Source: Pirellulales bacterium (lineage in GTDB: Bacteria; Planctomycetota; Planctomycetia; Pirellulales; JACPPG01). Taken from it: DNA of 64,000 bases. The number at the start of each line of letters is the position of its first letter. Within the stretch, counting starts at the first letter, position 1. The stretch spans positions 11,668-75,667 of the forward strand of contig DASYDW010000010.1 in assembly GCA_036499395.1 (NCBI GenBank), read 5' to 3'. Positions 1 to 64,000 of the stretch are shown here, one piece after another. The translations under genes and the position numbers were made by a program. The notes beneath the pieces were generated by a model. The model searched no databases, had not been told where the DNA came from, and was given only the letters and a program-made list of their open reading frames with translations.

Positions 1-45
1 CGGCAGAATTCCCAACACCTTTTCGTCGCACGGCCGAGCATGAAC

Positions 46-77
46 CCCTCTCCCTCCGGGAGAGGGTAAGGTGAGGG
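46..77. repeat. REP-like palindromic element (copy 1 of 2 in window)
   Basis: The sequence is ccctctccctccgggagagggtaaggtgaggg, with inverted arms CCCTCTCC/GGAGAGGG. A near-identical 32-nt copy lies at 25644..25675 and differs only in the central dinucleotide (cg vs gc). Confidence 0.6.
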
Positions 78-594
78 AATCAGCGTAAACCGGCGTCGCA
101 TTGACGGCTGGAAGCGCCTCGGCGATCGGCCGTTCGTCGTCACCAAACCCATCCCCCAAGGGGAGACGGGATCGTAAGTCGCCACGAGAATCACGAAGCA
201 TCCACAACTGAAATCATGAATGGGCGCCAACAGGTGCCGGCTCTTATTCATGTCATTTGCGTCATTCGTGGTTTTAAGTCCCACTTCCAGCGGCTAACTC
301 CCATTCACATTGCGTTGCTACTGCTGGCGCAGCGCACGGCAATCCTGCGGGGCTTTGCGCCCGGCAAGCGTTGGCGACCGCCCGCGACGGGGCTGGTCGT
401 ATCGATCGCGCGCTTTTCGCGGGATCGTCCGAGCCGGCTCCTGCGACGATTCCGGAAGCTATGTTTCAGAAATACGATTCCGTCGCGTGATGGCGCGGAG
501 CGAACTGCCCGTCAAAACGTGGTGACGCTCGTGGTCAATCGTAGAATAAGCGCTGGCGGTAAATCGCGTGGCTAATCTTTCGGAGCTTCATGCC

Positions 595-1512
595 ATGATT
601 CGGACTATCGTGTGCTTGGCAGTTTTGACGTCCACGGTCGTCATGGGCCGCGGAGTGGCGTTGGCCGAGGAACCAGCCCCGCCTTCGCCCGATGAAGTGG
701 CGATTCGCAAGGCGATCGCCTCCTACGTCGAAGCATTCAATCACGGCGATGCAGCAGCCATCGCGAATCATTTTTCGGAAACCGGCAGCTACGTCGATCC
801 GATCAGCGGCGAGCGCAACGTCGGCCGCGAGGCCATCACCAAGGCGGTCGCCGAGCGCTTTACCGAGGGGAACAAGCCCAAGCTGAGCGTAACCGTCGAA
901 TCCATTCGCCTGTTGAATGACAGCGTCGCGATCGAAGAAGGCACCGCCACGGTGGTAAACAAGAGGGCGCCGCCGGAGGACAGCACGTACGTCGCGATTC
1001 ACGTCAAGAAGGATGGCAAATGGCAGCTCGACAGTGTGCGCGAAACCCTGTTGCCGGAGCCGGAGAGCGACGGATCCAGCCCGCTGGATGAGCTGGCCTG
1101 GATGGTCGGCCAATGGGCCAATAAGTCGTCGAGCGATACGTCGGTCGATACGGTTTGCGACTGGACGATGAACGGCGCGTTCATCACTCGAACATTCCGC
1201 GTCGCGGTTCAAGGGCAGCCGGTTATGGTCGGCACACAGATCATCGCCTGGGATCCGGTGAACAATCGCATTCGTTCCTGGGTTTTCGACACCGACGGTA
1301 GTTTTGGCGAAGGAAATTGGACCCACGAAGAGAACCGCTGGACGATCCGTACGACGAACACCTTGGCCAACGGCCGCAAGGCGACCGGTATTCAGATCAT
1401 TACCAAGGTTGACGACAACAGCTTCACTTTCGAATCGATCGGCCGGCAAGTCGACGGCGAGTTGCTGCCGAACGTCGAACCGATCACGATCGTGCGCCAA
1501 ACCAAAGACTAA
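595..1512 (+). CDS. Secreted two-domain NTF2-fold protein (SnoaL-like/DUF4440-like N-domain)
   Basis: ORF 568..1512 opens with GTG. An ATG at 595 is preceded by GGAG and followed by a hydrophobic signal peptide (MIRTIVCLAVLTSTVVMGRGVALA). 'IRKAIASYVEAFNHGDAAAIANHFSETG' is a typical SnoaL/DUF4440 opening helix. Confidence 0.7.
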   Translation: MIRTIVCLAVLTSTVVMGRGVALAEEPAPPSPDEVAIRKAIASYVEAFNHGDAAAIANHFSETGSYVDPISGERNVGREAITKAVAERFTEGNKPKLSVTVESIRLLNDSVAIEEGTATVVNKRAPPEDSTYVAIHVKKDGKWQLDSVRETLLPEPESDGSSPLDELAWMVGQWANKSSSDTSVDTVCDWTMNGAFITRTFRVAVQGQPVMVGTQIIAWDPVNNRIRSWVFDTDGSFGEGNWTHEENRWTIRTTNTLANGRKATGIQIITKVDDNSFTFESIGRQVDGELLPNVEPITIVRQTKD

Positions 1513-1544
1513 CACCAGACCGCACTCGCGCAAGGGGATATGCG

Positions 1545-2951
1545 ATGACCAAAGTAGCAAGCCATCTCATGCTGTTCGTGATCCTGGTGGCGCAACCGGC
1601 TGAACTTTTGGCTCGTGGTGGTGGCGGCGGTCGCGGCGGAAGTTTTGGCGGCGGCCGTAGCTTCTCGAGCGCCGGAGGCCGTGGCTTCAGCGGCGGTGGA
1701 GGAAACTTTGGCGGCGGATCGCACAATTTTGGTGGTGGCAATTTCGGCGGGGGATCGCGTAATTTCGGCGCGGGCAACTTCGGTGAACACACTCCGTCGA
1801 TGAGCCATAGCTCGTCTTATAACCAGGGCTCGCGCGGCGCTTACGGCGCGGCGGGCGGATACGGCGGTCGTGAATTCGGCGGCGCTGGCGCTTACGGCGG
1901 CCGTGAGTTTGGCGGTGGGCAATTCGGTGGCGGGCAATTCGGCGCTCGGCCCAATGCCGGCGAGCTAGGACACTTTTTGAACATGCCGCAAACTGGCGGC
2001 AACTTCGGCGGCGCAGGGCGCGGTCCTGGCAATATCGCAGGAGCAGGCGGTGCCGGACGCGGTCCAGGAAACATCGGCGGCGCTGGCAAAGGCCCCGCTG
2101 GTAATCAGGCGGGCGATCGCATTCCTGGTGACCGCAATCTGAATAATCGCACGGCCGGAAATCTCAATCAGCAGCAGCAACAGCACGCGCAGAACATCCG
2201 CAACAATATCCAAAACAACCACAACAATTGGTACGGAAATCACAACAACTGGTACAACCACAACTGGTGGAACAACCACGGTGGCGCGTGGAATAACGGA
2301 TGGAATTATTGGCACGGCTGGGGCCCTGGCTATTTCTGGGGCGGGCTCGGCGTCGGCGCTCTATCCGGCTTCATGCTCGGTAACTGGGGAACGCCGTATT
2401 ACTACGGCTACGGCGCCGGCGGAAACGTCGCCTATCAAGACGGCGGCGTATACGTCAACGGTCAGTACGCAGCAACGCCTGATGAGTACTACGATCAAGC
2501 GCAGCAAATCGCGCAGACGCCGGTCAGCAACGATGCTCAGAACGGCGACTGGATGCCGCTGGGCGTGTTCGCTGTGTCGAGCCGCGCCGACGACGATCAC
2601 CCGGCGATGATGATGCAAATGGCCGTCAGCAAGCAGGGCAACCTGGCCGGCATGTACTACAACACCTCGGATGACGTGGCGCTGCCGATCCAGGGAGCCG
2701 TCGATCAAAAGACGCAACGCGCGGCGTGGACCGTAGGCGACAAGAAGAACACCGTGCTTGAGACGGGCATCTTCAACCTGACGAAGGACGAGACGCCGGT
2801 CTTGGTCCACTTCGGCGATGAGAAGACACAAAACTGGACGATGGTCCGCCTCGACAAGCCGGAATCGGGCTCGCAAGATGTTTTCGGCCCATCATCGGCC
2901 CAGCCAGCGCAAGCGCCTGCACCCGGCCCGGCCGCGCCGTCGGACTCGTAA
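1545..2951 (+). CDS. Secreted glycine-rich low-complexity protein (RGG/FGG repeats, N/W/H-rich tract, globular C-terminal domain)
   Basis: ATG at 1545 follows an AAGGGGA Shine-Dalgarno sequence. The signal peptide is MTKVASHLMLFVILVAQPAELLA. Residues 25-190 are GGGNFGGG/GYGGREFGG/AGRGPGNI repeats, residues 197-262 are N/Q/H/W-rich, and residues 335-440 have ordinary composition. The long ORF is kept open through the repeats. Confidence 0.75.
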   Translation: MTKVASHLMLFVILVAQPAELLARGGGGGRGGSFGGGRSFSSAGGRGFSGGGGNFGGGSHNFGGGNFGGGSRNFGAGNFGEHTPSMSHSSSYNQGSRGAYGAAGGYGGREFGGAGAYGGREFGGGQFGGGQFGARPNAGELGHFLNMPQTGGNFGGAGRGPGNIAGAGGAGRGPGNIGGAGKGPAGNQAGDRIPGDRNLNNRTAGNLNQQQQQHAQNIRNNIQNNHNNWYGNHNNWYNHNWWNNHGGAWNNGWNYWHGWGPGYFWGGLGVGALSGFMLGNWGTPYYYGYGAGGNVAYQDGGVYVNGQYAATPDEYYDQAQQIAQTPVSNDAQNGDWMPLGVFAVSSRADDDHPAMMMQMAVSKQGNLAGMYYNTSDDVALPIQGAVDQKTQRAAWTVGDKKNTVLETGIFNLTKDETPVLVHFGDEKTQNWTMVRLDKPESGSQDVFGPSSAQPAQAPAPGPAAPSDS

Positions 2952-3011
2952 GCGACTGTGATCAAACGCATTCGAATTCGAGTGCCAGGTTCACGCGGAC
3001 GTGTGGCGCAC

Positions 3012-3047
3012 GAAAAAGACCCCGGACGAGTTCGATCTCGCCCGGGG
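3012..3047 (-). terminator. Intrinsic terminator for the minus-strand gene ending at 3177
   Basis: On the minus strand, CCCCGGGCGAG-atcgaa-CTCGTCCGGGG (an 11-bp stem with one mismatch) is followed by TCTTTTTCG. Confidence 0.55.
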
Positions 3048-3176
3048 CCGTGCTTGATTCGCGAAAATGTTCGCTAATTCAATCTCGTTGCAGCGAGATT
3101 GGACGAGCGGGACGTCCTTGGCGACACGACCACGCGCCCAACCATCGGCAGCGTACTGGTCATTGCCGCCGAACGA

Positions 3177-4184
3177 CTACTTCTCGTCCTTGGCGGACTT
3201 GTCGGCACCCTTACCGTCGTCGCTCTTTCCTTCGCGGACGGTGACCTTCTCTTCGACTTCTTGTGTGATCTCGCGGTTCGGAGCGGTGATCGCGATGACC
3301 TGCTTCTGGACGCCCTCGGCCTTCAGCGTGCGGCCGGCGTTGACATCGAAGTAGATCGTCATGTCCCCTTCTTGTTCTTCGATCTCAATATCGACCTGCG
3401 ATTCCTCGGCCGGCTCGAACGTGATGTCGCTCTTGGCCGCGATCTTCTGAATCTCGTGTCCTTCGGCCGACGTCTTCTCCGAAGTGGAATACGTGACCTC
3501 GGTCTTCTTTACGCCCGCGCCGCGCATCTCTTCGGCGAAGCTCTGCGACCACTTCACATCAGGCGCGACCGCTTTCTCGGGCAGAGGAACGATCGAGCGC
3601 GTGATCATTTCCTTGATGCTGTTCTCGTTTAGGCCCCCCATCATGCCACCCATTCCGCCACCACCGCCGCGACGGCCGCCGCCACCGCCGCCCCCTTGCT
3701 GCTTGGCAAGTTGCTCGGTGACCTTTTCCGGCAGAGTGATGTCGCTAACCTGGCCGGTGGCCGTGGCCTTCAGCGTGAACGTCTGGCCGACAAGCGATTC
3801 GATCATCGGGCCCATCATGTCCCAGATTTGTCCCGTGCCACTGCCAGGCTTCTTCGAGTCGTAATCCAATCCGCCACCCAGGGGCGAATCCATCTTCATC
3901 TGAATGCGATCGACCGTTTGCTCGATCGAGGCGGTGCCGTCGGCGTCGACCGACTTCACCTTCCAACTGGTGTCGAAGATCATGCCCGATTTGATTTCGA
4001 TCAGTGAACCGGAGAGATCGATTTTCATATCCGTCTCGCGATCCATGACGTAGTTCAGGGTGTCGCCTTCCTTGAACTTCCAACGTAGCGTGTTGTCAGC
4101 ACGCGCGGCGCCGGCGGAGATCATTCCGCAAGTCGCGACAGTGACAGCGAGCAAGTAGTACCGATAAGCGCGAGAGCACAACAT
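3177..4184 (-). CDS. Secreted hypothetical protein with an internal poly-Gly/Arg insert
   Basis: ATG at 4184 (MLCSRAYRYYLLAVTVATCGMISAGAARA is a signal peptide). The composition looks beta-rich. 'QQGGGGGGGRRGGGGGMGGMMGG' is encoded at about 3632..3697. I recognised no catalytic motif. Confidence 0.7.
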   Translation of the reverse strand: MLCSRAYRYYLLAVTVATCGMISAGAARADNTLRWKFKEGDTLNYVMDRETDMKIDLSGSLIEIKSGMIFDTSWKVKSVDADGTASIEQTVDRIQMKMDSPLGGGLDYDSKKPGSGTGQIWDMMGPMIESLVGQTFTLKATATGQVSDITLPEKVTEQLAKQQGGGGGGGRRGGGGGMGGMMGGLNENSIKEMITRSIVPLPEKAVAPDVKWSQSFAEEMRGAGVKKTEVTYSTSEKTSAEGHEIQKIAAKSDITFEPAEESQVDIEIEEQEGDMTIYFDVNAGRTLKAEGVQKQVIAITAPNREITQEVEEKVTVREGKSDDGKGADKSAKDEK

Positions 4185-4643
4185 TTCGTTCGCCTTTCGT
4201 GTTTTGTAATGGACCGACGCTTGGTGAGGAACGCAGGAACAACTAACCAACCACCTACCACGCCAGACCCGCCGAACGCCGCGGCCTGCCGGGCCGTCGA
4301 CATCGCGATTGTGTCCGCCTGCAAACTCGTCCGCCTAAGAATCTGCCGCCCGAGAGGTTTCGCACTGCGGGTCTGCTACCGCCGTGGCCGGCTGTCGCCG
4401 GTCTGGCTGCAATTGTATCCCTCCCCGCGCGTTACGCAATCACGCGGCGGGCCCGCCTCCGGCCGCGATTTCGGCACGTCACGTCGCACCGAAACGACCT
4501 CCGGCCCGGTGCCTGACACCCCCGAATTGATCTCCAGCGCAACCTCGGTGCGAGGCCAGCGGTGGTGTGCTACAACGCTGGCTAAGAATCGGGAAGAATC
4601 GGATCAATCAACGCACGCTCGTCCTCAACGTGGAGAAGGAAAT

Positions 4644-5438
4644 ATGAACGTCGAAGGAAAGGCAGCTATCGTCACCGGCGGCGGCACCGGGGTCGGTCGG
4701 GCCACCGCACTCGAACTGGCACGGCGCGGCTGCGCGGTGCTCATCAATTACTCACGATCGCGCGACGAGGCCGAGCAGACCGCCGCCGACGTCACGGCGC
4801 TCGGCGTACGCGGCCTCGCCGTTCAGGCAGACGTCGCCGAGGATGCGGCCTGCCGCAAAATGGTCGACACTGCAGTCCGCGAATTCGGACGCCTGGACGT
4901 GCTGGTCAACAACGCCGGCACGACTCGCTTCATTCCGCACGATCAGTTAGACGACGTAAAGACCGAAGATTGGGAACGGATCATGGCCGTGAACCTGCAC
5001 GGTCCGTTTCAGTGCGCGCGCGCCGCGGCGGCCGCGATTCGTGCCAGCAGCGGCGAGGGAGAAATCGTCAACATTGCCAGCACGGCGGGTATCGCTGCGA
5101 TGGGGAGCTCGATTCCCTATTGCGCTTCGAAGGCGGCGCTCTTGAATACGACGGTCGCACTGGCCCGCGTCCTGGCTCCCAATATCCGCGTCAACGCCGT
5201 GGCCCCCGGCTTCATTGACGGGCGCTGGCTGCGCAACGGATTGGGCGCCTCGTTCGAAGTCGCGCTGAAGATGTACGAGGATCGGCTCCCGCTGGGGCGC
5301 GTCTGTCAGCCCGAGGACGTGGCCGCCGCTGTCATCAGCCTGATCACGGGCTCCGATACGGTGACCGGTCAAACGATCGTCTGTGACAGCGGCATGCTGA
5401 TTGCAGACTTTATCGCGCGTCCCAAACCGCGCACCTGA
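4644..5438 (+). CDS. SDR-family oxidoreductase (FabG-like 3-oxoacyl reductase type)
   Basis: ATG at 4644 is in frame with ORF 4209..5438. The protein has the 'GKAAIVTGGGTGVGRA' Rossmann motif, 'NNAG', and 'YCASKAAL' (YxxxK). Confidence 0.9.
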   Translation: MNVEGKAAIVTGGGTGVGRATALELARRGCAVLINYSRSRDEAEQTAADVTALGVRGLAVQADVAEDAACRKMVDTAVREFGRLDVLVNNAGTTRFIPHDQLDDVKTEDWERIMAVNLHGPFQCARAAAAAIRASSGEGEIVNIASTAGIAAMGSSIPYCASKAALLNTTVALARVLAPNIRVNAVAPGFIDGRWLRNGLGASFEVALKMYEDRLPLGRVCQPEDVAAAVISLITGSDTVTGQTIVCDSGMLIADFIARPKPRT

Positions 5439-5463
5439 TACTTAGATCGTAAGGAGAATCGTC

Positions 5464-5805
5464 ATGGCCAAGGATCATGTCTTTACCGAGGCCGAGTTGC
5501 AGGCAGAACTGGCGAAGCTCCCTGGCTGGGAGGTCCGCGACGGCTGGCTGCGCCGCAAGTTTGCGACTCCCGGCTGGCCACATACCCTGCTGCTGGCCAA
5601 TACGATCGGCTACCTGGCCGAGGCCGCATACCACCACCCGGACCTGTCGCTGGGGTACGCCGAAGTGACTGTGAAGCTGCAAACGCACCGGGTTCATGGC
5701 ATTACGGCCAGCGATACCGAACTGGCCGCTAAGATCGACGAAGTCGTGCTTTGGAAGCCGAACGGGGGCGCCCTGGAAGGATTTCCCAAGAAATGGGTGC
5801 ATTAG
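5464..5805 (+). CDS. phhB: 4a-hydroxytetrahydrobiopterin (pterin-4-alpha-carbinolamine) dehydratase
   Basis: 113 aa with an AAGGAG Shine-Dalgarno sequence. 'LPGWEV...L.R.F', 'AEAAYHHPDL' and 'V.V.L.TH' are the PCD family signature. Confidence 0.88.
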   Translation: MAKDHVFTEAELQAELAKLPGWEVRDGWLRRKFATPGWPHTLLLANTIGYLAEAAYHHPDLSLGYAEVTVKLQTHRVHGITASDTELAAKIDEVVLWKPNGGALEGFPKKWVH

Positions 5806-5929
5806 CTGCGTAGAAAGAGCTGGGCGTCGAGGGCCAAGTCGGATTTCGTCCCGAGGCTCCAAGGATACCGACCAAACGGCGAACCTCTATCAGTTACAAC
5901 AACCATCGTTGGCTGAAAGGAGTTCAATC

Positions 5930-6565
5930 ATGTCACTATGGAAGCATGGTCTAGGGGTTGTCGGCGCTTCGTTCCGCTCGTTCCTGCTTGTGAACTTCGT
6001 CTATTTCGGGCTTGTTGGTTGTGGCATGACATACGGGTCCTGGAATCCGGATGTTCACCAGCGATTGGCTGGCAATTTGCGCACGGGAGCGAAACAGGGG
6101 CTTCCCGCCGTGGTAGCCGCCTATGGGGACGGGCACTTTTTTCGCGCCGTGGCTTGGACCCTGGGAATAAACCTGATGGGCGGAGCGTTTCTTTATATCA
6201 CGCTCCCCTCGCTCGCCGTGCCGATGGCCGGGCTGGTAACGGGCTCTCTGCGCGCTGTCACCTGGGGACTTATTTTTACGCCAAGCTTGGCACGGCTCGA
6301 TGCTGTCACATTATCGCGCGGAGCACTGATCGGCCTGTTGCTTCTGCTGGAAGGATCGGGCTACGTATTAGCGATGTTCGGATCGTTTCTGCACGGCCGC
6401 GCACTTCTACGGCCGGCATCCGTGGGCGCCACAGGACGTTGGGATGGTTACAAGATTGGCGCTTGTCAGTCGCTCGCGCTTTATCCATTGATAGTCACGA
6501 CACTGACTGTGGCAGCCGTCTACGAGGCCACGATCCTTATTCTCGTGCTGCCGACGCTCAAATGA
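5930..6565 (+). CDS. Hypothetical polytopic membrane protein
   Basis: ATG at 5930 is in frame with ORF 5696..6565. I see five or six hydrophobic segments. No family is recognised with certainty. Confidence 0.6.
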   Translation: MSLWKHGLGVVGASFRSFLLVNFVYFGLVGCGMTYGSWNPDVHQRLAGNLRTGAKQGLPAVVAAYGDGHFFRAVAWTLGINLMGGAFLYITLPSLAVPMAGLVTGSLRAVTWGLIFTPSLARLDAVTLSRGALIGLLLLLEGSGYVLAMFGSFLHGRALLRPASVGATGRWDGYKIGACQSLALYPLIVTTLTVAAVYEATILILVLPTLK

Positions 6566-6599
6566 CGCGAGCAAGATTACTCAAGGAGGTTCTTCAAAG

Positions 6600-8399
6600 A
6601 TGGGCTTGTCGCTGAACGGCAGCATTGTTGCGATCGCATTTTTTGCGACATCGATTCTCTGCGGGAGCACCGAGACATTTGCCGCCGAGGACGTGCCAGG
6701 CAAACAATTGTCCAAGCTCTTCGCCGATAGTTGGGAATTCGCCCTGCGCGAAGATCCTCTGTTCGCCACCAGCACCGGCGACAGTCGCTACAACGACAAG
6801 CTGCCGCGCGAGACCCTGACCGATCATGCGCGCCGCCTGCAGTCCGAACGCGCATTCCTCGACCGGCTGCAAAAGATTCCCCGCGATCAACTCACGGCGA
6901 CGGAGCAGGTCAATTACGACATCTTCGAACGGCTGAAGCGCGAAGCGATCGCCGAATACGAATTCCAGGCGGACTTGATGCCGATTACGAATCGGTCTGG
7001 CTTTCATGTCTCGTTTCCCGAACTGCCGTTGGAAATGCCGCTGGCGTCGGTCGATGACTATAAGAATTACGTCTCGCGCCTCGCGGCCTTCTCGCAATTC
7101 GTTGACGACAACATCGAGCTGATGCGCGCCGGCATTAAGCAAGGAATGGTCCTCCCTGCGATTTCGATGGTCGATTTCGAAATGGCGATTCAGCCCCACA
7201 TCGTCGATGATCCCACGGCAAGTCTGCTTTACAAACCACTGGCCAAGTATCCCGACACCGTGCTCGAGTCGCAGCGTGCGGCGCTGACCGAGGCCGGTCG
7301 CAAGGCAATCGTCGCCAGCGTTGTGCCCGGCTACCGAAAGTTGCTGACTTTCCTGGGCAAGGAATACGTACCCGCCTGTCGGCAACAGGTTGGCGCAAGC
7401 GCCTTGCCGCGGGGCCGGGAATACTACCGGCACCGCGTGCGGCAGTTCACCACGCTCGATATCGATCCGCAGCAGGTGCATGACATCGGTCAGGCCGAGG
7501 TAAAACGAATCAAGGCCGAGATGCAATCGCTCATCAAGCAGGTGGATTTCAAGGGGGATTTTCCGGCGTTCGTCGAGCAACTTCGCTCCGATCCGCAGTT
7601 TTATGCCGATTCGCCCGAGCAACTGATGAAGGAAACCAGTCTGGTGCTGAAGCGCATGGACGGCGAGTTGCCCAAGCTGTTTCGCAAGCTGCCACGCACG
7701 CCCTACGGCATTCGCGAGATTCCGGATTTCATCGCGCCGCGTACCACCACGGCCTATTACCAACCGCCGGCCGGTGACGGCAGCCGGGCCGGGTTCTATT
7801 ACGTCAACACGTACAATTTGAAAAGCCGGCCGCTGTACGAAATCGAAGCCCTGTCGCTGCACGAAGCGGTGCCCGGCCATCATCTGCAGATCGCGCTGGC
7901 GCAAGAGTTGGAAGACGTGCCAGCGTTCCGCCGCTTCGCCGGCTTCACCGCCTTTATCGAAGGATGGGGGCTGTATGCCGAACGGCTGGGCCTGGAAGTC
8001 GGCTTCTACCAGGACCCGTACCGCAACTTCGGCCGGCTGAGTTACGAAATGTGGCGGGCCTGCCGACTGGTCGTTGACACCGGCATGCACTACCTGGGTT
8101 GGACCCGCGAGCAGGCCATCCAGTTCATGGCTGATAACACGGCCCTGTCATTACATAACATCACGGCCGAGGTGGATCGTTACATCGCCTGGCCGGGCCA
8201 GGCCGTGGCCTACAAAATGGGCGAACTAAAGATTCGCGAGCTGCGCCGTCTGGCCGAGGATCGGCTGAAAGACCGCTTCGACGTTCGCGAATTCCACGAC
8301 GTCGTCCTCTCGAGCGGTGCTATCCCCCTGAGCGTGCTGGAGGCGAACGTCAAAGCCTGGCTCGATACCGCCGATGCGCCGGTCGAAGGGAGGAAGTGA
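6600..8399 (+). CDS. DUF885-family protein (putative metallopeptidase-like, secreted)
   Basis: A GGAGG Shine-Dalgarno sequence lies upstream and a signal peptide is present. 'LSLHEAVPGHHLQ' plus 'VDRYIAWPGQAVAYKMG' are characteristic of DUF885. Confidence 0.85.
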   Translation: MGLSLNGSIVAIAFFATSILCGSTETFAAEDVPGKQLSKLFADSWEFALREDPLFATSTGDSRYNDKLPRETLTDHARRLQSERAFLDRLQKIPRDQLTATEQVNYDIFERLKREAIAEYEFQADLMPITNRSGFHVSFPELPLEMPLASVDDYKNYVSRLAAFSQFVDDNIELMRAGIKQGMVLPAISMVDFEMAIQPHIVDDPTASLLYKPLAKYPDTVLESQRAALTEAGRKAIVASVVPGYRKLLTFLGKEYVPACRQQVGASALPRGREYYRHRVRQFTTLDIDPQQVHDIGQAEVKRIKAEMQSLIKQVDFKGDFPAFVEQLRSDPQFYADSPEQLMKETSLVLKRMDGELPKLFRKLPRTPYGIREIPDFIAPRTTTAYYQPPAGDGSRAGFYYVNTYNLKSRPLYEIEALSLHEAVPGHHLQIALAQELEDVPAFRRFAGFTAFIEGWGLYAERLGLEVGFYQDPYRNFGRLSYEMWRACRLVVDTGMHYLGWTREQAIQFMADNTALSLHNITAEVDRYIAWPGQAVAYKMGELKIRELRRLAEDRLKDRFDVREFHDVVLSSGAIPLSVLEANVKAWLDTADAPVEGRK

Positions 8400-8536
8400 C
8401 AGCGGTTGGACACGGGAAGTGTCGGCCCAAAGAATTTGCAATACCCTCGGCCCAGGCTTAAGATACGGGCGGTGTGGCGGCGGTGTCTTTCTGCGCCTAA
8501 TTTCTCTAACCGCCATCTTCTTTGGGGGTCACGAAC

Positions 8537-10438
8537 ATGAGTTCGCGCTGCGCATTCTCGCTGGCGTTGGCATTGTCGCTAGCCTGTTCGGGGTTATTGG
8601 CCTGCTCGGGCCTGACCTCAGCGGCCGAAAATCGAGGAGCCGAAAAGCAGTCCTCGATCGGCACAAAACTGGACAAACTCTCGCTCGACGATTTTCGTGG
8701 CAAGACCCATTCCCTGTCGGACTATGCCGACTCGAAGGTGATCGTGCTGGCCTTCCTGGGCGTCGAGTGTCCGTTGTGCAAGATGTACGCGCCCCGACTC
8801 GAACAGCTATCGAAAGAATTGGCCGGTCAGGGCGTAACGATCCTGGGCATCGATTCGAACCGTCAAGATTCGCTCTCTGAGATGGCCGCCTATGCCAGGC
8901 AGCACAACATCAGCTTTCCTCTGCTCAAAGATTTGAACAACGCCATCGCCGACAATCTCGGCGCCGAGCGCACACCCGAGGTGATCGTGCTCGATCAAAA
9001 CCGAGTGGTGCGTTATCGCGGCCGCATCGACGATCAATACGGCTTTCAATCCGGCACTGGCTATTCGCGACCCAAGGTCAGTCGCAGTGATCTTTCCGAA
9101 GCGATCAACGAGCTGCTGGCCAGCAAAGCTGTCAGCCAACCGACTTCCGATGTGGCCGGCTGCTTGATCGGCCGCGTGCGTCCTGTGAAGGAGCAAGGGA
9201 GCGTGACTTATTCCGATCAGATCGCGCGGATCTTTCAAGATCATTGCGTCGAATGCCATCGCGAGGGGCAGATCGGCCCCTTCACCCTGACCAACTACGA
9301 AGAAGCCGCCGGCTGGGCTCCAATGATCGAAGAAGTTGTCCGCGATCAGCGCATGCCTCCCTGGCACGCCGATCCGCACTTCGGTACGTTCTCGAACGAC
9401 TCGAGCCTGACCAACGAAGAGAAAGAGCAGATTTACACCTGGGTCGCCAACGGCGCGCCCGAGGGAGATCCGAAGAACCTGCCGGCGCCGCGAAAGTTCC
9501 CCGGCACCTACATGATGCCGTTCGAGCCGGACATGATCGTTCATATGGCCGACGAGGCGTACGACGTGCCCGCCGAAGGGACGGTCGAATACAAATACTT
9601 CGCCGTCGATCCCGGCTTCACCGAAGACAAATGGGTGAAGGTCGCCGAATGTCTGCCCGACAATCGCGGCATCGTGCATCACATCATTGTCTTCATCAAG
9701 CCGCCTGAGGGGACGGCCAAGGGGATCGAGGCGTTCGGCCATTTAACCGGCTATGCGCCGGGAACTCGTCCGCACGTTTTGCCCGAGGGCATGGCCAAGT
9801 TCGTGCCGGCCGGTTCAAAACTGGTTTTCCAATTGCACTACACGCCCAATGGCACACCGCAGAAGGACCGCAGCGCCGTGGCGATCAAGTTTGAGGATCC
9901 GAAAAACGTCAAATGGCGCGTCGCCACGATCGGGGCGACGAACGCGGGCTTTGCCATCCCGCCGCACGCCGATAACTACCCTGTGGAATCGGAACAAAAA
10001 TTCGGCACCGACATTCGACTCCTTTCGGTCTTCCCGCACATGCACCTGCGTGGCAAGGCATTCCACTACGAGCTTGAATACCCCGATGGCAAGCGGGAAG
10101 TGCTACTCGACGTGCCACATTACGACTTCAACTGGCAGACCAGCTTCATCTTCAAAGACATGAAGAATTTGCCGAAGGGGACGACGCTGCACTGCCTGGC
10201 GCACTTCGACAACTCGGAGCACAACCTGGCCAATCCCAATCCCGACGAGACCGTGCGGTGGGGAGATCAGACGTGGGAAGAAATGATGATCGGCTGGTAC
10301 GACATGGCCGTGCCGGTCGAAGCCTCGCTGGTGGACGCCGTACCCGAGCGTGCGAACCGCCGTCGTCGCGACGCAGGCGCCGAGCAGAATCAAGAAGCCA
10401 AGCCGGCAGCCAAGCAAGCCGACGGCGACGCGGAATAG
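8537..10438 (+). CDS. Fusion protein: thioredoxin-like (AhpC/TSA) domain + CxxCH heme-binding domain + copper type II ascorbate-dependent monooxygenase-like domain
   Basis: The ORF opens with TTG at 8522, with ATG at 8537 before a signal peptide. CPLC is at 8768..8779 and CVECH at 9245..9259. 'VHHIIVF', 'QLHY', 'FPHMHLRG' and 'EEMM' match the PHM/DBH CuH and CuM ligand pattern. Confidence 0.85.
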   Translation: MSSRCAFSLALALSLACSGLLACSGLTSAAENRGAEKQSSIGTKLDKLSLDDFRGKTHSLSDYADSKVIVLAFLGVECPLCKMYAPRLEQLSKELAGQGVTILGIDSNRQDSLSEMAAYARQHNISFPLLKDLNNAIADNLGAERTPEVIVLDQNRVVRYRGRIDDQYGFQSGTGYSRPKVSRSDLSEAINELLASKAVSQPTSDVAGCLIGRVRPVKEQGSVTYSDQIARIFQDHCVECHREGQIGPFTLTNYEEAAGWAPMIEEVVRDQRMPPWHADPHFGTFSNDSSLTNEEKEQIYTWVANGAPEGDPKNLPAPRKFPGTYMMPFEPDMIVHMADEAYDVPAEGTVEYKYFAVDPGFTEDKWVKVAECLPDNRGIVHHIIVFIKPPEGTAKGIEAFGHLTGYAPGTRPHVLPEGMAKFVPAGSKLVFQLHYTPNGTPQKDRSAVAIKFEDPKNVKWRVATIGATNAGFAIPPHADNYPVESEQKFGTDIRLLSVFPHMHLRGKAFHYELEYPDGKREVLLDVPHYDFNWQTSFIFKDMKNLPKGTTLHCLAHFDNSEHNLANPNPDETVRWGDQTWEEMMIGWYDMAVPVEASLVDAVPERANRRRRDAGAEQNQEAKPAAKQADGDAE

Positions 10439-10468
10439 CACAACTCGCGTTCGAAGACATTTGCGAAG

Positions 10469-10501
10469 AAAAGGCGGCCTAAACAGCCGCCTTTTCTTTT
10501 T
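10469..10501. terminator. Bidirectional intrinsic terminator between convergent genes
   Basis: AAAAGGCGGC-ctaaaca-GCCGCCTTTT is followed by CTTTTTT. A-runs and T-runs flank both sides. Confidence 0.7.
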
Positions 10502-10547
10502 GCGTAAGCGCCGCGTTGCAGGGAAAGCGTGGGCGACTGCGCCTGTG

Positions 10548-13541
10548 CTACGGCTGTTCGAGCAATCTGCGCTCGGGCAGCGTCAGGAACGACAATACAT
10601 CGGCCACGTCTTGCACGCTCAAGCGTTGCTCCAGCCCCTCGGGCATGAGCGACTTGCCCGAGGCCTGCAATTCTTCGATGTCCGCGCGCCTTACGACGTC
10701 GTCGGCCCCTTCGCCGCGCCGCAGCGTGACGGCCTCACCGGTATCGCTAACCAGGATGCCAGCCAGCGCCCGACCGTCGCGCGTCACCAGCGAGTAGCTC
10801 AGAAAATCGGGCGCTACCTGTCGGCTGGGGTCGAGCATATCGCCGAGCAGCGTTTCCTTCGGCCGCCCGGCAACTCCGGAAAGATCCGGCCCAACCTGGC
10901 GACCGAAGCCAAGATTCGTATGGCAGGTCGCGCAATGTTCTTTGAATAGCTTTGCGCCATGCTCACGGCTGCCAAGTAGCGAGAGCGCCGGCCGATATCG
11001 GGCCAGCACTTCGTCGCGTGGCGCCGGCGCCGCTTTCGCGAACAGCTCCGTTGCGCGGGTGGCGACGTCAGCATCTCGCGATTTCTCGTATGCCGTGCGT
11101 ACCGCGGGATCGATCTCAGCGGCGCGCACCACTTCGCGCGCCAGGGCGTCGATGAACTCCCGGCTGGCGACCGTCGACTCGACCGCCGCACTGCTGATCA
11201 TCCGGCGCCGCGCAGGAGTATACCCGGCCCAACCGTCGATCAGGTTGCGGACGGCGCTAGCGTCGCCGTGGCGGCAAATCACGGTCACCGCAGCGTCGGC
11301 CGTCGAGCCACTTTCGGCAGCCGCGGTCAAAGGAAGCAAACGATTCACCTGCTCGGCCGATCCCAAATCTCCTACGACGCGCACGGCCAATGTACGCAAA
11401 TCGGCTCGCACGCTGCTATCCAGAGCCTGTAGCACGGCCGCGTTGATCGCGTGTCCCAACCGCGAATCGGGCTTTCGGTCAGCGCTGCGCCAGGCTTGCC
11501 CTGCCCCGGCCAGGATCGCCAGCCGACCCAGGGAATTTGAATCAGCGTCGGCTGTGACCAGAAAATCGAGACATTCCGTGGCACTCTCGGTTGATGCCCA
11601 ACGCTGGCCCAGGTATTCGAGCGTCTCGACTTGCTCGGGCGTTGGCCGGCTGAGCCAGGCGGACTGCTCGCGCGCCAGTTGCAGGAGGAACGCACCAGCC
11701 ATATCGGCAGCACTCGCCGACAGAGCACGGACCACCCAGGGCGCGTCGTGCGCCTGGGCGAGCGCCATAAGCACGGGCAGTTTCTGATCGCCGGAGAACG
11801 CGCCGACCGCGCGGGCTAGTTCAAACAAAACGCCGGGATCTTTTTCGACACGCGCCAGACGACCGACGGCTTCGCGCAGTTGCGGCGATTTTGTCCACCG
11901 ATCGCCGGCCACGATCAGCGCCTGGCGACGACATTCGGCCGATGGATGATCGAAGCTGGCGAGAATCACAGCGTCATCGAGCGACTTAAGCCCGTCGAGC
12001 GTCCACAGCGCATGCGACGCAGCAAGCGCATCGTCGCCACGAGCGAGCACGAGCAGCTCGGGAACGACACTCTTATCTTCGCGCTCGACGAGCAATCGCT
12101 GCGCTGTGTCGCGCTGCCAGCCGTTCGCACGTTTCAGATGCGCGACCAACTCCGATCCAGTTGCTTTGCCTAAGGTTGGTGCGCCGATCACCGCATGATC
12201 GCGGCGACGTACCCGCCAGATGCGGCCATGACCCACGCCTTCGCGCCAGTCCACCTTGTCGCGCCATTGCCCGGTGACGAATTGCGGATGCTCTACCCAG
12301 CGGCGGTAAAAATCCGCAACGTAGAGCGCTCCGTCCGGGCCGGTGCAGGCGAACACGGGATGAAACCACGAGTCATTGCCGGCCAGGAACTCCTTTCCCT
12401 GTTCGACACGCTGCGAAACGAACGTCGGACCCTCGGGCTGCAATCGCCGGTGATGCAGCAAGCCGGAGAGGGATTCGCCGACGAACGCATCGCCGTTATA
12501 CTCTGCCCCCAACGCATCACCGCGAAAGATCGTCAGGCCCGCCAGCGCGTTGTAATGATTCGTCGATTCGCGATTGAACGTTTGCGGTCGTGCGCTGATC
12601 GGAAAGACCTCGCCCGGGTCGTTCGGCTCGGCCAGATTATGCACAGCCGTCGCAGCCAGATAAGGATTTCGCGCCACGTCCGCTTCGTCGAACATGACTT
12701 GCCGAATCGGAATGGTATTCCACGACAAGAACCGTCGGCCATCATCATCGTGCGTCTGCCCGAACTGGCTTTGCCCCATCACCGGCTCGAAACGCTGGAA
12801 ATCCCGGCTGAAGCGAAAGTCGCGCGTGCGTATCGATACGCCGCGATCGGCCGCTTCATCGGAGCGTCGGATCACACCATCGCTGCGACCGTTGGCGCCA
12901 TAGATCCAATTGTCGAGCCCCCAGCACAGTCCATTGGCACGCAGTTGCTGGTTTCCTTCTCCAAAGCCGATGAATAGGACGCGGCGTGTATCTGCCACAC
13001 CATCGCCGTCCGAATCCCGCAACAGCAACAGGTCAGGCGCCACGGTGACCAACAAGCCGGCACTGGTGCAGAGCACGCCGTTGGGAAAGTTCAGCTTGTC
13101 GGCGAAGATTGTCGAGCGTTCGTAACGCCCGTCACCGTCGGCGTCGACCAGTCGGCGAATGACGCCCGAGGTGGGTCCCACCGGATAATCACGCATCTCG
13201 GCCACAAACATCGCGCCATCGGCGTCCCAGCAGATGGCAACCGGGCTGATCACATCAGGCTCGGCCGCGACCAGGTCGATTACGAGATTCGCATCGGCCA
13301 GCACCAGCCCGGCCTGCTCTGCTTGCGGCGAGCGCGGACCGACCGGCGGCAAATCTTCGGCGGTTGCACAAGTCAGCGCCGTGCCGAGTAGTGACCCAAC
13401 TACGATCGCCCCGCCGACAAGCCTTCGCAAGGCGCGACGAGCATTAGCTGTATCGTGAGAAGCGATATTCAACACATCAACACTCCACTTCCGAAGCCTC
13501 GATCTCGCCCTGCGTCCGAACTGCTGACTACCAACTACCAA
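10548..13541 (-). CDS. PVC-type heme-binding CxxCH protein (membrane-bound dehydrogenase-like domain, HEAT repeats, C-terminal cytochrome c)
   Basis: 'LVAAEPDVISPVAICWDADGAMFVAEMRDYP' is the dehydrogenase-domain opening. A central HEAT-like helical region follows. 'LFKEHCATCH' and 'LMPEGLE' form the C-terminal c-type cytochrome. The track start is TTG at 13541, directly abutting the upstream stop. A GTG at 13475 with a GGAG Shine-Dalgarno sequence is an alternative start. Confidence 0.85.
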   Translation of the reverse strand: MVVGSQQFGRRARSRLRKWSVDVLNIASHDTANARRALRRLVGGAIVVGSLLGTALTCATAEDLPPVGPRSPQAEQAGLVLADANLVIDLVAAEPDVISPVAICWDADGAMFVAEMRDYPVGPTSGVIRRLVDADGDGRYERSTIFADKLNFPNGVLCTSAGLLVTVAPDLLLLRDSDGDGVADTRRVLFIGFGEGNQQLRANGLCWGLDNWIYGANGRSDGVIRRSDEAADRGVSIRTRDFRFSRDFQRFEPVMGQSQFGQTHDDDGRRFLSWNTIPIRQVMFDEADVARNPYLAATAVHNLAEPNDPGEVFPISARPQTFNRESTNHYNALAGLTIFRGDALGAEYNGDAFVGESLSGLLHHRRLQPEGPTFVSQRVEQGKEFLAGNDSWFHPVFACTGPDGALYVADFYRRWVEHPQFVTGQWRDKVDWREGVGHGRIWRVRRRDHAVIGAPTLGKATGSELVAHLKRANGWQRDTAQRLLVEREDKSVVPELLVLARGDDALAASHALWTLDGLKSLDDAVILASFDHPSAECRRQALIVAGDRWTKSPQLREAVGRLARVEKDPGVLFELARAVGAFSGDQKLPVLMALAQAHDAPWVVRALSASAADMAGAFLLQLAREQSAWLSRPTPEQVETLEYLGQRWASTESATECLDFLVTADADSNSLGRLAILAGAGQAWRSADRKPDSRLGHAINAAVLQALDSSVRADLRTLAVRVVGDLGSAEQVNRLLPLTAAAESGSTADAAVTVICRHGDASAVRNLIDGWAGYTPARRRMISSAAVESTVASREFIDALAREVVRAAEIDPAVRTAYEKSRDADVATRATELFAKAAPAPRDEVLARYRPALSLLGSREHGAKLFKEHCATCHTNLGFGRQVGPDLSGVAGRPKETLLGDMLDPSRQVAPDFLSYSLVTRDGRALAGILVSDTGEAVTLRRGEGADDVVRRADIEELQASGKSLMPEGLEQRLSVQDVADVLSFLTLPERRLLEQP

Positions 13542-14942
13542 CTACTGCTTACCAACCGATTGAAGCATGGCAATCACTTCGTCGGCGATCCGCTCGCCGG
13601 TGCCAGGTTCGGCATAGCTCTGATGCCCCATCCAGGTTTGATATCCACCCAGCTTGTGCCCTTCGCGGTCCGGCAGGTAGCCGATCCAGTCGTTAGCCAG
13701 TTCGGCGATGAACGTATCCTTCACTGGCGACCGCTTTTTGATATCGACCCCCAGTGAGGTGAAATACTCGGCCGGTACGCCGACTAGCGCCACGTCGCCA
13801 ATTAGCATCACCTGCAACCAGGTACGCCGCTCCTTACCTTGTTCTCCCTTCAAATCGAGCCGCTGCTGCCGAAAAATGTTGGCGATCGCATCGGCATGAT
13901 CCGGGGCCCGTTTGCGGCAGTACGACAGCACTTTTTCGTCCTCGACGGCGTCGTCGAACGTGCGCACGCGGAACTTAAACTCGCGCCGCAGCGAGGCGAG
14001 TTTCGTCACGGGCCGCGTTTCGGCCTTAGCTAGCGTGTCGTTGACGGCTTGCTCGATGCGCAACATCGCCTCGGCGGCCGGGACGCCCGCGATGTTGTGC
14101 GTCGAGCCGGATGCCCCTTCCAAAAAGCAAACCGTGGCCCCCAGCTTTTCTTCCAAATCTTGCGCCGCCAGGCCATAGAACGACGGCGAGCGGACGTTCG
14201 GCCGCACGGTACCAATCGTGTGAGTCGAGTGGCCAAAGATCAGGCCGCGTAGCTTATCCTGCGGTGCATAAAACGCCAGCAACGGCAACTGTGGATCGAA
14301 CGGCCCGGTCGGGCGCACCGCATCCTCGCGCGAGCCGATCCAATAGATCGTGTTGTCGCTCAGCAACAGCCGGCTGTTGGCGCCGATCGTATTTTCTTCG
14401 CCCATGCGAAAGGCGAACCGGCAATGATCGGCTCGATTTTTATCGGCCGTCTCAACGGCGCTAACAATGCCGTCGATCACGCTCTTTATGAATTCCGGCT
14501 CCGGGCCGTAACCATGCACGCGAACCGTGCTGGGGGCCGAATGCGTGTGCGTGGCATTGACCAGCAGATGATCGGGCGAGATGCCACACCGTTTCGAGAT
14601 TTCGCCGGCCGCGGCCTGCACCATGGCATCGGTCACAAACAGCACATCACAGGCCACGATGGCGAACTTCCCGCCAACCGGATGCTCGAGCACCACGGCC
14701 ACGGCCCGCAATTTCCCTTCTTGGCCTTGCACCTTGGCGCCGCCAATGCCGCCGGCGACGGTCATCTCGTCCGTCGCCACAAATTCCGCCGTGCCGGTGC
14801 CGACCTTCAGCGCGTTGTTGGTCGCAGGTTCAGCGTACACGTTGCCGACACAAAGCAGCGCACCCAGCAAACCCAGGGTGGCGCACGTCGAACGTAAACT
14901 GTGCCACAGTATTCCGACGTTACTCTGTTTACGTAGCATCAT
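13542..14942 (-). CDS. Neutral/alkaline ceramidase-like N-terminal domain hydrolase (secreted)
   Basis: ATG-ATG at 14942 precedes a signal peptide. 'FAIVACDVLFV...LLVNATHTHSAPS' resembles the neutral ceramidase superfamily. The family call is moderate. Confidence 0.7.
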   Translation of the reverse strand: MMLRKQSNVGILWHSLRSTCATLGLLGALLCVGNVYAEPATNNALKVGTGTAEFVATDEMTVAGGIGGAKVQGQEGKLRAVAVVLEHPVGGKFAIVACDVLFVTDAMVQAAAGEISKRCGISPDHLLVNATHTHSAPSTVRVHGYGPEPEFIKSVIDGIVSAVETADKNRADHCRFAFRMGEENTIGANSRLLLSDNTIYWIGSREDAVRPTGPFDPQLPLLAFYAPQDKLRGLIFGHSTHTIGTVRPNVRSPSFYGLAAQDLEEKLGATVCFLEGASGSTHNIAGVPAAEAMLRIEQAVNDTLAKAETRPVTKLASLRREFKFRVRTFDDAVEDEKVLSYCRKRAPDHADAIANIFRQQRLDLKGEQGKERRTWLQVMLIGDVALVGVPAEYFTSLGVDIKKRSPVKDTFIAELANDWIGYLPDREGHKLGGYQTWMGHQSYAEPGTGERIADEVIAMLQSVGKQ

Positions 14943-15141
14943 GGGCACATCACCTGTTGTCGGTCGAGGATGCGAAAATGGTTGCGTGACTGCTCGCGGC
15001 AGCGCATGCTGGCAGCGCGTCGCGCCGCCGGTGGGCATGCGACTATGATGAGCGATCGAATCGCTCACGCCAAGAGGCCAAGCCGCCGGCCCGGACCGCA
15101 TTTGTTCATCGCGCAACGGCCGACTGCAACAGGAATTCGAC

Positions 15142-16302
15142 GTGAGAAAGACAACTCGCGGGTTGCAATGCCTGCCACTAGCGCTCGTCGTGGCGCTTTC
15201 GAATTCAAATGCCGAAGCGGCCGACGAGGCCGTTTCCCCTTCGACAGCGCAGATATCGATCGACAATCCCGCTCTGCTGCTCTCTCCCTATACATGGCGC
15301 CGTGACGGGAACGGCACAACGGCGCGGGCCGAGGCCGCGATGCCCGGCGCGTACCTCAAGACCACTTTTCAGGGAACGCAGCACGTCGGCCTGTTGATCG
15401 ATGGCACGGCGAACAACGATTGCCCGGCCGCCTCGATGCCGGTCGTCGAATATTCGATTGACGAGAGAGCCTTCACGACGATTCCTCTCACACGCAGTGG
15501 CGGGATTTACACGCTGCCCTTGGCCGATGATCTCGATCCGGTGAAGGAGCATCGACTGCAAGTTTTTTTTCGCGCCGCGGATCTGACAAACAAGCGCTGG
15601 GCTTCTTCGCAGACGCACTTGCGCCTGGCCGGGCTATCGCTCGATGCTGAAGCAACACTCAAGCCGACCAAGTCACGGCCGCGCCATGCCATCGGTTTTG
15701 GCGATTCGATCGTCGAAGGGGTCGGCACCGACGGGTTGTTTACTTCATGGCAAAAGCTCGACGTGAACGACGCGCGCGGCACCTGGTTCCCCATCGTGGC
15801 CGAGGCGCTGCAGGCAGAATACGGGCAGCTTGGTTCCGGCGGACAAGGAATGACGCGCGTGATTCATCTGCCGGGGCTGGTCGATACCTGGGATCGGTAC
15901 GACGCCACGACGTCACGACTGACCGACGGGCGATTGCTGCCCGAGCCCGACTACGTTTTCTGCGCGATGGGCACCAACGACTTTGAGAAGAATATCACGG
16001 CCGACTACACGCGCTGGCTCACGGAGATGCGCAAGGCTTGCCCAAGAGCAAGGTTCTTTTGCATTGTGCCCCCGCTGGGTCTGCACCGAGAAGAAATCGC
16101 GGCGGCCGCCGCTGCGCGGCGCGAGCAACAAGACCTGCGCGTTCACCTCATCGAGGCACCCTCGCTCGCTGAGGGCTTTCGCGTCGGTCAGGGGGCGACA
16201 CAGTTGGCCTACGATGGGGTACATCCATCGCAGTACGGCCATGCTTTGTTGGCCGCTGTGATTACGGCCGAAGTGCAAAAGATCATCAGCCGCGACGACT
16301 GA
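15142..16302 (+). CDS. SGNH/GDSL-family hydrolase with an N-terminal beta-sandwich-like domain
   Basis: GTG start and a signal peptide. 'IGFGDSIVEG' (GDS block I), 'GTND' and 'DGVHPS' (block V) are present. Confidence 0.8.
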   Translation: MRKTTRGLQCLPLALVVALSNSNAEAADEAVSPSTAQISIDNPALLLSPYTWRRDGNGTTARAEAAMPGAYLKTTFQGTQHVGLLIDGTANNDCPAASMPVVEYSIDERAFTTIPLTRSGGIYTLPLADDLDPVKEHRLQVFFRAADLTNKRWASSQTHLRLAGLSLDAEATLKPTKSRPRHAIGFGDSIVEGVGTDGLFTSWQKLDVNDARGTWFPIVAEALQAEYGQLGSGGQGMTRVIHLPGLVDTWDRYDATTSRLTDGRLLPEPDYVFCAMGTNDFEKNITADYTRWLTEMRKACPRARFFCIVPPLGLHREEIAAAAAARREQQDLRVHLIEAPSLAEGFRVGQGATQLAYDGVHPSQYGHALLAAVITAEVQKIISRDD

Positions 16303-16456
16303 TCCACACGAATCGCGTGCTAGCACCGTCGCGCCGGCTGCCTGTCTTGCGTAGCTTCGCGCTTGCTTACGAACAAGCAGTTTGCTGACCATACGCCGCC
16401 CAACGGTCGCATTGACCGCGCAAAACTCTTTCCCCTAGACTTCCCCGCCGCGCGGT

Positions 16457-17788
16457 GTGTCCCTCGCCGTGCCGGCTTCTGCCACCGTCGCTCGAATTCA
16501 GTGCGGGGAAGTCTCGGTGTACGCTCGTCGACCACGCTTGGTACTTAATCTGGTGACCGCGGCGGTAATAGCTGCCGGCGTGCCACCATACTTGGCGACC
16601 GCGCGCGATGAAGACGTCTCTTCCGAATCGATAACCGATGATCAGGTAAAACCGGCCGCCGTCGCTCCCCTCACTCCTAAGGGAACCGACGCGCGCCGCG
16701 CCGAAGACGCGATTCGCGCTCTCGGCGGCCTGATCGAATGGGTTACTACGCCCGACGGCCGGCAGTTGATGGCCGTGTATTGGAAAGGTGGCGACGAGGG
16801 CCTCGAAAATCTGCAGGCTTTGCCTGACCTCCGCTGGCTCGACTTCACACGCACCAAGATCACGGACGAGGGGCTAGCCATCGTCGGGCAGCTCACGCAA
16901 CTAGAAGGATTAAAGCTCAACCAAGACCGCATCACCGACGCGGGCGCTTCGCATTTACGTTCGTTGACGTCGCTCGAAGCACTGTCACTGCTGGGAACGC
17001 ACATCACCACTGCGGGGATCGATCATCTCGCGCCGCTGTCGCACTTGCGGATTCTCAATCTCAATTGGACCGCGATCGGCAATGAGGGCTTGAAGAAAGT
17101 AGTTGCCGCACACCCGAACCTGGAAGAGCTGTTTCTCTACGACACCAAGATCACAGACGCCGGGCTGGTCTATCTCGCCCCGCTGCGTCGGTTGAAATCG
17201 CTCAAGCTGACTTGGAACGAAATCACTGACGCCGGCTTGATGCAGGTACTGAACTTGCCGCAACTGGAAATCCTGTTTCTCAATGGCACACAAGTCACGG
17301 ACGAGGGACTGAAGCTGCTGCGCGGATTGCCGCAGTTAAAGCAACTCTACCTGATCGAAACCGGCATTACCGACGCAGGCGTGCGCGAGCTGAGTAAGCT
17401 GTGGACCCTGGCCCGGCTGGATGTCTCGAACACGGCCGTCAGCGACGCCGGTGTGGCCCATCTGGCCAGCCTGACCCGACTGGAAATGCTGGTTCTGAAC
17501 AATACGGAAGTCACCAGCGAAGGGATGCAACACGTCGGACGCATCGCAAACCTAGGTTACCTGGGGCTGGCCGGAACCAAGGTCGATGATACCGGCATGC
17601 CCGCTATTGGCCGGCTGCGACAGCTGGAGGTGCTCGATCTGGACGACACGCACGTCACGGACGAAGGCTCGGTCGTGATCGACCAGATGCCACGGCTGCA
17701 CTCGCTTCGCCTGCGCAACACACAAGTCTCGGACGAGCGGATCGAAGAGCTGTCGCGCAATCGCCCCGAAATGCAGATCGTTAAATGA
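16457..17788 (+). CDS. Leucine-rich repeat protein
   Basis: About 12 tandem ~24-aa repeats of the form 'L..L..L.L..T.ITD.GL..L'. The exact start is uncertain (GTG at 16457). Confidence 0.8.
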   Translation: MSLAVPASATVARIQCGEVSVYARRPRLVLNLVTAAVIAAGVPPYLATARDEDVSSESITDDQVKPAAVAPLTPKGTDARRAEDAIRALGGLIEWVTTPDGRQLMAVYWKGGDEGLENLQALPDLRWLDFTRTKITDEGLAIVGQLTQLEGLKLNQDRITDAGASHLRSLTSLEALSLLGTHITTAGIDHLAPLSHLRILNLNWTAIGNEGLKKVVAAHPNLEELFLYDTKITDAGLVYLAPLRRLKSLKLTWNEITDAGLMQVLNLPQLEILFLNGTQVTDEGLKLLRGLPQLKQLYLIETGITDAGVRELSKLWTLARLDVSNTAVSDAGVAHLASLTRLEMLVLNNTEVTSEGMQHVGRIANLGYLGLAGTKVDDTGMPAIGRLRQLEVLDLDDTHVTDEGSVVIDQMPRLHSLRLRNTQVSDERIEELSRNRPEMQIVK

Positions 17789-19134
17789 ACGTCTGTGCGA
17801 GCTTCCCCATGAGACTGCGATTCGATTTTCATTGCCGTCACATCGCGCAAATCGCGCTCGTTGTTCCAATGCTGTGCGTGGCACTAACTGCCTCGCTGCG
17901 CGGTGAAGATTGGCCGCAATTCCGTGGCCCGGACGGGCAAGGATATTCGCGCGAGCGCGACTTGCCGCTCGAGTGGAGCGAATCAGAAAACGTCGTGTGG
18001 AAAACGCCGCTGCCAGGGCTTGGCTGGTCCTCGCCCGTCGTCCGCGGCCGATTGATCTGGCTTACCACCGCCATCGAACAAGAGGGTTCGCTACGTGCCC
18101 TGTGCATTGATGCGCTGACGGGACAAGTGCTGCGTGATGTGGAAGTGTTCCACAAGGCGGACCTCGGCCCCATTAATCCAAAGAACAGTCACGCTTCGCC
18201 CACGCCCGTGATCGACGGCGATCGTGTGTTCGTACACTTTGGCGCGCATGGCACGGCGTGCCTCTCGCTGCGCGGCGACGTTCTGTGGCGAAACGATCAA
18301 CTCGCTTATGATCATCGGCATGGTCCGGGCGGCTCGCCGGTCGTGTGGCGCGACCTGCTGATCTTTCACTGCGACGGCGCGGACACGCAGGCCGTCGTAG
18401 CACTGGACCGGCAGACGGGGCGTGTGCGGTGGCGCACGGATCGGCAGTCGCAGCAACCTGGCTACGGGACACCGCTACTTACGACAGTGAACGGCGCGGA
18501 TCAATTGATCAGCCCCGGCGGTGGCATGATCGCGTCGTATGAACCGGCCACGGGGCGGGAAATCTGGCGGCTGCGGCATGGTGGTGATTCGGTCGTGTTG
18601 CGCCCCGTCGTCGACCACGGACTGGTTTACGTATCGTCGGGCTACACGTCGACGGCGCTCTATGCCATCGATCTCGCGTCGCGCGGTGAAATCTCGACGG
18701 CCGACGCGACGTGGACGGTGCGGCGCGGTGTCCCGTTCGATCCTTCCCCCTTGATCGTCGGCGATGAACTCTACCTGGTGAGCGATCAAGGTGTAGTCAC
18801 GTGCCTCGACGCGCGCAGCGGCAAGCAACATTGGCAATCACGGTTGCGCGGTGCCTTCTCAGCGTCCCCGCTCGCGGCCGACGGAAGGATTTACATCACT
18901 AGCGAAGAAGGCGTGACCACGGTGATTGCGCCCGGAAAGGCGATGAAGAAACTGGCCGAGAACACTTTGGACGGTCGAATGCTCGCCTCACTGGCCACGG
19001 CCGATGGCGCCATTTTCGCGCGCACCGAATCGGCGCTGTATCGCATTCAATCCTCGGGCGGTCCGGCAGCGCAGCATCAGCCGGTTGCCGTGCGTAAAAA
19101 ACCGGCGGCCGCCTCGATGCCAGTGGCGCGCTAG
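17785..19134 (+). CDS. PQQ-like beta-propeller repeat protein (BamB-like fold)
   Basis: The 'EDWPQFRGPDGQGYS' opening and repeated W/G propeller blades. The ATG overlaps the upstream TGA as ATGA at 17785..17788. Confidence 0.85.
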   Translation: MNVCASFPMRLRFDFHCRHIAQIALVVPMLCVALTASLRGEDWPQFRGPDGQGYSRERDLPLEWSESENVVWKTPLPGLGWSSPVVRGRLIWLTTAIEQEGSLRALCIDALTGQVLRDVEVFHKADLGPINPKNSHASPTPVIDGDRVFVHFGAHGTACLSLRGDVLWRNDQLAYDHRHGPGGSPVVWRDLLIFHCDGADTQAVVALDRQTGRVRWRTDRQSQQPGYGTPLLTTVNGADQLISPGGGMIASYEPATGREIWRLRHGGDSVVLRPVVDHGLVYVSSGYTSTALYAIDLASRGEISTADATWTVRRGVPFDPSPLIVGDELYLVSDQGVVTCLDARSGKQHWQSRLRGAFSASPLAADGRIYITSEEGVTTVIAPGKAMKKLAENTLDGRMLASLATADGAIFARTESALYRIQSSGGPAAQHQPVAVRKKPAAASMPVAR

Positions 19135-19147
19135 TCGACCGACTCTG

Positions 19148-19630
19148 TTAAAAGAGCGGCGCCCGCCCCAACTCGCGCCGTACGACGGTCCATTGCCCGA
19201 CGTGCATCATCCAGTGCAGGCTGCCCATGCCGGTGAACATGGCACCGACGGTTGGCGTCCATCCTTCACACGGTTTGCTCAGGTCCTCGGCACTGCACTT
19301 GGCCAGGGCCGCAGCGGCGCCAGCTCGCTGTTCGGCAAAGAGGCGTAGCAGCTCTTCCTTCTTGCAGAACGCCCCGGCGTCGTCCGACTTGGCAGATTCG
19401 CCGGTGTATTTCTCGGCGAAACCAGCCGGCAGCGCCGGCATGGAACCCGGAAACACCTTTTCGACGCGTTGATGCTCGCCATTGATGCAATGACCGATCT
19501 GCCAGTTGATGTGATTGCAACCGGGGGCCGGGCGGTGCAGCAACTCGGCGTCCGTCAGATCGGCTAACAGGCTCGAAACAACGTGCGTCGCAGAATCGAG
19601 CGAGAACTTGATCACATCGTGGGCGTTCAT
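19148..19630 (-). CDS. DinB-family protein
   Basis: 160 aa, four-helix pattern, with 'NHINWQIGHC' and 'LHWMMHVGQ' His motifs typical of DinB/YfiT. Confidence 0.85.
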   Translation of the reverse strand: MNAHDVIKFSLDSATHVVSSLLADLTDAELLHRPAPGCNHINWQIGHCINGEHQRVEKVFPGSMPALPAGFAEKYTGESAKSDDAGAFCKKEELLRLFAEQRAGAAAALAKCSAEDLSKPCEGWTPTVGAMFTGMGSLHWMMHVGQWTVVRRELGRAPLF

Positions 19631-19693
19631 CGTTGGGCAATCCTAGTTGAAGATGGTTGGGTTCGAGTGAGAGATAAATCGATTCGTCGCGGC

Positions 19694-20122
19694 TCACGGT
19701 ATCTCGAGTGATCCGTCGTCGCGAATCGGAAAGGCGCCCCAGGCGACCTCCCACAGATAGCCATCGGGGTCGGAAAAGTATCCGCTATAGCCGCCCCAGA
19801 AGGTGTCTTGACCTGGCTTCTCGATTTTCGCGCCGGCCGCAGCGGCGCTCGCCAGCACTTGGTCGACCTCTTCCTTGGTGCGAACATTATGCGCCAGCGT
19901 GATGCCTGCAAACTTCGCTTTCGGTACCTGGAATTCTTCTGAGATGTCTTCGGCCAGCTTGTCGTAGGGATACAGTGCCAGGCAGGTACCTGCGGTTTTG
20001 AAGAAGATAACTCCTCGATCGACGGACCACGTCGTGGGCAGTCCCAGCCCATCCCGGTAAAAGCGAAGCGACCGTTCCAGGTCGGCTACGCCGAGAGTGA
20101 TCAATGTGATGCGAGCGTCCAA
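19694..20122 (-). CDS. VOC-family (glyoxalase/bleomycin-resistance fold) protein
   Basis: 142 aa. 'ITLITLGVADLERSLRFYRDGLG' is the typical VOC beta-alpha-beta opening. Confidence 0.85.
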   Translation of the reverse strand: MDARITLITLGVADLERSLRFYRDGLGLPTTWSVDRGVIFFKTAGTCLALYPYDKLAEDISEEFQVPKAKFAGITLAHNVRTKEEVDQVLASAAAAGAKIEKPGQDTFWGGYSGYFSDPDGYLWEVAWGAFPIRDDGSLEIP

Positions 20123-20228
20123 GATGCAAACTCCATTCGTCGCGTGTGCCGAACCCAGACGTTTAACCCCTCTGTAGCTGGCCTTTGCGAGGCCCGCGCT
20201 TAAGGAGCGTAAGTTTCCACGGTCAACA

Positions 20229-21818
20229 CTACGCCTTCACCAAGCGCGGCTGGCCGTCCTCGACGACGAACGAAGCGAGCGTAACCGGCGGGGCTCCCTT
20301 GCGAGTCACGTATTCCACGACCTGGTAGTCGGTGCGCCACTCGCGCGGCGACACCGTGCAGCGCACGTAACCGCGTTGGGCGTTGTACAGCTTCACGGAC
20401 GGATTTTCGGCCAGGATCGCGGCCTGGTTGCCTGGCACGCGCAGCCCATCACCCGAGGACGAGATCGACGTGCCGACAAATTCGACGCCGGCGTTCTTCA
20501 CATCCTGCTGGTTGAAATCGGTCGTCATATCACAGGCCCAATTCGTGTGAATGTCGCCCGTCAGCACGACAGGATTCGATGGTTTCCGCTCGACTAGAAA
20601 ATTGAGCAGCCGCCGGCGGTCGGCTTCGTAACCGGCCCACTTGTCCATATCCAGCACTTCCACGTCTCCCGCGGCGTAATCGATCTTGGTGACCATCACC
20701 TGCTGGGCCAACACATTCCATTTCGCCGTCGACGCGTTGAGACCTTCGAGCAGCCAGTTGCGTTGCGCCTCGCCAATGATCGTAGCCTTTTCGTCATACA
20801 CTTCGGGGCAAGGCTTTTTGTGACCATCGCCGCATGGTTGGTCCGTACGATACTGCCGCGTGTCGAGCACGTAGAAATTGGCAAGCTGGCCGAACGGCAG
20901 CTTGCGATAGAGCAACATGTCAGGCCCATGCGGCAACGTGCTGCGCCGCAGCGGCATATTCTCGTAATACGCCTGATAGCCAATCGCGCGACGCTTGAGC
21001 AAATCAGCCTGCGAGATTTTCAGATCCTCGGGGAATGGGCCGGCGTAGTTGTTTTCGACCTCGTGATCATCCCAAGTCACGATCCAGGGCGCCGCGGCAT
21101 GCATCGCCAACAGCGCCGGATCACTGCGATATTGCGCATAACGATTTCGGTAATCGTCAAGCGACTGGAGCTTGCCCCCCAGATGCTTCCGCACACGGTC
21201 GTCGCGCGCGGCCCCTTCGTAGATGTAATCGCCCAGGTGTACGACCAGGTCGAGATCGTCCTTGAGCATGTGCTCGTAGGCGGTGTAGTAGCCCGTCTCG
21301 AAATGCTGGCATGACGCGAACGCAAAGCGCAGTCCCGGCGAAGCCGCATCGACCGGCGGCATGGTGCGCGTGCGTCCCTTGGGGCTTGTCTCGCTGCCGG
21401 CTTTGAACTGATACCAGTACCACCGCCCAGGCTCGAGGCCATCGACCTCGACATGCACCGAGTGCCCCCAATCGGGCGTGGCCACGGTTGTGCCGTGCCG
21501 GATAACTTTGCTGAACTGTTCGTCCTCGGCGATTTGCCAGTCGACCTCGACCGGTTCGGCCGGCATGCCGCCCCCTTCGAGCGGCTTGGGTGCTAGCCGT
21601 GTCCACAGCACGACGCCATCGGGCGCCGGATCACCCGACGCGACGCCAAGCTTGAAAGGATAGTCGGCGAACGTCACGTTGCGCTGTACCACGCCTTCGG
21701 CACGCGAAGCCCACACAGCCGCCGCGGCAAGCGAACCGGTAGTGGCCAAGAACGATCGACGGCTATACGAGCGGCCAGGCTGATCCGGAAAAATTGATGG
21801 CGAGCGGGAATCGAACAT
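20229..21818 (-). CDS. phoD: Alkaline phosphatase D family protein with Tat signal
   Basis: ATG at 21818 follows GGAG. The twin-arginine signal is 'SRRSFLATTGSLAAAAVWA'. 'VASGDP', 'HLGDYIYE' and 'WDDHEVENN' are PhoD metallophosphatase motifs. Confidence 0.85.
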   Translation of the reverse strand: MFDSRSPSIFPDQPGRSYSRRSFLATTGSLAAAAVWASRAEGVVQRNVTFADYPFKLGVASGDPAPDGVVLWTRLAPKPLEGGGMPAEPVEVDWQIAEDEQFSKVIRHGTTVATPDWGHSVHVEVDGLEPGRWYWYQFKAGSETSPKGRTRTMPPVDAASPGLRFAFASCQHFETGYYTAYEHMLKDDLDLVVHLGDYIYEGAARDDRVRKHLGGKLQSLDDYRNRYAQYRSDPALLAMHAAAPWIVTWDDHEVENNYAGPFPEDLKISQADLLKRRAIGYQAYYENMPLRRSTLPHGPDMLLYRKLPFGQLANFYVLDTRQYRTDQPCGDGHKKPCPEVYDEKATIIGEAQRNWLLEGLNASTAKWNVLAQQVMVTKIDYAAGDVEVLDMDKWAGYEADRRRLLNFLVERKPSNPVVLTGDIHTNWACDMTTDFNQQDVKNAGVEFVGTSISSSGDGLRVPGNQAAILAENPSVKLYNAQRGYVRCTVSPREWRTDYQVVEYVTRKGAPPVTLASFVVEDGQPRLVKA

Positions 21819-21851
21819 CGTAGCTCCAGTTGAAGCAGTCAAGCGGTGCAA

Positions 21852-21892
21852 CAATCAAGGTGGTGCGGCAATCAAGGTGGTGCGGCAATCAA
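21852..21892 (-). promoter_or_regulatory. 2.4 copies of a 17-bp direct repeat in the phoD upstream region (candidate operator)
   Basis: The minus strand reads TTGATTGCCGCACCACC TTGATTGCCGCACCACC TTGATTG..., ending about 30 nt upstream of the phoD ATG. Confidence 0.4.
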
Positions 21893-22032
21893 ACCCGGGG
21901 CTGCTGGCAGTTGGGGAAGTAGCCGCGGCAGCGCGATTCCGGCAACAGTCGCAGGCCAGAGAAAGAGCATTGTGAAGTCCGCGCCGGCGCGTGTCAAAGC
22001 AGAGGACGGTGTCCCGGTGGCACGGCCGAGCA

Positions 22033-23109
22033 TCAATCGCCCAGGCCGGCCAGGTTGCAAAGCGCGGCGGCGGCGACCGGTTGCGGGCAGCTCCAAACCA
22101 GGAAGAACATCGCCTCTCGGCACCAGCGGCCAGCCGGATGGCCAGCCACATAACCGGCTCCCTTCGCGGCAGTCAGCGCGGCTTGGCTCGCGCGTAGCGC
22201 TAGGCTATTCGCGCGGTAGCGCAGGTCTTGCTGCGTACACGCGGCATTTCCACCGGCCAGCGCCAGTAGATCATCGGCGGCTTTGGCGGCGTCACGGGCT
22301 AGCGCGTCGGCTGCGCTGCGCAGGTCTTCTCGCTTTTGCGACTCCGCCTGCAGGTAATCGATGGCGCTACGTGCCAGGCCGATGGCCAAGGTCGACGTCT
22401 GCAGTCCGCCGGTGTTACCGCCGATGCCGCGTGACATGACGTTTTCGACCGGCCCTCCCAGCAGCCACTCGCGCGACAGCTCGACGTTGCGAAATTGGAC
22501 GGCGCCGGTATGGCTCGAAGACAGCCCGACCAGTTGGGCCGGAGGATCGGCCGTAATCCCGGGCAGGGTGGCGGGGACGACCGCCAGGATCTGCCGTTCG
22601 TCGGCCAAGGTCGCCCCGGTGACGATCGAATCGGCATGCGCGCCTCCGGTAACCCAAGGGCTGAAACCATCGAGCACGAATCCCGTCGCGGTTTCCCGGG
22701 CCGCGAGTGCCGGGCGTCCGAGGTGACGTCGACTGGTCGTGAGGTGCGAAATACCGACAGTGGCAAACGACTCACCCGAGACCAAGCCCGGCAGTAGGTC
22801 GCGTTTGCGCGAGGTCTCGCCGTCGGCGATTCGCTGGCAGGCTCCGGTGCGCTGCGTCAGGATGAACGTTGTCGACAGGCAGGCTTCGCTCAGGCGGAGG
22901 TAGCCGCGAATGCAATCAAGCTCGCTCCATTCCTGTCCCCCCCACGCCTTGGGCATGAACCACTGGTAGACGCCGTAGTTGCCCAGCAATTGCAACTGCT
23001 CGGCCGGCCAACTGCCGGCCAGGTCGAGCGCGTCGGTGCGCGACGCTAGCTCGCGGCAAAGGTCATCGAGCGCCGGTGCATCCGGAGAGGTGATTATCGT
23101 GGCAGGCAT
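22033..23109 (-). CDS. Acyl-CoA dehydrogenase family protein
   Basis: 358 aa. 'LLGNYGVYQWFMPKAWGG', a middle beta-domain and a C-terminal helical domain fit the ACAD layout. Confidence 0.8.
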   Translation of the reverse strand: MPATIITSPDAPALDDLCRELASRTDALDLAGSWPAEQLQLLGNYGVYQWFMPKAWGGQEWSELDCIRGYLRLSEACLSTTFILTQRTGACQRIADGETSRKRDLLPGLVSGESFATVGISHLTTSRRHLGRPALAARETATGFVLDGFSPWVTGGAHADSIVTGATLADERQILAVVPATLPGITADPPAQLVGLSSSHTGAVQFRNVELSREWLLGGPVENVMSRGIGGNTGGLQTSTLAIGLARSAIDYLQAESQKREDLRSAADALARDAAKAADDLLALAGGNAACTQQDLRYRANSLALRASQAALTAAKGAGYVAGHPAGRWCREAMFFLVWSCPQPVAAAALCNLAGLGD

Positions 23110-23355
23110 AAGGCTATCGATTCTCCTCGTTTTTTCTTGATTCGCAGGCGCACAGGTAGGTGGTCGCGTTTCGTGAGCGAATTATGAGAAGCCTATCTCA
23201 CGCTTGTCGTACACCGTCCGGAGGGTCGCTGGCGTAGGAAACGTGCGAAACGTCCGGCAGTGGGGTCGCGACCGGGGGCGTAACTTGCTAAAATCACCGG
23301 CTTTGAGTGCGTAAGGCAAACCAGGAATTGCCCGTAGTTGAAGGATCAATAATCG

Positions 23356-25554
23356 ATGAGCCGAACCGAAATCGCACCCAGCAAGTCTATCGAAGGCCTG
23401 TCCAAAGGCGGTGTCGAGTTCGAATCGATCTACGACAAGCTTGTCGCCTTGGCGAACAACCTGTGGTGGAGCTGGCATCCGGAAGTCGTGGAATTATACC
23501 GCGACCTGGACCCGATTCGCTGGCGACAATTGGATCATAATCCGATCGCTCTGTTGGCGGAATTCACGCCCGAGCGGCTCGACGCCCGCGCTAACGAGCT
23601 GGTGTTGCACAGCCGTATCAACCAGGCGTTCCGCCGTTTGAAGGAATATCTGGCGACGCAAAACGCCTGGGCAGCGACCCACACTGGCGTTCTGGGTGCC
23701 AAGCCGGTCGCCTATTTCTCGGCCGAGTTCGGCATCCACGAATCGGTGCCGATTTATTCGGGCGGCCTGGGCGTCCTCTCGGGCGACCATGTCAAAAGCG
23801 CCAGCGACCTGAGCGTGCCGTTTGTCGCAATCGGCTTGTATTACGACCAGGGCTACTTCAAGCAACTGCTCGACGTCAACGGTTATCAGCAGGAAGAGTA
23901 CATCGATACCAAGGTCGAAAACCTGCCGATGCGGCCGGCCACCGACGTTCACGGCAAGCCGATCACGGTCTCGATCGATACGCGGGCCGGACAGTTGCTC
24001 GCCAAGGTCTGGCTGATGCACGTCGGCCGTGTAAATCTTTATTTGCTGGATTGCGACGTCGAAGGAAATCGACCCGAGGATCGCGAACTGACCAGCCGGC
24101 TGTACGGCGGCGATCACCGCACGCGCATTCGCCAGGAGCTGGTGTTGGGCGTCGGCGGTGTCCGCGCCTTGCGGGCCCTGGGGATCTCGCCGGGCGTTTT
24201 CCATTTGAACGAAGGGCACAGCGCGTTCGCGTCGCTGGAAGCCATTCGCGAAATGATGGAGACCGACGGGCTGAGCTTCGACGAAGCCTTCCGCGATGTC
24301 GCGCAGCACACCGTCTTTACGACGCATACGCCGGTGCCCGCCGGTCATGACCGTTTTGACGGCGGCTTGATCGAAGAGCACTTGGGCCCGTTACGCGATT
24401 ACTTGGGCATTTCGTTTCAGCAATTGATGGGGCTGGGACGCGTCGAGCCGCAGAACGAAGGGGAAACCTTCTGCATGACGGTGCTCGCGCTCAAGCTTTC
24501 GCGCCGCGCCAACGCCGTGAGCGCCCTGCACGGGCATGTTTCACGCCGAATGTGGGCCCATCTGTGGCCGTGGCGCGTCGAAGAAGAAATTCCCATCGGC
24601 CATATCACCAACGGCGTACACGTCCGCAGTTGGCTGGCCTGGCAGATGCAGCAGTTGTATGACCGTAAGTTCCCGGTCAACTGGTTCTTGCGAATGGGCG
24701 AGCCCGAGGTTTGGCAAGGCATTCATAATGTTGACCCGGGCGAACTATGGGAAATCCACCACACGCTGAAGAGCTTGCTGTTGGCGTTCGTACGGCGCCG
24801 CGTCAGCCGACAGCGTCGGCGGCGGGGTGAAACGGATGAATCGATCGAAGCAGCACGCAACATGCTCGATCCGAATGTATTGACGATCGGCTTCGCGCGA
24901 CGATTCGCCACTTACAAGCGGGCCGACCTGATCCTGACGGACGTCGATCGGTTCTACGACTTGATCGCTGACAGCGAGCGGCCAATCCAGATCGTGTTCG
25001 CCGGCAAGGCGCATCCGGCCGACGAGCCCGGCAAGCAACTGATCAAGAAAATCTCGAACCTGCGGCACGACGAGCGCTTCGCCTCGCGCGTCGCGTTTAT
25101 CGAGGATTACGATATCAACGTCTGCCGGCATCTGGTGCAAGGCGTCGACGTGTGGCTTAACAATCCGCGCCGTCCGCTCGAAGCCTCGGGTACGAGCGGT
25201 CAAAAGGCCGTGCTCAACGGCGGCCTTAACTTGTCGGTGCTGGACGGTTGGTGGGCCGAGGCGTTCGACGGCTCGAACGGCTTTTCCATTGGCAAGGGGA
25301 CGAGCCACGTCTCGGACGAGATCAATGATGCGCGTGACGCCGAGGACTTGTATCGCACGCTCGAAGAGCAGGTCATTCCGCTCTATTACGACCGCGACGT
25401 CGACGGCTTGCCGCGGATGTGGGTCCGGCGGATGATGAACTCGATCGGCTCGCTGGCCTGGCGGTTCAGCGCCCACCGCATGGTGATGGACTACGTCCGT
25501 CGCTCGTACCTGCCGGCCGCCGGCGGGGTGAGCTGCGAAATGAGCGTCCGTTAG
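23356..25554 (+). CDS. glgP: Alpha-glucan (glycogen/maltodextrin) phosphorylase, GlgP alpha-glucan family
   Basis: 732 aa. 'NLWWSWHPE' opens the N-terminus. 'YFSAEFG..E..PIYSGGLGVLSGDH', 'TTHTPVPAGHD' and 'EASGTSGQKAVLNG' (PLP-lysine region) are present. Confidence 0.9.
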   Translation: MSRTEIAPSKSIEGLSKGGVEFESIYDKLVALANNLWWSWHPEVVELYRDLDPIRWRQLDHNPIALLAEFTPERLDARANELVLHSRINQAFRRLKEYLATQNAWAATHTGVLGAKPVAYFSAEFGIHESVPIYSGGLGVLSGDHVKSASDLSVPFVAIGLYYDQGYFKQLLDVNGYQQEEYIDTKVENLPMRPATDVHGKPITVSIDTRAGQLLAKVWLMHVGRVNLYLLDCDVEGNRPEDRELTSRLYGGDHRTRIRQELVLGVGGVRALRALGISPGVFHLNEGHSAFASLEAIREMMETDGLSFDEAFRDVAQHTVFTTHTPVPAGHDRFDGGLIEEHLGPLRDYLGISFQQLMGLGRVEPQNEGETFCMTVLALKLSRRANAVSALHGHVSRRMWAHLWPWRVEEEIPIGHITNGVHVRSWLAWQMQQLYDRKFPVNWFLRMGEPEVWQGIHNVDPGELWEIHHTLKSLLLAFVRRRVSRQRRRRGETDESIEAARNMLDPNVLTIGFARRFATYKRADLILTDVDRFYDLIADSERPIQIVFAGKAHPADEPGKQLIKKISNLRHDERFASRVAFIEDYDINVCRHLVQGVDVWLNNPRRPLEASGTSGQKAVLNGGLNLSVLDGWWAEAFDGSNGFSIGKGTSHVSDEINDARDAEDLYRTLEEQVIPLYYDRDVDGLPRMWVRRMMNSIGSLAWRFSAHRMVMDYVRRSYLPAAGGVSCEMSVR

Positions 25555-25600
25555 AATCGGCCCGACCACGGCTGCACAATTTGCAAGAAATCACGCACTG

Positions 25601-25726
25601 CTCGCCCCCTGGGGGCGAGAGTCGTTCGAAGGGTCTTCCGAATCCCTCTCCCTCGCGGAGAGGGTAAGGTGAGGGGCGAACGTTTCGTTGCCTGTCACCT
25701 TCCTGCGCCCTCCCTGGAAGGGAGGG
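25601..25726. repeat. Cluster of three GC-rich hairpins downstream of glgP, including REP-like copy 2
   Basis: 25601..25619 is CTCGCCCC-ctg-GGGGCGAG. 25644..25675 is the REP-like element shared with 46..77. 25708..25726 is CCCTCCC-tggaa-GGGAGGG. Confidence 0.6.
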
Positions 25727-25833
25727 AATTAATCTGCTACTACGAGCCTGGGTCGATTGAACTCGCCGCGTGATTGCCGTGGTTGGCATAGCGGATCGAG
25801 TCTCGACAGGCGCACCTGGGAGGGCTTTGCGGA

Positions 25834-26796
25834 ATGTCGATTTCGAAATTCATGGATCATCACTTCCGGCACTTTAACGCCCGGGAGACCGTCGAGGCAT
25901 CGCGCGCCTGGAAAAAGCATCTCGACGAGGGGGGCAAGATGCTTCTAGCCATGGCTGGCGCCATGAGCACCGCCGAGTTGGGCATTTCCCTGGCCAAGAT
26001 GATCCGCGCCGGCAAGGTTCACGCCATCAGTTGCACGGCCGCCAATTTCGAGGAAGACATTTTCAATCTGGTCGCGCATCGCGACTACTGCATGGTGCCG
26101 CACTATCGCGACCTGTCGCCGGACGACGAAGTCGCGCTGCGCGACAAGGGGTTCAACCGGGTGACCGACACCTGCATCCCGGAAACCGTGATCCGGAGCA
26201 TCGAGGGGAAGCTGCTCGAGTATTGGAGCGAAGCGGCCGAAAAGAACGAATCGTACTTCTCGTACGAATACTTCTATCGCCTGATCAAGGACGGTGTGCT
26301 GGAAAAAGTGCGCCACATTCCCAAGGAAGATTCCTGGGTGTGGGCCGCCTACGACATGAAGATCCCCATCTACACGCCGGGGTTCGAGGATTCGACGCTG
26401 GGCAACATTTTCGCGGCCCGAGTTCTAGAAGGGCGCGTCAAAAGCCACAACGCGATCAAGAGCGGCACGGCGCAGATGGAGCACCTGGTCCGCTGGTACC
26501 TGGAGACCGTCGAAAAGTCGCAGATCGGCTTCTTCCAGATCGGCGGCGGCATTGCCGGCGACTTTGCGATTTGCGCGGTGCCGTTGATCATCCAGGACCT
26601 GGAAAAAGACGTCAGCCTGTGGAGCTACTTCTGCCAGATCTCGGACTCGACGACTTCATTCGGCTCGTACTCAGGCGCGGTACCGAACGAAAAGATCACC
26701 TGGTGGAAGCTGGACCGCGACGCCCCGAAGTTCATGATCAACTCAGACGCCTCGATCGTGGCGCCGCTGATGTTCGCGTATGTGATGGGGGAGTAG
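25834..26796 (+). CDS. Deoxyhypusine synthase family protein (bacterial DHS/homospermidine-synthase-like)
   Basis: 320 aa. 'MAGAMSTAELG', 'ISCTAANFEEDIF' and 'IGGGIAGDF' match the DHS-like NAD-binding fold. Confidence 0.85.
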   Translation: MSISKFMDHHFRHFNARETVEASRAWKKHLDEGGKMLLAMAGAMSTAELGISLAKMIRAGKVHAISCTAANFEEDIFNLVAHRDYCMVPHYRDLSPDDEVALRDKGFNRVTDTCIPETVIRSIEGKLLEYWSEAAEKNESYFSYEYFYRLIKDGVLEKVRHIPKEDSWVWAAYDMKIPIYTPGFEDSTLGNIFAARVLEGRVKSHNAIKSGTAQMEHLVRWYLETVEKSQIGFFQIGGGIAGDFAICAVPLIIQDLEKDVSLWSYFCQISDSTTSFGSYSGAVPNEKITWWKLDRDAPKFMINSDASIVAPLMFAYVMGE

Positions 26797-26816
26797 CGGC
26801 GCTCGGAGCGATTCGT

Positions 26817-27770
26817 GTGGAACTCGCCGTTTACAATCTTGAGTTTCCGCTTAACTGCAAGACGTTGTCCATTTGTGGCGACGAGTTCTCGCGGGTAGTG
26901 GATTACCCGAGTCGATTTCGCGCATTACAGCACCTCGTCAGCGTGCATGATCCAGAGGGCTCCCGGGAAGTCTGCACCGGCGGCCACGCCCACACGGCGA
27001 ATGCCACGACGCCAAACCCTATCCCTCCCGCAGCGATTTCATGGGGCTTCGCACATGCGACGGCGCTGGATGATATCCTATTGCTGCTTAGCCTATTTAC
27101 GCAGCGAGATGTATTCGTTGTCGACCTGTCGCGGTTCGGCGATAAACCATTTGCAATACTCGCAGATCCTCGCTGTTTTCCGTGGGGTGGCGTGCTCAGT
27201 TGCTCTGTTCCGTTTAAGGGATTTAACCCGACAGATAATCCAACTGACGAGGTCGACATCGGCTTGTTAGAGCAACTTCCCAAAATCTACGAGCGACTGA
27301 ATGACGAGAAGTGGCGGAAAGGCTATAGAAACGGTTATTTCCTCGTTTTGCTGAAAATCGCCATGCAGCAGCGATCGCTTGAAATTGCGTTCTCACAATG
27401 TTGGACCATTTGGGAGCATTTATTCGCGTGTCTAAATGATGCGTGGATGTCAAACGCGTCTATCGAACGTCTAAGTGCGAAGGAGAAGATCGCTTTTCTG
27501 TTAGTGCATTTCGGAGTTCGAGTCGAACTTCAGAAGCATGAAAAATCGCGCCTCGATGATCTCGTCGCAATTCGAAATCGACTCGTTCACTACGGTCGTT
27601 TCCCAGATAGAGATTTTGTCCGACAAGATGCAGAGATGTTTGTACGAATTACGGAATACGTTGCGGCTAAGATTCTGGGGCTCTATCCGTCGAATGTCTT
27701 CAACACGGTGGAACGACTCGAAGAATTCCTTAGCGCTCAAAAGCGCGTGATGAAAACCGGGCATCCTTAA
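26817..27770 (+). CDS. HEPN-motif protein (putative RNase/abortive-infection-like), low-GC island
   Basis: This is the 3' part of track ORF 26031..27770, whose 5' part overlaps the DHS gene out of frame. A helical C-terminus carries 'LVAIRNRLVHYG' (R-x4-H at 27573..27590). G+C is about 42-43% in lines 27301 and 27601. The start is uncertain: GTG at 26817 is the first candidate after the DHS stop, and the first in-frame ATG is only at 27363. Confidence 0.55.
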   Translation: MELAVYNLEFPLNCKTLSICGDEFSRVVDYPSRFRALQHLVSVHDPEGSREVCTGGHAHTANATTPNPIPPAAISWGFAHATALDDILLLLSLFTQRDVFVVDLSRFGDKPFAILADPRCFPWGGVLSCSVPFKGFNPTDNPTDEVDIGLLEQLPKIYERLNDEKWRKGYRNGYFLVLLKIAMQQRSLEIAFSQCWTIWEHLFACLNDAWMSNASIERLSAKEKIAFLLVHFGVRVELQKHEKSRLDDLVAIRNRLVHYGRFPDRDFVRQDAEMFVRITEYVAAKILGLYPSNVFNTVERLEEFLSAQKRVMKTGHP

Positions 27771-27813
27771 ACGTCGACCGAAACCGATCCATGGTTAGCG
27801 GGAGAGTATCAAA

Positions 27814-29328
27814 ATGTCGCGAAAACTGTTCATCGGATTTGCTTTTTGCCTAGTCGCGCTGACCGACGCCGCGCGCGGCGCGGATTGGCCGCAGTTTCGC
27901 GGGCCGGGCGGTGCGGGATTGACCGACGAGTCGAAATTGCCAGCCCAGTGGAGCGTCGATAAGAATATCCGTTGGAAGGTCGAGATCCCGGGCGTCGGCT
28001 GGTCCTCGCCGGTGATTTGGGGAAACAAAGTCTTCATCACCACGGCCATCACGGAGAATCAGAAAAAGCCTGCTCAGTTCACGTTCGGTGGTGGTCGACC
28101 GGGAGGCGAGCGTCCTGACGGTGATCGTCCGGATGGTGAACGACCAAGACGCGAACGTCCCGCGGCCGACGATGCGAATCCGCAAGACGCGCCCGCAGAT
28201 CGGCCGAGCCCGCCCGCGGATGGCGACGGTCCCAAGGGAGAAGGCCGCCGGCGCCGCGGTGGCGGCGGCGGAGGAGGTGGTGGATTCGGCGGCGAGAAGC
28301 CTGATGCCCTCTACCGTTTCGAGGTCTATTGCCTGGATCGCAACACGGGCGACGTTCTCTGGAAGCAACTCGCCGCCGAGCAGAAGCCGGCGATTCCCAC
28401 GCACAGCACCAACACGTATGCCTCGGAGACGCCCGTCACCGATGGAGAACATCTCTATACCTATTTCGGCATGACGGGCTTGTTCTGCTTTGATCTCAAT
28501 GGGAAGCATATCTGGAGCAAGGATCTAGGCGTTTATCCGATGTTCTTGGGCTGGGGCACAGGAAGCTCGCCCGTCTTGGCAGGCGAAAACCTGATCGTGC
28601 AATGCGACAACGACAAGGAATCTTTTCTTGTGGCGCTGGATAAGAAAACCGGCGATGAGAAATGGCGAGTCTCGCGCGAGGACAAGTCAGGCTGGTCGAC
28701 TCCCTGCTTGTGGCGCAACAAGGTACGCACCGAACTAGTCGTCGCTTCTCCGAAACGTGCCGTTTCGTACGATCCCAAAGATGGCGCCGTGCTGTGGGAA
28801 GTCGAAGGCTTCGTGGGCCGATGCGCAGCGACGCCGGTGGGAGATGACGAGCGAGTCTATCTCGGTACCGGCGGTGGCATGGCAGGCAGCGGTCCCTTGG
28901 TAGCCGTGCGGGCCGGCGCGGCTGGCAAGTTCGCGCTTGCCGCCGGAAAGGAACAGCCTGAGCAGATTGCCTGGAAGCTGCCAAAAGGGGGCCCACCGAT
29001 GGCTTCGCCGCTGGTCTACCAGGGATATCTGTACATCCTGGAGGAACGAGGCGGATTGCTGAGCTGCTATGACGCCACCGACGGCAAGCGCGCGTACCAG
29101 CAACGTGTTCAGGGCGCGAAGGGCTTTACCTCCTCGCCGTGGGCGAACGATGGCAAGGTCTTCTGCCTGGACGCGGGCGGCGAGACGTTCGTGATTAAGG
29201 CTGGGCCCGAGTTCGAACTGCTCGATGAAAACAAGCTCGACGAAATGTGCTGGGCCACGCCAGCCGCGGCCGACGGTACAATTTTCCTGCGCACCACGGA
29301 TCACCTGTGGTGCATCAAATCACCGTGA
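27814..29328 (+). CDS. PQQ-like beta-propeller repeat protein with a ~80-aa Gly/Arg/Asp/Pro-rich insert
   Basis: Signal peptide, then 'ADWPQFRGPGGAG'. It is a paralog of 17785..19134. The insert at 28063..28305 includes 'GERPDGDRPDGERPRRERP...RRRRGGGGGGGGGFGG'. Confidence 0.85.
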   Translation: MSRKLFIGFAFCLVALTDAARGADWPQFRGPGGAGLTDESKLPAQWSVDKNIRWKVEIPGVGWSSPVIWGNKVFITTAITENQKKPAQFTFGGGRPGGERPDGDRPDGERPRRERPAADDANPQDAPADRPSPPADGDGPKGEGRRRRGGGGGGGGGFGGEKPDALYRFEVYCLDRNTGDVLWKQLAAEQKPAIPTHSTNTYASETPVTDGEHLYTYFGMTGLFCFDLNGKHIWSKDLGVYPMFLGWGTGSSPVLAGENLIVQCDNDKESFLVALDKKTGDEKWRVSREDKSGWSTPCLWRNKVRTELVVASPKRAVSYDPKDGAVLWEVEGFVGRCAATPVGDDERVYLGTGGGMAGSGPLVAVRAGAAGKFALAAGKEQPEQIAWKLPKGGPPMASPLVYQGYLYILEERGGLLSCYDATDGKRAYQQRVQGAKGFTSSPWANDGKVFCLDAGGETFVIKAGPEFELLDENKLDEMCWATPAAADGTIFLRTTDHLWCIKSP

Positions 29329-29373
29329 GCGCCTGGTGCTGATGGCTGACAGGACATTCGCAGGCAGGTACTC

Positions 29374-30102
29374 ATGAGCAGTGCAAAAAAGACAGCCATC
29401 GTGACCGGCGCTTCGCAAGGCATCGGCGCCGGAATCGTGAAAGCGTTCGTCGAACGGGGCTTCAACGTCGTTGCCAGTTCCCGTCGAATCACGCAATCCG
29501 CGGAGGTCACAGCCTCGGACCATGTCGCGCTAGTGGACGGAGACATTGGCGAGGCAACGACCGCCGCGAAGATCGTCGAGACGGCGCTATCGCGTTTCAA
29601 GTCGATCGATGCGTTGGTCAATAACGCCGGGATTTTCTTCACGAAGCCGTTCACCGAATATACGGCCGAGGATTTTCAGTCGCTGGTCGGGACAAATCTC
29701 GAAGGCTTTTTGCACGTCACGCAGCTTGCGGTCAAGCAAATGCTCGCGCAGAAGACCGGCGGGAGCATCGTCACGATCACGGCGGCCCTGGCGCGCAATC
29801 CAATCCGAGGCGTCACGGCGGCCGTGCCGATGATCACCAAGGGTGGCCTGGAAACCGTGACCCAACACTTGGCGATGGAGTACGCCAAGGACAATATCCG
29901 TGTGAACGCCGTCGCGCCCGGCGTCGTCTACACGCCGCTGCACCGCGACACCCCCCAGGAGATGATGGTGCGGCTCTCGCCGATGGGTCGCCCTTCGACG
30001 GTCAAGGAAATTGCGGATGCGGTCATGTTTCTGACCGACGCCGAGACCGTCACGGGTCACATCTTGTACGTCGATGGCGGTGCGCATAGCGGCTGCTGGT
30101 AG
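29374..30102 (+). CDS. SDR-family oxidoreductase
   Basis: 'KTAIVTGASQGIGAG', 'NNAG' and a YxxxK region. 242 aa. Confidence 0.9.
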   Translation: MSSAKKTAIVTGASQGIGAGIVKAFVERGFNVVASSRRITQSAEVTASDHVALVDGDIGEATTAAKIVETALSRFKSIDALVNNAGIFFTKPFTEYTAEDFQSLVGTNLEGFLHVTQLAVKQMLAQKTGGSIVTITAALARNPIRGVTAAVPMITKGGLETVTQHLAMEYAKDNIRVNAVAPGVVYTPLHRDTPQEMMVRLSPMGRPSTVKEIADAVMFLTDAETVTGHILYVDGGAHSGCW

Positions 30103-30116
30103 CGGCGTGCGATCGG

Positions 30117-31448
30117 CTAACTCCACACGCGTCGCAATCGCGACACGAAGAACTCGCCCACCAGCACCGCCACCACGGACAGCCCCATCGCGGGCAGAAA
30201 CAGGCAGCAGGCTGTGACCGTGGCGACCAGCCAGCGCGGACGGCGGCTGTCGATCCGGCGCGGCAGGCCGAGCGTCCCCCGCGGGCGGCGCTCCCACCAC
30301 ATCCAGGCGCCGGTCACTGGGGAAGTTATCAAGATTACGCACGTCAGCAGCCACAGAATCTTCGACGGCATTCCCAAAACCGAGCCGACGTGCAGTGCGA
30401 AGTTCCACGTCCCGAACCAGTACAAAGGTTTGGCCTCGCTAATCGAGCGATCGGCCAGGACCTCGCCCGTGGCGCGGTCGATGAATAACATCCGATGCAC
30501 CTGCGGTCCGTAATTGCCGCTGCCGAACACCATGTACACCGCGTTCGGAGCGCGCGGAAACCAGATATTCAACGACTTGCCGGGCATCTTCTCGTGCCCG
30601 ATCTCGATGAACCGGTCGATGGGCAGGTCCTTGGCCTCGGGGGGCGACTTGCACAGCATGGGCTTGCTGAACATGTCGGACGATTCGGTCTTCTGCGACG
30701 CGTACTGAAATCCGTATCCCCACACGTACGTGTAAATCAGCCCGGTAAGGGCAATCACGATTGCGACAATCGCCACGTAGATGCCAGTGACGGTGTGCAG
30801 GTCGCGCAGCACAACGTAGGGCTTCTTGCGCAGTCGCGGCAGCCAGACGCCCCACGGCTGATTCCACTTGTGGGGCCACCACAGGTAAATGCCCGTGACC
30901 GCCAGGACGATTGTCCAGCAAGTGGTCAGCTCGACCATGATCCGGCCCGTAGTACCGAGAAATAACGTCCGGTGCAGCTTCAGAACGATTTCGAAAAAGT
31001 TTCCTTGCTCGATCGACCCCAGGTACTGACCTCGATACGGATCGACGTAACCGAATTGAAACTTCTTGTCGAACATCGCGAAGGCCGTCGCGCGCCGCGG
31101 GTCGGCGAATACCTGCATAAGGCCGATGCGTACTGTCTCGGACGCGGTTGCCTTGGCCGCCGCCATTTGCTGCTCGTACGAAACACGTTCCGTGGCCGGC
31201 TCGACATACGTGACGCCGGGGTACAAGACCCCTTCTAGTTCATCCTTGAAGATGTACGGCGCACCGGTCGCGGCAACGACGATCAACACCGGCGCGACGA
31301 TCATGCCCGCGTAGAAATGCCATCGCCAGACGACACGATACAGTTGATCGCCAATGGCGGGTCGAGGGCGATCCGTCGGTGGCGGCCTGGTCGATCCAAC
31401 TCCATCACGCGGGGTCGCTGACGCAGGCTCTAGTGAAGCGGTGCTCAT
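30117..31448 (-). CDS. PepSY-associated TM helix domain protein
   Basis: ATG at 31448. 'LYRVVWRWHFYAGMIVAPVLIV', 'LHRTLFLG' and 'FALHVGSVLG' are typical PepSY_TM segments. There are four TM regions. Confidence 0.8.
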   Translation of the reverse strand: MSTASLEPASATPRDGVGSTRPPPTDRPRPAIGDQLYRVVWRWHFYAGMIVAPVLIVVAATGAPYIFKDELEGVLYPGVTYVEPATERVSYEQQMAAAKATASETVRIGLMQVFADPRRATAFAMFDKKFQFGYVDPYRGQYLGSIEQGNFFEIVLKLHRTLFLGTTGRIMVELTTCWTIVLAVTGIYLWWPHKWNQPWGVWLPRLRKKPYVVLRDLHTVTGIYVAIVAIVIALTGLIYTYVWGYGFQYASQKTESSDMFSKPMLCKSPPEAKDLPIDRFIEIGHEKMPGKSLNIWFPRAPNAVYMVFGSGNYGPQVHRMLFIDRATGEVLADRSISEAKPLYWFGTWNFALHVGSVLGMPSKILWLLTCVILITSPVTGAWMWWERRPRGTLGLPRRIDSRRPRWLVATVTACCLFLPAMGLSVVAVLVGEFFVSRLRRVWS

Positions 31449-31850
31449 CGGTAACTCGTGGTCTTTCGAAAACAACGAGGCAAGGATCTTTTCCTTGGTC
31501 CGTCTAAGCGCGTGATCGAGGCGGGTGTGCCAAGGCTGGCTACGGTGGGCCGTTGGGCAGGTAACTGTCACTTCATGATGACCGTCCAGCGTCCGGCGAT
31601 CAATAAGAGCGGCCCCCGCTACGAACCGGCGGGGTTTAAGTTCTCCCAAATCTCACGGTCCGGCCCGCGAATAACCAGATAGCCATGCGATGCGGTGCCG
31701 ATCAGGCTCTGGACCGGGAGATTCGTCTCGGGCAAACAGGACTGATCGGCCAATTCCGGCGTCGTCCGGACGCAAGCGCGTTTAGCCGGCATGGTATATG
31801 CATTTCCCTTCGACAGAACCCAATTTCCCGCAAACATCGAGAAACAATAT

Positions 31851-32393
31851 ATGCAATCTGCAAGCGATCGCGTCATCCGTGTGCCTGTCACGTTGCTGCG
31901 AGGACGCGGCAAGAGCGTCGAATCTTCCGACCGCCAATTGGCCGATCTGCAGAAGATCGCCGACTGGATGGATACGGCGTTCGAGATTCCCGGACTCGGC
32001 ATACGTTTCGGGTTGGATGCGCTCTTGGGACTGGTGCCGGGCTTGGGTGACGCGATAACGTCGCTGGTTTCGCTGTACATCATTGGGATGGCCAGTCGCC
32101 ACGGTTTGCCGCGCGTAACATTGATGCGCATGGGAATGAACGTGGCCCTCGATTCGCTGCTGGGCGCGATCCCCTTTGTCGGCGACCTGTTCGACGTCTA
32201 TTGGAAATCGAACCAGTGGAACGTGGCGATTCTACGCCGGCACTTGGAGGCCCTCCCTCATGAACGCAGAAAGGCGCGCGGCTCGGATTGGCTATTCCTC
32301 GCGGGCCTGGCGCTACTGCTCGTGCTGGCCGTGACCGGGGCGGTTGCGATTTTGGTATTTGCCGTCCAGGGAATCGGCCGGCTGTTTCAGTAG
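31851..32393 (+). CDS. DUF4112 domain membrane protein
   Basis: 'IPGLGIRFGLDALLGLVPGLGDAITSLVSLYII' and 'LLGAIPFVGDLFDVYWKSN' are the DUF4112 core. I prefer the ATG at 31851 over 31791, because the stretch from 31791 to the ATG is AT-rich and looks non-coding. Confidence 0.75.
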   Translation: MQSASDRVIRVPVTLLRGRGKSVESSDRQLADLQKIADWMDTAFEIPGLGIRFGLDALLGLVPGLGDAITSLVSLYIIGMASRHGLPRVTLMRMGMNVALDSLLGAIPFVGDLFDVYWKSNQWNVAILRRHLEALPHERRKARGSDWLFLAGLALLLVLAVTGAVAILVFAVQGIGRLFQ

Positions 32394-32653
32394 CCCGCAG
32401 AGTTGATGTAATCGAACGGTAGAACGGACGGCCAAAAAGGCCGCCCCCAGGCGGTCGTCCCGAGCCCACCCTCTGGCGGATTGCCGGCCAGTCCTGCGCT
32501 CGTCGCATTTCGAGCGTTCGGAGGGGTGCAAGGGCTGTTTTCCGAGCGTTCGGCTGCGAATCGGGTCTCGGTACGCAGTTTGCAACTACCCGTTTTGTTT
32601 ATCCAGACGAGAGCGAGTTGCCCCGGGGAATCTGCATTTTTTGGGAGACAATC

Positions 32654-32779
32654 ATGGACGCCTTGTTATCGACGCTACCCATCGCGGCCGCTGACTACTC
32701 GTTGGTCTACCTGCTGGGAGGGGGAGGGATTGGCGGAGCCATCGTCGTGTACCTCGTGGCCAAAATGATGGGCCGGTAA
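32654..32779 (+). CDS. Possible 41-aa single-TM micro-protein
   Basis: MDALLSTLPIAAADYSLVYLLGGGGIGGAIVVYLVAKMMGR. It is below the ORF-track cutoff and lies 55 nt upstream of the MscS-like gene. No homology evidence is available. Confidence 0.3.
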   Translation: MDALLSTLPIAAADYSLVYLLGGGGIGGAIVVYLVAKMMGR

Positions 32780-32833
32780 CGAAAATCCGTCGGTCCTGCC
32801 GACGATGCGCGACGCCGTCTGGACGATGACTTT

Positions 32834-35269
32834 ATGCAAAACCCACCGTTTCGACGTTTGCTCCAACAAGCGTATGGTCAAGCTCGCTTGGTCGGGCGTA
32901 CCTCGGTTATGCGACTTAGCCTCTACAGTTTCGCGTTCGTCGGAGTGCTAGCCGCGACATCGAGAGGCGACTCCACGGCAGATCCTAAAAGTGGCGCCAT
33001 CGCGCTCGAGCAACAGCGCGCTGCGGTAGCCACCGAGATCAGTAAGCTCGACGGAAATCAATCCGGGAGCGGCGGGAACGCCGAGACATCCGGGGCCAGC
33101 GACGAGCGACTCAACCAGTTGCGGGCCATTGATGCCCTGTACGCCCAGCACAAAGTCCGTCTGCAGGAAAAAGAGCAACTCGAGACGGAAAAGAAGCGAA
33201 TCGACCACGAGATCGATTCGCTCGACAAGTTCGAGCCTGATGAACCAAAGCCGTATTCGTTTCTGCTGTGGGATGGGCTGAAAGATCAATTGGCCGTCGA
33301 ACAAGAGCGGGAAAAAGGGTTAACAGCCGACGGCAAGACTGCGAAAAAACAGCTCGCCTCCGCCCATCAAGCGCTCGACCAGGCGAAAGCCGAAGTGCAT
33401 CCCTCAGGGGACGGCGACGCGGCTTCCGCGCCTAAGAAGGCGGAGAGTGATCTTTCCGATCTGAAGGTTGAGCAGGAGCGGGCTCAGGTAGCGCTGCGCG
33501 AAGCAGATATCGAGGTTTACACGCTACGCACGGCGATTTGCCAGGCAAAGCAGAAGGAATTATCTAAGAAGATCGAAGTCGTTGGGAAAGAGGTGGCATT
33601 CTCGGCGGCCGACCGGGACAAGCAGTTGGATGCGATCGCTCTTGAGGAATCCCGGCTTAAGGCGCAGCGCGGCACCGCCCAGCGTCAGCTACAGCAGTTA
33701 GAAGAAAAGCAGCGCGCGACCGAGACGCAGTTGAGCGCTGACAAGGCACAACCGGCCGAGAAAGAGGCCGCGGCCGAAGCGTGGCGTGGCGCGGCCGATA
33801 CTTGCCAGGCCGAGGTCGTGATCCTGGACGAACGGATCGAATGGCTCGCGCGGCTGCGCAAATACTGGCGGCGCCGTTTCGAAGTGGCAACGACAAAGCC
33901 TGAGCCAGCGAAACTGCAGCAATGGCACGAAGAGCTATCCGAATTCCGTGACGAGTTGCATGACAATTTGCGCTCATTCGACAATCGGCAGCATTCGGCG
34001 GCCACCGACAACGACAAAGCGAAGCCGGCCCTCGCCTCGACACCAACGAAGCTCGCGCCGCCGCCGTTCGAGGATAACGCCGTCATCAAGGAGTGGCGCG
34101 CTTTGAACGAGGCGCAACGGCACGAGCTGGCCGAACTCTGCGCTGCCAGCGTCGTCGAAGGGCAGGCCGCACTGCGCTTGGTCGATCGCTTCGAAAGCGA
34201 AATGAAAGAGAAAGCGCCGACCGAAAAGCAAGGTTGGCTCGCGGCCACGGGCCTGAGTCGGTTATTAGGTGAAAAGGTCGTCGGCGAAGAGAAGGACGGC
34301 GTCACCCTGGGAACGCTCGTTATTCTGTTGATCTACGTGGTAGGCGGAGTCATCAGCGCCTGGGCTGTAAGTCGTCTGTTTCGCTTCTTTGTCCTACGGC
34401 ATTTTCGCTTTCATCGCGGTAAGACCGACGCCATTCATTCGATTCTGTTCTATACGCTTTGCGCCGCTTTTGGCGTGATGGCATTTCGCGTCTTAAATAT
34501 TCCAATAGCGGCATTCGCCTTTCTGGGAGGCGCCATTGCGATTGCCGCCGGCTTCGGCAGCCAGGACATCATGAATAACTTCATGAGCGGTATCATCCTG
34601 CTGGCCGAGCAGCCGATTCGTGTCGGTGACGTCGTGACACTTGGCAGCACGTCCGGCGTAGTGCTGCATATCGGGCTGCGCAGCACGCGATTGCAAACCG
34701 AGGCGAATTACGAGGTGATCGTGCCGAACAAGTCGTTGTTGGACGAGCAGATCACTAACTTCACGCTCTCGGACAATATCGTGCAGTCTTCGTTCGCCAT
34801 CACAGTCGATCGCGAAACCAAGATCACTGAAGCCAAAGAGCAGATTCTGAAAACCGTGTTTGCCCATCCCGAGGTCGTGAAGTCGTTGCACCCGCTAGTG
34901 CTAGTGAAAGAGATCGACAACTACTGGCTGATCTTCGAGGTTCGCTTTTGGATACAGTACAACAGTTTCCAGCAATGCGCCCGGGTGCAAAGCGAGATCA
35001 TGGAAGTCCTGGGTGATATCTACCGACCGCTGACGGACGAAGAGAAAGAGGCGAAGGCCGCCGCGAAGAGAGCTACTGACGCGACGAGTGAGGTCTCGGA
35101 AGAGGAAAACAGCCCGGCCGAGGATACCGCGTCAGTGCCTGAGTGCAATCGCGATGAAGCCGATCAGGGCGCCTTGCAAGCGGCCCAAGCGAAGAACATG
35201 ATTCGCAAGCTAGGCCGGAAGGTCGCGAAGAGTTCGCCGCTCGGGAAAGTTATCGGGCAAGCGACCTAA
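32834..35269 (+). CDS. Mechanosensitive ion channel (MscS family, MscK-like with a long N-terminal coiled coil)
   Basis: The 'GSQDIMNNFMSGIILLAEQPIRVGDVV' MscS pore and beta-domain signature. About 450 aa of Q/E/A/K-rich coiled coil lie before the TM helices. The signal-like MRLSLYSFAFVGVLA at 32909 is an alternative start. Confidence 0.85.
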   Translation: MQNPPFRRLLQQAYGQARLVGRTSVMRLSLYSFAFVGVLAATSRGDSTADPKSGAIALEQQRAAVATEISKLDGNQSGSGGNAETSGASDERLNQLRAIDALYAQHKVRLQEKEQLETEKKRIDHEIDSLDKFEPDEPKPYSFLLWDGLKDQLAVEQEREKGLTADGKTAKKQLASAHQALDQAKAEVHPSGDGDAASAPKKAESDLSDLKVEQERAQVALREADIEVYTLRTAICQAKQKELSKKIEVVGKEVAFSAADRDKQLDAIALEESRLKAQRGTAQRQLQQLEEKQRATETQLSADKAQPAEKEAAAEAWRGAADTCQAEVVILDERIEWLARLRKYWRRRFEVATTKPEPAKLQQWHEELSEFRDELHDNLRSFDNRQHSAATDNDKAKPALASTPTKLAPPPFEDNAVIKEWRALNEAQRHELAELCAASVVEGQAALRLVDRFESEMKEKAPTEKQGWLAATGLSRLLGEKVVGEEKDGVTLGTLVILLIYVVGGVISAWAVSRLFRFFVLRHFRFHRGKTDAIHSILFYTLCAAFGVMAFRVLNIPIAAFAFLGGAIAIAAGFGSQDIMNNFMSGIILLAEQPIRVGDVVTLGSTSGVVLHIGLRSTRLQTEANYEVIVPNKSLLDEQITNFTLSDNIVQSSFAITVDRETKITEAKEQILKTVFAHPEVVKSLHPLVLVKEIDNYWLIFEVRFWIQYNSFQQCARVQSEIMEVLGDIYRPLTDEEKEAKAAAKRATDATSEVSEEENSPAEDTASVPECNRDEADQGALQAAQAKNMIRKLGRKVAKSSPLGKVIGQAT

Positions 35270-35296
35270 GGCGGGAACGGTTGCGATCTTGATAAG

Positions 35297-35986
35297 TTAT
35301 CGCACTCCTTTGAGCATCGCCAAATCATCGGCCACGATCTGATCGATCAATTCCGTCACCCCGGCACCGTGGTCGCCGACGGTTACCAGGTCCGCACGCT
35401 CCTTCAGGCTGGGCAAGGCATTGGCGACGGCGACCGACACCGCGCACATCTCGAGGAAGGCATGATCATTCTCAGCGTCGCCCACACCGATGCAGTTATG
35501 CGGCGAGATTTCAAGATCCGATAGCGCGGCACGCAAGCCCGTGGCTTTGTTCACTCCCGAGGGGAGGATCATCACCGCCCCCTTGTTAAAGATCACGTGC
35601 AGTTCCAGGCCCAGGTCCCGAATGACGTGCAGAACGGTCTCTTCGTGCGGATGCCAGGTGGCAACAATCGTGCGCCCGACCGACAAGGGCGCAACGTGGC
35701 GCTCGGCCAGGGTCGTCAAAAGGCGTGGCTCGGGCGGGGCGCACAGCAGGCGTTCCTCGCCTGTCTTGGGAAAGTACAGCAGCCCGCCGTTTTCCGCCAC
35801 GATCCGATCGAACGTTTCGAGCTTGGGAAAAACGTGCTGCAGGTCTTCGATTTCTCGCCCGGTGACCAGCATCAGCTTTCGGCCCGAAGCGCGCAATCGA
35901 TCAAACGCGGCCATCGTCGCTTCGTCGACGTGCCCGTCTTTGGCAATTGTGCCGTCGTAATCGCAAGCCAGTAAGAGATATCGCAC
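35297..35986 (-). CDS. HAD-IIB family phosphatase
   Basis: 'LLACDYDGTIA' (DxDGT motif I), 'VTGR' and 'GDAENDHAFL' (motif IV). I chose the GTG start at 35986 because the longer ORF (to 36145) overlaps the upstream ROK gene. Confidence 0.7.
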   Translation of the reverse strand: MRYLLLACDYDGTIAKDGHVDEATMAAFDRLRASGRKLMLVTGREIEDLQHVFPKLETFDRIVAENGGLLYFPKTGEERLLCAPPEPRLLTTLAERHVAPLSVGRTIVATWHPHEETVLHVIRDLGLELHVIFNKGAVMILPSGVNKATGLRAALSDLEISPHNCIGVGDAENDHAFLEMCAVSVAVANALPSLKERADLVTVGDHGAGVTELIDQIVADDLAMLKGVR

Positions 35987-36075
35987 GCAGGCCTCTTCGG
36001 AGAGATAACGGCGATCAAGATATTCGAGGCGATCAGCGCGCCGCCGTGAGAAAAGTTTCGATCGACATTCGTCGA

Positions 36076-36789
36076 TCAGCCGGCGGTTGCCGCTTGCGCG
36101 GGGATTAGCGACAAGCTGGCTTCGTGGACCGGTTCGGGATGCCACATCTTCAGGCCGCCAAAATAAGCGTTGTGGCTACCGCCGCGGCGGCAACCTTCTG
36201 GCAATTCGTTCAAGTGCTTGGCGTTCCCGCCTCCGAGCACTACATAATCAACCAGGAAAGCGGCCTTCAGCGTCGCGGCCGCTTCACACACAGCGCGGCG
36301 CCACGATTTTTCGCCGTGCAGTTCCAGCCCCTTGCGACTGAGATAATGCTCGAACGATTCGCCGCCGCAGAATTTCAAATGTCCCAGGGCCAACGGGGCG
36401 ATGTGCCCTTCGCCCATATAGACGCTTCCCATGCTGGTCCCCAGCCCTAGATACAACATGCGTCCTCCCTCGTAACTGCCGAGGGCCTGCATGCAGGCAT
36501 CATTCATGACGCGCGTCGGCGCGTTGAACGCCTTGGCAAAGTCGTAGCCCACCCAGCCCGGCCCGAGATTGTAGGGCTCGCTGGCGGGCAGCCCCTTCTC
36601 GACAGGCCCGGGGAAGCCCAACGACACGCGATCAACCGTCCGTCCGGCAAGATGCCTCTGGATCTCATCAACCATGCGATCCGGTGTGAGCGACTTGCCG
36701 GACGGGAATTTGATCTTGTCGGCCTCGCCCGTTATCCACAGCTTGACGTTGGTCCCACCGATATCCACCACCAGAACGTTGACTGCCAT
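36076..36789 (-). CDS. ROK-family sugar kinase (polyphosphate/ATP glucokinase-like)
   Basis: 'VLVVDIGGTNVKL', 'GFPGPV', 'NDACMQALG' and 'LGLGTSMG' ROK motifs. 237 aa. Confidence 0.8.
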   Translation of the reverse strand: MAVNVLVVDIGGTNVKLWITGEADKIKFPSGKSLTPDRMVDEIQRHLAGRTVDRVSLGFPGPVEKGLPASEPYNLGPGWVGYDFAKAFNAPTRVMNDACMQALGSYEGGRMLYLGLGTSMGSVYMGEGHIAPLALGHLKFCGGESFEHYLSRKGLELHGEKSWRRAVCEAAATLKAAFLVDYVVLGGGNAKHLNELPEGCRRGGSHNAYFGGLKMWHPEPVHEASLSLIPAQAATAG

Positions 36790-37014
36790 TATGGATCCCC
36801 CCCTTAAAGAGACTTGAAGACGACTTCAGAGTCTTCTGGCGAAGCGATTGCCTCGCGCGGCGACGCAACAAATGCGAAAGGCATGCCACGGTTCGGGGTG
36901 AAATGCGCAAAAGAGAACGTCGTGGGCGTTAAGGCGGAAAGGTATGGGAAGCGGTACGCTGCCGGCCACCGTGGCGGCGCAGCGACCATCCCCTTTTTGA
37001 GCCAGGTAGCCGAA

Positions 37015-38196
37015 TCAGGCAGATAGCCGACGATGCGGCGTTTTGAAGCGGATGCTTGAGCGGGGGATGGAGGGCCTTGTTTTCCGGCCCGGCTTCAGCT
37101 CGCGCTTCATGCGATCCTGCAGAAGCACCAGGACGATTGCCTCCTCGGGCTTCAAGTGAGCCAATCCACGCCGTAGCTCACGTTCTGTTTGACGCCGCAC
37201 GATGTCCATCAGCGACCGGTCCAAATAGGCGTCGATCACGGCAGGATGCACATAGCATTTGCGGCATACCGTCTTGGTATTACCTAACCGCTCTGCGACT
37301 CGTTCGATGGCTTGCGTGATGTTTCGCTTGGCCCGGGCGCCAGAATCGAAGTCCTCGAATTCCTGCAATGCCCGAGCGGCCAAGGCGGTACCGGCCCAGG
37401 TGCGGAAGTCCTTGGCACTGATATTCTCGCCCGAGATTTCGCGCAGGTAGTCGTTAACGTCGGCCGAACCGATGTCGCGCACCTGGCCATCTTCGTCAAG
37501 GTATTGAAACAGTTCCTGGCCGGGCAGATCCTGGCAACGCTTCACGATCCGGGCCAACCGGGGCGAACGCAGGTCGAGCGTGTGGTCGATGCCGCTTTTA
37601 CCGCGAAAATGAAACAGAATCTTGCCGCGATTGATGTCGACATGCCGGTCGCGCATGGTCGTCAGACCGAACGAATTATTTTGCTGGGCATACTCGTCGT
37701 TGCCGACGCGAATCAACGTCGATTCCAGCAATCGAACCACCGTGGCCAGCACCTTTTCGCGCGCGAGACCGGGCTGGCGCAGGTCACGATCGACGCGCCG
37801 CCGAATGCGCGGTAATACGCCGGCAAAGAGTAATAGCTTGTCGTACTTGCTCTCATCACGTGATTCGCGCCAGCGGGCGTGATAACGGTATTGCTTTCGC
37901 CCCTTGGCGTCGCGCCCCGTAGCCTGCAGATGCGCGTTCGCGACGGGGGCAATCCAGACATCGGTCCAAGCAGGCGGGATCGCGAGCGCTCGAATCCGCG
38001 CCAAGGTCTCGGCGTCACGGATCGACTTCCCGTCCGGGAAACGATATGTAAACGCGCGGCCTCGAGACTTCCGGCGAATGCCTGGAACGTTGTCAACAAG
38101 ATATTTCAGGCCGGCAGACTTCGCGCAATCGCGGGCGATGGATGCAGGGTCGCGCGGGGCGTCTGAAGGTCCTTTGGTAGCAGTTCCGTTACTCAT
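37015..38196 (-). CDS. DNA topoisomerase IB (poxvirus-like bacterial TopIB)
   Basis: ATG at 38196. 'IPPAWTDVWI', 'GRDAKGRKQYRYH', 'SAKDFRTWAGT' and 'CRKCYVHP' (active-site Tyr context). Confidence 0.85.
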   Translation of the reverse strand: MSNGTATKGPSDAPRDPASIARDCAKSAGLKYLVDNVPGIRRKSRGRAFTYRFPDGKSIRDAETLARIRALAIPPAWTDVWIAPVANAHLQATGRDAKGRKQYRYHARWRESRDESKYDKLLLFAGVLPRIRRRVDRDLRQPGLAREKVLATVVRLLESTLIRVGNDEYAQQNNSFGLTTMRDRHVDINRGKILFHFRGKSGIDHTLDLRSPRLARIVKRCQDLPGQELFQYLDEDGQVRDIGSADVNDYLREISGENISAKDFRTWAGTALAARALQEFEDFDSGARAKRNITQAIERVAERLGNTKTVCRKCYVHPAVIDAYLDRSLMDIVRRQTERELRRGLAHLKPEEAIVLVLLQDRMKRELKPGRKTRPSIPRSSIRFKTPHRRLSA

Positions 38197-38407
38197 GGGG
38201 TCAACCAGTTTCCCTAACTCCTGGCGCAGGAATAAGTAATTGATTTCCAGCTGTTTCGCTCCCCGACGCAAAAGACGTGCCTAAGAGGGCGCAGGTGAAT
38301 GCCGGCCATTGAATAACGCGGCTCGATGGCGCGCAATTTGCCCAAGTTGGACACGAGAGTGCCAACCGATCTTTAAGCGTCCAGGGCGATTGATGAGGAG
38401 GGGGACG

Positions 38408-38788
38408 ATGAAGTTTCTCATGTGCGCAGTACTCATGTTCGTCTCGTCCGACGACAAGCGGGGCGAAGACTACGCGTTCACCGGGCCCTGGAAAACCACC
38501 AATCGCAAGCTGGACGGAGTCATGAACTGCATTGCCACTCCCCTGGCGAATCAAAAATGGGAGGCGCGCTTCTCAGGAACATGGCAAGGAGTCGACTTTG
38601 ATCACAATGTGACGTTTCAAGGGCCGCCTGATGATCTGCGCGGCACGGCGATCGTCGACGGCGCGTCGTATCAATGGCGCGGGCGGATCGATGCCCAATC
38701 GTTTCGCGCAAATTTCACGGGCGACCGCTACGAAGGCTCTTTTGACTTAAAGAGGACGAGACTGCCCTTCGCCCAGGCAAAGCGTTAG
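38408..38788 (+). CDS. Small secreted hypothetical protein
   Basis: A strong GAGGAGGGGG Shine-Dalgarno sequence lies before the ATG at 38408. The N-terminus is hydrophobic. No motif recognised. Confidence 0.5.
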   Translation: MKFLMCAVLMFVSSDDKRGEDYAFTGPWKTTNRKLDGVMNCIATPLANQKWEARFSGTWQGVDFDHNVTFQGPPDDLRGTAIVDGASYQWRGRIDAQSFRANFTGDRYEGSFDLKRTRLPFAQAKR

Positions 38789-38850
38789 GATAATCGCGAC
38801 GTTAAGTTCTATTTCAAACAAGTATCCACATCTCCAGGGAGTATGAAGAA

Positions 38851-39309
38851 ATGTCCAACGATAAGTCCGCTGTCCGCCAAAAGCTGATCGCTGCGTTGAA
38901 TGAAGATCTGTCGCGCGAGTATCAGGCGATCATTGCGTATGTGAACTACAGCCAGGTGCTGAAAGGCGCAGCGTACATGAGCATCGCCAAGGAGTTGGAG
39001 AAGCACGCCGGCGAAGAACTAGCCCACGCGATACAGATTGCAAATCAAATCGACTACTTGGGCGGATCGCCCACGGTCACGCCGAAGGCAGTAAAAACCT
39101 CGAAAGAAGCCAAAGAGATGCTGCAATTTGACCTGGACAACGAGTTGCAGACGATTGCCAACTACCGCAATCGAATTCGCGAGGCCGACGCTCTGGAAGA
39201 GTACGCCCTGTGTGAAGTACTGCGGCAGATTCTTGTCCAGGAACAAGAGCACGCCATCGATCTGGCCACGGCGCTGGGCATCGACGTTCCACCGATTCCG
39301 GCAGTGTGA
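38851..39309 (+). CDS. Ferritin-like (bacterioferritin/Dps-fold) di-iron protein
   Basis: 152 aa, four-helix pattern with two ExxH motifs ('EELAHA', 'EQEHAI') and 'EYQAIIAY'. Confidence 0.8.
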   Translation: MSNDKSAVRQKLIAALNEDLSREYQAIIAYVNYSQVLKGAAYMSIAKELEKHAGEELAHAIQIANQIDYLGGSPTVTPKAVKTSKEAKEMLQFDLDNELQTIANYRNRIREADALEEYALCEVLRQILVQEQEHAIDLATALGIDVPPIPAV

Positions 39310-39331
39310 CTCGCCGCGGAATGGTCCATTT

Positions 39332-40540
39332 TCAGAGATTGTCGACGATCGAGCGCAACTTCGACGAGGCAATGTCGGCCGGTGCCCGGAAGACGTCCAT
39401 TTCGGGTTCGCCCGGTTTGTGCGGTCGCAGCCACCAGTGCTGCGTCTGGCGAAACGGCCGATCGAGCAATCCATGCAAGTGGATGAAAACGTTCCGACGC
39501 TGGCGACGGCAACCAAGCCGTAGCTTGAAGCGATCGGAATCCGAGCCCATGAAAACGCTCTGCACACGGCGCTGCATGGCGTACCGCAGGTTTTGATAAA
39601 ACAGGTTGAAGTACAGATCTGTTGCCTGGTTTTCGGCGTTGAGTTTGGCAGCATAATTCAACCCGATAAACAGGCCGTAATAAGCCGCCGGGGTGACGAT
39701 GCCAACAGCGAATCCAACCGGTCGTTCGCCTTGATAAAGAAACGTCGACAGAAACTGCTGATCGAAGCGTCGCGCCACGGCGCGAAAGTATTCTAGAGGG
39801 AGCACGTGCATCATGACTTCCGCGCGACGGACAACTTGCACATAGAGTTGGTACAGTTCGTCGTCGAACACGTCGAGAAACGGTGCAGCGCCAGTAGCGT
39901 GGATCACGCGGACACCGGATTTCGCGAATCTGCGCTCGGATCCTGCAATCACTCGACGATAGTGAGATTTCATCGTGCCGAGGTATTCCATGAACGTGCG
40001 CCCTTCGGCGGGCAGCACATACATTGGAGGGCTGTCAGCGCGTGCATAGCCCAATTCGGAGAGCCCCGCCAATTCCTCGGCCTGCCGGTCATTGAATTCC
40101 ATAAACACTGTGGCGCGAGGCCGCACGTCGCGACGCAGGCTCTCTTGGGCACGATGAACGGCCGATAGGGCCCCGCGCACGTCCGCCCCGGGGCGCACTC
40201 GCAATTGGTTCCAGCCTGCCGAGGCCGGAAGCCCGCAAAACAGCATGGGGAATCGCAGGAAGTTCCCCCGCACGCGCCGCACGACGTTCGCCAGTCGACG
40301 TACCGGCTGCGGAGCCATCATCAGGGCGTCGGCACGTTCGACAAAGAAGCAGGCCACGGCGGCGGGCCGATCTTCTTCGTCATAGACGATGACGTTCTGA
40401 AAGTGGCACAAGTGGCCCATGCTCTCCTGCACCGCCACAATCATGCGCGGATCGATGAAGGGATCGTCGAACTCGCCACTGACGACTTCCCAGTCGTAGG
40501 CGAGTTCTTTGGTCAATTGTGGGGCAATCGTGTACCGCAT
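39332..40540 (-). CDS. GNAT-superfamily acyltransferase, FemAB/CelD-like (Acetyltransf_6-type)
   Basis: ATG at 40540. About 400 aa. The C-terminal half ('FLYQGERPVGFAVGIV...LYFNLFYQNLRYA') resembles BioF2-like/CelD GNAT domains. Confidence 0.65.
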   Translation of the reverse strand: MRYTIAPQLTKELAYDWEVVSGEFDDPFIDPRMIVAVQESMGHLCHFQNVIVYDEEDRPAAVACFFVERADALMMAPQPVRRLANVVRRVRGNFLRFPMLFCGLPASAGWNQLRVRPGADVRGALSAVHRAQESLRRDVRPRATVFMEFNDRQAEELAGLSELGYARADSPPMYVLPAEGRTFMEYLGTMKSHYRRVIAGSERRFAKSGVRVIHATGAAPFLDVFDDELYQLYVQVVRRAEVMMHVLPLEYFRAVARRFDQQFLSTFLYQGERPVGFAVGIVTPAAYYGLFIGLNYAAKLNAENQATDLYFNLFYQNLRYAMQRRVQSVFMGSDSDRFKLRLGCRRQRRNVFIHLHGLLDRPFRQTQHWWLRPHKPGEPEMDVFRAPADIASSKLRSIVDNL

Positions 40541-40676
40541 AATGCCATCTACGAGGATACGAAGCGGTAGGCGACGTATCTCGGTGCTGATGCGATGCCG
40601 ATCCTGCCCGATCGACAACAAGATCACTATTCTTGTTTACGACTCGCGTACGCGAACAGATTCGAATTCAATTCTG

Positions 40677-41735
40677 TTACCGCCAGTGAATGTGCAGCCG
40701 GCGGGCTTTGTCCAAGGGGAATGATGTGTCCATCTTCACGCAAATCAGGCTGAAATCGCGCGGCATCGTGATCCAGCCCGTTTGTGCCAGAGGCATGAAC
40801 GGATAGCAGGGAAGCCGCAGCGCCAGGGCGAATTTCGCCCCTTCTTCGACCATCTGATCCAAGGCGGCGCGGATTAAATCCTTGCTCTCGGCCAAGGACA
40901 TCGAGCCGAACGCCATCAGGTCGACCATGGCACCCGGCAGGGCGTAACGCCCCAGGAAGTCCAACAAGTACCAATTCACGAAGCCCGTGACGCGACCGTT
41001 GCGTTCAGCCACGAGCGTGCGCGGCATGTCGCTGCCCGACAGTTGATGCGCCAGGCGTTCGGCACTCCACACGTAGCCCATGTCGACGCGGTTCAGCAAA
41101 CCATGGGCGAGCCGCAGACAATCCTCCAAATCCTCAGGGCGATAGCGCCGATAGACGCCCGTCAGGCGCGGTCGCGGATGCCGAGTTTGAAAGGCACCCA
41201 GGATTCGCGATCCGAGCCGATCGCGCAGCGTCAGATCCCAACGCGAGACAAGCGGCGGATCGAACATCCGCGCCCAAAAACCGACGTGCCCCAGCAAGAC
41301 CGTGTTGTCGGGAAAGCTCTTCCAGAACTTCGGCCCCATGCTCATTCGCGCGCCGGTATACCCGTAACCAAGATGGAACTTGGCGTCGTGCTCCAGGTGC
41401 CGGCGCCGCTGCTCTTCGAAGAGCTTGATGCCGACTCCCTGCCGGCGATATTCGGGATCCACCGTCAGCCAGCTTCCCATCGTGGCGTCGAATTCTTGGT
41501 CGTGCAGGCGAAAGCGGAACTTCTCCCCCAGCAAGCTGCCGACCAGTTTCGTGCCTTCATACGCGGCCACGAGAAAGTCGCGTCCGCCAGGCCGCTCGGA
41601 AAGCAATTGCCAATCGAAATAGCGAGCGTCCCACAGCGGCAACATCATCTTGCCGGCGTAGGTGCCTTGCCAGACGCGGCCGGCGAAATCAGCGACCTGG
41701 GCAGCGTCCCCTTCGTAAGTGCGAGTTTCAATCAT
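40677..41735 (-). CDS. GNAT-family N-acyltransferase (two GNAT-like halves)
   Basis: ATG at 41735. 'LTVDPEYRRQGVGIKLFEE' is the acetyl-CoA-binding Q/R-x-x-G-x-G/A motif. A second GNAT-like half follows. Confidence 0.7.
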   Translation of the reverse strand: MIETRTYEGDAAQVADFAGRVWQGTYAGKMMLPLWDARYFDWQLLSERPGGRDFLVAAYEGTKLVGSLLGEKFRFRLHDQEFDATMGSWLTVDPEYRRQGVGIKLFEEQRRRHLEHDAKFHLGYGYTGARMSMGPKFWKSFPDNTVLLGHVGFWARMFDPPLVSRWDLTLRDRLGSRILGAFQTRHPRPRLTGVYRRYRPEDLEDCLRLAHGLLNRVDMGYVWSAERLAHQLSGSDMPRTLVAERNGRVTGFVNWYLLDFLGRYALPGAMVDLMAFGSMSLAESKDLIRAALDQMVEEGAKFALALRLPCYPFMPLAQTGWITMPRDFSLICVKMDTSFPLDKARRLHIHWR

Positions 41736-41924
41736 CGATGCGGAGGGAACAAATGGTGGGCATGTCGCAGCCGTCGAGGGCCGCCTGAAGCTATCAAGTC
41801 TAGTCTGGCGAGCGGCCGAAAACCTGTAAGATCCGGCCCGTTTTCTCGGCATTTCCGATGTCCGCGGGCGCCGGCCCAGGCGTGTCGATATTCCCTAATT
41901 CCAGGCCCCCGTATAATTTCCGGC

Positions 41925-42593
41925 ATGACTGAAAAATCCGAGGACGATCGGCGGCAAGTCGTGGTGTTTTCCGACGCGCGGCCGGCGCTGGTGAACCTGG
42001 TTTACAACCGGCTGGCCGAAGCCGGCATCGAGGCGTTCGTCGATAACGCGTTTCTGGGGCAAGCGGCGGGCGATCTCCCGGCCGGCGCGATCATGCCCCG
42101 CGTGATCGTGGCCGAAGTCGATGCGGAACAAGCGCGTCAGGTCGTGGCCGAGTTCCGAGGCGAGTCACGCGCGGCGCTGGTCATCGCGGCAGCGCGCAGC
42201 GCCGGCGCGGCGATTGCCACGACGCCCGCAGCCGATGATGAGGCCGAATTCGCCGGCCGCGAGATCGAGCTTTGCCCCGCGTGCGGCCGAGGGCGAATGA
42301 CGATCTGCCCGTATTGCAACACGGCCAGCGATGCGTTTCCCGCGGCCGACGATCCCGTGCCGCGCGGCGCGCAGGGCGAAGCGGCCCTCGTCATTTGCCA
42401 GACCTGCGACGAGCCCTTTACGCCCATCTACTATCGGCGCTGCGCCTGGTGCGGACACGACTTCGGCGCCGGGCGCGAGAACGAGCCGCCCGAATCGGTC
42501 GAATACCTGAACGATCGCGTGACGATCGCGATGCTGGGGCTGGGATTGGTGTTGCTGGCGATCCTGGCGTATTTCAGCTCGCTGACCAAATAA
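41925..42593 (+). CDS. DUF2007-like domain + double zinc-ribbon + C-terminal TM anchor protein
   Basis: ATG at 41925 is in frame with track ORF 41043..42593. The N-terminal 'VVVFSDARPALVNLVYNRLAEAGIEAFV' is DUF2007-like. Zinc-ribbon cysteine pairs are CPACG...CPYC and CQTC...CAWC. The C-terminal TM is 'IAMLGLGLVLLAILAYF'. Confidence 0.65.
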   Translation: MTEKSEDDRRQVVVFSDARPALVNLVYNRLAEAGIEAFVDNAFLGQAAGDLPAGAIMPRVIVAEVDAEQARQVVAEFRGESRAALVIAAARSAGAAIATTPAADDEAEFAGREIELCPACGRGRMTICPYCNTASDAFPAADDPVPRGAQGEAALVICQTCDEPFTPIYYRRCAWCGHDFGAGRENEPPESVEYLNDRVTIAMLGLGLVLLAILAYFSSLTK

Positions 42594-42620
42594 AAAAACG
42601 GCCGGTTGCCCGGCCGTTTT
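42594..42620. terminator. Bidirectional intrinsic terminator (convergent with fliA)
   Basis: AAAAA-CGGCCGG-ttgc-CCGGCCG-TTTT, immediately after the stop at 42593. Confidence 0.7.
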
Positions 42621-42675
42621 GCGAGTTCGCGGTTTGATGCATGCCGGGCCAAGATGGCTTGGCATGCAATCTGGC

Positions 42676-43458
42676 TTAGGTACTGAACTCGGGGCGGCGC
42701 CGCTCGAGTTGGCTTTGCAAACGCTGCACAATCGAGCTGTGCATCTGGCTGACGCGGCTCTCAGAGAGATCAAGCGTGGCGCCGATCTCTTTCATCGTCA
42801 GCTCTTCGTAGTAGTAGAGGATGATGATCAGCCGCTCGTTGCGATTCAGGCCCTTGGTCACCAAACGCATGAGATCGTTTTTCTGGATGCGGCGCGTGGG
42901 GTCTTCCCCCTTCTTGTCTTCCAGAATGTCGATTTCGCGTACGTCTTTGTAGCTGTCAGTCTCGTACCATTTCTTATTGAGGCTGATCAGGTTCACGGCG
43001 CTGGCGTCGAGCATCATCTTTTCGAGCTCGGCGACGCTGATCTGCAACTGTTCCGAGAGTTCGATCTCGGACGGCTGCCGGCCAAGTCTGGTTTCGAGCG
43101 ATTTGACCGCTTCGTTCAGCTTGCTGGCCTTCGAGCGTACCAGGCGCGGCACCCAGTCCATGGTGCGCAGTTCGTCGAGCATGGCGCCGCGAATACGCGG
43201 CACGCAGTACGTTTCGAATTTGACGCCACGCGAAAGATCGAAGGCGTCGATGGCGTCCATCAGCCCGAAAACGCCGGCCGATACCAGGTCGTCCAGTTCG
43301 ACCCCTTCAGGCAAACGCGACCAGATGCGTTCGCCGTTGTATTTCACCAGCGGCAGGTACATCTCGACCAGCCGGTTGCGCATATCCTGGTTATTGGGAT
43401 CTGCCTTGAAGGCCTCCCAGATTTGGGCCACTTCCTCAGGAGCCATCGTCATTACCAT
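42676..43458 (-). CDS. fliA: Flagellar sigma factor FliA (sigma-28, FliA/WhiG family)
   Basis: A GGAGG Shine-Dalgarno sequence lies upstream. Regions 2, 3 and 4 are recognisable: 'LVEMYLPLVKY', 'DLVSAGVFGLMDAIDAFD' and 'LTMKEIGATLDLSESRVSQMH'. Confidence 0.9.
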   Translation of the reverse strand: MVMTMAPEEVAQIWEAFKADPNNQDMRNRLVEMYLPLVKYNGERIWSRLPEGVELDDLVSAGVFGLMDAIDAFDLSRGVKFETYCVPRIRGAMLDELRTMDWVPRLVRSKASKLNEAVKSLETRLGRQPSEIELSEQLQISVAELEKMMLDASAVNLISLNKKWYETDSYKDVREIDILEDKKGEDPTRRIQKNDLMRLVTKGLNRNERLIIILYYYEELTMKEIGATLDLSESRVSQMHSSIVQRLQSQLERRRPEFST

Positions 43459-43872
43459 GCCATCCTCCGTGAATCAGCCAGGCGACGTTCGGTTCGGCGC
43501 TTCATCCCGCGATCGCATTGCCAGGCATGCGTTCGTACGAGACGAGCGGCGAGCCGGACGACGCCATTGCCACGAGCCAGTCGCATCCGTGCGACGCGCT
43601 TCGTGGACTTTCCGATTTTTCCTCGCGGCAACTCTCGGCGTGTCAGTCGGCAGTCTTTCGGGCTTGAGCCAGAAGGGGCTGTCGTCTTGCCGTTAAAGTC
43701 GCAGCAACTTTTCCATTTCCGCTAAACGGAATAAAGCGAAACTCGCTCCATTTATCGTCAGTCGAGGTCGTATCAGTTGAAGCAATCTCGCTCGGTCGTC
43801 TTACTTTTTTCGTTGGCTATCGTTCGTCGTAGCGTGGGCCGCCGATGGCGAACCGGTGTCGATATCTACATC

Positions 43873-44766
43873 TCAACGGACGGCAACCGCCGAAGCGGCG
43901 CCGCGTTCGACAACGCGTGTTATTGATTCGCCGCGTCGCGCGATGTGGGCCGTTAATCGACTGACGACGCCTGCCAGTTCTTGGGACGCCGCGCAATCGG
44001 GTGCATGCACGACGAAGGGGCGTGTCTTTGCAGCCGCATCGGGCACCGCCGAATCAAATGACAGCGAACCAAGCATGCTGGTATCGACGCATAAAAATCG
44101 CCGACACGCACGTTGCAATCGTGTGTGAGCGTCCTGGGCTGTCTGCGAGTCGGCCGCCTGGTTCACGAGCGTCACAATCCGGATCGAATGCGAATCATGG
44201 CAGTGGGCTTTAACGGCCGCGTAGGCGTCCATCACAGCAATGCTATCGGTGCTAGTCACGAGCACGACTTCATCGACCGCGCGCCAAAAGAAGCGTGTGA
44301 CCGGTTCGATCGAAGCGCCCAGGTCGAGCAGCACGGTATCCGCGTGCTGTCCCAATTCACGCAATTCGCACACAAGACGGTCCTGCGCTCGAGGCGACCA
44401 AACCGCCGCGGCTTGTACTCCCCAGCGACCTGGTAAGACTTGAATGCCGCCAGGACCTAGACGGATGGCCTCGTGCAGCGAACGCGCGCCCGATAAGACG
44501 TCAGCCAGGCAGGGCCCCTCGGTCAAGCCGCATTGCACGGCGACGTCCGCACGTTGCGGATCGGCATCAACCAGCAATGTGCGTCGTCCCTCTTGCGCCA
44601 GGGCAACCGCCAGGTTGACAGCCAGTGTCGTCGTGCCGACCCCGCCCTTGGCGCCCGCAATTGCCAACAGCGTCGGCGCAGCATGGCCGGCCGTCGCGCC
44701 GGGGCGCGTGCCTGCGTGCATCAGCGTTCGTAGTCGGAATGCTTGATCGGACATGATTCGGAACAC
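43873..44766 (-). CDS. flhG: MinD/ParA-family ATPase FlhG (YlxH-like) with atypical Walker A
   Basis: It lies between flhF and fliA. 'IAGAKGGVGTTTLAVNLAVALA' and 'LLVDAD' are present. Note that the P-loop Lys is replaced by Thr. Confidence 0.8.
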   Translation of the reverse strand: MFRIMSDQAFRLRTLMHAGTRPGATAGHAAPTLLAIAGAKGGVGTTTLAVNLAVALAQEGRRTLLVDADPQRADVAVQCGLTEGPCLADVLSGARSLHEAIRLGPGGIQVLPGRWGVQAAAVWSPRAQDRLVCELRELGQHADTVLLDLGASIEPVTRFFWRAVDEVVLVTSTDSIAVMDAYAAVKAHCHDSHSIRIVTLVNQAADSQTAQDAHTRLQRACRRFLCVDTSMLGSLSFDSAVPDAAAKTRPFVVHAPDCAASQELAGVVSRLTAHIARRGESITRVVERGAASAVAVR

Positions 44767-44794
44767 CCGGGATTAGATTCTCGGCCGCCGTGGC

Positions 44795-45964
44795 CTAGCG
44801 AACGTTCGCGTTCAAAATGGTGCGCGCGACGCGCCTCGCGTCGGCAGATTCAATGTCGTCCGGTACGTTCTGCCCATTGGTTAAGTAGCTGAGCGGTAGT
44901 CGCGCGCTACGCAGCGCCGGGAGTAAATGCCCCAGCCCGTTCGCTTCGTCGAGCTTCGTAAGAATCAGAGCGGTGGTGCCGGCCGGCGCGAATCGTTCGG
45001 CGATGTTGGCCAGGTTGGCGCTGCTGGCGGCGCTCGACAGGACCAGGTGTACCTCGTCGGCGCGGGCCTCGGATAGCAGAGCGCGAAGTTCGCGAATTTT
45101 GACTTCGTCGCGTGGACTGCGACCGGCTGTATCGAGCAATACCAGGTCGAGGTGCGACATCCGCTCGACCGCTTCGCGCATCTCGCGCGGCGTGCTGACG
45201 ACCTGCATCGGCAAATCAATGATGTCCGCGTAGGTGCGCAACTGTTCGACCGCGGCGATGCGATAGGTATCGACCGTGATCAGGCCGACGTTCCATTTAT
45301 CGCGCAGGCGAAAATTGGCAGCCAGCTTGGCGATCGTGGTGGTCTTGCCGACGCCCGTCGGACCAACGAGCGCCACCACGCGGCAGCGGCCGGCACTGAT
45401 CTCGATCGGCGCCTGCACGGTGATATCCCGTTCGACGATTTGTGCAACGCGCGAACGCAACGCCGTTACGTCCGTCAGTTCCTGCCGCGACGATTCGTCG
45501 CGAACTCGCTCCATCAGTTCGCGTGCCAGCTCCTCGGGCATCTCACAATCGATCAGTTCGGTGTATAGGCCGAACAACGAATCCGGTAGATCGGGGGCCG
45601 ACTTGCCGCGGCTGCGCCGGCAGAGATCCTCGACCATTGCCTGCAACTCGTTGATCTGCTGCGCCAGCTCTCGTGGCGCCGCGGTAGTCGGCGCCTCGGT
45701 ATCGAGAAAGGTGTCAACCTCGGGCTCGTCGTCGCCGTCGAGCAGCGGAAAGCGATGGGGCACGACGACATCATTCGAGGCCGTGACCTCGATCCGGCGC
45801 ACGCCAGGTAACCAGCCAAGCAATCGGCTCCACGGTGCTTCGCGCGTGTGCAGCACAGCGGCGCCAGGCCCCAGGTCACTGCGCACCAAACGGAGCGCTT
45901 CTTGCATCGAGCTGGCACGGTAAGTCTTGATTTCCATATTCATTCCGTGGTCTGCCACGAACAT
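44795..45964 (-). CDS. flhF: Flagellar biosynthesis GTPase FlhF (SRP-type)
   Basis: 'LVGPTGVGKTTTIAKLAA' (G1), 'LLDTAGRS' (G3) and 'LILTKLDE' (G4). Alternative ATGs at 45943 and 45937 are possible. Confidence 0.85.
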   Translation of the reverse strand: MFVADHGMNMEIKTYRASSMQEALRLVRSDLGPGAAVLHTREAPWSRLLGWLPGVRRIEVTASNDVVVPHRFPLLDGDDEPEVDTFLDTEAPTTAAPRELAQQINELQAMVEDLCRRSRGKSAPDLPDSLFGLYTELIDCEMPEELARELMERVRDESSRQELTDVTALRSRVAQIVERDITVQAPIEISAGRCRVVALVGPTGVGKTTTIAKLAANFRLRDKWNVGLITVDTYRIAAVEQLRTYADIIDLPMQVVSTPREMREAVERMSHLDLVLLDTAGRSPRDEVKIRELRALLSEARADEVHLVLSSAASSANLANIAERFAPAGTTALILTKLDEANGLGHLLPALRSARLPLSYLTNGQNVPDDIESADARRVARTILNANVR

Positions 45965-46004
45965 TTTCCAGGATGAAGATTGGAGTTAATCGGGCGTCGA
46001 CTAG

Positions 46005-48179
46005 TTAAGCTGCGACCGCGACGGCATCACCAACGACGGCAACGCAATCGACCCGTGTATCGGTTGTGATCTCGTTGAAACTCAGCACGACCAGGTGCGG
46101 TAAACGGGCCGACGTGATTTCCTTGACGGCCGCGCGAATCTGCGGGCTGACCAGCAGCACCGGCGGATGATGCTCGCGGGTAAGTGATTCAAGATGTTCG
46201 TCGATCTGCTGGCACAGCCGTTCGACGGCGACCGGCGACAGGCGGATAAGCTGGCCGCCGTCGGTATTCTCACAGGCGGCACGAATGCGATCTTCGATCG
46301 CGGCGTCGAGCGCCAGCACGTGCAGCCGGCGTTCGCTGTCGCGATAGCGGGTGCAAATCGTGCGGGACAGCTTCTGCCGCGCATGTTCGGCCAAAGTTTG
46401 GGGATCGGACGTACGCGAGGCATGATCGCCGAGCGATTCCAGAATCGACCCCAGGTTGCGAATCGGTAGTCCTTCTCGCAACAGCAAGTGCAGGACTTGT
46501 TGCACCTCGGCCAGCTTCATAACGCCCGGTACCAGCTCGTCGACCACGGCCGGCGAAGTCGCGCGCAGCTCATCCAGCAGATGACGCGTGGCGTCGCGCG
46601 TCAGCAGTTCTTCGGCGTGCTTGTGAACGACCGCTGAGAGATGTGCCGTCAACACTCCGGTCGGGTCATGAACGGCATAGCCCTGCGACTCGGCCTGGCG
46701 GCGTTGTCCGGCCTCGATCCAGACGCCTGGCCGCTCGAAAGCAGTGCTTGGTGTGGCCGCGCCAGGGATTGGTTCAAGCACCGACGCGGTTTCGATCGCT
46801 AAAAGTTGCGTCGGGCGAATATGGCCGTCGGCCACGGCCATGTCGGCCAGCTTGATGCGGTATTGATTCTGATCGAGCCGCGTATTGTCACGGATTCTTA
46901 CCTTGGGGAGCACGATCCCGATCTCAGCGGCCACGCGTTGTCGCACTTGCTGCACGCGCGGTAGCAGATCGCCGCCTCGTTTCGAGTCGGCCAGCCGGAT
47001 CAGGCCGATGCCGATTTCGATTTCCAGGGGGTCGATCGCCAGGTATTGCTCGACACGCGGTTCCACCTTCTTGACCTCGGCGGCTTGCTGCACGGCCGCG
47101 GCCTCGGTCTCTCGCCTTCGATTACGCGTCAGCACGTAGGCCAAAGCTGACGCACCACCGGCAATCGCCAACAGCGGCAAAAACGGCAAGCTCGTGAACG
47201 TCAACAACCCCAGGAACCCGGCCGTAACCAGTAGCACCTCGGGACGCGAGAACAGTTGCCCCACGAATTGGGCGGGCAAATCGGACTCTTCGCTGGAGCG
47301 CGTGACTAGCAGAGCCGCGGCCAGTGAGATCAATAGCGCCGGCACCTGCGTCACCAGGCCATCGCCGATCGTTAATTTGCTGAAAATCGAGGCGGCTTCG
47401 ACGACATTCATGCCAGACTCGACGACGCCAACGAAAAGACCGCCAACGATGTTGACCAGAATGATCACGATGCCGGCAACGGCGTCACCGCGCACGAACT
47501 TGCTGGCACCGTCCATGGCGCCAAAGAAATCTGCCTGCCGCGCGACATCGGCGCGACGGCGCTGCGCTTGCTTCTGATCAATCAGGCCGGCGGTCAGATC
47601 GGCGTCGATCGCCATCTGGCGACCTGGCATGCCGTCGAGCGCGAAGCGCGCCGCAACCTCGCTGATGCGAGTCGCTCCCTTCGTGATCACCACGAACTGA
47701 ATGACGATGATGATCAAGAAGATGATCAGGCCGACCGCAATCCGGTCTCCGGCGACGAACTCGCCGAACGATCGCACCACGCCCCCCGCCGCATCCAGGC
47801 CGTAGCTATCGGCACGGGTCAGGATCAAGCGCGTGGTGGCGATATTCAGGACCAGACGACCGAGAGTCGTTGCCAACAATAACGACGGAAAAACGCTGAA
47901 CTCAAGCGGCGAACGGACGTATACCGTGGTCAACAGCATGACCACGGCCACGGCGATGTTCACCGACAGCAACAGGTCCATCAATGCCGGCGGCATCGGG
48001 ACGAGAATCACCAACAGACTGGCAACGAGGCCAGCCGGAAGGATCAATGTGGTCAGGCGCGCAAGCACACGGTCGGTGCCTGTGCCTGGATTGGTTCCAG
48101 GGGATGACACGAGATGCAACCCGCTTTCGCGGGTCTCTGGGAAACGGTTGAAAAAAGCAGAAGTGAAGGGCGGGGACAT
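46005..48179 (-). CDS. flhA: Flagellar type III export protein FlhA
   Basis: ATG at 48179 (the track ORF opens with TTG at 48218). 'ARFALDGMPGRQMAIDADL' and 'GAMDGASKFVRGDAVAG' are the FHIPEP signature. A C-terminal cytoplasmic domain follows. Confidence 0.92.
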   Translation of the reverse strand: MSPPFTSAFFNRFPETRESGLHLVSSPGTNPGTGTDRVLARLTTLILPAGLVASLLVILVPMPPALMDLLLSVNIAVAVVMLLTTVYVRSPLEFSVFPSLLLATTLGRLVLNIATTRLILTRADSYGLDAAGGVVRSFGEFVAGDRIAVGLIIFLIIIVIQFVVITKGATRISEVAARFALDGMPGRQMAIDADLTAGLIDQKQAQRRRADVARQADFFGAMDGASKFVRGDAVAGIVIILVNIVGGLFVGVVESGMNVVEAASIFSKLTIGDGLVTQVPALLISLAAALLVTRSSEESDLPAQFVGQLFSRPEVLLVTAGFLGLLTFTSLPFLPLLAIAGGASALAYVLTRNRRRETEAAAVQQAAEVKKVEPRVEQYLAIDPLEIEIGIGLIRLADSKRGGDLLPRVQQVRQRVAAEIGIVLPKVRIRDNTRLDQNQYRIKLADMAVADGHIRPTQLLAIETASVLEPIPGAATPSTAFERPGVWIEAGQRRQAESQGYAVHDPTGVLTAHLSAVVHKHAEELLTRDATRHLLDELRATSPAVVDELVPGVMKLAEVQQVLHLLLREGLPIRNLGSILESLGDHASRTSDPQTLAEHARQKLSRTICTRYRDSERRLHVLALDAAIEDRIRAACENTDGGQLIRLSPVAVERLCQQIDEHLESLTREHHPPVLLVSPQIRAAVKEITSARLPHLVVLSFNEITTDTRVDCVAVVGDAVAVAA

Positions 48180-48447
48180 TAAACAAAAGCCCCCCCAATG
48201 TCTAGGGCGATTTAACAATCGGCCTCATCGAATTTGCGACCTTTTGCGATGCCCTGCGGAATGCCTTAAGTGGCGACCCTTATTTGCCTTAGAGGCCGAC
48301 TCCGTCGATCCGAGACGCTTGCCGATCTCGGTCAGTGAACGTTACGATAGGGGGGGCATTTGCCAAGCCTTTCTCGAACATCGTCCCGCGTAGAATGCGG
48401 CGCGCCGGATATGCCAGCCGCGCCCCGCTCGCGCCACTAACATAAAC

Positions 48448-49626
48448 ATGATGACGCAAGTTCCCCCGACCAATGCCGCGCCGGCCAAGCCACCCAAAAA
48501 GGCGCGGGAATGGATGCCCATGTTCTGGGATGGGATGAATTTCCCCGCCTGGATGCGGCTGCTTTTCAAAAATCGATTTCGACTCGGCTGGCAGTGGTGG
48601 TATATGCTGCCGATGGTCACCGCATTCAGCGTGTTTCACTCGGTTTACCGAGTTTGGCAATGGATCCTGGTCGGCTGGAGCGTCAAGAAAAATCTCAATT
48701 GCCCTCCCTTGTTTATCTTGGGGCATTGGCGGTCCGGCACCACGTTGTTGCACGAGTTGCTGGTACTCGACAAGCGTCATACGTACCCGACGACGTTCGA
48801 GTGTTTCGCGCCGAACCACTTCGTCATTACCGAATCGATCGGCACGAAGTTGCTAGCGTATATGGTTCCCGAGCGCCGGCCGATGGACAACATGGCCGCC
48901 GGTTGGCATCGCCCTCAGGAAGACGAGTTCGCCCTGTGCAATCTCGGGCTGCCGTCCCCCTATCTGACAATTGCCTTCCCGAACGAGCCGCCGCAGGACC
49001 AGGAATACTGGACGCTCGAGCACGTGCCGCCCGAGGCACTGAACCGCTGGAAGAAGATATTCCGACGTTTTCTGCAATACATCGATAAACGGACGACGCA
49101 GCCTCAGCGGATCGTGCTGAAATCGCCCCCGCATACCGGCCGCGTAAAAGTGCTGCTGGAGATGTTTCCCAACGCGAAGTTCGTCCACATCGTGCGCGAC
49201 CCGTTCGTGATCTTTCCCTCGACCGTACACCTGTGGAAGACACTGTATTCGACGCAAGGGATGCAGAAGCCACGCTTCGAGGGGCTGGACGAATACGTGC
49301 TGGCGAACTTCACGCGCATGTACGAGCGCTTTGAGATCGATCGCGAGTCGATCCCCTCCGGCAACTTCTGCGAGATGCGCTACGAAGAGCTTGTGGCCGA
49401 CCCGATCGGCGGAATCAAGCAGGTTTACGAAAAACTCGATTTGGGAGGATTCGAAGAAATTCTTCCAGCCTTGCAGCAATACACGGCCGCGAACAAGAAC
49501 TACGAGACCAACAAGTATCGCGAGCTGGCGCCCGAGCTGCGCGAGGCGATCGCGAAACGGTGGCGCGCGTATATCGATAAGTATGGCTATGCGCGCGATA
49601 TGGCCGAGGCCGGCGCGCCGCGCTAA
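48448..49626 (+). CDS. Sulfotransferase family protein
   Basis: 'ILGHWRSGTTLLHELL' is the PAPS 5'-phosphosulfate-binding loop, and 'LKSPPHTGRV' is also present. The N-terminus has hydrophobic segments. Confidence 0.8.
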   Translation: MMTQVPPTNAAPAKPPKKAREWMPMFWDGMNFPAWMRLLFKNRFRLGWQWWYMLPMVTAFSVFHSVYRVWQWILVGWSVKKNLNCPPLFILGHWRSGTTLLHELLVLDKRHTYPTTFECFAPNHFVITESIGTKLLAYMVPERRPMDNMAAGWHRPQEDEFALCNLGLPSPYLTIAFPNEPPQDQEYWTLEHVPPEALNRWKKIFRRFLQYIDKRTTQPQRIVLKSPPHTGRVKVLLEMFPNAKFVHIVRDPFVIFPSTVHLWKTLYSTQGMQKPRFEGLDEYVLANFTRMYERFEIDRESIPSGNFCEMRYEELVADPIGGIKQVYEKLDLGGFEEILPALQQYTAANKNYETNKYRELAPELREAIAKRWRAYIDKYGYARDMAEAGAPR

Positions 49627-49665
49627 CGTCGACCACGCCCTTTCTTTGCAGTACGACTACTTCGC

Positions 49666-50064
49666 ATGGCGCCTAAGGCAAAACCCTCCGGTCCCCAGTG
49701 GCTATTACGGCGTGCCGATCAGGCGGCCGTCGCAGGGCTTGTCGGCGTAGCGCTTGTTGCCATGGGACTGTGGTGGGTTTCGCAGGGAGGCGTGCGCGGC
49801 CGTTTGGTCGAATTCGAGCGTCTGCCGGCGCAAACGGCGCGATTTCAAGTCGATGTCAACGCGGCGGGCTGGCCCGAACTTTCGCAGCTTCCCGGCATTG
49901 GCGAAGCCCTGGCCCGACGCATTGTCGAATCGCGCGAGCAAGAAGGACCATTCACCGACCACCAGGAGTTGCGCCGGGTTCGCGGCATCGGTCCGCGCAC
50001 GCTGGAACGCATCAGCCCCTATCTGCGTCCCATGCCGGAAACGGCGAACGTCGCGGGTCGTTAG
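49666..50064 (+). CDS. comEA: ComEA-family helix-hairpin-helix DNA-binding protein
   Basis: A TM anchor, then 'VDVNAAGWPELSQLPGIGEALARRIVESREQEGPF...LRRVRGIGPRTLERI' (two HhH motifs). Confidence 0.8.
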   Translation: MAPKAKPSGPQWLLRRADQAAVAGLVGVALVAMGLWWVSQGGVRGRLVEFERLPAQTARFQVDVNAAGWPELSQLPGIGEALARRIVESREQEGPFTDHQELRRVRGIGPRTLERISPYLRPMPETANVAGR

Positions 50065-50287
50065 GATGTCGTTGCGGCCATTCGCCGCCGCAGCGTTCAT
50101 TTCGTGATTTTCTTTCGGCTTTTTGTTTTGCCACGATCTCATTGCCGCCACGCCGGTAACGGGATGGCCGTGCTTGCGGTCGCGCCGACTGCTCGTTACT
50201 GTTCAATACGCCCGCGTGGGCCTGATTTCGATATTTCGCGAAGAACATCCCACTGCCTGTCGTCAGGCGATTCGGACACGACTATTC

Positions 50288-51790
50288 ATGGATCGTTTGC
50301 CGACGAGCGACGCAGCGCCCCCCGAGGAGATGATTCGCGACTTCGGCCTGGCCAAGGCCACGGCCCTCAACATGTCGAACATGATCGGCATCGGGCCGTT
50401 CATCACGATGAACCTGATCCTGGGCGCCATGGGGGGCCCACAGGCGATCTTGGGCTGGATCGTGGGCGTTCTGCTCGCGATTTGCGATGGCATGGTATGG
50501 AGTGAGCTCTCGGCCGCCATGCCCGGCTCAGGGGGCACCTATCTCTACTTGCGCGAATGCTTCGGCCGGCAGCGCTGGGGCCGCTTCATGGCCTTCATGT
50601 TCATCTGGCAATTCATGCTTAGTGGTCCTCTGGAAATCGCCAGCGGCGCGATCGGCTTGAGTAAGTACGCGGCCTATCCGCTCGTACACTTCGGCTGGAT
50701 CGACGGTGATCCGCCGGCCGCCAGAGAGTCGGAACTTGCCGGCGAAGGCAACCCGGACGTGCAACCGGCGGGCCAGGCGAGCAAACCGTGGACCACCAAG
50801 GCCATCACTGAACGTGCAATTGCCTTTGGCGTTTCGGCGCTGGCGGTGGCGCTTCTCTATCGGCGCATCTCGGCCATCGGACGACTGACGTTGTTCCTCT
50901 GGGTGGCTATGCTCGGCACGGTGCTGTTCATGATCGTCAGCGGGCTGATGCACTTTGACAAGAGCTTGATCTTTCCCTTTCCGGAGAATGCCTTTCACGT
51001 CGACGGAAAGTTTCTGTTCGGGCTGGGCACGGCGATGGGCATCGCCATGTACGACTATCTCGGCTATTACGACGTCTGCTACATCGGCGACGAAGTGCAG
51101 CATCCCGAGCGCAATATTCCCCGCTCGATCATGATTTCGGTGATTGCTGTAGCCGCGATCTATATGACAATGAACATCAGCTTCATCGGCGTCATTCCCT
51201 GGCGCGAGGTGGGTGACACCGTGGCCACGACGTTTGTCGAGAAGCTGTACGGACCGGGCGCTGCGAGCGTGATCACGATCTTCGTCGCGCTCACCGCCTT
51301 TGCGTCGATCTTCGCTATGTTCCTTGGCTATTCTCGCATTCCGTATGCCGCGGCACGCGACGGAACATTTTTTTCGTTCTTCAATCATCTGCATCCCATA
51401 CAGAAATTCCCCGATCGTTCGTTGCTGGTCGTGGGTGTGATCACGATGATTGCCAGCCTGTGGACGCTGGAAGACGTCATCAATGCCATCCTGGCCTGTC
51501 GCATTCTGGTGCAATTTCTCGGGCAGAACGCCGGGTTAATGTACTACCGCCGCACGCACGCCGGTCGAATGCCGTTCCGCATGTGGCTATATCCGGTGCC
51601 GTGCTGGATCGCGTTTGCCGGTTGGTCGTTCATCTTCGGCTCGAAATTAATCGGACAAATCAGTAACCCTTGGTACAAGCAAGAGGCTCTGCTAGGCATG
51701 CTGGTAACGGCCGCGGGGGGTGTGGTTTTCTTGATTTGGAGTGCGCGATCCCGACAATGGCCATTCGCGGGGGGAACGAACCCGGATTGA
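50288..51790 (+). CDS. APC-superfamily amino acid/polyamine permease
   Basis: ATG at 50288. 'ALNMSNMIGIGPFIT', about 12 TM segments, 'GGTYLYLRE'. Confidence 0.85.
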   Translation: MDRLPTSDAAPPEEMIRDFGLAKATALNMSNMIGIGPFITMNLILGAMGGPQAILGWIVGVLLAICDGMVWSELSAAMPGSGGTYLYLRECFGRQRWGRFMAFMFIWQFMLSGPLEIASGAIGLSKYAAYPLVHFGWIDGDPPAARESELAGEGNPDVQPAGQASKPWTTKAITERAIAFGVSALAVALLYRRISAIGRLTLFLWVAMLGTVLFMIVSGLMHFDKSLIFPFPENAFHVDGKFLFGLGTAMGIAMYDYLGYYDVCYIGDEVQHPERNIPRSIMISVIAVAAIYMTMNISFIGVIPWREVGDTVATTFVEKLYGPGAASVITIFVALTAFASIFAMFLGYSRIPYAAARDGTFFSFFNHLHPIQKFPDRSLLVVGVITMIASLWTLEDVINAILACRILVQFLGQNAGLMYYRRTHAGRMPFRMWLYPVPCWIAFAGWSFIFGSKLIGQISNPWYKQEALLGMLVTAAGGVVFLIWSARSRQWPFAGGTNPD

Positions 51791-52119
51791 ATGCTGACGC
51801 TCCTTTCTAAGTGTCAGGATCGCTTGTAAGAAAATTCTTGGCCTCGTCGCGAGAGCAAGTAAACCGCTACCTCTACGAGACTTGCGCTGATCTGCTGCAG
51901 GGTCATGGGCGAAAAATGACCAGCCGCAATCGGAGGGGGGTCAAAAGGGGGGGCACCCGGTGCTATACTTGAACGGGTCAGCTTGCGACGGATTGCTCTT
52001 TCCGGATGGAGGGGTCTCACTCTCCCAGACGGTCGGGTGAGCCAGCGGTTCGGGCGGCTCCGGCTGATTGACGACTACCGCCTTTTCCTTCTGGATTCCT
52101 CCCGCGCAGAACGGAACGC

Positions 52120-52752
52120 ATGTCTATTCGATTGCTCATTGCCGACGACCATCTTGTCGTCCGTACAGGTCTCAAGAGCCTGGTTGCTACCACAGACATC
52201 GAAGTAGTTGGCGAAGCTTCCACCGGCGGCGAATGTATTCGTCTGGCTCAGGAATTGAATCCTGACGTCGTGCTGCTGGATATTCGCATGCCAGATGGCG
52301 ATGGCTTGAACGCGCTCAGCCGTCTCAAGCTCGACCGCCCGCAGTTGCCGGTTCTCGTGTTCTCGACCTATGACAATCCGACGTACGTCGCGCGGGCCGT
52401 CGCGCTGGGTGCGAACGGTTATGTGTCGAAAGGCGCCAGCCGAGATGACTTGCTAACCGCGATTCACACGGTGGCCAAGGGGGAGAATGCCTGGACGCGC
52501 GACGAATTGCGTCGCGTGACCGGCGCCCTGGCCACGCCACGCTTGGCTTCGGACATCGACGTCCCGCTAACGCAACGCGAAAGCGAAGTGCTCCGCCAGC
52601 TCAGCTATGGGCTGACCAACAAGGAGATCGCGCAATCGTTGCAGATCAGCTACGAGACGGTGAAGGAGCACGTGCAGCACATCCTGCGCAAGCTCGGCGT
52701 CTCGGATCGCACGCAAGCCGCGGTGTGGGCGGTGCGCAAGGGACTGGTCTAG
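52120..52752 (+). CDS. Two-component response regulator, NarL/LuxR family
   Basis: The receiver is 'IRLLIADDHLVVRTG...DVVLLDIRMPDGDG'. The HTH is 'LTQRESEVLRQLSYGLTNKEIA..L.IS..TVK.H'. No adjacent kinase gene. Confidence 0.9.
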   Translation: MSIRLLIADDHLVVRTGLKSLVATTDIEVVGEASTGGECIRLAQELNPDVVLLDIRMPDGDGLNALSRLKLDRPQLPVLVFSTYDNPTYVARAVALGANGYVSKGASRDDLLTAIHTVAKGENAWTRDELRRVTGALATPRLASDIDVPLTQRESEVLRQLSYGLTNKEIAQSLQISYETVKEHVQHILRKLGVSDRTQAAVWAVRKGLV

Positions 52753-52812
52753 TTTCGCTGCGGCGATCCTAGCTCACGCAAGTATCTGACCGTTAGCATC
52801 CGCGCCGACGCC

Positions 52813-54216
52813 TCAGCGCGCTCGCGACACTTCATTGCCCGGACGAGCGTCGTAAGGCGCTGGCTCGTCATCGGCCGTGGCGTCGCGCATCCAATCCTGC
52901 AGCTTCTGCGCATCCGCGGCCACGGTGCGCGTGCCGGCAAACAGCACGGCCGCCAGGGCCAGATTCACCGCCGGCAGCAGGTACATGGCGCCGCGAACGC
53001 CGGCCGCCTTGTACGGTTCGAGCGCTGTCTGCAATTCCGGTCCGCGCAAATCGTCGAGATTGGCACCTGCTTCGATCGCCGCCCGATGCGTGCAGTAATC
53101 GCTCACGGCGCCAAAGACGGGCGGACCGAACATTCCCCCCAGTGCGTACATAGCAGCGAAATAGAGCGCCATCGCGGTGCCACGCAGCGAGGGCTCGATG
53201 ACATCCTGCACCGTGGAATAGACCGTCGAGTAATAGGTGTACATCAAGCCGCAGCCGCCAAAGAACAAAGCGCTAAATCCCAGGACGTCCCCGGCCGGAC
53301 GTCCGAAGGCAAAGAACAATAGCGGCACCGAGAACGCGAGCGCCACGGCCGCGACCAACAAACGTCCGTTCTTGCGCGAGTGAATCAACTTGTCCCCCAG
53401 GAACCCTCCAAGAAACAGGCCCGGCACCCCCGCCAAACCGTACACGAGCATCACGGTTTGACCGGCCTGGGCCACGCTACGACCGTGATAGCGCATCATG
53501 AAAATCGTCAGAAAGCCGCCGATGATATACATGTTGAAGTTGTGCAAGGCGCCCGAGGCGATGATCCAGCGCATCGTCGGCGTCGATAACACCAGCCAGT
53601 AAGGCGACCCTTCACGTTTGCGTGTACCGATGTTGTGCTTCTCGCTGGCGCCGCGCAGCGGCTCACGGATGAAAAACGCGCCGATCGCACACAGCATGCC
53701 GGGCACAATCGCGACGTAGAAAGCCGATTGCCAACCGAACTTCTGGGCCACGGTGCCGCTCACGGCGTAACAAGCCGCGGTGCCCAGCGGTAGGCCGAGC
53801 ATGAACACCGCCAGCGCCCGGGCGCGATGCGTGGCGGGAAACAGGTCACCGATCAACGAGGAAGAAGCCGGAGCGCACGTCGCCTCGCCGACGCCGACGG
53901 CCAGCCGCAGTCCGGCCATCTGCCAAAAGCTTCGGGCCATGCCCGAGGCGGCCGTGAGTATGCTCCACACAAAAACGCCGCCGGCGAGAATCATCGACCG
54001 GTTGCCACGATCGGCCAATCGCCCCAAGGGGACGCCAATCGCGGCGTACAGCACCAGGAACGTTGTTCCCAGCCAACCGAGAGCCGTGTCGCTCAGCCCC
54101 CATTCTTTGCGAACCAACTCTCCGACCGCGCCGAGAATGTTGCGGTCGAAGAAGTTCATCATGTTGATGGCGAACAGAACGCAAAGCGCGAAGACAGGCC
54201 CGGTGCGTGGTTTCAT
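52813..54216 (-). CDS. MFS transporter
   Basis: ATG at 54216. 'GRLADRGNR' (MFS motif A-like). About 12 TM segments. Confidence 0.85.
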   Translation of the reverse strand: MKPRTGPVFALCVLFAINMMNFFDRNILGAVGELVRKEWGLSDTALGWLGTTFLVLYAAIGVPLGRLADRGNRSMILAGGVFVWSILTAASGMARSFWQMAGLRLAVGVGEATCAPASSSLIGDLFPATHRARALAVFMLGLPLGTAACYAVSGTVAQKFGWQSAFYVAIVPGMLCAIGAFFIREPLRGASEKHNIGTRKREGSPYWLVLSTPTMRWIIASGALHNFNMYIIGGFLTIFMMRYHGRSVAQAGQTVMLVYGLAGVPGLFLGGFLGDKLIHSRKNGRLLVAAVALAFSVPLLFFAFGRPAGDVLGFSALFFGGCGLMYTYYSTVYSTVQDVIEPSLRGTAMALYFAAMYALGGMFGPPVFGAVSDYCTHRAAIEAGANLDDLRGPELQTALEPYKAAGVRGAMYLLPAVNLALAAVLFAGTRTVAADAQKLQDWMRDATADDEPAPYDARPGNEVSRAR

Positions 54217-54439
54217 TTGCGCGGCCCCCCGGCCGTAGCGAGCAAAAAGAGAAATCGGCGTGGCAACCCGACGCGGCGACCGCATGCCCGAACACCCTAG
54301 GGCCCGCCGCGAGAGCATCGCATTTTGTGACGGCCGGGAACGTGCGTCAAGAAAAAACCACGCGAATTCACCGAGGCGCGCTGCTCGTTAGCTGGTGAAT
54401 CGTCGCAACCGCAATTACACGAACGACACGACGTGCCAC

Positions 54440-55429
54440 TTAGCGTGACGAATTGAATCCCTGCGGATGTGCGCTGTGCCATCGCCAGGCCGTCTCGACG
54501 ATTTGCTCGAGCTCCGGATAACGTGGCTGCCAATCGAGCACGCGCCGCGCCAGGGACGCGTCGGCCACGAGTTCGGCCGGGTCGCCGGGACGACGCGGCG
54601 CTAGACGCACCGGAATTTCGCGGCCGGAAACGCGCCGGCAGACATCGACGACCTGACGCACGCTGTGGCCGCGTCCGGTCCCCAGGTTCAGCAGCAATCC
54701 ACGGCCGGGAGTCAATCGCTCGAGCGCTTGCAGATGGGCCGAGGCCAGGTCGTCGACATGAATGTAGTCGCGGATGCAGGTGCCGTCCGGCGTCGGATAA
54801 TCGTCGCCGAAGATCGTGATCGCTTCGCGCTGCCCAAGCGCCACTTGTAAGACCAGCGGGATTAATCGCGACTGCGACCGATCGACCTCGCCCAGGTCGC
54901 CATCGGGGCTGGCCCCGGCGGCGTTGAAATAGCGCAAGGCCGCGAACGCAAAATCATAGGCGTGGGCATAATCGAGCAACGCACGCTCGATCACCAGCTT
55001 GCTGAATCCATAGGGATTGATGGGGCGTTGCGGGGTATCCTCGGTGATGGGAACCCGGTCCGGCACGCCGTAAGTGGCCGTCGTGCTGGAGAAGACGATG
55101 CGTTTGACGTCGGCAGCGCGCATGGCTTCGAGCAGCGCCAGGCTGGCCACGACATTATTCTGGTAATACTTGTGCGGTTCGGCGACCGATTCACCCACCA
55201 GTGCGAACGCGGCAAAATGCATTACCGCGTCAATGCGATGCTCGCGCAGCGTGGCCTCGACCTTGTTCTGGTCGGCCACCTCGCCTTCGATCACTCGCCC
55301 GGCCAGCGCCGCCTGCCGATGGCCGCGCGAAAGATTGTCGTAGCACCACACTTCGTGGCCGGCACGCGATAGCAAACGGCACGCATGGCTGCCGATATAG
55401 CCGGCTCCTCCGGTTACTAGTATCCTCAC
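54440..55429 (-). CDS. galE: UDP-glucose 4-epimerase
   Basis: GTG at 55429, then 'RILVTGGAGYIGSH'. 'YGFSK' (YxxxK) and 'FNAAG' are present. 329 aa. Confidence 0.9.
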   Translation of the reverse strand: MRILVTGGAGYIGSHACRLLSRAGHEVWCYDNLSRGHRQAALAGRVIEGEVADQNKVEATLREHRIDAVMHFAAFALVGESVAEPHKYYQNNVVASLALLEAMRAADVKRIVFSSTTATYGVPDRVPITEDTPQRPINPYGFSKLVIERALLDYAHAYDFAFAALRYFNAAGASPDGDLGEVDRSQSRLIPLVLQVALGQREAITIFGDDYPTPDGTCIRDYIHVDDLASAHLQALERLTPGRGLLLNLGTGRGHSVRQVVDVCRRVSGREIPVRLAPRRPGDPAELVADASLARRVLDWQPRYPELEQIVETAWRWHSAHPQGFNSSR

Positions 55430-55737
55430 GCCGTCATCCTCGGGAAGGAAATCGGGACCGTTCACTGCGGGGCAAATGCCGGAAAGTCTCCGGCGACCGG
55501 GCAAAACCTGCCCTGTCAGGCAAAGCGTAGCATCTGCGCCGGTTATGCCAAATGGCAACAACAAATTGCCAATCGATCAGGCCGGCGAATCGACGCCAGG
55601 TTCAGCCGGTGGCAAACGCATTCCGAAACGATTGAGAGACGCAATCCTGCCTTGAAACGGCACCGATGTGTTAGGCAGTTTGGGCTTTAATTGCGCACGC
55701 ATACCAACGGAGCGTGGGCACGGCACCGGAGGTGGGA

Positions 55738-56679
55738 ATGGCACCGTCGAAACGAAAGCTGCTGGCAGCGGCCGCCCGCGGTTCGTCGCCGCTCGACGAT
55801 CCCTGGATCGATGCGTTCACCGGCTACCTGCAGAGCGAGTGCCACTTGGCGGCCAATTCCGTCATGGCTTATCGGCGCGACTTGCGCCGCTTCTACGAAT
55901 GGTTGGGCAAACGAGCCATTCCCAAACTCACGATCAAGGAGCTGGCCGAATACGCCGGTTGGCTGCATGACCGGCAACTGGCGCCGGCTTCGCTGGCACG
56001 GCACCTAGTGTCGCTGAAGCTGTTCTTTCGCTATCTGCAACTAGAGGGAGCGCTGACCGATAACCTAGCCGAGCTTCTCGGTAGCCAGAAGTTATGGCAG
56101 CGCGTCCCGGAAGTTCTGGGACCGACTATCATCGACCGGATGCTCGAAGGACCGATCGCTGGGCAACCGTGTTGGCGGCGCGATCGAGCGCTACTCGAAC
56201 TACTCTACGCCAGTGGCTGTCGGGCCTCGGAAATGTCCGGCATGCAATTGCGCGACATGCACCTGGACGATGGGCACTGTCTGTGCCATGGCAAGGGGGA
56301 CAAGCAGCGGTTGGTTCCGCTGGGGCGTCGTGCGATCGAAGCCGTACGACAATACCTGGAACACGAACGCCCGACGTTGGCGTCGCTCTCGATTCTGCCG
56401 CCACCGTGGCTATTGCTTTCGCGCCGCGGTCAGCAGCTTCGTCGCGAACGCATCTGGGAACTCGTCAAGCGGTACGCCGTGGCGGCCGGAGCTCCGGAAA
56501 CCGTGAGTCCGCACACGCTGCGGCATACATTCGCCACACACGTTCTGGCTGGCGGCGCCGACCTGCGGCAGGTGCAAGAAATGCTCGGTCATGCGAGCAT
56601 CGCCACGACGCAGATCTACACGCACGTCGATCCGACCCGTCTGAAGGCCGTGCATCGACAATTCCATCCGCGTGCCTAG
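55738..56679 (+). CDS. xerD: Site-specific tyrosine recombinase XerD
   Basis: ATG at 55738 follows GGAGG. 'LAANSVMAYRRDLRRFYEWL' (XerD-like N-domain), 'ELLYASGCRASE', 'HTLRHTFATH' and 'LGHASIATTQIYTHV' are present. Confidence 0.85.
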   Translation: MAPSKRKLLAAAARGSSPLDDPWIDAFTGYLQSECHLAANSVMAYRRDLRRFYEWLGKRAIPKLTIKELAEYAGWLHDRQLAPASLARHLVSLKLFFRYLQLEGALTDNLAELLGSQKLWQRVPEVLGPTIIDRMLEGPIAGQPCWRRDRALLELLYASGCRASEMSGMQLRDMHLDDGHCLCHGKGDKQRLVPLGRRAIEAVRQYLEHERPTLASLSILPPPWLLLSRRGQQLRRERIWELVKRYAVAAGAPETVSPHTLRHTFATHVLAGGADLRQVQEMLGHASIATTQIYTHVDPTRLKAVHRQFHPRA

Positions 56680-56727
56680 CAGCAGCAAAGCGACCTAAAA
56701 ACTCAGCGCGTGTTGCATGTGCGACGG

Positions 56728-57762
56728 TTATTGCTTGGCCCATACGCTGCTGGCGTAGCGATCCTTCAGCAGTTGCGTGGCTTGCAAGGCGCGTTCCGGC
56801 TTGCCTAATTCATTCCAAAGACGCGCCAGGTTCGAAAGTGCCTCGGCATGCGCCTCGCGATTGCCAGGATAGAGCAGATCTACGTGCAGGTATGCCAATA
56901 AGGCGTCCTTCGTGCCCCCCTCTTTTTGACGATAACAATTGCCCAGCGTCAGATAGGCACGAGCGTTCAGGTCGGTATCCTCAGGCTCGGCATTATCGAT
57001 CACGGTCTGCACCTGCTCGATCGCGGCCGCGGACTCGCCGGTGGCTGCCAGGCAGTTTGCCTTGCCAAGTTGCGCGGCCAGCCGCAGACTGGCCGCTCCC
57101 TTATCGTCGCCAGCCAGCTTTAGCACGTTGTCGAATGCGGTGAGCGCCTCGGGGAATTTCTTCTGCGCGATCAGGACGCGTCCCTTGGCGACGCCGCCAC
57201 GCATCTTGTACTCGGGCCAGGGCGCTCGCTCGATCGTGGCATATTGCTCGAGCGCCAGTTCGGGCCGGCCAATGGCCGCGAACAAGTCGCCTAGGGTCTC
57301 GGTCGCCAGCAGAATGTGATAGTTCGTCGGATTCTCTTTGACGAAGGCGCGCATCTCGCTACCGGCCTTGGGCACGTCCCCCGAGCCCGCTAGCGCCAGT
57401 CGTGCATGGCAGAGAGCACGGTAAAACTGAATGTCTTGCTTGATTTCAGGGCGCGTGACCTTGGCCGGATCGATCTTGTCGATCGACTTGAGCGCTCCTT
57501 CGTAGTTGGCGTTCGAGATCTCGCTGCGTGCCAACTTCAATTCCGGAGATTCGCCTTCGTAGGTGATCGAATCGATATCGTTGACCGCGATCTGTTTCTT
57601 CTGGCCGGCGGCCATGTCGAGCGAGACTTCGGTCGGCGTCATCAGGCTGATCGTTCCTTTGGCTGTGCCGCTGGGACGCAGCCGGATCGTATCGTCGCCA
57701 TGCGCGAACGATCCGAGGAACAACACCATTGCCGCCGATGCAAAAAGTGGATGTTTCGCCAT
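56728..57762 (-). CDS. Tetratricopeptide-repeat protein (secreted)
   Basis: ATG at 57762 with the signal peptide MAKHPLFASAAMVLFLGSFAHG. Several TPR-like A/Y/L helical pairs. Confidence 0.7.
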   Translation of the reverse strand: MAKHPLFASAAMVLFLGSFAHGDDTIRLRPSGTAKGTISLMTPTEVSLDMAAGQKKQIAVNDIDSITYEGESPELKLARSEISNANYEGALKSIDKIDPAKVTRPEIKQDIQFYRALCHARLALAGSGDVPKAGSEMRAFVKENPTNYHILLATETLGDLFAAIGRPELALEQYATIERAPWPEYKMRGGVAKGRVLIAQKKFPEALTAFDNVLKLAGDDKGAASLRLAAQLGKANCLAATGESAAAIEQVQTVIDNAEPEDTDLNARAYLTLGNCYRQKEGGTKDALLAYLHVDLLYPGNREAHAEALSNLARLWNELGKPERALQATQLLKDRYASSVWAKQ

Positions 57763-57814
57763 GAGATTCAAATCCTGCTTCGTCCAGCGCAAAGGGCAAT
57801 CGGTAGTTCGTGTA

Positions 57815-60800
57815 TTACTTGGCCGCCGCGGCAGCGTCAGTTTGAGGCTTGGCGGCCGGAGTATCTGTGGGCTTGCGTGCGGGGATGCCTGTCTCGGGCT
57901 GACCTGATTCTTTTTGAACCCGCCGCAGCAGCTTGTCGTATTTCTTCGGCCAGTCACCGCCGCCCAGATCGGGGTGCAACTGCGCAATCAACATCACGGC
58001 TGATTCAGCCTTCTTGAGCGAGGCGGCTTTTTCCGATCCGCTTTGCTGCTGCGCTTGCAGCAGGTAGCACTTCGCCTGGTTATAGCTGGCTTCGTGGAAG
58101 ACTTCTTGAAACTTCTTATCGCGGCGCGTTAGTGCCGCCAAACGCGTCCATCCCCACAGGACGTTGTATTCCTGCCCACGGGCGTCCTTCTCTTTGCGCC
58201 CACCACCGATCGCCAGGGCATAAGTAGCCAGGTTGTCTTTTCCCCAATCCTGGTAGGTGTACGCCGCCTCGCGCTGAGCATCGATGAGCATGGGCTTTTT
58301 CTTCAGCACGTCGGCCAACAGATCGATCGCTTCCTTGAAGTGGCCGCCGCGACGCTGGCTCTTCGCCATGCGCACTTCGACCGCCAATGACTGCTCGGGG
58401 CTCGCGAATTGAGGGTCCGCCTTGATCGAGGCCAGAATCTTCGCGTCCGTGGCGGCAGCCTTTTCATAATAGGTGCGTGCTTCGGCCGAGATCGCGTCGT
58501 CTTCGCCTTCGTGCCCGCTCCCGAGGCGCGAGTAGGTTTCGGCCACCCAGTTCAGCGAGTTGAAATTGTTCCCCTCAGCCTTGCTGGCGATGCGATCCAA
58601 GAACAAATCGAAGCCGCGCGATAAGGCCTGCATCTCGTCCTTGCGGTTTTCCTTGCGCAGCGCCGCGACATGATTTTCCAACTCCTGCCCCAGCGCGCGA
58701 TAAATCGCGATCAGGGTCTGATTACTTTGAGCGTCGCCCCCCTTGGTGACTTGGGTTTCTAGCAGGTTCATCACCTTCTCGGCTTTTTCGAGCTGCTGCG
58801 TGGCGACAAAGGCCCGCAGCGCCGCTTTGCAGGTCTCGATGGCGAACGTTCCTTCGGCCGCGATGGGGCTGTTCGTCTGCACCAATGTGAGTGGGCCGAT
58901 CTTCGGATCTTCCAGCAGCTTCACCGCATCCGCGGCGTGGTTCGTCTCGAGATAGATCTGCGAAAGCGACAAGGCCGCGGCGGCCATTGTGAAATTCACA
59001 CCGACCGCGTCGGCCGACTTCGCGATTCGCTCGACACCGCGCGCCAGCGTCTCTTGCGCTTGGGCGCGCATCTTGTCGATTTCTTCTTGCGGCGGGCGGC
59101 TTTCGTCCGGCTGGCGGGTGGCCGCCAAGGATGCAATCCAGATGCCCTGGCCGGCCTTCAATTCGGCTTCGGCGCGGCGCGGTGACTGGTCAGCGATCTT
59201 GGACAGGTAGGCCAGCACCTGCTTCACGTCGTGCTCGTTCGTAGCGACGATCATCAGCGTCATCCACCCCTCGTCCGCCTCGGCTTCGCCGGCGAAGCGA
59301 CGTGTGATGAAATCGGCCAGACTTTCCATGCGCCGCTTTTCACTGGCGCGATCACCAGGTGCGGCCGCGTTATACGCTTGCAGGTGCGAAAGCAGCGCGA
59401 TCTTGGCTCCCTGTCGGGCCCCGCTGCTGGTTGGATGGCGGCGTGCCAGGAACTCGCCCAGCACGGCCGCGTCGAGATAGTCGCCGGCTTGATACGCCAG
59501 ATAGCACAAGTAATAGCGGGCACTGTTCACGTCATCCAAGGACGTATTCCGATCGCGCAGGTCGAGCGCCAGACGGAACATCTCGCGCGCCTTGTCGCGC
59601 GCGTCATGACTTTCCTTTTCATAGGTGGCGATGTTCGCCTGGTCATTGACGCTCGGCGCCATCTTGATCTGCGTGAGCTTGGCCTGCATCTCGTTGAGGG
59701 CATCCTTGGCCTGCTCGAATGCCTCGGCGAAATTGCTGGCCGCCTTGTCGTCCGAGTCCGCAGCGCCAGCCAACTCCTGGTACAACTGCTTGGCCTGCTC
59801 CTGGTATTCGCCGGGCACGGCGGCAGCCTCTTTGGCTTGCTTGCGCGCGTCGCGCAACTCCTGTTTCTTTTGCGAGTCCTCTTTCTTGCCAAGCAAATCA
59901 GCATGCTTTCGCAAAGCGACAGCCGTGAAATAGCGCACCGCCAGCCAATCGGCCGCGCGTGTGTCCGTGCCGCGTGCCGGCTTGGCCAGCCACTCGGATC
60001 CCTTTTGTGCCGCGGTCTCGTAGCTCTTTTCGGCGTCGCTCGTCCAGGCTTGCATCGCCAGGTGCAGCGCATGTGTCTTCAACCGGCGCAGCTCTTCGGT
60101 TTCGTCTTGCTGAGAGAGAATCTCGGTGAATGCGCCCAAGGCGCGCTTCGTGTCGCCGAGATCCAGGTAGCAACGCCCCTGCGAAGTGGTCGCGATCAGC
60201 CCAAGCAGTAGCCTGCGGTATTTTTCGCGCAAATCACCGAACTTCGTGGCTGCGCTGTCCAGCAGCTTCTTTCGTTCCGAGGAATCGGCCGGGTAAGCCT
60301 TGGACGCTTCGTAGATGGCCTGCGCGGCGTACAATCGAGCACGGCGCAATTCGGTGCGCGCCTCTTCACGGACTTCGGTCTGCGAGCTAGCCCCTTTCTC
60401 GCCTGGCTTGGGAAGCTGCTTAAAGTACTCGGCGAATTTTTGCTCAGCCGAGGTGAACATTTTTTCCGATTCAGTGAACAGGCCGCGCGCCTCTTCGGTG
60501 AGCGCCGTCTTTTGCGAGGCGTAACGCGGCGAGTTGGCGCGTTGCAGCAACATTTTCGCGCGCTCGACCAGGACGTTGCCCAACTGACTTTCCGCGTCGG
60601 CTTTCAGCGAGCTATCGCCTGGCCCCTTGACGAATTCGTTGAGCTTCTCACGGGCCACGTTCAGGTGGCGCGACTTCTGGTCCACGTCTCGCTCAGCGAT
60701 TGCCGCGGCGATCGACGTTACCCCCTCTTCATAGGGAATACGCTGTTTGAACTCGTCGAGAATCTTCGGGTTGCTGCGCAGTCGGGCCAGATAGTCGAGC

Positions 60801-60952
60801 GCAACGTCGTAATAGCCACGGTCGCGCAGCGATTCGAGGAAACGCTCATGATCTTCGGCCGCCCGTAGAGATGTGGCGAGTATAAGAACGACCAAGAACA
60901 CGCCGGCACATCGCCCCCCCAGGTGCCGGCAGTACCGATGAACCACATTCAT
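57815..60952 (-). CDS. Large (~1045 aa) all-helical TPR-like protein with N-terminal signal/anchor
   Basis: ATG at 60952 (MNVVHRYCRHLGGRCAGVFLVVLILATSLRA). Long helical repeat composition. It lies 52 nt upstream of the smaller TPR gene on the same strand. Confidence 0.7.
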   Translation of the reverse strand: MNVVHRYCRHLGGRCAGVFLVVLILATSLRAAEDHERFLESLRDRGYYDVALDYLARLRSNPKILDEFKQRIPYEEGVTSIAAAIAERDVDQKSRHLNVAREKLNEFVKGPGDSSLKADAESQLGNVLVERAKMLLQRANSPRYASQKTALTEEARGLFTESEKMFTSAEQKFAEYFKQLPKPGEKGASSQTEVREEARTELRRARLYAAQAIYEASKAYPADSSERKKLLDSAATKFGDLREKYRRLLLGLIATTSQGRCYLDLGDTKRALGAFTEILSQQDETEELRRLKTHALHLAMQAWTSDAEKSYETAAQKGSEWLAKPARGTDTRAADWLAVRYFTAVALRKHADLLGKKEDSQKKQELRDARKQAKEAAAVPGEYQEQAKQLYQELAGAADSDDKAASNFAEAFEQAKDALNEMQAKLTQIKMAPSVNDQANIATYEKESHDARDKAREMFRLALDLRDRNTSLDDVNSARYYLCYLAYQAGDYLDAAVLGEFLARRHPTSSGARQGAKIALLSHLQAYNAAAPGDRASEKRRMESLADFITRRFAGEAEADEGWMTLMIVATNEHDVKQVLAYLSKIADQSPRRAEAELKAGQGIWIASLAATRQPDESRPPQEEIDKMRAQAQETLARGVERIAKSADAVGVNFTMAAAALSLSQIYLETNHAADAVKLLEDPKIGPLTLVQTNSPIAAEGTFAIETCKAALRAFVATQQLEKAEKVMNLLETQVTKGGDAQSNQTLIAIYRALGQELENHVAALRKENRKDEMQALSRGFDLFLDRIASKAEGNNFNSLNWVAETYSRLGSGHEGEDDAISAEARTYYEKAAATDAKILASIKADPQFASPEQSLAVEVRMAKSQRRGGHFKEAIDLLADVLKKKPMLIDAQREAAYTYQDWGKDNLATYALAIGGGRKEKDARGQEYNVLWGWTRLAALTRRDKKFQEVFHEASYNQAKCYLLQAQQQSGSEKAASLKKAESAVMLIAQLHPDLGGGDWPKKYDKLLRRVQKESGQPETGIPARKPTDTPAAKPQTDAAAAAK

Positions 60953-61458
60953 ACGCGCAGTTCCAATACTCGGGGCGCTAGAAAGCTGGGAGACGACAGA
61001 TTGGACAATGTCCCCACGCGCACCGTCGGGCCACGCCGATTCGAAGCGTGCCATGCCCGGGGGCGCAGCAGCGTGACCACGTACAACGGTCCGAGGCCGA
61101 GCGGGTTCCGGGACCGCCCGATAATGCCCACACCGTATACATTCCAGGTTATAGGCCGGTTCAGAACGAGGCAAGCATCGGCGGACCATTGCACCGCGCC
61201 ACTGTGACTGCAAGCCGAGGCGAAATCGTTACGATTGGCGCAATCCGCTTGGCTACCGACTAATTGGCGGTCCACCGACCAAGGCGAACGTTAAGCCGGC
61301 TGAACAAAAGGTAATCTGCCGCGACGCATAAGACGGCAAGGAGCAGCCCCCGCCGCCCCGGATAAATGGTCATTTTTGGCGAGTATTCGTTTACGGCTTG
61401 AAGCGTTCGAGGCATGCTTTGGGCCCTGTCGCGCGCCACGCCGCGGCCCTTGACTTGA

Positions 61459-62490
<1,032 letters not shown>

Positions 62491-62501
62491 TGACGCCCGT
62501 T

Positions 62502-62531
62502 GCATTCGCCCCTGCGGCGGATGCTTTGGTT
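62502..62531 (+). terminator. Candidate intrinsic terminator after mdh
   Basis: GCATTCGCC-cctgc-GGCGGATGC (a 9-bp stem with one G.U pair) is followed by TTTGGTT. The T-tract is short. Confidence 0.4.
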
Positions 62532-63104
62532 ATCGACTGGCCAACGATTTTTCCGCGTTCAAGGTCAGAGTACTTGCTTTCGGCAACCGTGACAGCAACG
62601 CTATCGCCCGCGCGATCGCTATTCCTCGGCGCCTCGAATGACAGGTTTTTCCGAGCGTGCCGAGCTGACAACGTTGACATCGCGGGTCGAATTGCAGTAG
62701 AGTCCGATGCCGGTGGTTCGCGTTCATTCGCGGGCCGCCACAGGCAAGGAAGCATCTGAGGACCGAGCATGCGGGTAGAGGTAAGACGCTTCCGACAACG
62801 ATCTCGAGCGAGCTTTTCATGATCGGCGTTTTGGCACAGTGGCCGTTCATTCCTCGCCAGGTCATCGCGTCGCGGACTGTCACTCGAACGCAGAGGCAAC
62901 TCGCGACCGATCCCAGGGGCTACGTTCGGCCGGCTGACATACACACCACTTCAAATCTTGGTCGGCAGCTTCCGCGCCGGCCTATTGTCGGGCCCAGGAT
63001 GGCGGACGTTTCCGGTCAAAGGTGATCACAGGCCTTTGGGACTGGTTTCGTAAGCCGACTTGTTGCGTGGACTTCCTACACACTTAGATCGAGCAGGGCA
63101 CGTC

Positions 63105-63881
63105 ATGATGAATCGTCTCCGCGTTCCACGTGCATCATCAGCATCGTCGTTCGCGGCGCCCTCGTCTGGACACGTCGAGAGCGCCTCGTACTCGACCATC
63201 AAGACAACGACCGATCAGCCGGTCACGATTTTCGCCCCGGTGCATTACGAGACGAACTACGCTTATCCGCTGGTCGTTTGGCTGCACGGACCGGGGGAAA
63301 ACGAACATCAGTTGAAGCGGATCATGCCGCTGGTGAGCTTGCGAAACTACGTCGGCGTGGCCGTCCGCGGTACGACTACGTGTTCGACGGCCAGCGGTCG
63401 CACTGGTTTCGCTTGGGCCCAATCGCAGCCGCACACGGCCCTCGCCGAGCAGCGCGTGCTGGACGCTATCAACTTCATCCAGGGCCGCTTCAACGTTTCG
63501 TCGCGGCGGGTCTTCCTGGCCGGCTTCGATTGTGGTGGAACAATGGCACTTCGCCTGGCCTTGGCCCATCCGCGCTGGTTCGCGGGGGTGCTGTCTTTGG
63601 CGGGCGAATTCCCGGTCGGTGGTGCTCCGTTGTCACGCTTGCCCGAGGCCCGTCGCGTGCCGCTGTTTTTGGCCTGCGGCCGTGACAGTCAGCGCTACCC
63701 CTCCGCAATCGTGTGCGATAATCTGAAATTGCTGCATTCGGCCGGCATGGACCTGACGTTGCGTGAATATCCCGGCGGCCACGAAATCTCGCCCCAGATG
63801 CTCTCTGACGTCGATCGCTGGATCATGGATATCGTGACCGGCGCGTCGGGCAGCAATGGCAGCAGCGCCGGCGAAGGCTAA
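63105..63881 (+). CDS. Alpha/beta hydrolase, phospholipase/carboxylesterase-like, atypical nucleophile elbow
   Basis: ATG at 63105. 'PLVVWLHGPGENEHQ', 'VFLAGFDCGGTMAL' and 'YPGGHEI' fit the carboxylesterase (PF02230-like) layout, but with GFDCGG where GFSQGG is expected. Confidence 0.75.
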   Translation: MMNRLRVPRASSASSFAAPSSGHVESASYSTIKTTTDQPVTIFAPVHYETNYAYPLVVWLHGPGENEHQLKRIMPLVSLRNYVGVAVRGTTTCSTASGRTGFAWAQSQPHTALAEQRVLDAINFIQGRFNVSSRRVFLAGFDCGGTMALRLALAHPRWFAGVLSLAGEFPVGGAPLSRLPEARRVPLFLACGRDSQRYPSAIVCDNLKLLHSAGMDLTLREYPGGHEISPQMLSDVDRWIMDIVTGASGSNGSSAGEG

Positions 63882-64000
63882 GTTTCGCCCAATCTCATAG
63901 GCTGCGTTCGCGGATCGGTATTCCACCACGTTTGCGCGTGAATTGCTGACGCACGCGGCGCGGCTATCTGCCTTTTTCTGGCTCTGCGATTGCATTCGTT

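What the first reader, a model, noticed from the sequence alone, without database searches (positions are those of the whole stretch)
1545..2951. Secreted protein with an hnRNP/FUS-like RGG/FGG low-complexity region plus an Asn/Trp/His-rich tract
A classical signal peptide is followed by about 165 aa of GGGNFGGG, GGRSF, GYGGREFGG and AGRGPGNI repeats (nt 1617..2114). This composition is strikingly like eukaryotic phase-separating RGG/FG low-complexity domains. Next comes an unusual tract (nt 2133..2330): NLNQQQQQHAQNIRNNIQNNHNNWYGNHNNWYNHNWWNNHGGAWNNGWNYWHGWG. A Gly-rich hydrophobic segment (FWGGLGVGALSGFMLGNW) and an ordinary-composition ~110-aa C-terminal domain follow. Prion-like Q/N plus aromatic-Gly sequences exported from a bacterial cell suggest a self-assembling extracellular or periplasmic matrix, hydrogel, amyloid or metal-binding material. 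The His/Trp/Asn density is notable. I cannot name a family for it.
Basis: partly seen in the sequence, partly recalled or inferred. Interest (0 to 1): 0.65.

Follow-up and report, generated by a model that had tools for sequence, protein, structure and literature searches.

The report
Exported glycine-rich tail plus β-barrel protein
This is a real gene for an exported planctomycete protein that joins a long, floppy glycine-rich segment to a small barrel-shaped binding domain; it belongs to a very large, unnamed protein family that almost always sits next to one particular partner gene, and what the pair does is still unknown.

Summary
The ORF (1545..2951, +, 468 aa) is real. It is called identically on two assemblies and is under purifying selection in this frame (dN/dS 0.06-0.17). 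The composition is as described: Gly 42%, 11 xFG motifs, and an Asn/Trp/His tract. However, it has only one RGG, and Arg is not enriched.

It is not an orphan. The C-terminal ~230 aa define an unnamed family with no Pfam, NCBIfam or PDB match. The family has about 2,550 clusters and occurs in at least 568 species of Planctomycetota and Desulfomonilaceae.

AlphaFold predicts aa 24-201 as disordered. The Asn/Trp/His tract is predicted to be part of the folded module: a helix, a conserved Trp-rich cap, then an eight-stranded calycin-like barrel. Trp richness is a family trait; Asn/Gln richness is specific to this lineage. There is no TM helix and no lipobox.

The disordered region carries family-conserved short motifs: A|RGGGGG, RSPSMSR and L..FLNLP. 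In 45 of 51 testable loci, a secreted NTF2-like + DUF1579-like gene lies immediately upstream.

Best reading: a Sec-exported envelope binding module on a cationic disordered tether, working with that partner. Self-assembly into a matrix remains possible but was not tested.

The parts
595..1512 (+). Conserved partner gene. It encodes a secreted two-domain protein with a signal peptide (MIRTIVCLAVLTSTVVMGRGVALA|EEP), an NTF2-like SnoaL_2/DUF4440 domain and a DUF1579-like C-terminal half. The longest ORF starts at GTG 568; ATG 595 is the likely start.
   Evidence: Pfam gives SnoaL_2 4.7e-12 and DUF4440 4.3e-11; NCBIfam gives TIGR02246 1.1e-15. All 32 of 32 orthologues hit SnoaL/DUF4440, and 7 of 32 hit DUF1579. 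PDB profile hits are NTF2-like folds (3cu3, 4e-13). A homologue lies immediately upstream on the same strand in 45 of 51 testable loci, with gaps of -4 to about 100 nt and 32 nt here.
1545..2951 (+). The gene in question (468 aa plus stop). It is a member of an unnamed family of exported proteins made of a disordered region plus a β-barrel.
1545..1613 (+). Signal peptide, aa 1-23. The predicted SPase I cleavage is ...ELLA|RGGGGG.
   Evidence: Best KD19 is 1.77 at aa 4-22. The family-wide junction is [DE]xxA|RG(G/F)GGGG. Cleavage is inferred, not shown.
1614..2147 (+). Intrinsically disordered, net-cationic Gly-rich region, aa 24 to about 201. It has evenly spaced Phe/Tyr (xFGGG repeats) and GRGPGNI repeats.
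   Evidence: AF2 pLDDT is <50. Gly is 39-42% and there are 18 aromatic residues, with gap variance 5.8 against 71 in shuffles. NCPR is +0.045. There are large in-frame indels relative to L003, and dN/dS is 0.17.
1785..1817 (+). Short linear motif EHTPSMSHSSS (aa 81-91). This is the local version of the family motif (N/Y)RSPSMSR(P)S.
   Evidence: The motif is present in 35 of 93 full-length family sequences from both phyla. In 0.95 Mb of locus DNA it is found only in family genes.
1947..2000 (+). Short linear motif RPNAGELGHFLNMPQTGG (aa 135-152). This is the local version of the family motif P(S/T)R.(Q/D)L..FL(N/G)(L/M)P(S/Q)D.G.
   Evidence: The motif is present in 45 of 93 family sequences and is exclusive to family genes except for one chance match. 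AF2 places a weak helix at aa 138-144.
2157..2399 (+). N-terminal part of the folded module, aa 205-285. It comprises the helix QQQQHAQNIRNNIQNN (aa 210-225) and the Trp-rich cap (WW..H(P/G)GAW..GW...W, aa 229-267). It also includes the Gly-rich segment FWGGLGVGALSGFMLGNW (aa 264-281).
   Evidence: AF2 pLDDT is about 90 for the helix and 56-80 for the rest. R219 is conserved in 89% of sequences and W241, W249, W253 and W265 in 91-97%. dN/dS is 0.11. No TM potential: KD19 is 0.92, and 0 of 46 family members reach 1.6.
2400..2543 (+). Small three-stranded sheet plus α-helix subdomain, aa 286-333 (YYYGYG...VYVNGQ...PDEYYDQAQQIAQ).
   Evidence: AF2 strands are at 295-298, 301-304 and 307-310, with helix 312-323, at pLDDT 80-94. 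Y287, G290, V302, A319 and A323 are invariant.
2544..2852 (+). Eight-stranded up-and-down β-barrel of calycin type, aa 334-436. Invariant W336 (G-D-W) sits at strand A and invariant R435 ends strand H.
   Evidence: AF2 pLDDT is about 90-94. Foldseek best hits are rhizavidin (E 7e-3, TM 0.50), avidin (TM 0.54-0.60), lipocalins, nitrobindin, NHBA, TbpB and hemophilin; none reaches E<=1e-3. Invariant residues are listed. dN/dS is 0.06.
2853..2948 (+). Disordered Pro/Ala/Ser-rich C-terminal tail, aa 437-468.
   Evidence: AF2 pLDDT is 42-54. The tail is variable in the family. In some members a TIGR03000 domain follows the barrel instead.
3018..3049 (.). GC-rich hairpin (13 bp stem, 10 G-C pairs) between the convergent genes. 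It is a likely transcription terminator, with the T-run on the minus strand and an A-run preceding it on the plus strand.
   Evidence: This is a consensus scan only.

Best explanation
Window 1545..2951 encodes a Sec-exported, soluble envelope protein (periplasmic or cell-surface). It belongs to a large, so far unnamed family.

Anatomy (shown or predicted here):
- A cleavable signal peptide with the family-typical ...A|RGGGGG junction.
- An intrinsically disordered, Gly-rich, net-cationic region of about 180 aa. It evolves fast by in-frame repeat gain and loss, but keeps short linear motifs (...TPSMS..., ...EL..FLNMP...).
- A folded C-terminal module of about 230 aa. It consists of a helix, a conserved Trp-rich cap, a small β-hairpin/helix unit, and an eight-stranded calycin-like barrel.

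The gene forms a two-gene unit with the gene immediately upstream. That gene encodes a secreted NTF2-like + DUF1579-like protein.

Mechanism (inferred, not shown):
- The Trp-capped barrel is the working part. It binds a small amphipathic or planar ligand, or a glycan, in the envelope. It acts together with the partner, whose two domains are also classic ligand-cavity folds.
- The disordered region acts as a flexible cationic spacer or tether. Its conserved motifs dock the partner or other envelope components.
- In this lineage the tether has also acquired an hnRNPA1-like Gly + evenly spaced Phe/Tyr composition. This may add weak self-association. That property is a lineage feature, not the family's core function.
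For: Real gene:
- The identical 468-aa product is called on two assemblies.
- dN/dS is 0.06-0.17 with in-frame indels only.
- GC3 is like the neighbouring genes.

Family:
- 336 word-indexed hits.
- 2,552 clusters at E<=1e-3 and 1,331 at E<=1e-30 in an exhaustive profile search.
- At least 568 species genomes. These are Planctomycetota, including cultured Blastopirellula marina, Bremerella, Roseiconus and Aeoliella, plus Desulfomonilaceae.

Export and solubility:
- 45 of 56 reconstructed ORFs have a signal peptide ending [DE]xxA|RG(G/F)GGGG.
- 0 of 46 have a TM-grade segment after it.
- This protein has no Cys, hence no lipobox.
- The only domain fusion is the planctomycetal TIGR03000 domain.

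Disorder versus fold:
- AF2 gives aa 1-201 pLDDT <50, helix 209-224 about 90, the Trp tract 56-80 and the barrel >90.
- Trp positions are 91-97% conserved.

Calycin-like barrel:
- All Foldseek hits are soluble 8- to 10-stranded barrels. They include rhizavidin, avidin, streptavidin, lipocalins, nitrobindin, NHBA, TbpB and hemophilin.
- W336 at strand A and R435 at the end of the last strand are invariant. This matches the calycin G-x-W / Arg signature described in PMC7521688.

Short motifs:
- RSPSMSR occurs in 35 of 93 sequences, L..FL(N/G)LP in 45 of 93, and (V/I)R(N/D)x(F/I) in 69 of 93, across both phyla.
- They are exclusive to family genes in 0.95 Mb of locus DNA, apart from one chance match.

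Cationic tether: net charge is positive in 56 of 61 family disordered regions.

Partner:
- It lies upstream on the same strand in 45 of 51 testable loci in both phyla. Gaps run from -4 to about 100 nt, with several 4-nt overlaps.
- This was confirmed independently with called genes and precomputed Pfam labels.
- Partner domains are NTF2-like in 32 of 32 and DUF1579-like in 7 of 32.
Against: - No ligand, localisation or expression data exist. Every source calls the family 'hypothetical protein', and no literature was found.
- The fold matches are weak: best E = 7e-3, TM 0.3-0.6, 8-19% identity. Model coordinates could not be inspected, so a binding cavity is not demonstrated. Small eight-stranded barrels such as NHBA and TbpB can bind macromolecules or have filled cores.
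- Signal-peptide cleavage is a heuristic call. Arg at +1 and +7 after the hydrophobic core could instead favour retention as a signal anchor.
- About 12% of testable loci lack the partner. P0100 on a 1-Mb contig is one example.
- Motif presence does not track partner presence (n is too small to decide). The motif-to-partner docking step is therefore pure inference.
- The very even Phe/Tyr spacing in this particular protein fits a self-associating material at least as well as a passive tether.
Confidence: 0.42

Rival explanations
1. Self-assembling envelope material. After export, the Gly-rich region with evenly spaced Phe/Tyr 'stickers' condenses into a gel-like or fibrous matrix in the enlarged planctomycete periplasm or on the surface. 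The folded C-terminal module acts only as an anchor or nucleator.
For: In this protein the disordered region is 39-42% Gly and 10% aromatic. Spacing is far more even than chance (0 of 5000 shuffles as uniform). It has 11 xFG motifs and is predicted disordered. dN/dS of 0.17 shows the region is constrained. The non-conserved neighbour DUF6263 also carries a Gly/Arg/Met run.
Against: - This composition is not a family trait. Only 15 of 60 family disordered regions have Gly >=30% and aromatics >=7%; many are Pro/Ser/Arg-rich or His-rich.
- What is conserved are discrete motifs and the folded module.
- The Q/N-rich 'prion-like' tract is predicted to be folded, and its N/Q content is lineage-specific.
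- No Curlin or other amyloid family hit was found, and no dedicated secretion genes lie nearby.
- The even spacing is partly a by-product of recent tandem repeats.
Confidence: 0.17
2. Membrane-anchored, periplasm-spanning tether. The N-terminal hydrophobic segment is not cleaved and acts as a signal anchor in the cytoplasmic membrane. The disordered region spans the wide periplasm like the TonB or NHBA linkers. The Trp-rich/barrel module engages the outer membrane, the cell wall or the partner at the far end.
For: - Conserved Arg lies directly after the hydrophobic core (A|RGGGGGR). Positive charge there is unfavourable for Sec translocation of the mature N-terminus in E. coli (established knowledge).
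- The disordered region is long (family median 187 aa).
- The Trp-rich, Gly-rich segment could be membrane-interfacial.
- Architectural parallels exist in TP0751 and NHBA, which combine a lipid anchor, a disordered region and an eight-stranded barrel.
Against: The junction matches SPase I rules in nearly all members: Ala or Gly at -1 and a small or aliphatic residue at -3. The hydrophobic core is short, about 10-12 residues, which is typical of cleaved signal peptides. No direct test was possible.
Confidence: 0.12
3. Bacteriocin-like effector with an immunity-like partner. The Gly-rich disordered N-terminus with embedded epitopes would act like a colicin translocation domain, threading through a target cell's porins and capturing periplasmic proteins. 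The NTF2-like partner would act as an immunity or chaperone protein.
For: - Colicin N-termini are disordered and carry short binding epitopes, such as the OmpF and TolB epitopes (PMC12927319).
- The unit is a two-gene module, several genomes hold more than one copy, and it occurs in two distant phyla.
- The disordered region evolves fast.
- NTF2-fold immunity proteins are known in polymorphic toxin systems (own knowledge, not tested here).
Against: - The C-terminal module is the most conserved part (dN/dS 0.06; 45-55% identity across phyla). This is the opposite of polymorphic toxins.
- It resembles no toxin fold.
- It has a Sec signal peptide, unlike colicins.
- The partner is upstream, secreted and has two domains.
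- No lysis, export or receptor-binding genes are conserved nearby.
Confidence: 0.04
4. Not a real gene: a frame artefact of GC-rich repeats.
For: The region is repetitive and GC-rich. Long shadow ORFs exist on other frames. Public gene callers often break or truncate family genes within the repeats.
Against: dN/dS is 0.06-0.17 in this frame with in-frame indels only. The frame continues into a domain conserved in about 2,550 clusters. The gene is called identically on two assemblies.
Confidence: 0.01

Closest known systems
TP0751 (Treponema pallidum) and NHBA (Neisseria meningitidis): exported proteins with an N-terminal disordered region and a C-terminal eight-stranded calycin-type barrel
   Same: The two-part layout is the same: a signal sequence, a long disordered region, and a small eight-stranded β-barrel at the C-terminus. 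NHBA barrels (2lfu, 5o1r, 6cuj) are among the Foldseek hits. TP0751 is described as a disordered region plus a lipocalin fold with a G-x-W/Arg calycin signature, and its disordered region is proposed to help ligand handling (PMC7521688). NHBA's disordered region is cationic (own knowledge), as are 56 of 61 family disordered regions here.
   Different: Both are lipoproteins, whereas this protein has no Cys or lipobox. There is no sequence similarity. This family adds a conserved Trp-rich cap and a β-hairpin/helix unit in front of the barrel. It also has conserved motifs in the disordered region and an obligate-looking NTF2-like partner gene.
Avidin/streptavidin/rhizavidin and lipocalins (calycin superfamily)
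   Same: The predicted fold is an eight-stranded up-and-down barrel. The best structural matches are rhizavidin (E 7e-3, prob 0.99, TM 0.50) and avidin (TM 0.54-0.60). A Trp at strand A and an Arg at the end of the last strand are invariant. The Trp-rich surroundings are reminiscent of avidin's Trp-lined pocket (own knowledge).
   Different: No Pfam Avidin or Lipocalin model matches any of 37 members. Identity is 8-19%. There is no C-terminal α-helix as in lipocalins. Biotin-binding residues could not be checked.
hnRNPA1/FUS-type low-complexity domains and FG-nucleoporin repeats (eukaryotic phase-separating regions)
   Same: The region is Gly-rich and disordered, with evenly spaced aromatic residues and literal GGNFGG/xFGGG units.
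   Different: There is only one RGG, no Arg enrichment and few Tyr. The protein is exported rather than nucleo-cytoplasmic. The composition is not conserved in the family. There is no homology.
Colicin intrinsically unstructured translocation domains
   Same: Both have a disordered N-terminal region that carries short, conserved binding epitopes (PMC12927319). Both are Gly-rich with Trp and Asn nearby (own knowledge).
   Different: Colicins lack Sec signal peptides, have variable cytotoxic C-termini and have downstream immunity genes. Here the C-terminus is the conserved part and is not toxin-like.
SnoaL/DUF4440 (NTF2-like) and DUF1579 proteins of Planctomycetes (the partner)
   Same: The partner matches these Pfam families and NTF2-like PDB folds.
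   Different: The fixed pairing of this two-domain secreted protein with the family of disordered-region-plus-barrel proteins has not been described in anything I could find.

Membership tests
Calycin superfamily (structural) | Closed 8- or 10-stranded antiparallel up-and-down β-barrel | tested here: inconclusive
   AF2 predicts eight consecutive strands at aa 336-435 with pLDDT >90. All Foldseek hits are calycin-type barrels, but the best E is 7e-3 and TM is 0.3-0.6. This is a prediction, not a structure.
Calycin superfamily (structural) | G-x-W motif at strand A packing against a conserved Arg/Lys near the end of the barrel (as described in PMC7521688) | tested here: inconclusive
   W336 and R435 are invariant in 37 sequences, and the query has G334-D335-W336. 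The Gly is not conserved family-wide. The Trp-Arg contact could not be checked without coordinates.
Lipocalin (Pfam Lipocalin/Lipocalin_2 and related) | Match to a family sequence model, and an α-helix after strand H | tested here: not met
   No Pfam hit for the query at E<=1, nor for any of 37 members at E<=0.1. A disordered tail follows the last strand, not a helix.
Avidin/streptavidin (Pfam Avidin) | Match to the family sequence model | tested here: not met
   No Pfam hit and no PDB sequence or profile hit. Only fold-level similarity to rhizavidin, avidin and streptavidin, with TM 0.45-0.60.
Avidin/streptavidin (Pfam Avidin) | Conserved biotin-contact residues | not tested
   No residue-level structural alignment or model coordinates were available.
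Surface/periplasmic lipoproteins with a disordered region plus barrel (NHBA, TP0751, fHbp/TbpB type) | Lipobox with Cys at +1 of the mature protein | tested here: not met
   There is no Cys anywhere in the 468-aa protein. The family junction is A|RGGGG.
RGG/FUS-hnRNP-type low-complexity domain | Multiple RGG/RG repeats with Arg enrichment, or [G/S]Y[G/S] repeats | tested here: not met
   1 RGG, 5 RG and 3 YG in 166 aa. Arg is 6% against a 7.8% background.
Sticker-and-spacer aromatic LCD (functional class, not a homologous family) | Disordered Gly/Ser/Asn-rich spacer with evenly distributed aromatic residues | tested here: met
   18 Phe/Tyr in 178 aa. Gap variance is 5.8 against 71 +/- 34 in shuffles, and 0 of 5000 shuffles are as even. 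The region is disordered in AF2. It is met for this protein only: 15 of 60 family disordered regions are of this type. Phase behaviour itself is not testable here.
Prion-like Q/N-rich domain | Disordered region of about 60 aa or more dominated by Asn/Gln | tested here: not met
   N+Q is 33% over aa 205-285. However, the tract is predicted folded (pLDDT 56-90) and carries 89-97% conserved Arg and Trp positions. N/Q richness is lineage-specific, with a family median of 9.5%. No PLAAC run was possible.
Curli/functional amyloid (CsgA-like) | Curlin repeats and csgG/E/F-type secretion genes nearby | tested here: not met
   No Pfam hit. The only conserved neighbour is the NTF2-like partner.
Helical membrane protein / glycine-zipper TM segment | Hydrophobic segment of TM grade after the signal peptide | tested here: not met
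   KD19 is 0.92 at aa 261-279. 0 of 46 family members reach 1.6. AF2 shows only a short helix there, aa 270-276, in a stretch scoring pLDDT 56-80. No Gly-zipper Pfam hit.
Sec/SPase I-exported protein | N-terminal signal peptide with n-, h- and c-regions and an AxA-type site | tested here: met
   Heuristic only. The query has K3, a hydrophobic core with KD 1.77, and LLA|R. 45 of 56 family ORFs have such a start, with Ala or Gly at -1. SignalP was not available and cleavage has not been shown.

The most novel reading that the evidence does not exclude
The pair is a bacterial, extracytoplasmic analogue of the FG-repeat/NTF2 system. The exported Gly-Phe-rich disordered regions would form a cohesive, selectively permeable meshwork in the unusually large planctomycete periplasm, or in envelope pores such as crateriform structures. 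The co-encoded secreted NTF2-like partner would bind the Phe-Gly or L..FLNLP motifs to enter, organise or dissolve that phase. More modestly, the conserved motifs of the disordered region could be docking sites for the NTF2-like/DUF1579 partner. That would define a new two-component envelope system built on a periplasmic disordered protein.
Probability: 0.05. Interest if true: 0.85.

Novelty: new variant of a known kind. Interest (0 to 1): 0.5.

Why it matters
Long intrinsically disordered regions with conserved short linear motifs are well known in eukaryotic cell biology. They are rarely recognised in exported bacterial proteins.

This family has about 2,550 sequence clusters and occurs in at least 568 species across two phyla. 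It has no Pfam, NCBIfam or PDB representative. It combines such a region with a new Trp-capped calycin-like module and an almost invariant NTF2-like partner gene.

Defining the family would:
- give a name and a testable hypothesis to thousands of 'hypothetical proteins' in Planctomycetota, whose envelope biology is still debated;
- correct a systematic annotation error, because many database entries are truncated to the last 160-290 aa;
- provide a natural system to ask what disordered, sticker-and-spacer-type sequences do outside the cytoplasm.

If the motifs dock the partner, this would be a new kind of two-component envelope module.

Tried and rejected
1. Family assignment by sequence. I tried Pfam and NCBIfam on the full protein and on the C-terminal 207 aa. 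I scanned Pfam on all 37 aligned members; the only hits were low-complexity ones such as Cornifin and Decapeptide. I also ran phmmer and a profile against PDB sequences. Nothing matched.

2. Homology search with the N-terminal 266 aa, to find the disordered module attached to other domains. The candidate list saturated on Gly-rich words and only 4 close relatives were returned. I replaced this with a motif scan of 0.95 Mb of held loci, which found the motifs only in family genes, apart from one chance match.

3. TM helix or glycine zipper for FWGGLGVGALSGFMLGNW. Rejected on hydropathy across the family and on AF2.

4. Outer-membrane-embedded eight-stranded barrel (OmpX/OmpA-like). Rejected by inference. 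All fold hits are soluble calycins. The strands carry charged residues on both faces. There is no C-terminal aromatic β-signal, and a 32-aa disordered tail follows.

5. Lipoprotein. Rejected, because there is no Cys.

6. Tat export. There is no twin-arginine motif in the n-region.

7. Does motif presence track partner presence? No association was found, with Fisher p = 0.16-0.67. Only 6 partner-less loci exist, so the test is uninformative.

8. Conserved neighbours other than the partner. None was found. The downstream DUF6263 gene is not conserved. Sulfatase-like genes recur in 15 loci but in no fixed position, as expected for sulfatase-rich planctomycete genomes.

9. Names and accessions for literature look-up. 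All entries are 'hypothetical protein' or unnamed. Searches for Planctomycetes with glycine-rich and disordered terms, for DUF1579, and for Planctomycetes with FG repeat and NTF2 found nothing relevant.

10. Promoter scan. No plausible sigma-70-type site was found upstream of the pair. The counts equal those in shuffles, and the scan may not suit Planctomycetes.


Full report
**1.

The ORF at 1545..2951 (+) encodes 468 aa. It has an AAGGGG Shine-Dalgarno-like site 7 nt upstream and contains no cysteine.

- Residues 1-23 look like a Sec signal peptide. They have K3, the hydrophobic core HLMLFVILVA (best KD19 1.77) and the junction ELLA|RGG.
- Residues 24/25-190 are 42% Gly against 7.7% in the window's other ORFs (P = 3e-33), with 11 xFG motifs.
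- Residues 197-262 are 33% Asn (P = 1e-18), 12% Trp (P = 1e-5) and 9% His (P = 3e-3).
- The DNA contains imperfect 36-nt and 18-nt tandem repeats.

One correction is needed. The region is not RGG-type: it has a single RGG, and Arg is not enriched. It is Gly-rich with Phe/Tyr, closer to hnRNPA1-type GGNFGG.

**2. It is a real gene in this frame**

- The identical 468-aa product is called on a 121.8-kb JGI metagenome contig and on an independent Logan assembly.
- GC3 is 0.70, like the neighbouring genes at 0.75-0.77.
- Against the closest orthologue (L003, an uncultured Planctomycetaceae MAG), every indel is in-frame.
- At near-saturated synonymous divergence (pS 0.57-0.72), dN/dS is 0.17 in the Gly-rich region, 0.11 in the Asn/Trp/His tract and 0.06 in the C-terminal domain.
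- The 'frame artefact' refutation therefore fails.

**3. It belongs to a very large, unnamed family**

- The C-terminal 207 aa found 336 homologues, all 'hypothetical'.
- An exhaustive profile search of 1.84 billion cluster representatives found 2,552 clusters at E<=1e-3 and 1,331 at E<=1e-30. The module sits at the C-terminus of proteins of about 350-600 aa.
- The carriers are Planctomycetota: Pirellulales, Thermoguttaceae, Planctomycetaceae and Isosphaeraceae. Cultured examples are Blastopirellula marina DSM 3645, Bremerella, Roseiconus nitratireducens (two copies) and Aeoliella.
- The family also occurs in Desulfomonilaceae and related 'delta proteobacterium' MAGs.
- Nothing matches in Pfam-A or NCBIfam, for the query or for 37 members.
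- Nothing matches among PDB sequences, by phmmer or by profile.

**4. Anatomy from structure prediction**

With a 45-sequence alignment, AlphaFold2 models the last 207 aa at pLDDT 81 and pTM 0.72. The model has a three-stranded sheet plus helix, followed by eight consecutive β-strands at pLDDT above 90.

The full-length model shows:
- aa 1-201 disordered, with pLDDT below 50;
- a confident helix at aa 209-224 (QQQQHAQNIRNNIQNN, pLDDT about 90);
- the Trp-rich stretch at pLDDT 56-80 with short helices;
- then the same barrel, aa 336-435.

Foldseek against the PDB returns only soluble calycin-type barrels. They include rhizavidin (E 7e-3, prob 0.99, TM 0.50), avidin (TM 0.54-0.60), streptavidins, lipocalins, nitrobindin, NHBA, TbpB and hemophilin. 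None reaches E<=1e-3.

W336, at the start of strand A (G-D-W in the query), and R435, at the end of the last strand, are both invariant. This matches the calycin G-x-W/Arg signature described in PMC7521688. I could not inspect coordinates, so the Trp-Arg contact and any cavity remain unverified.

**5. The Asn/Trp/His tract is reinterpreted**

- In the family alignment, the tract's Trp content is a family trait (median 11%). W241, W249, W253 and W265 are 91-97% conserved and R219 is 89% conserved.
- N+Q content is 33% here against a family median of 9.5%. Only the closest relatives share it.
- The tract is therefore a conserved Trp-rich part of the folded module with a lineage-specific Asn overlay. 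It is not a prion-like LCD.
- The Gly-rich 'hydrophobic' segment (aa 264-281) has KD19 of only 0.92, and 0 of 46 family members reach TM grade after the signal peptide.

**6. The disordered region is not merely compositional**

Family ORFs reconstructed from genomic loci start with a signal peptide ending [DE]xxA|RG(G/F)GGGG in 45 of 56 cases.

Inside otherwise fast-evolving sequence, discrete motifs recur in both phyla:
- (N/Y)RSPSMSR in 35 of 93 sequences. The local version is EHTPSMSHSSS, aa 81-91.
- P(S/T)R.(Q/D)L..FL(N/G)(L/M)P(S/Q)D.G in 45 of 93. The local version is RPNAGELGHFLNMPQTGG, aa 135-152.
- (V/I)R(N/D)x(F/I), leading into WW..HPGAW, in 69 of 93.

In 0.95 Mb of held loci these motifs occur only in family genes, apart from one chance match.

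Composition of the family's disordered regions varies widely. Gly runs from 7 to 50%, aromatics from 0.6 to 22% and Pro from 0 to 19%; some are His-rich. Net charge is positive in 56 of 61.

In this protein the 18 Phe/Tyr are spaced strikingly evenly. Gap variance is 5.8 against 71 +/- 34 in shuffles, and 0 of 5000 shuffles are as even. Only 15 of 60 family disordered regions are of this Gly-plus-aromatic type.

**7. There is a conserved partner gene**

- Clustering of flanking ORFs shows a single conserved neighbour: a homologue of window 568/595..1512, immediately upstream on the same strand.
- Gaps run from -4 to about 100 nt, with 32 nt here and several 4-nt overlaps.
- The partner is present in 45 of 56 loci. 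Five of the 11 exceptions lack enough upstream sequence to test, which gives 45 of 51.
- The pairing holds in both phyla: 30 Planctomycetota-type and 15 Desulfomonilaceae-type loci.
- It also shows up in independent gene calls with precomputed Pfam labels.
- The partner has its own signal peptide. It has an NTF2-like SnoaL_2/DUF4440 domain (32 of 32; PDB profile hit 3cu3 at 4e-13) and a DUF1579-like second half (7 of 32).
- The downstream DUF6263 gene is not conserved.
- The only domain fusion seen is a C-terminal planctomycetal TIGR03000 domain.

**8. Most likely mechanism**

Shown or predicted here:
- export;
- a soluble, non-lipidated mature protein;
- a disordered cationic region bearing conserved motifs;
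- a conserved Trp-capped calycin-like barrel;
- tight genetic coupling to a secreted NTF2-like/DUF1579-like protein.

Inferred:
- The barrel, possibly together with the partner's two cavity-type folds, binds a small amphipathic or planar ligand or a glycan in the envelope.
- The disordered region is a flexible cationic tether. Its motifs dock the partner or envelope components.
- The hnRNPA1-like composition in this lineage may add weak self-association.

I put about 0.4 on this overall, and much more on the anatomy than on the ligand-binding step.

Rivals:
The sticker spacing supports it. The non-conserved composition and the folded Asn/Trp tract count against it as the core function.
- Uncleaved signal anchor with a periplasm-spanning tether (0.12).
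- Bacteriocin-like effector with an immunity-like partner (0.04). The disordered-region analogy to colicins is real (PMC12927319), but the conservation pattern is the reverse of toxins.
- Artefact (0.01).

**9. Comparison with known systems**

Architecturally the closest are TP0751 and NHBA, which combine a disordered region with an eight-stranded barrel. Those are lipoproteins with no sequence similarity, so lipoprotein membership is tested and not met.

At fold level the module is calycin-like. Membership of the avidin or lipocalin sequence families is tested and not met.

The RGG/FUS label is not met. The sticker-and-spacer description is met for this protein only.

I rate the finding as a new variant of a known kind: an exported protein combining a disordered region with a calycin-like barrel. 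It represents an undescribed family and an undescribed gene pair.

**10. Limits**

- No SignalP, PLAAC, multimer prediction or model coordinates were available.
- There are no expression or localisation data.
- No literature on the family was found.
- The N-terminal homology search saturated on low-complexity words.
- The test of motif presence against partner presence was underpowered.

Noticed in passing
L083:4345-6579 (also L084); P0267+P0003 and P0268+P0002: Public gene calls for this family are systematically truncated or split in the Gly/Pro-rich repeats. On an 8.76-Mb genome contig the called product is 192 aa. The continuous ORF is about 700 aa, with a signal peptide (…EDVVA|RGMGGGGG) and the RSPSMSR and FLNLP motifs. 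In two ENA assemblies the closest relatives of the query are split into N- and C-terminal ORFs. Many database entries of 160-290 aa start at an internal Met in the Trp tract.
   Followed up: partly
window 3177..4250 (-): The convergent downstream gene encodes a DUF6263 protein (Pfam 5.5e-15). It has its own hydrophobic N-terminus and an internal QQGGGGGGGRRGGGGGMGGMMGG run. It is not a conserved neighbour of the family, so the shared Gly-run may reflect a genome-wide tendency, not a functional link.
   Followed up: partly
window 27814..29328 (+): A 504-aa ORF with a GRRRRGGGGGGGGGFGG run at aa 144, just before a PQQ_2/BamB-like β-propeller (Pfam 6.3e-23). It is another example in this genome of a Gly/Arg-rich linker in front of a folded β-domain.
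   Followed up: partly
window 3018..3049: A strong GC-rich hairpin (13-bp stem, 10 G-C pairs) lies between the two convergent genes, with the T-run on the minus strand and an A-run before it on the plus strand. It is probably a bidirectional terminator.
   Followed up: no
L066:6587-7537 and L078:5748-8746: In two Pirellulaceae/Thermoguttaceae loci a second partner homologue follows directly downstream. In L078 a second family gene also follows (SP…ADA|RGGRGGGG), so the pair occurs as a tandem duplication. Several MAGs carry two unlinked copies (for example L017/L031, L033/L069 and L019/L057).
   Followed up: partly
L030, L057, P0102 (Desulfomonilaceae): A subfamily in which the disordered region is His/Lys-rich (…GKRGGGGHHSGGAKAHHQAKSHPQKHKAVVHHHPQ…) instead of Gly/Phe-rich. 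It keeps the partner gene and the barrel. The His-rich tails could bind metal.
   Followed up: no
P0087, P0142, P0143, P0145, P0189, P0254: Some family members carry an extra C-terminal TIGR03000 ('plancto_dom_1') domain after the barrel (NCBIfam E = 1e-21 to 4e-24). This is the only domain fusion seen in the family.
   Followed up: yes
L014, L036, L060, L062, L068, L040 (Desulfomonilaceae-type loci): Most loci that lack the upstream NTF2-like partner belong to a Desulfomonilaceae subgroup. Its signal-peptide junction is ARGP(D/G)… rather than ARGGGGG, which suggests a diverged subfamily that may work without the partner. L014 and L068 have too little upstream sequence to test for the partner.
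   Followed up: no

Follow-up and report, generated by a model that had tools for sequence, protein, structure and literature searches.

A gene with a GTG start between two metabolic genes

We analyzed a window of 64,000 nucleotides from the genome of a Pirellulales bacterium, and in particular a single gene within it (Table 1). On the 5' side of this gene lies a member of the deoxyhypusine synthase family (positions 25834-26796; Pfam DS, E = 8e-43), and on its 3' side lies a gene for a PQQ_2 propeller protein (27814-29328). The gene is co-directional with these metabolic genes and is tightly packed against them: the gaps are 20 nt upstream and 43 nt downstream (27771-27813), with no terminator between the genes. 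We found no promoters, terminators, or RNA elements at the gene, nor any Rfam match at E ≤ 1. An earlier note on this DNA had described one ORF between the deoxyhypusine-synthase-like and PQQ-propeller genes, and the frame that we identified agrees with it. That note ran the gene to 27813; its true end is at 27770, and the remainder is intergenic.

Table 1. Features of the gene and its product (positions in the window).
Feature	Position	Strand	Details	Basis
Protein-coding gene	26817..27770	+	317 aa plus stop; GTG start	ORF and translation; matches NCBI call
GGAG and GTG	26805..26819	+	GGAG at 26805-26808, 8 nt 5' of GTG at 26817-26819	Read from the sequence
N-terminal alpha/beta domain	26817..27260	+	aa 1-148	AF2 secondary structure
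C-terminal all-helical domain, predicted HEPN RNase	27261..27734	+	aa 149-306	AF2 and weak profile matches
CWTIWEHLF	27399..27425	+	aa 195-203; second core helix	E200/H201 invariant in 54 + 63 sequences
R253-N-R-L-V-H258	27573..27590	+	R-x4-H motif; C-terminal end of helix aa 240-259	

As had been noted, there is no in-frame ATG before 27363 (M183), and two explanations had been offered: a start at GTG 26817, or a gene remodeled at its 5' end. The GTG start is supported by homologs, by an ortholog, and by the annotation. Translation from this codon begins with MELAVYNLEF, which aligns with the N termini of 53 homologs; GTG is the start codon in many of these too. The homologs begin at the same alignment column, and several of the GTG starts have GGAG-like sequence before them. 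The ortholog on contig L009 (86% identity) retains the GTG and the first residues (VELAVYNLEF). The protein annotated by NCBI from a Pirellulales MAG (VGN12_01495) is identical to the 317-aa product and has the same start. Judging by the sequence, the GGAG and GTG 26817 are likely the ribosome-binding site and the start codon. Both 5' remodeling and a mosaic origin are ruled out by the alignment of the homologs, the ortholog, the conservation of the start, and a family-wide step in G+C content (see below). Comparison with the ortholog gave a dN/dS of 0.105 over 311 codons, which indicates purifying selection. This is an intact, genuine gene.

Foreign composition and absence from relatives

The G+C content of the gene is 0.506, as compared to 0.605 for the window, and is the lowest among all 954-nt segments of the window (0.1 percentile). 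The G+C of its distal 670 nt is 0.479, or about 4.7 standard deviations below the mean, and GC3 is 0.54 in the gene versus 0.70-0.83 in four neighboring genes. The 60-nt G+C counts given in the earlier note (36, 26, 25, and 40 at positions 26701, 27301, 27601, and 27901) are exact. We agree that the composition is foreign, but not that this is confined to the distal two-thirds of the gene. Across the family, the N-terminal half has higher G+C than the C-terminal half in 47 of 50 loci, versus just 21 of 50 for GC3; this step is an effect of amino acid composition across the family. The whole gene is foreign. At 47 of 50 loci, the family gene is also poorer in G+C than the DNA on either side of it (mean difference of -0.071, p = 3e-12).

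In 31 related genomes, the deoxyhypusine synthase gene is not followed by this gene, and the deoxyhypusine synthases of relatives without the gene at this locus are 80-96% identical. These relatives retain the glycogen phosphorylase and deoxyhypusine synthase genes and have nothing in common downstream of the latter: conservation breaks off where that gene ends, and the relatives also lack the PQQ/SDR block. The only contig with the same layout as the window is the near-identical L009. The gene had been thought to be an insert between two syntenic housekeeping genes, and the 31 genomes show otherwise; since PQQ and SDR are also missing downstream, a clean single-gene insert can be rejected. 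What survives of that proposal is that the gene's composition is foreign and that relatives lack it at this position. The gene is most likely a horizontally acquired accessory gene.

The surroundings of the window copy contain no tRNA, and we found no direct repeats flanking the gene and no tandem repeats beside it. No integrase, MNT, or other defense or mobile-element gene lies within about 10 kb, so the earlier note was right that an MNT antitoxin, an integrase, and flanking direct repeats are all missing. This empty neighborhood was counted against our main reading. We also considered whether the window gene might be an integron cassette. Its flanks are not repeated, and as potential attC sites they fold no better than shuffled sequences do (z = +0.3 and +1.2), so we rejected this.

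A C-terminal domain that is very likely a HEPN ribonuclease

AF2 gave a confident model of the whole protein (pLDDT of 94.7, pTM of 0.92). The C-terminal domain is all helical, as had been expected, and is longer than the expected 130 aa or so: it covers about 160 aa. Its core helices are at aa 171-184, 188-207, 240-259, and 268-286, with insert helices at 213-218 and 221-231.

HEPN domains are defined by R-x4-6-H, with a polar residue (N, D, or H) directly after the R, and by another conserved residue, acidic and located further upstream in helix 2, where it is often part of E-x3-[KR] (PMC3710099). The earlier note had identified R-N-R-L-V-H as such a motif, and the conservation of the motif at a helix end and of a candidate acidic residue upstream supports this. 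We counted conservation over 54 database sequences and 63 locus-derived sequences. R253 and H258 are invariant in both sets, and residue 254 is polar: it is N in 59 of 63 sequences and H in the other 4. In the AF2 prediction, the motif ends the third core helix, which is the HEPN topology (PMC3710099); the helices inserted between core helices 2 and 3 also agree with that definition. E200 lies in helix 188-207, in the context E-H-L-F-A rather than E-x3-K/R. By analogy, it may be the acidic residue that contributes to the HEPN active site from upstream.

Profile searches point the same way, with scores below the curated cutoffs. HEPN_Swt1 (PF18731) matched the window protein with E = 0.0038 and 17.9 bits, which is under the gathering cutoff of 27.5 bits. 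It also matched 22 of the 54 family members (best E = 7.8e-6), across the R-N-x3-H helix; the highest score in the family was 26.6 bits (P0064), again under the cutoff. With the exception of one single weak match, all other Pfam matches in the 54 members were to families of the HEPN clan. Among PADLOC's models, CARF_HEPN matched 11 of the 54 members (best E = 1.5e-5) and CARF_PDDEXK weakly matched one. No family in Pfam or PADLOC claimed the protein at its curated threshold, and NCBIfam gave just a weak match without meaning. The failure to pass any curated model was counted against our main reading.

The earlier note had proposed a PADLOC run, which left the protein unclaimed, and a Foldseek search for a HEPN fold, which gave only weak matches that were enriched in HEPN proteins. 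When we compared the whole model to the PDB, the top matches were HepT, HEPN toxins paired with MNT, HepS, and Csm6, and none were significant (best E = 0.35, TM ≤ 0.45). There was no significant match in BFVD. Sequence searches of the PDB, with the single protein or with a profile, found no relevant match and no HEPN chain. Both the lack of a significant fold match and the lack of a HEPN chain were counted against our main reading. A profile of the C-terminal domain had 155 matches in a set of 5.8 billion proteins; these belong to the same family and do not form a bridge to annotated HEPN families. Because the structure search found no significant HEPN match, the fold claim rests on the motif, the predicted topology, and the sub-threshold profiles. 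Taken together, these make it very likely that this is a HEPN-type RNase domain.

An N-terminal domain with no match in Pfam or the PDB

The earlier note recognized nothing in the N-terminal part, and neither did we: there was no Pfam match to this domain, and Foldseek of the domain alone against the PDB gave a best E of 1.1 (probability ≤ 0.06). Neither tool gave a nucleotidyltransferase signal. The domain is about 148 aa long, however, not 180. N7, R97, and S130 are invariant, and R26, G55, H57, D117, and R119 are nearly so. That many of the invariant residues are polar suggests a site for binding a ligand or a partner. The window protein keeps every invariant residue except Y22: it has D at this position, where at least 90% of the family has Y. 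This substitution was counted against our main reading.

A profile of the N-terminal domain had just 145 matches among 1.84 billion representative proteins, and those that are complete measure about 300-370 aa. We read eight distant or atypical matches (318-372 aa), and all of them end in R-x4-H, mostly as R-N-x3-H. As judged from these matches, the N-terminal domain occurs only fused to this HEPN domain, in one fixed architecture. We give even odds that it is a sensor or regulator.

The family and its genomic neighborhoods

At 90% identity, the family forms at least 369 clusters, and at 50% identity it forms about 133-145. Its architecture is fixed: an alpha/beta N-terminal domain of about 148 aa is followed by a helical domain of about 160 aa with R-N-x3-H and E200/H201. 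Its distribution is patchy (Planctomycetota, Chloroflexota, and Bacillota). Full-length homologs are 45-86% identical to the window protein, and those at 45-50% identity span three phyla. The family transfers between phyla. We did not find a match to the family in 72,556 plasmids and 50,697 phages (PLSDB and INPHARED) or in IMG/VR, and this lack of carriage was counted against our main reading. Among the papers that we could search, there was none on the family, on "Apea-like HEPN," or on the pairing of HEPN with Type IIG enzymes.

One clade of the family is linked to restriction-modification. A Type IIG restriction enzyme-methyltransferase is encoded 10-27 nt upstream of the family gene in 15 of the 55 locus groups that were informative. 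These members form one clade, and the enzyme matches PADLOC's PDLC03610 with E of 0 to 1e-298. When we clustered the ORFs within 4 kb at 94 loci, the only recurrent partner was this Type IIG gene (1,050 aa), in this one clade. Outside of the clade, no small ORF (at least 35 aa, within 700 nt) is conserved beside solitary members in 75 locus groups. The window does not contain a homolog of the Type IIG enzyme. Thus, the earlier description of the gene as partner-less holds for the window copy but not for the clade that forms operons with the restriction-methylase. PrrC-EcoprrI is a precedent for such a link, as are at least 16 HEPN clades associated with restriction-modification.

Another member, at L052, is an integron cassette. 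It lies between attC-like repeats, that is, imperfect hairpins of the form RYYYAAC ... GTTRRRY that bound the gene, and beside two ParE toxin-antitoxin pairs. The repeat is present 13-15 times and folds better than shuffled sequences do (z = -2.9 and -3.5). Integron cassettes serve as stores of defense genes. Elsewhere, the neighbors include BrxC/BrxD-like ATPases and a helicase (L051), SLFN_AlbA_2 (L005), and an NTase-HEPN (L001). The 150 neighbors of family genes matched 220 PADLOC models, versus 55 for control loci, but because this output counts models and not proteins, we treat the enrichment as suggestive only; by protein count, it is modest, and this was counted against our main reading. 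About half of the solitary members' contexts resemble housekeeping regions, which was counted against our main reading.

Proposed function

Our main reading, to which we assign a probability of roughly 0.6, is that the gene encodes a horizontally acquired, solitary, and self-contained HEPN endoribonuclease that is latent and self-regulated and that is used in defense or conflict. That role is itself what we infer, and we consider it probable. HEPN enzymes pair to form a composite, metal-independent RNase site. Similarly, two copies of this protein would pair via their helical domains, and R253, N254, H258, and probably E200/H201 would form the composite site. In healthy cells, the enzyme would be held inactive by its own N-terminal domain. 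Once released by a cue from infection or stress, it would cleave the cell's tRNA or mRNA, which would stop translation and abort the growth of the phage. In the restriction-linked clade, the RNase may back up the restriction enzyme and become active once that enzyme is disabled, by analogy with PrrC and EcoprrI.

On sequence grounds, the gene is a reasonable candidate for a new anti-phage or toxin module consisting of a single gene. A more specific proposal, which we hold tentatively and at somewhat less than even odds, is that the family is an abortive-infection system, not described before, that consists of one protein. The N-terminal domain, which would have a new fold, would sense a small-molecule or protein cue of infection and unlock the HEPN RNase; one clade would have been recruited as a PrrC-like guard of single-chain Type IIG enzymes; and the gene would travel on its own, at times as an integron cassette.

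If this function is confirmed, the known immune or toxin modules would gain a compact single-gene one (about 310 aa), which defense-finding models currently miss and whose sensor domain matches no known fold. The family is found in Planctomycetota and Chloroflexota, which are little-studied phyla with few tested defense systems. The clade linked to Type IIG enzymes would be a simple two-gene system for learning how an RNase backup is wired to a restriction enzyme, and the solitary copies would be a route to what the N-terminal domain senses. What would be gained is another member of a familiar group, with a new sensor, and not a new principle: HEPN RNases with varied N-terminal domains and links to restriction-modification have been catalogued since 2013.

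Alternative explanations

We considered whether the protein might be the toxin of an addiction module rather than anti-phage. A HEPN toxin would be controlled by the fused N-terminal domain, or by an unseen antitoxin (a small RNA or protein), and would stabilize its carrier, be it a DNA segment or a cassette array. HEPN domains are common among the toxins of toxin-antitoxin systems; the top fold matches of the helical domain are HepT toxins, albeit not significant ones; and the cassette array at L052 also holds the two ParE/antitoxin pairs. Fused single-chain MNT-HEPN systems have been reported (PMC13000451). However, the N-terminal domain shows no nucleotidyltransferase signal in Pfam or Foldseek, and the survey of solitary members (75 locus groups) found no conserved small ORF of at least 35 aa beside them. 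In the window, the gaps are just 20 and 43 nt, with neither tandem repeats nor an Rfam match for an RNA antitoxin. The sole recurrent partner is a 1,050-aa restriction-methylase. We consider an addiction toxin to be unlikely. Alternatively, the protein might have a cellular role in RNA processing or regulation, either as a housekeeping-type HEPN protein or as a non-catalytic RNA binder, and be AT-rich by chance. This would fit with the tight co-directional packing with metabolic genes (and no terminator between), with the housekeeping contexts of several homologs, and with the strong purifying selection. It does not fit with the gene's absence from the locus in relatives whose deoxyhypusine synthase is 80-96% identical, with a family that is small and phylogenetically patchy, or with G+C below the host's in 47 of 50 loci. 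Nor does it fit with a catalytic motif that is fully conserved, with one clade linked to a restriction-methylase, or with a member that is an integron cassette. We consider a cellular role to be quite improbable.

Membership in the ApeA defense family was suggested by the UniRef name "Apea-like HEPN domain-containing protein," which is carried by two homologs (P0105 and P0287). HEPN_Apea weakly matches 1 of the 54 members (E = 0.0093), as well as P0123 and P0254 (E of about 1e-3). ApeA, too, is encoded by a single gene and has an RNxxxH HEPN at its C terminus behind an N-terminal part that is not catalytic. However, the window protein does not match HEPN_Apea (PF18739) at E ≤ 10, and P0105 scores 15.6 bits, versus a gathering cutoff of 24.4. 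ApeA, at about 580 aa, is mostly helical and is built from N, Mid, and split-HEPN domains; the window protein has 317 aa and an alpha/beta N-terminal domain. The only PADLOC models that were matched were CARF_HEPN and, weakly and in 1 of 54 members, CARF_PDDEXK. Membership is very improbable. Finally, a non-ATG start, the lack of a promoter-like site, and Y22D at a conserved position might indicate a decaying remnant or a spurious ORF. But the gene is full length, with its invariant residues kept apart from Y22; the GTG start is common to the ortholog and homologs; the dN/dS of 0.105 over 311 codons indicates selection on the protein; and the AF2 model is confident. We give this explanation almost no weight.

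Comparison with known systems

By profile, the closest family is the Swt1-like/Abi2 (AbiD/AbiF) clade of HEPN proteins (PF18731; Anantharaman et al. 2013, PMC3710099). In prokaryotes, members of the Swt1-like clade have a wide range of N-terminal fusion partners, and they often occur in restriction-modification operons (PMC3710099). However, no member of our family reaches the Pfam cutoff (26.6 versus 27.5 bits), its N-terminal domain is not among the partners given for the clade (PMC3710099), and there is no Abi gene or RNA partner here. A type III toxin-antitoxin or AbiF-like system with an RNA antitoxin was rejected on the 20-nt upstream gap, the lack of repeats, and the lack of an Rfam match at E ≤ 1.

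The top structural neighbors are from HepT/MntA (type VII toxin-antitoxin) systems (7ae6, 8xdj, 6m6w, and 5yep), although these matches are not significant (E ≥ 0.35). Both have an R-x4-H RNase site that is formed in a dimer, as predicted for our family. Unlike HepT/MntA, the family has no adjacent or fused MNT nucleotidyltransferase, and it has an additional domain of 148 aa.

In PrrC-EcoprrI, the gene for a HEPN RNase lies inside a restriction-modification operon, and the RNase is proposed to be a second line of defense when restriction is blocked. Similarly, one clade of our family lies directly behind a Type IIG restriction enzyme-methyltransferase. In contrast to PrrC and RloC, the family has no ABC-ATPase domain (by Pfam); where it has a partner, this is a single-chain Type IIG enzyme and not a Type Ic hsdMSR; and most of the family lacks a restriction-modification partner, as does the window copy.

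HepS and DARNA (PD-T7-3) are stand-alone HEPN tRNases in which a non-catalytic part senses a phage cue, namely a tail-tip protein for HepS and SSB-bound single-stranded DNA for DARNA. HepS is 197 aa and has just a weak fold match to our protein (E = 2.1), with no sequence similarity. In DARNA, the HEPN domain is N-terminal and is followed by a helical C-terminal domain of 300 aa, so we ruled it out as a family assignment on architecture. DARNA and ApeA are precedents for single-protein HEPN tRNases that are gated by a non-catalytic domain.

The earlier note's likeness to Abi and ApeA proteins holds at the level of the superfamily and no closer, given scores below the cutoffs and different architectures. 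ApeA forms decamers or dodecamers, and its N-terminal parts form a ligand pocket that switches on the RNase, leading to abortive infection (bioRxiv 10.64898/2026.01.26.701840). The window protein differs in its size, its alpha/beta N-terminal domain of 148 aa, its unsplit HEPN, and the lack of a significant profile match. Still, both are single polypeptides with a C-terminal RNxxxH HEPN behind non-catalytic N-terminal parts, and by analogy, ApeA is the best model for how a solitary copy might be regulated.

A foreign, intact gene in a variable flank

The HEPN-family gene has the lowest G+C content of any gene-length stretch in the window (0.506, versus 0.605 for the window as a whole), and its GC3 is 0.54, versus 0.70 to 0.83 for four neighboring genes. 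Across the family, genes have lower G+C content than their flanks in 47 of 50 non-redundant loci (mean difference, -0.071; Wilcoxon p = 3e-12), with extremes of 0.34 versus 0.59 and 0.38 versus 0.57. The earlier note's counts of G+C per 60 nt (36, 26, 25, and 40) were reproduced exactly, and the distal drop that it described is real: the last 670 nt have a G+C content of 0.479, about 4.7 standard deviations below the window mean. However, the step reflects amino acid composition, because the N-terminal half exceeds the C-terminal half in G+C in 47 of the 50 loci but in GC3 in just 21.

Locations of the genes and regions discussed
Feature	Location	Strand	Remarks
HEPN-family gene	window 26817-27770	+	GTG start at 26817; TAA stop at 27768-27770
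Deoxyhypusine synthase family gene	window 25834-26796		20 nt upstream of the HEPN-family gene; Pfam DS, E = 8e-43
PQQ_2 beta-propeller gene	window 27814-29328		43 nt downstream of the HEPN-family gene
SDR gene, then PepSY_TM gene	3' of the PQQ_2 gene
Low-complexity insert of the PQQ protein	window 28080-28310		includes GGGGGGGGG
Second PQQ_2 paralogue	window 17785-19131		beside an LRR protein
DPPY DNA methyltransferase gene	L011:5905-6843	-	after deoxyhypusine synthase gene
DNA 3' of deoxyhypusine synthase gene	L010:5964-10960		unrelated to the window
attC array	L052:5069-16505		ENA ERZ25039527 contig_15962
Run of small ORFs	L002:1-12927		Desulfosporosinus hippei FNCP01000013
Region with a distant family member	L117:7136-8809		34% identity
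Neighbors of a solitary member	L051		BrxC/BrxD-like ATPases and DEAD helicase
Neighbor of a solitary member	L005		SLFN_AlbA_2 protein
Neighbor of a solitary member	L001		NTase-HEPN fusion

To compare loci, we used the deoxyhypusine synthase protein as the query against a single genome of each species, which gave 39 loci. Among the 31 from Planctomycetes (59 to 96% identity), an upstream glycogen phosphorylase gene is often retained, and none has the HEPN, PQQ, or SDR gene downstream. Downstream, the closest relative (96%) carries unrelated genes, and the second closest (90%) has a DPPY DNA methyltransferase gene directly after deoxyhypusine synthase. In L010 and L011, from relatives at 90 to 96%, the DNA just past this gene is unrelated to the window. 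Synteny therefore does not continue beyond the 3' end of deoxyhypusine synthase, and the flank there varies within this lineage. The HEPN-family gene belongs to that variable flank and is not, as had been proposed, an insert between two conserved neighbors. As the earlier note had seen, there are no flanking direct repeats around the gene. We found no tRNA genes within the window, no Rfam matches, and no terminator- or promoter-like sites between the genes. No family members were found on plasmids (72,556), in phage genomes (50,697), or in IMG/VR.

The first in-frame ATG is indeed at 27363, but a 5'-remodelled gene is ruled out. Translation from the GTG gives MELAVYNLEF, which aligns with the N termini of 53 homologues (M-x3-VYNLEF), and an identical NCBI protein from a Pirellulales MAG begins at the same codon. 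The orthologue in L009, the sole contig with the window's layout, keeps the GTG start, with GGAG 8 nt upstream; several homologues also have a GTG start behind a GGAG-like sequence.

Between the window and L009, flanking proteins are 94 to 100% identical and the HEPN protein is 86% identical. The dN/dS ratio is 0.105 for the HEPN-family gene, 0.058 for PQQ, and 0.072 for SDR, so the window gene is functional. Its dS (0.74, versus L009:171-1106) exceeds the values for the neighboring PQQ (0.26) and SDR (0.40) genes of this contig pair two- to threefold; weak codon bias or allele exchange or replacement may be the cause. Overall, the gene is foreign, intact, and constrained. Codon 22 (26880 to 26882) encodes Asp in the window protein, giving GDEF for GYRF, and Tyr in at least 90% of the family, including the L009 orthologue. 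The neighboring PQQ protein carries, after a signal-peptide-like N terminus, a Gly/Arg/Pro/Asp/Glu low-complexity insert of about 75 aa that coincides with a local G+C peak (0.67 to 0.69).

A two-domain family with a predicted HEPN domain

Among 5.8 billion clustered proteins, we identified at least 369 relatives of the window protein, nearly all of them 300 to 335 aa long and aligning end to end (45 to 86% identity). They come from Pirellulales, Maioricimonas, Anaerolineae, Caldilineaceae, Pelolinea, and Desulfosporosinus, and are named "hypothetical protein" or, in two UniRef entries, "Apea-like HEPN domain-containing protein." An AlphaFold2 model (54-sequence alignment; pLDDT 94.7, pTM 0.92) predicts an alpha/beta domain (aa 1-148) followed by an all-helical domain (aa 149-306). 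Among the residues that never vary are N7, R97, and S130 in the former and W196, E200, H201, R253, and H258 in the latter. In one relative from the representative library (P0123; 565 aa), the usual two-domain unit follows a 246-aa N-terminal extension that contains a further R-N-x3-H stretch (SLRNFIVH); this is a tandem-HEPN fusion or else two gene calls run together.

The helical domain is very probably a HEPN domain, judging from its motif, its predicted topology, and concordant weak hits, none of them significant. The defining features listed by Anantharaman et al. in 2013 (PMC3710099) are largely present. R-x4-H is invariant across the family, with N after the R (H in 4 of 63); in the window it is R-N-R-L-V-H at 27573 to 27590, as first reported. 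In the model, the third core helix (aa 240-259) ends with this motif, and a loop then leads to the fourth (268-286); a helical insert (aa 213-231) separates helices 2 and 3. The invariant acidic residue E200 is in helix 2, although its context is not E-x3-K/R. HEPN_Swt1 matched the window protein (E = 0.0038, 17.9 bits) and 22 of the 54 members (best, 7.8e-6, 26.6 bits), all below the cut-off of 27.5. With one exception, other Pfam matches of the 54 were to the HEPN families Cthe2314, RiboL-PSP, and Apea, and the PADLOC model CARF_HEPN matched 11. Foldseek found no significant match in the PDB for the window model (top hits E 0.35 to 3, TM 0.45 or less); the top-ranked hits are mostly HEPN proteins (the HepT toxins 7ae6, 8xdj, 6m6w, and 5yep, followed by 2hsb, 1ylm, HepS 9oik, and Csm6' 8pe3). 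A BFVD search and PDB sequence searches returned nothing.

The N-terminal part had been said to match nothing recognizable, and this held in Pfam, NCBIfam, and PADLOC, as well as in a Foldseek search of the PDB with a separate model of aa 1-149 (pLDDT 82; best E = 1.1, probability 0.06 or less). An N-domain-only profile matched 145 of 1.84 billion representative proteins (133 at E ≤ 1e-10 and 72 at E ≤ 1e-30), the complete ones being about 300 to 370 aa. Even the most remote (318 to 372 aa) end in R-x4-H, mostly R-N-x3-H (FRNDLLH, FRNSVVH, IRNQIVH, FRNGVVH), so the N-domain is known solely in fusion with this family's helical domain. So many of its polar residues are invariant that the domain may contain a binding or catalytic pocket. 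We rejected an MNT nucleotidyltransferase and the named N-terminal domains of ApeA and AbiJ, as no such profile or fold matched.

Restriction-linked, cassette, and solitary contexts

Ten annotated family contexts have no common neighbor. A metagenome scan added 80 loci, and we clustered the ORFs within 4 kb of the gene in 94 loci (75 non-redundant groups). Of these groups, 55 extend at least 1 kb upstream, and in 15 of them the HEPN-family gene directly follows, on the same strand, the single recurrent neighbor, a gene of 1,030 to 1,080 aa. It encodes a Type IIG restriction enzyme-methyltransferase (PADLOC PDLC03610, E of 0 to 1e-298 over the full length; Pfam Type_ISP_C, N6_Mtase, Eco57I, and MmeI_Mtase). 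Its stop codon lies 10 to 27 nt, mostly about 10 to 15 nt, before the HEPN-family start, which is preceded by a GGAG-like sequence. In a neighbor-joining tree, all linked members fall in one clade, and the window protein is in a different, solitary clade. Hence the description of the gene as partner-less fits the window, which has no Type IIG homologue, but not the linked clade.

The linked loci include L097, L098, L104, L106, and L108. In L104 and L108, the last 34 to 50 nt of the Type IIG gene, including the stop codon, are repeated 160 to 250 nt past the HEPN gene (z of about 10), as if the HEPN gene had been inserted at the Type IIG gene's 3' end and left a scar. In L117, a DPPY DNA methyltransferase gene starts 161 nt downstream of the distant member, one of the solitary ones, and a 750-aa ORF comes next; the family may here have a second, independent tie to a restriction-modification system.

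In L052, 50-nt direct repeats (z = 19.9) stand on either side of the family gene. These belong to a ~90-nt element with TCTAAC...GTTAGG ends and an imperfect hairpin fold; its 13 to 15 copies, each separating two successive co-directional genes, make up an integron-type attC array. The remaining cassettes hold two ParE/antitoxin pairs, a GNAT, a DUF559/MTES_1575 nuclease, and two IS110 copies, and about 1 kb upstream of the array is a tyrosine recombinase gene in the same orientation. Chromosomal integron cassettes are known stores of defense genes (bioRxiv 10.1101/2024.07.02.601686). The D. hippei homologue sits among more than 20 co-directional small ORFs, nearly all without a Pfam match (SF0329, DUF4926, then an HNH_repeat protein), which could be a cassette or immunity-gene array.

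In a rough comparison, 150 neighbors of solitary members matched 220 PADLOC models at E ≤ 1e-10, including Type I, II, and III methyltransferases, BrxD, BrxHI/II, mad2, SngB, and GajB-like, versus 55 models for 150 neighbors at control loci built around deoxyhypusine synthase, about twenty of them from one kinase; the excess is suggestive, as models and not proteins are counted.

Proposed function and relation to known systems

The two-domain layout of the family is constant and includes a complete HEPN catalytic motif. One clade shares an operon with a restriction enzyme gene, and one member is a mobile cassette. Our best reading (probability of roughly 0.6) is a latent HEPN RNase whose N-domain reads an infection cue. 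By analogy with established HEPN enzymes (PMC3710099; ApeA and DARNA preprints), two helical domains would pair to form a metal-independent RNase site and the enzyme would be held latent; the cue would release it, tRNA or mRNA would be cut, and translation would stop. In the linked clade, the arrangement resembles PrrC-EcoprrI, whose RNase fires once restriction is disabled, and might work in the same way.

We consider an addiction-type toxin with the N-domain as its built-in antitoxin rather unlikely: solitary members have no conserved small ORF beside them, and the one recurrent partner is a restriction-methylase gene. About half of the solitary loci, the window included, look ordinary in context, as might be seen for a cellular RNA-processing protein, but beside the cassette and restriction contexts this is improbable. 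A dead gene, for which the non-ATG start, the lack of a promoter-like site, and the Asp at codon 22 might speak, is hardly credible given the dN/dS ratio. Membership in ApeA proper, as two database names would have it, is very doubtful: ApeA is ~580 aa, with helical N and Mid domains and a split HEPN, and differs from this family in size, fold, and oligomeric form.

Compared with the latent RNase that we favor, other systems differ as well. The Swt1-like/Abi2 HEPN clade is nearest to the helical domain by profile, although below the Pfam cut-off. DARNA has the reverse domain order, HepT requires an MNT partner, and PrrC carries an ABC ATPase domain. Among the papers searched, we found no description of the family or of a HEPN/Type IIG pairing. 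The general kind, HEPN RNases with diverse N-terminal domains and often linked to restriction-modification, has been known since 2013; what is new here is a HEPN effector with a family-specific N-domain.
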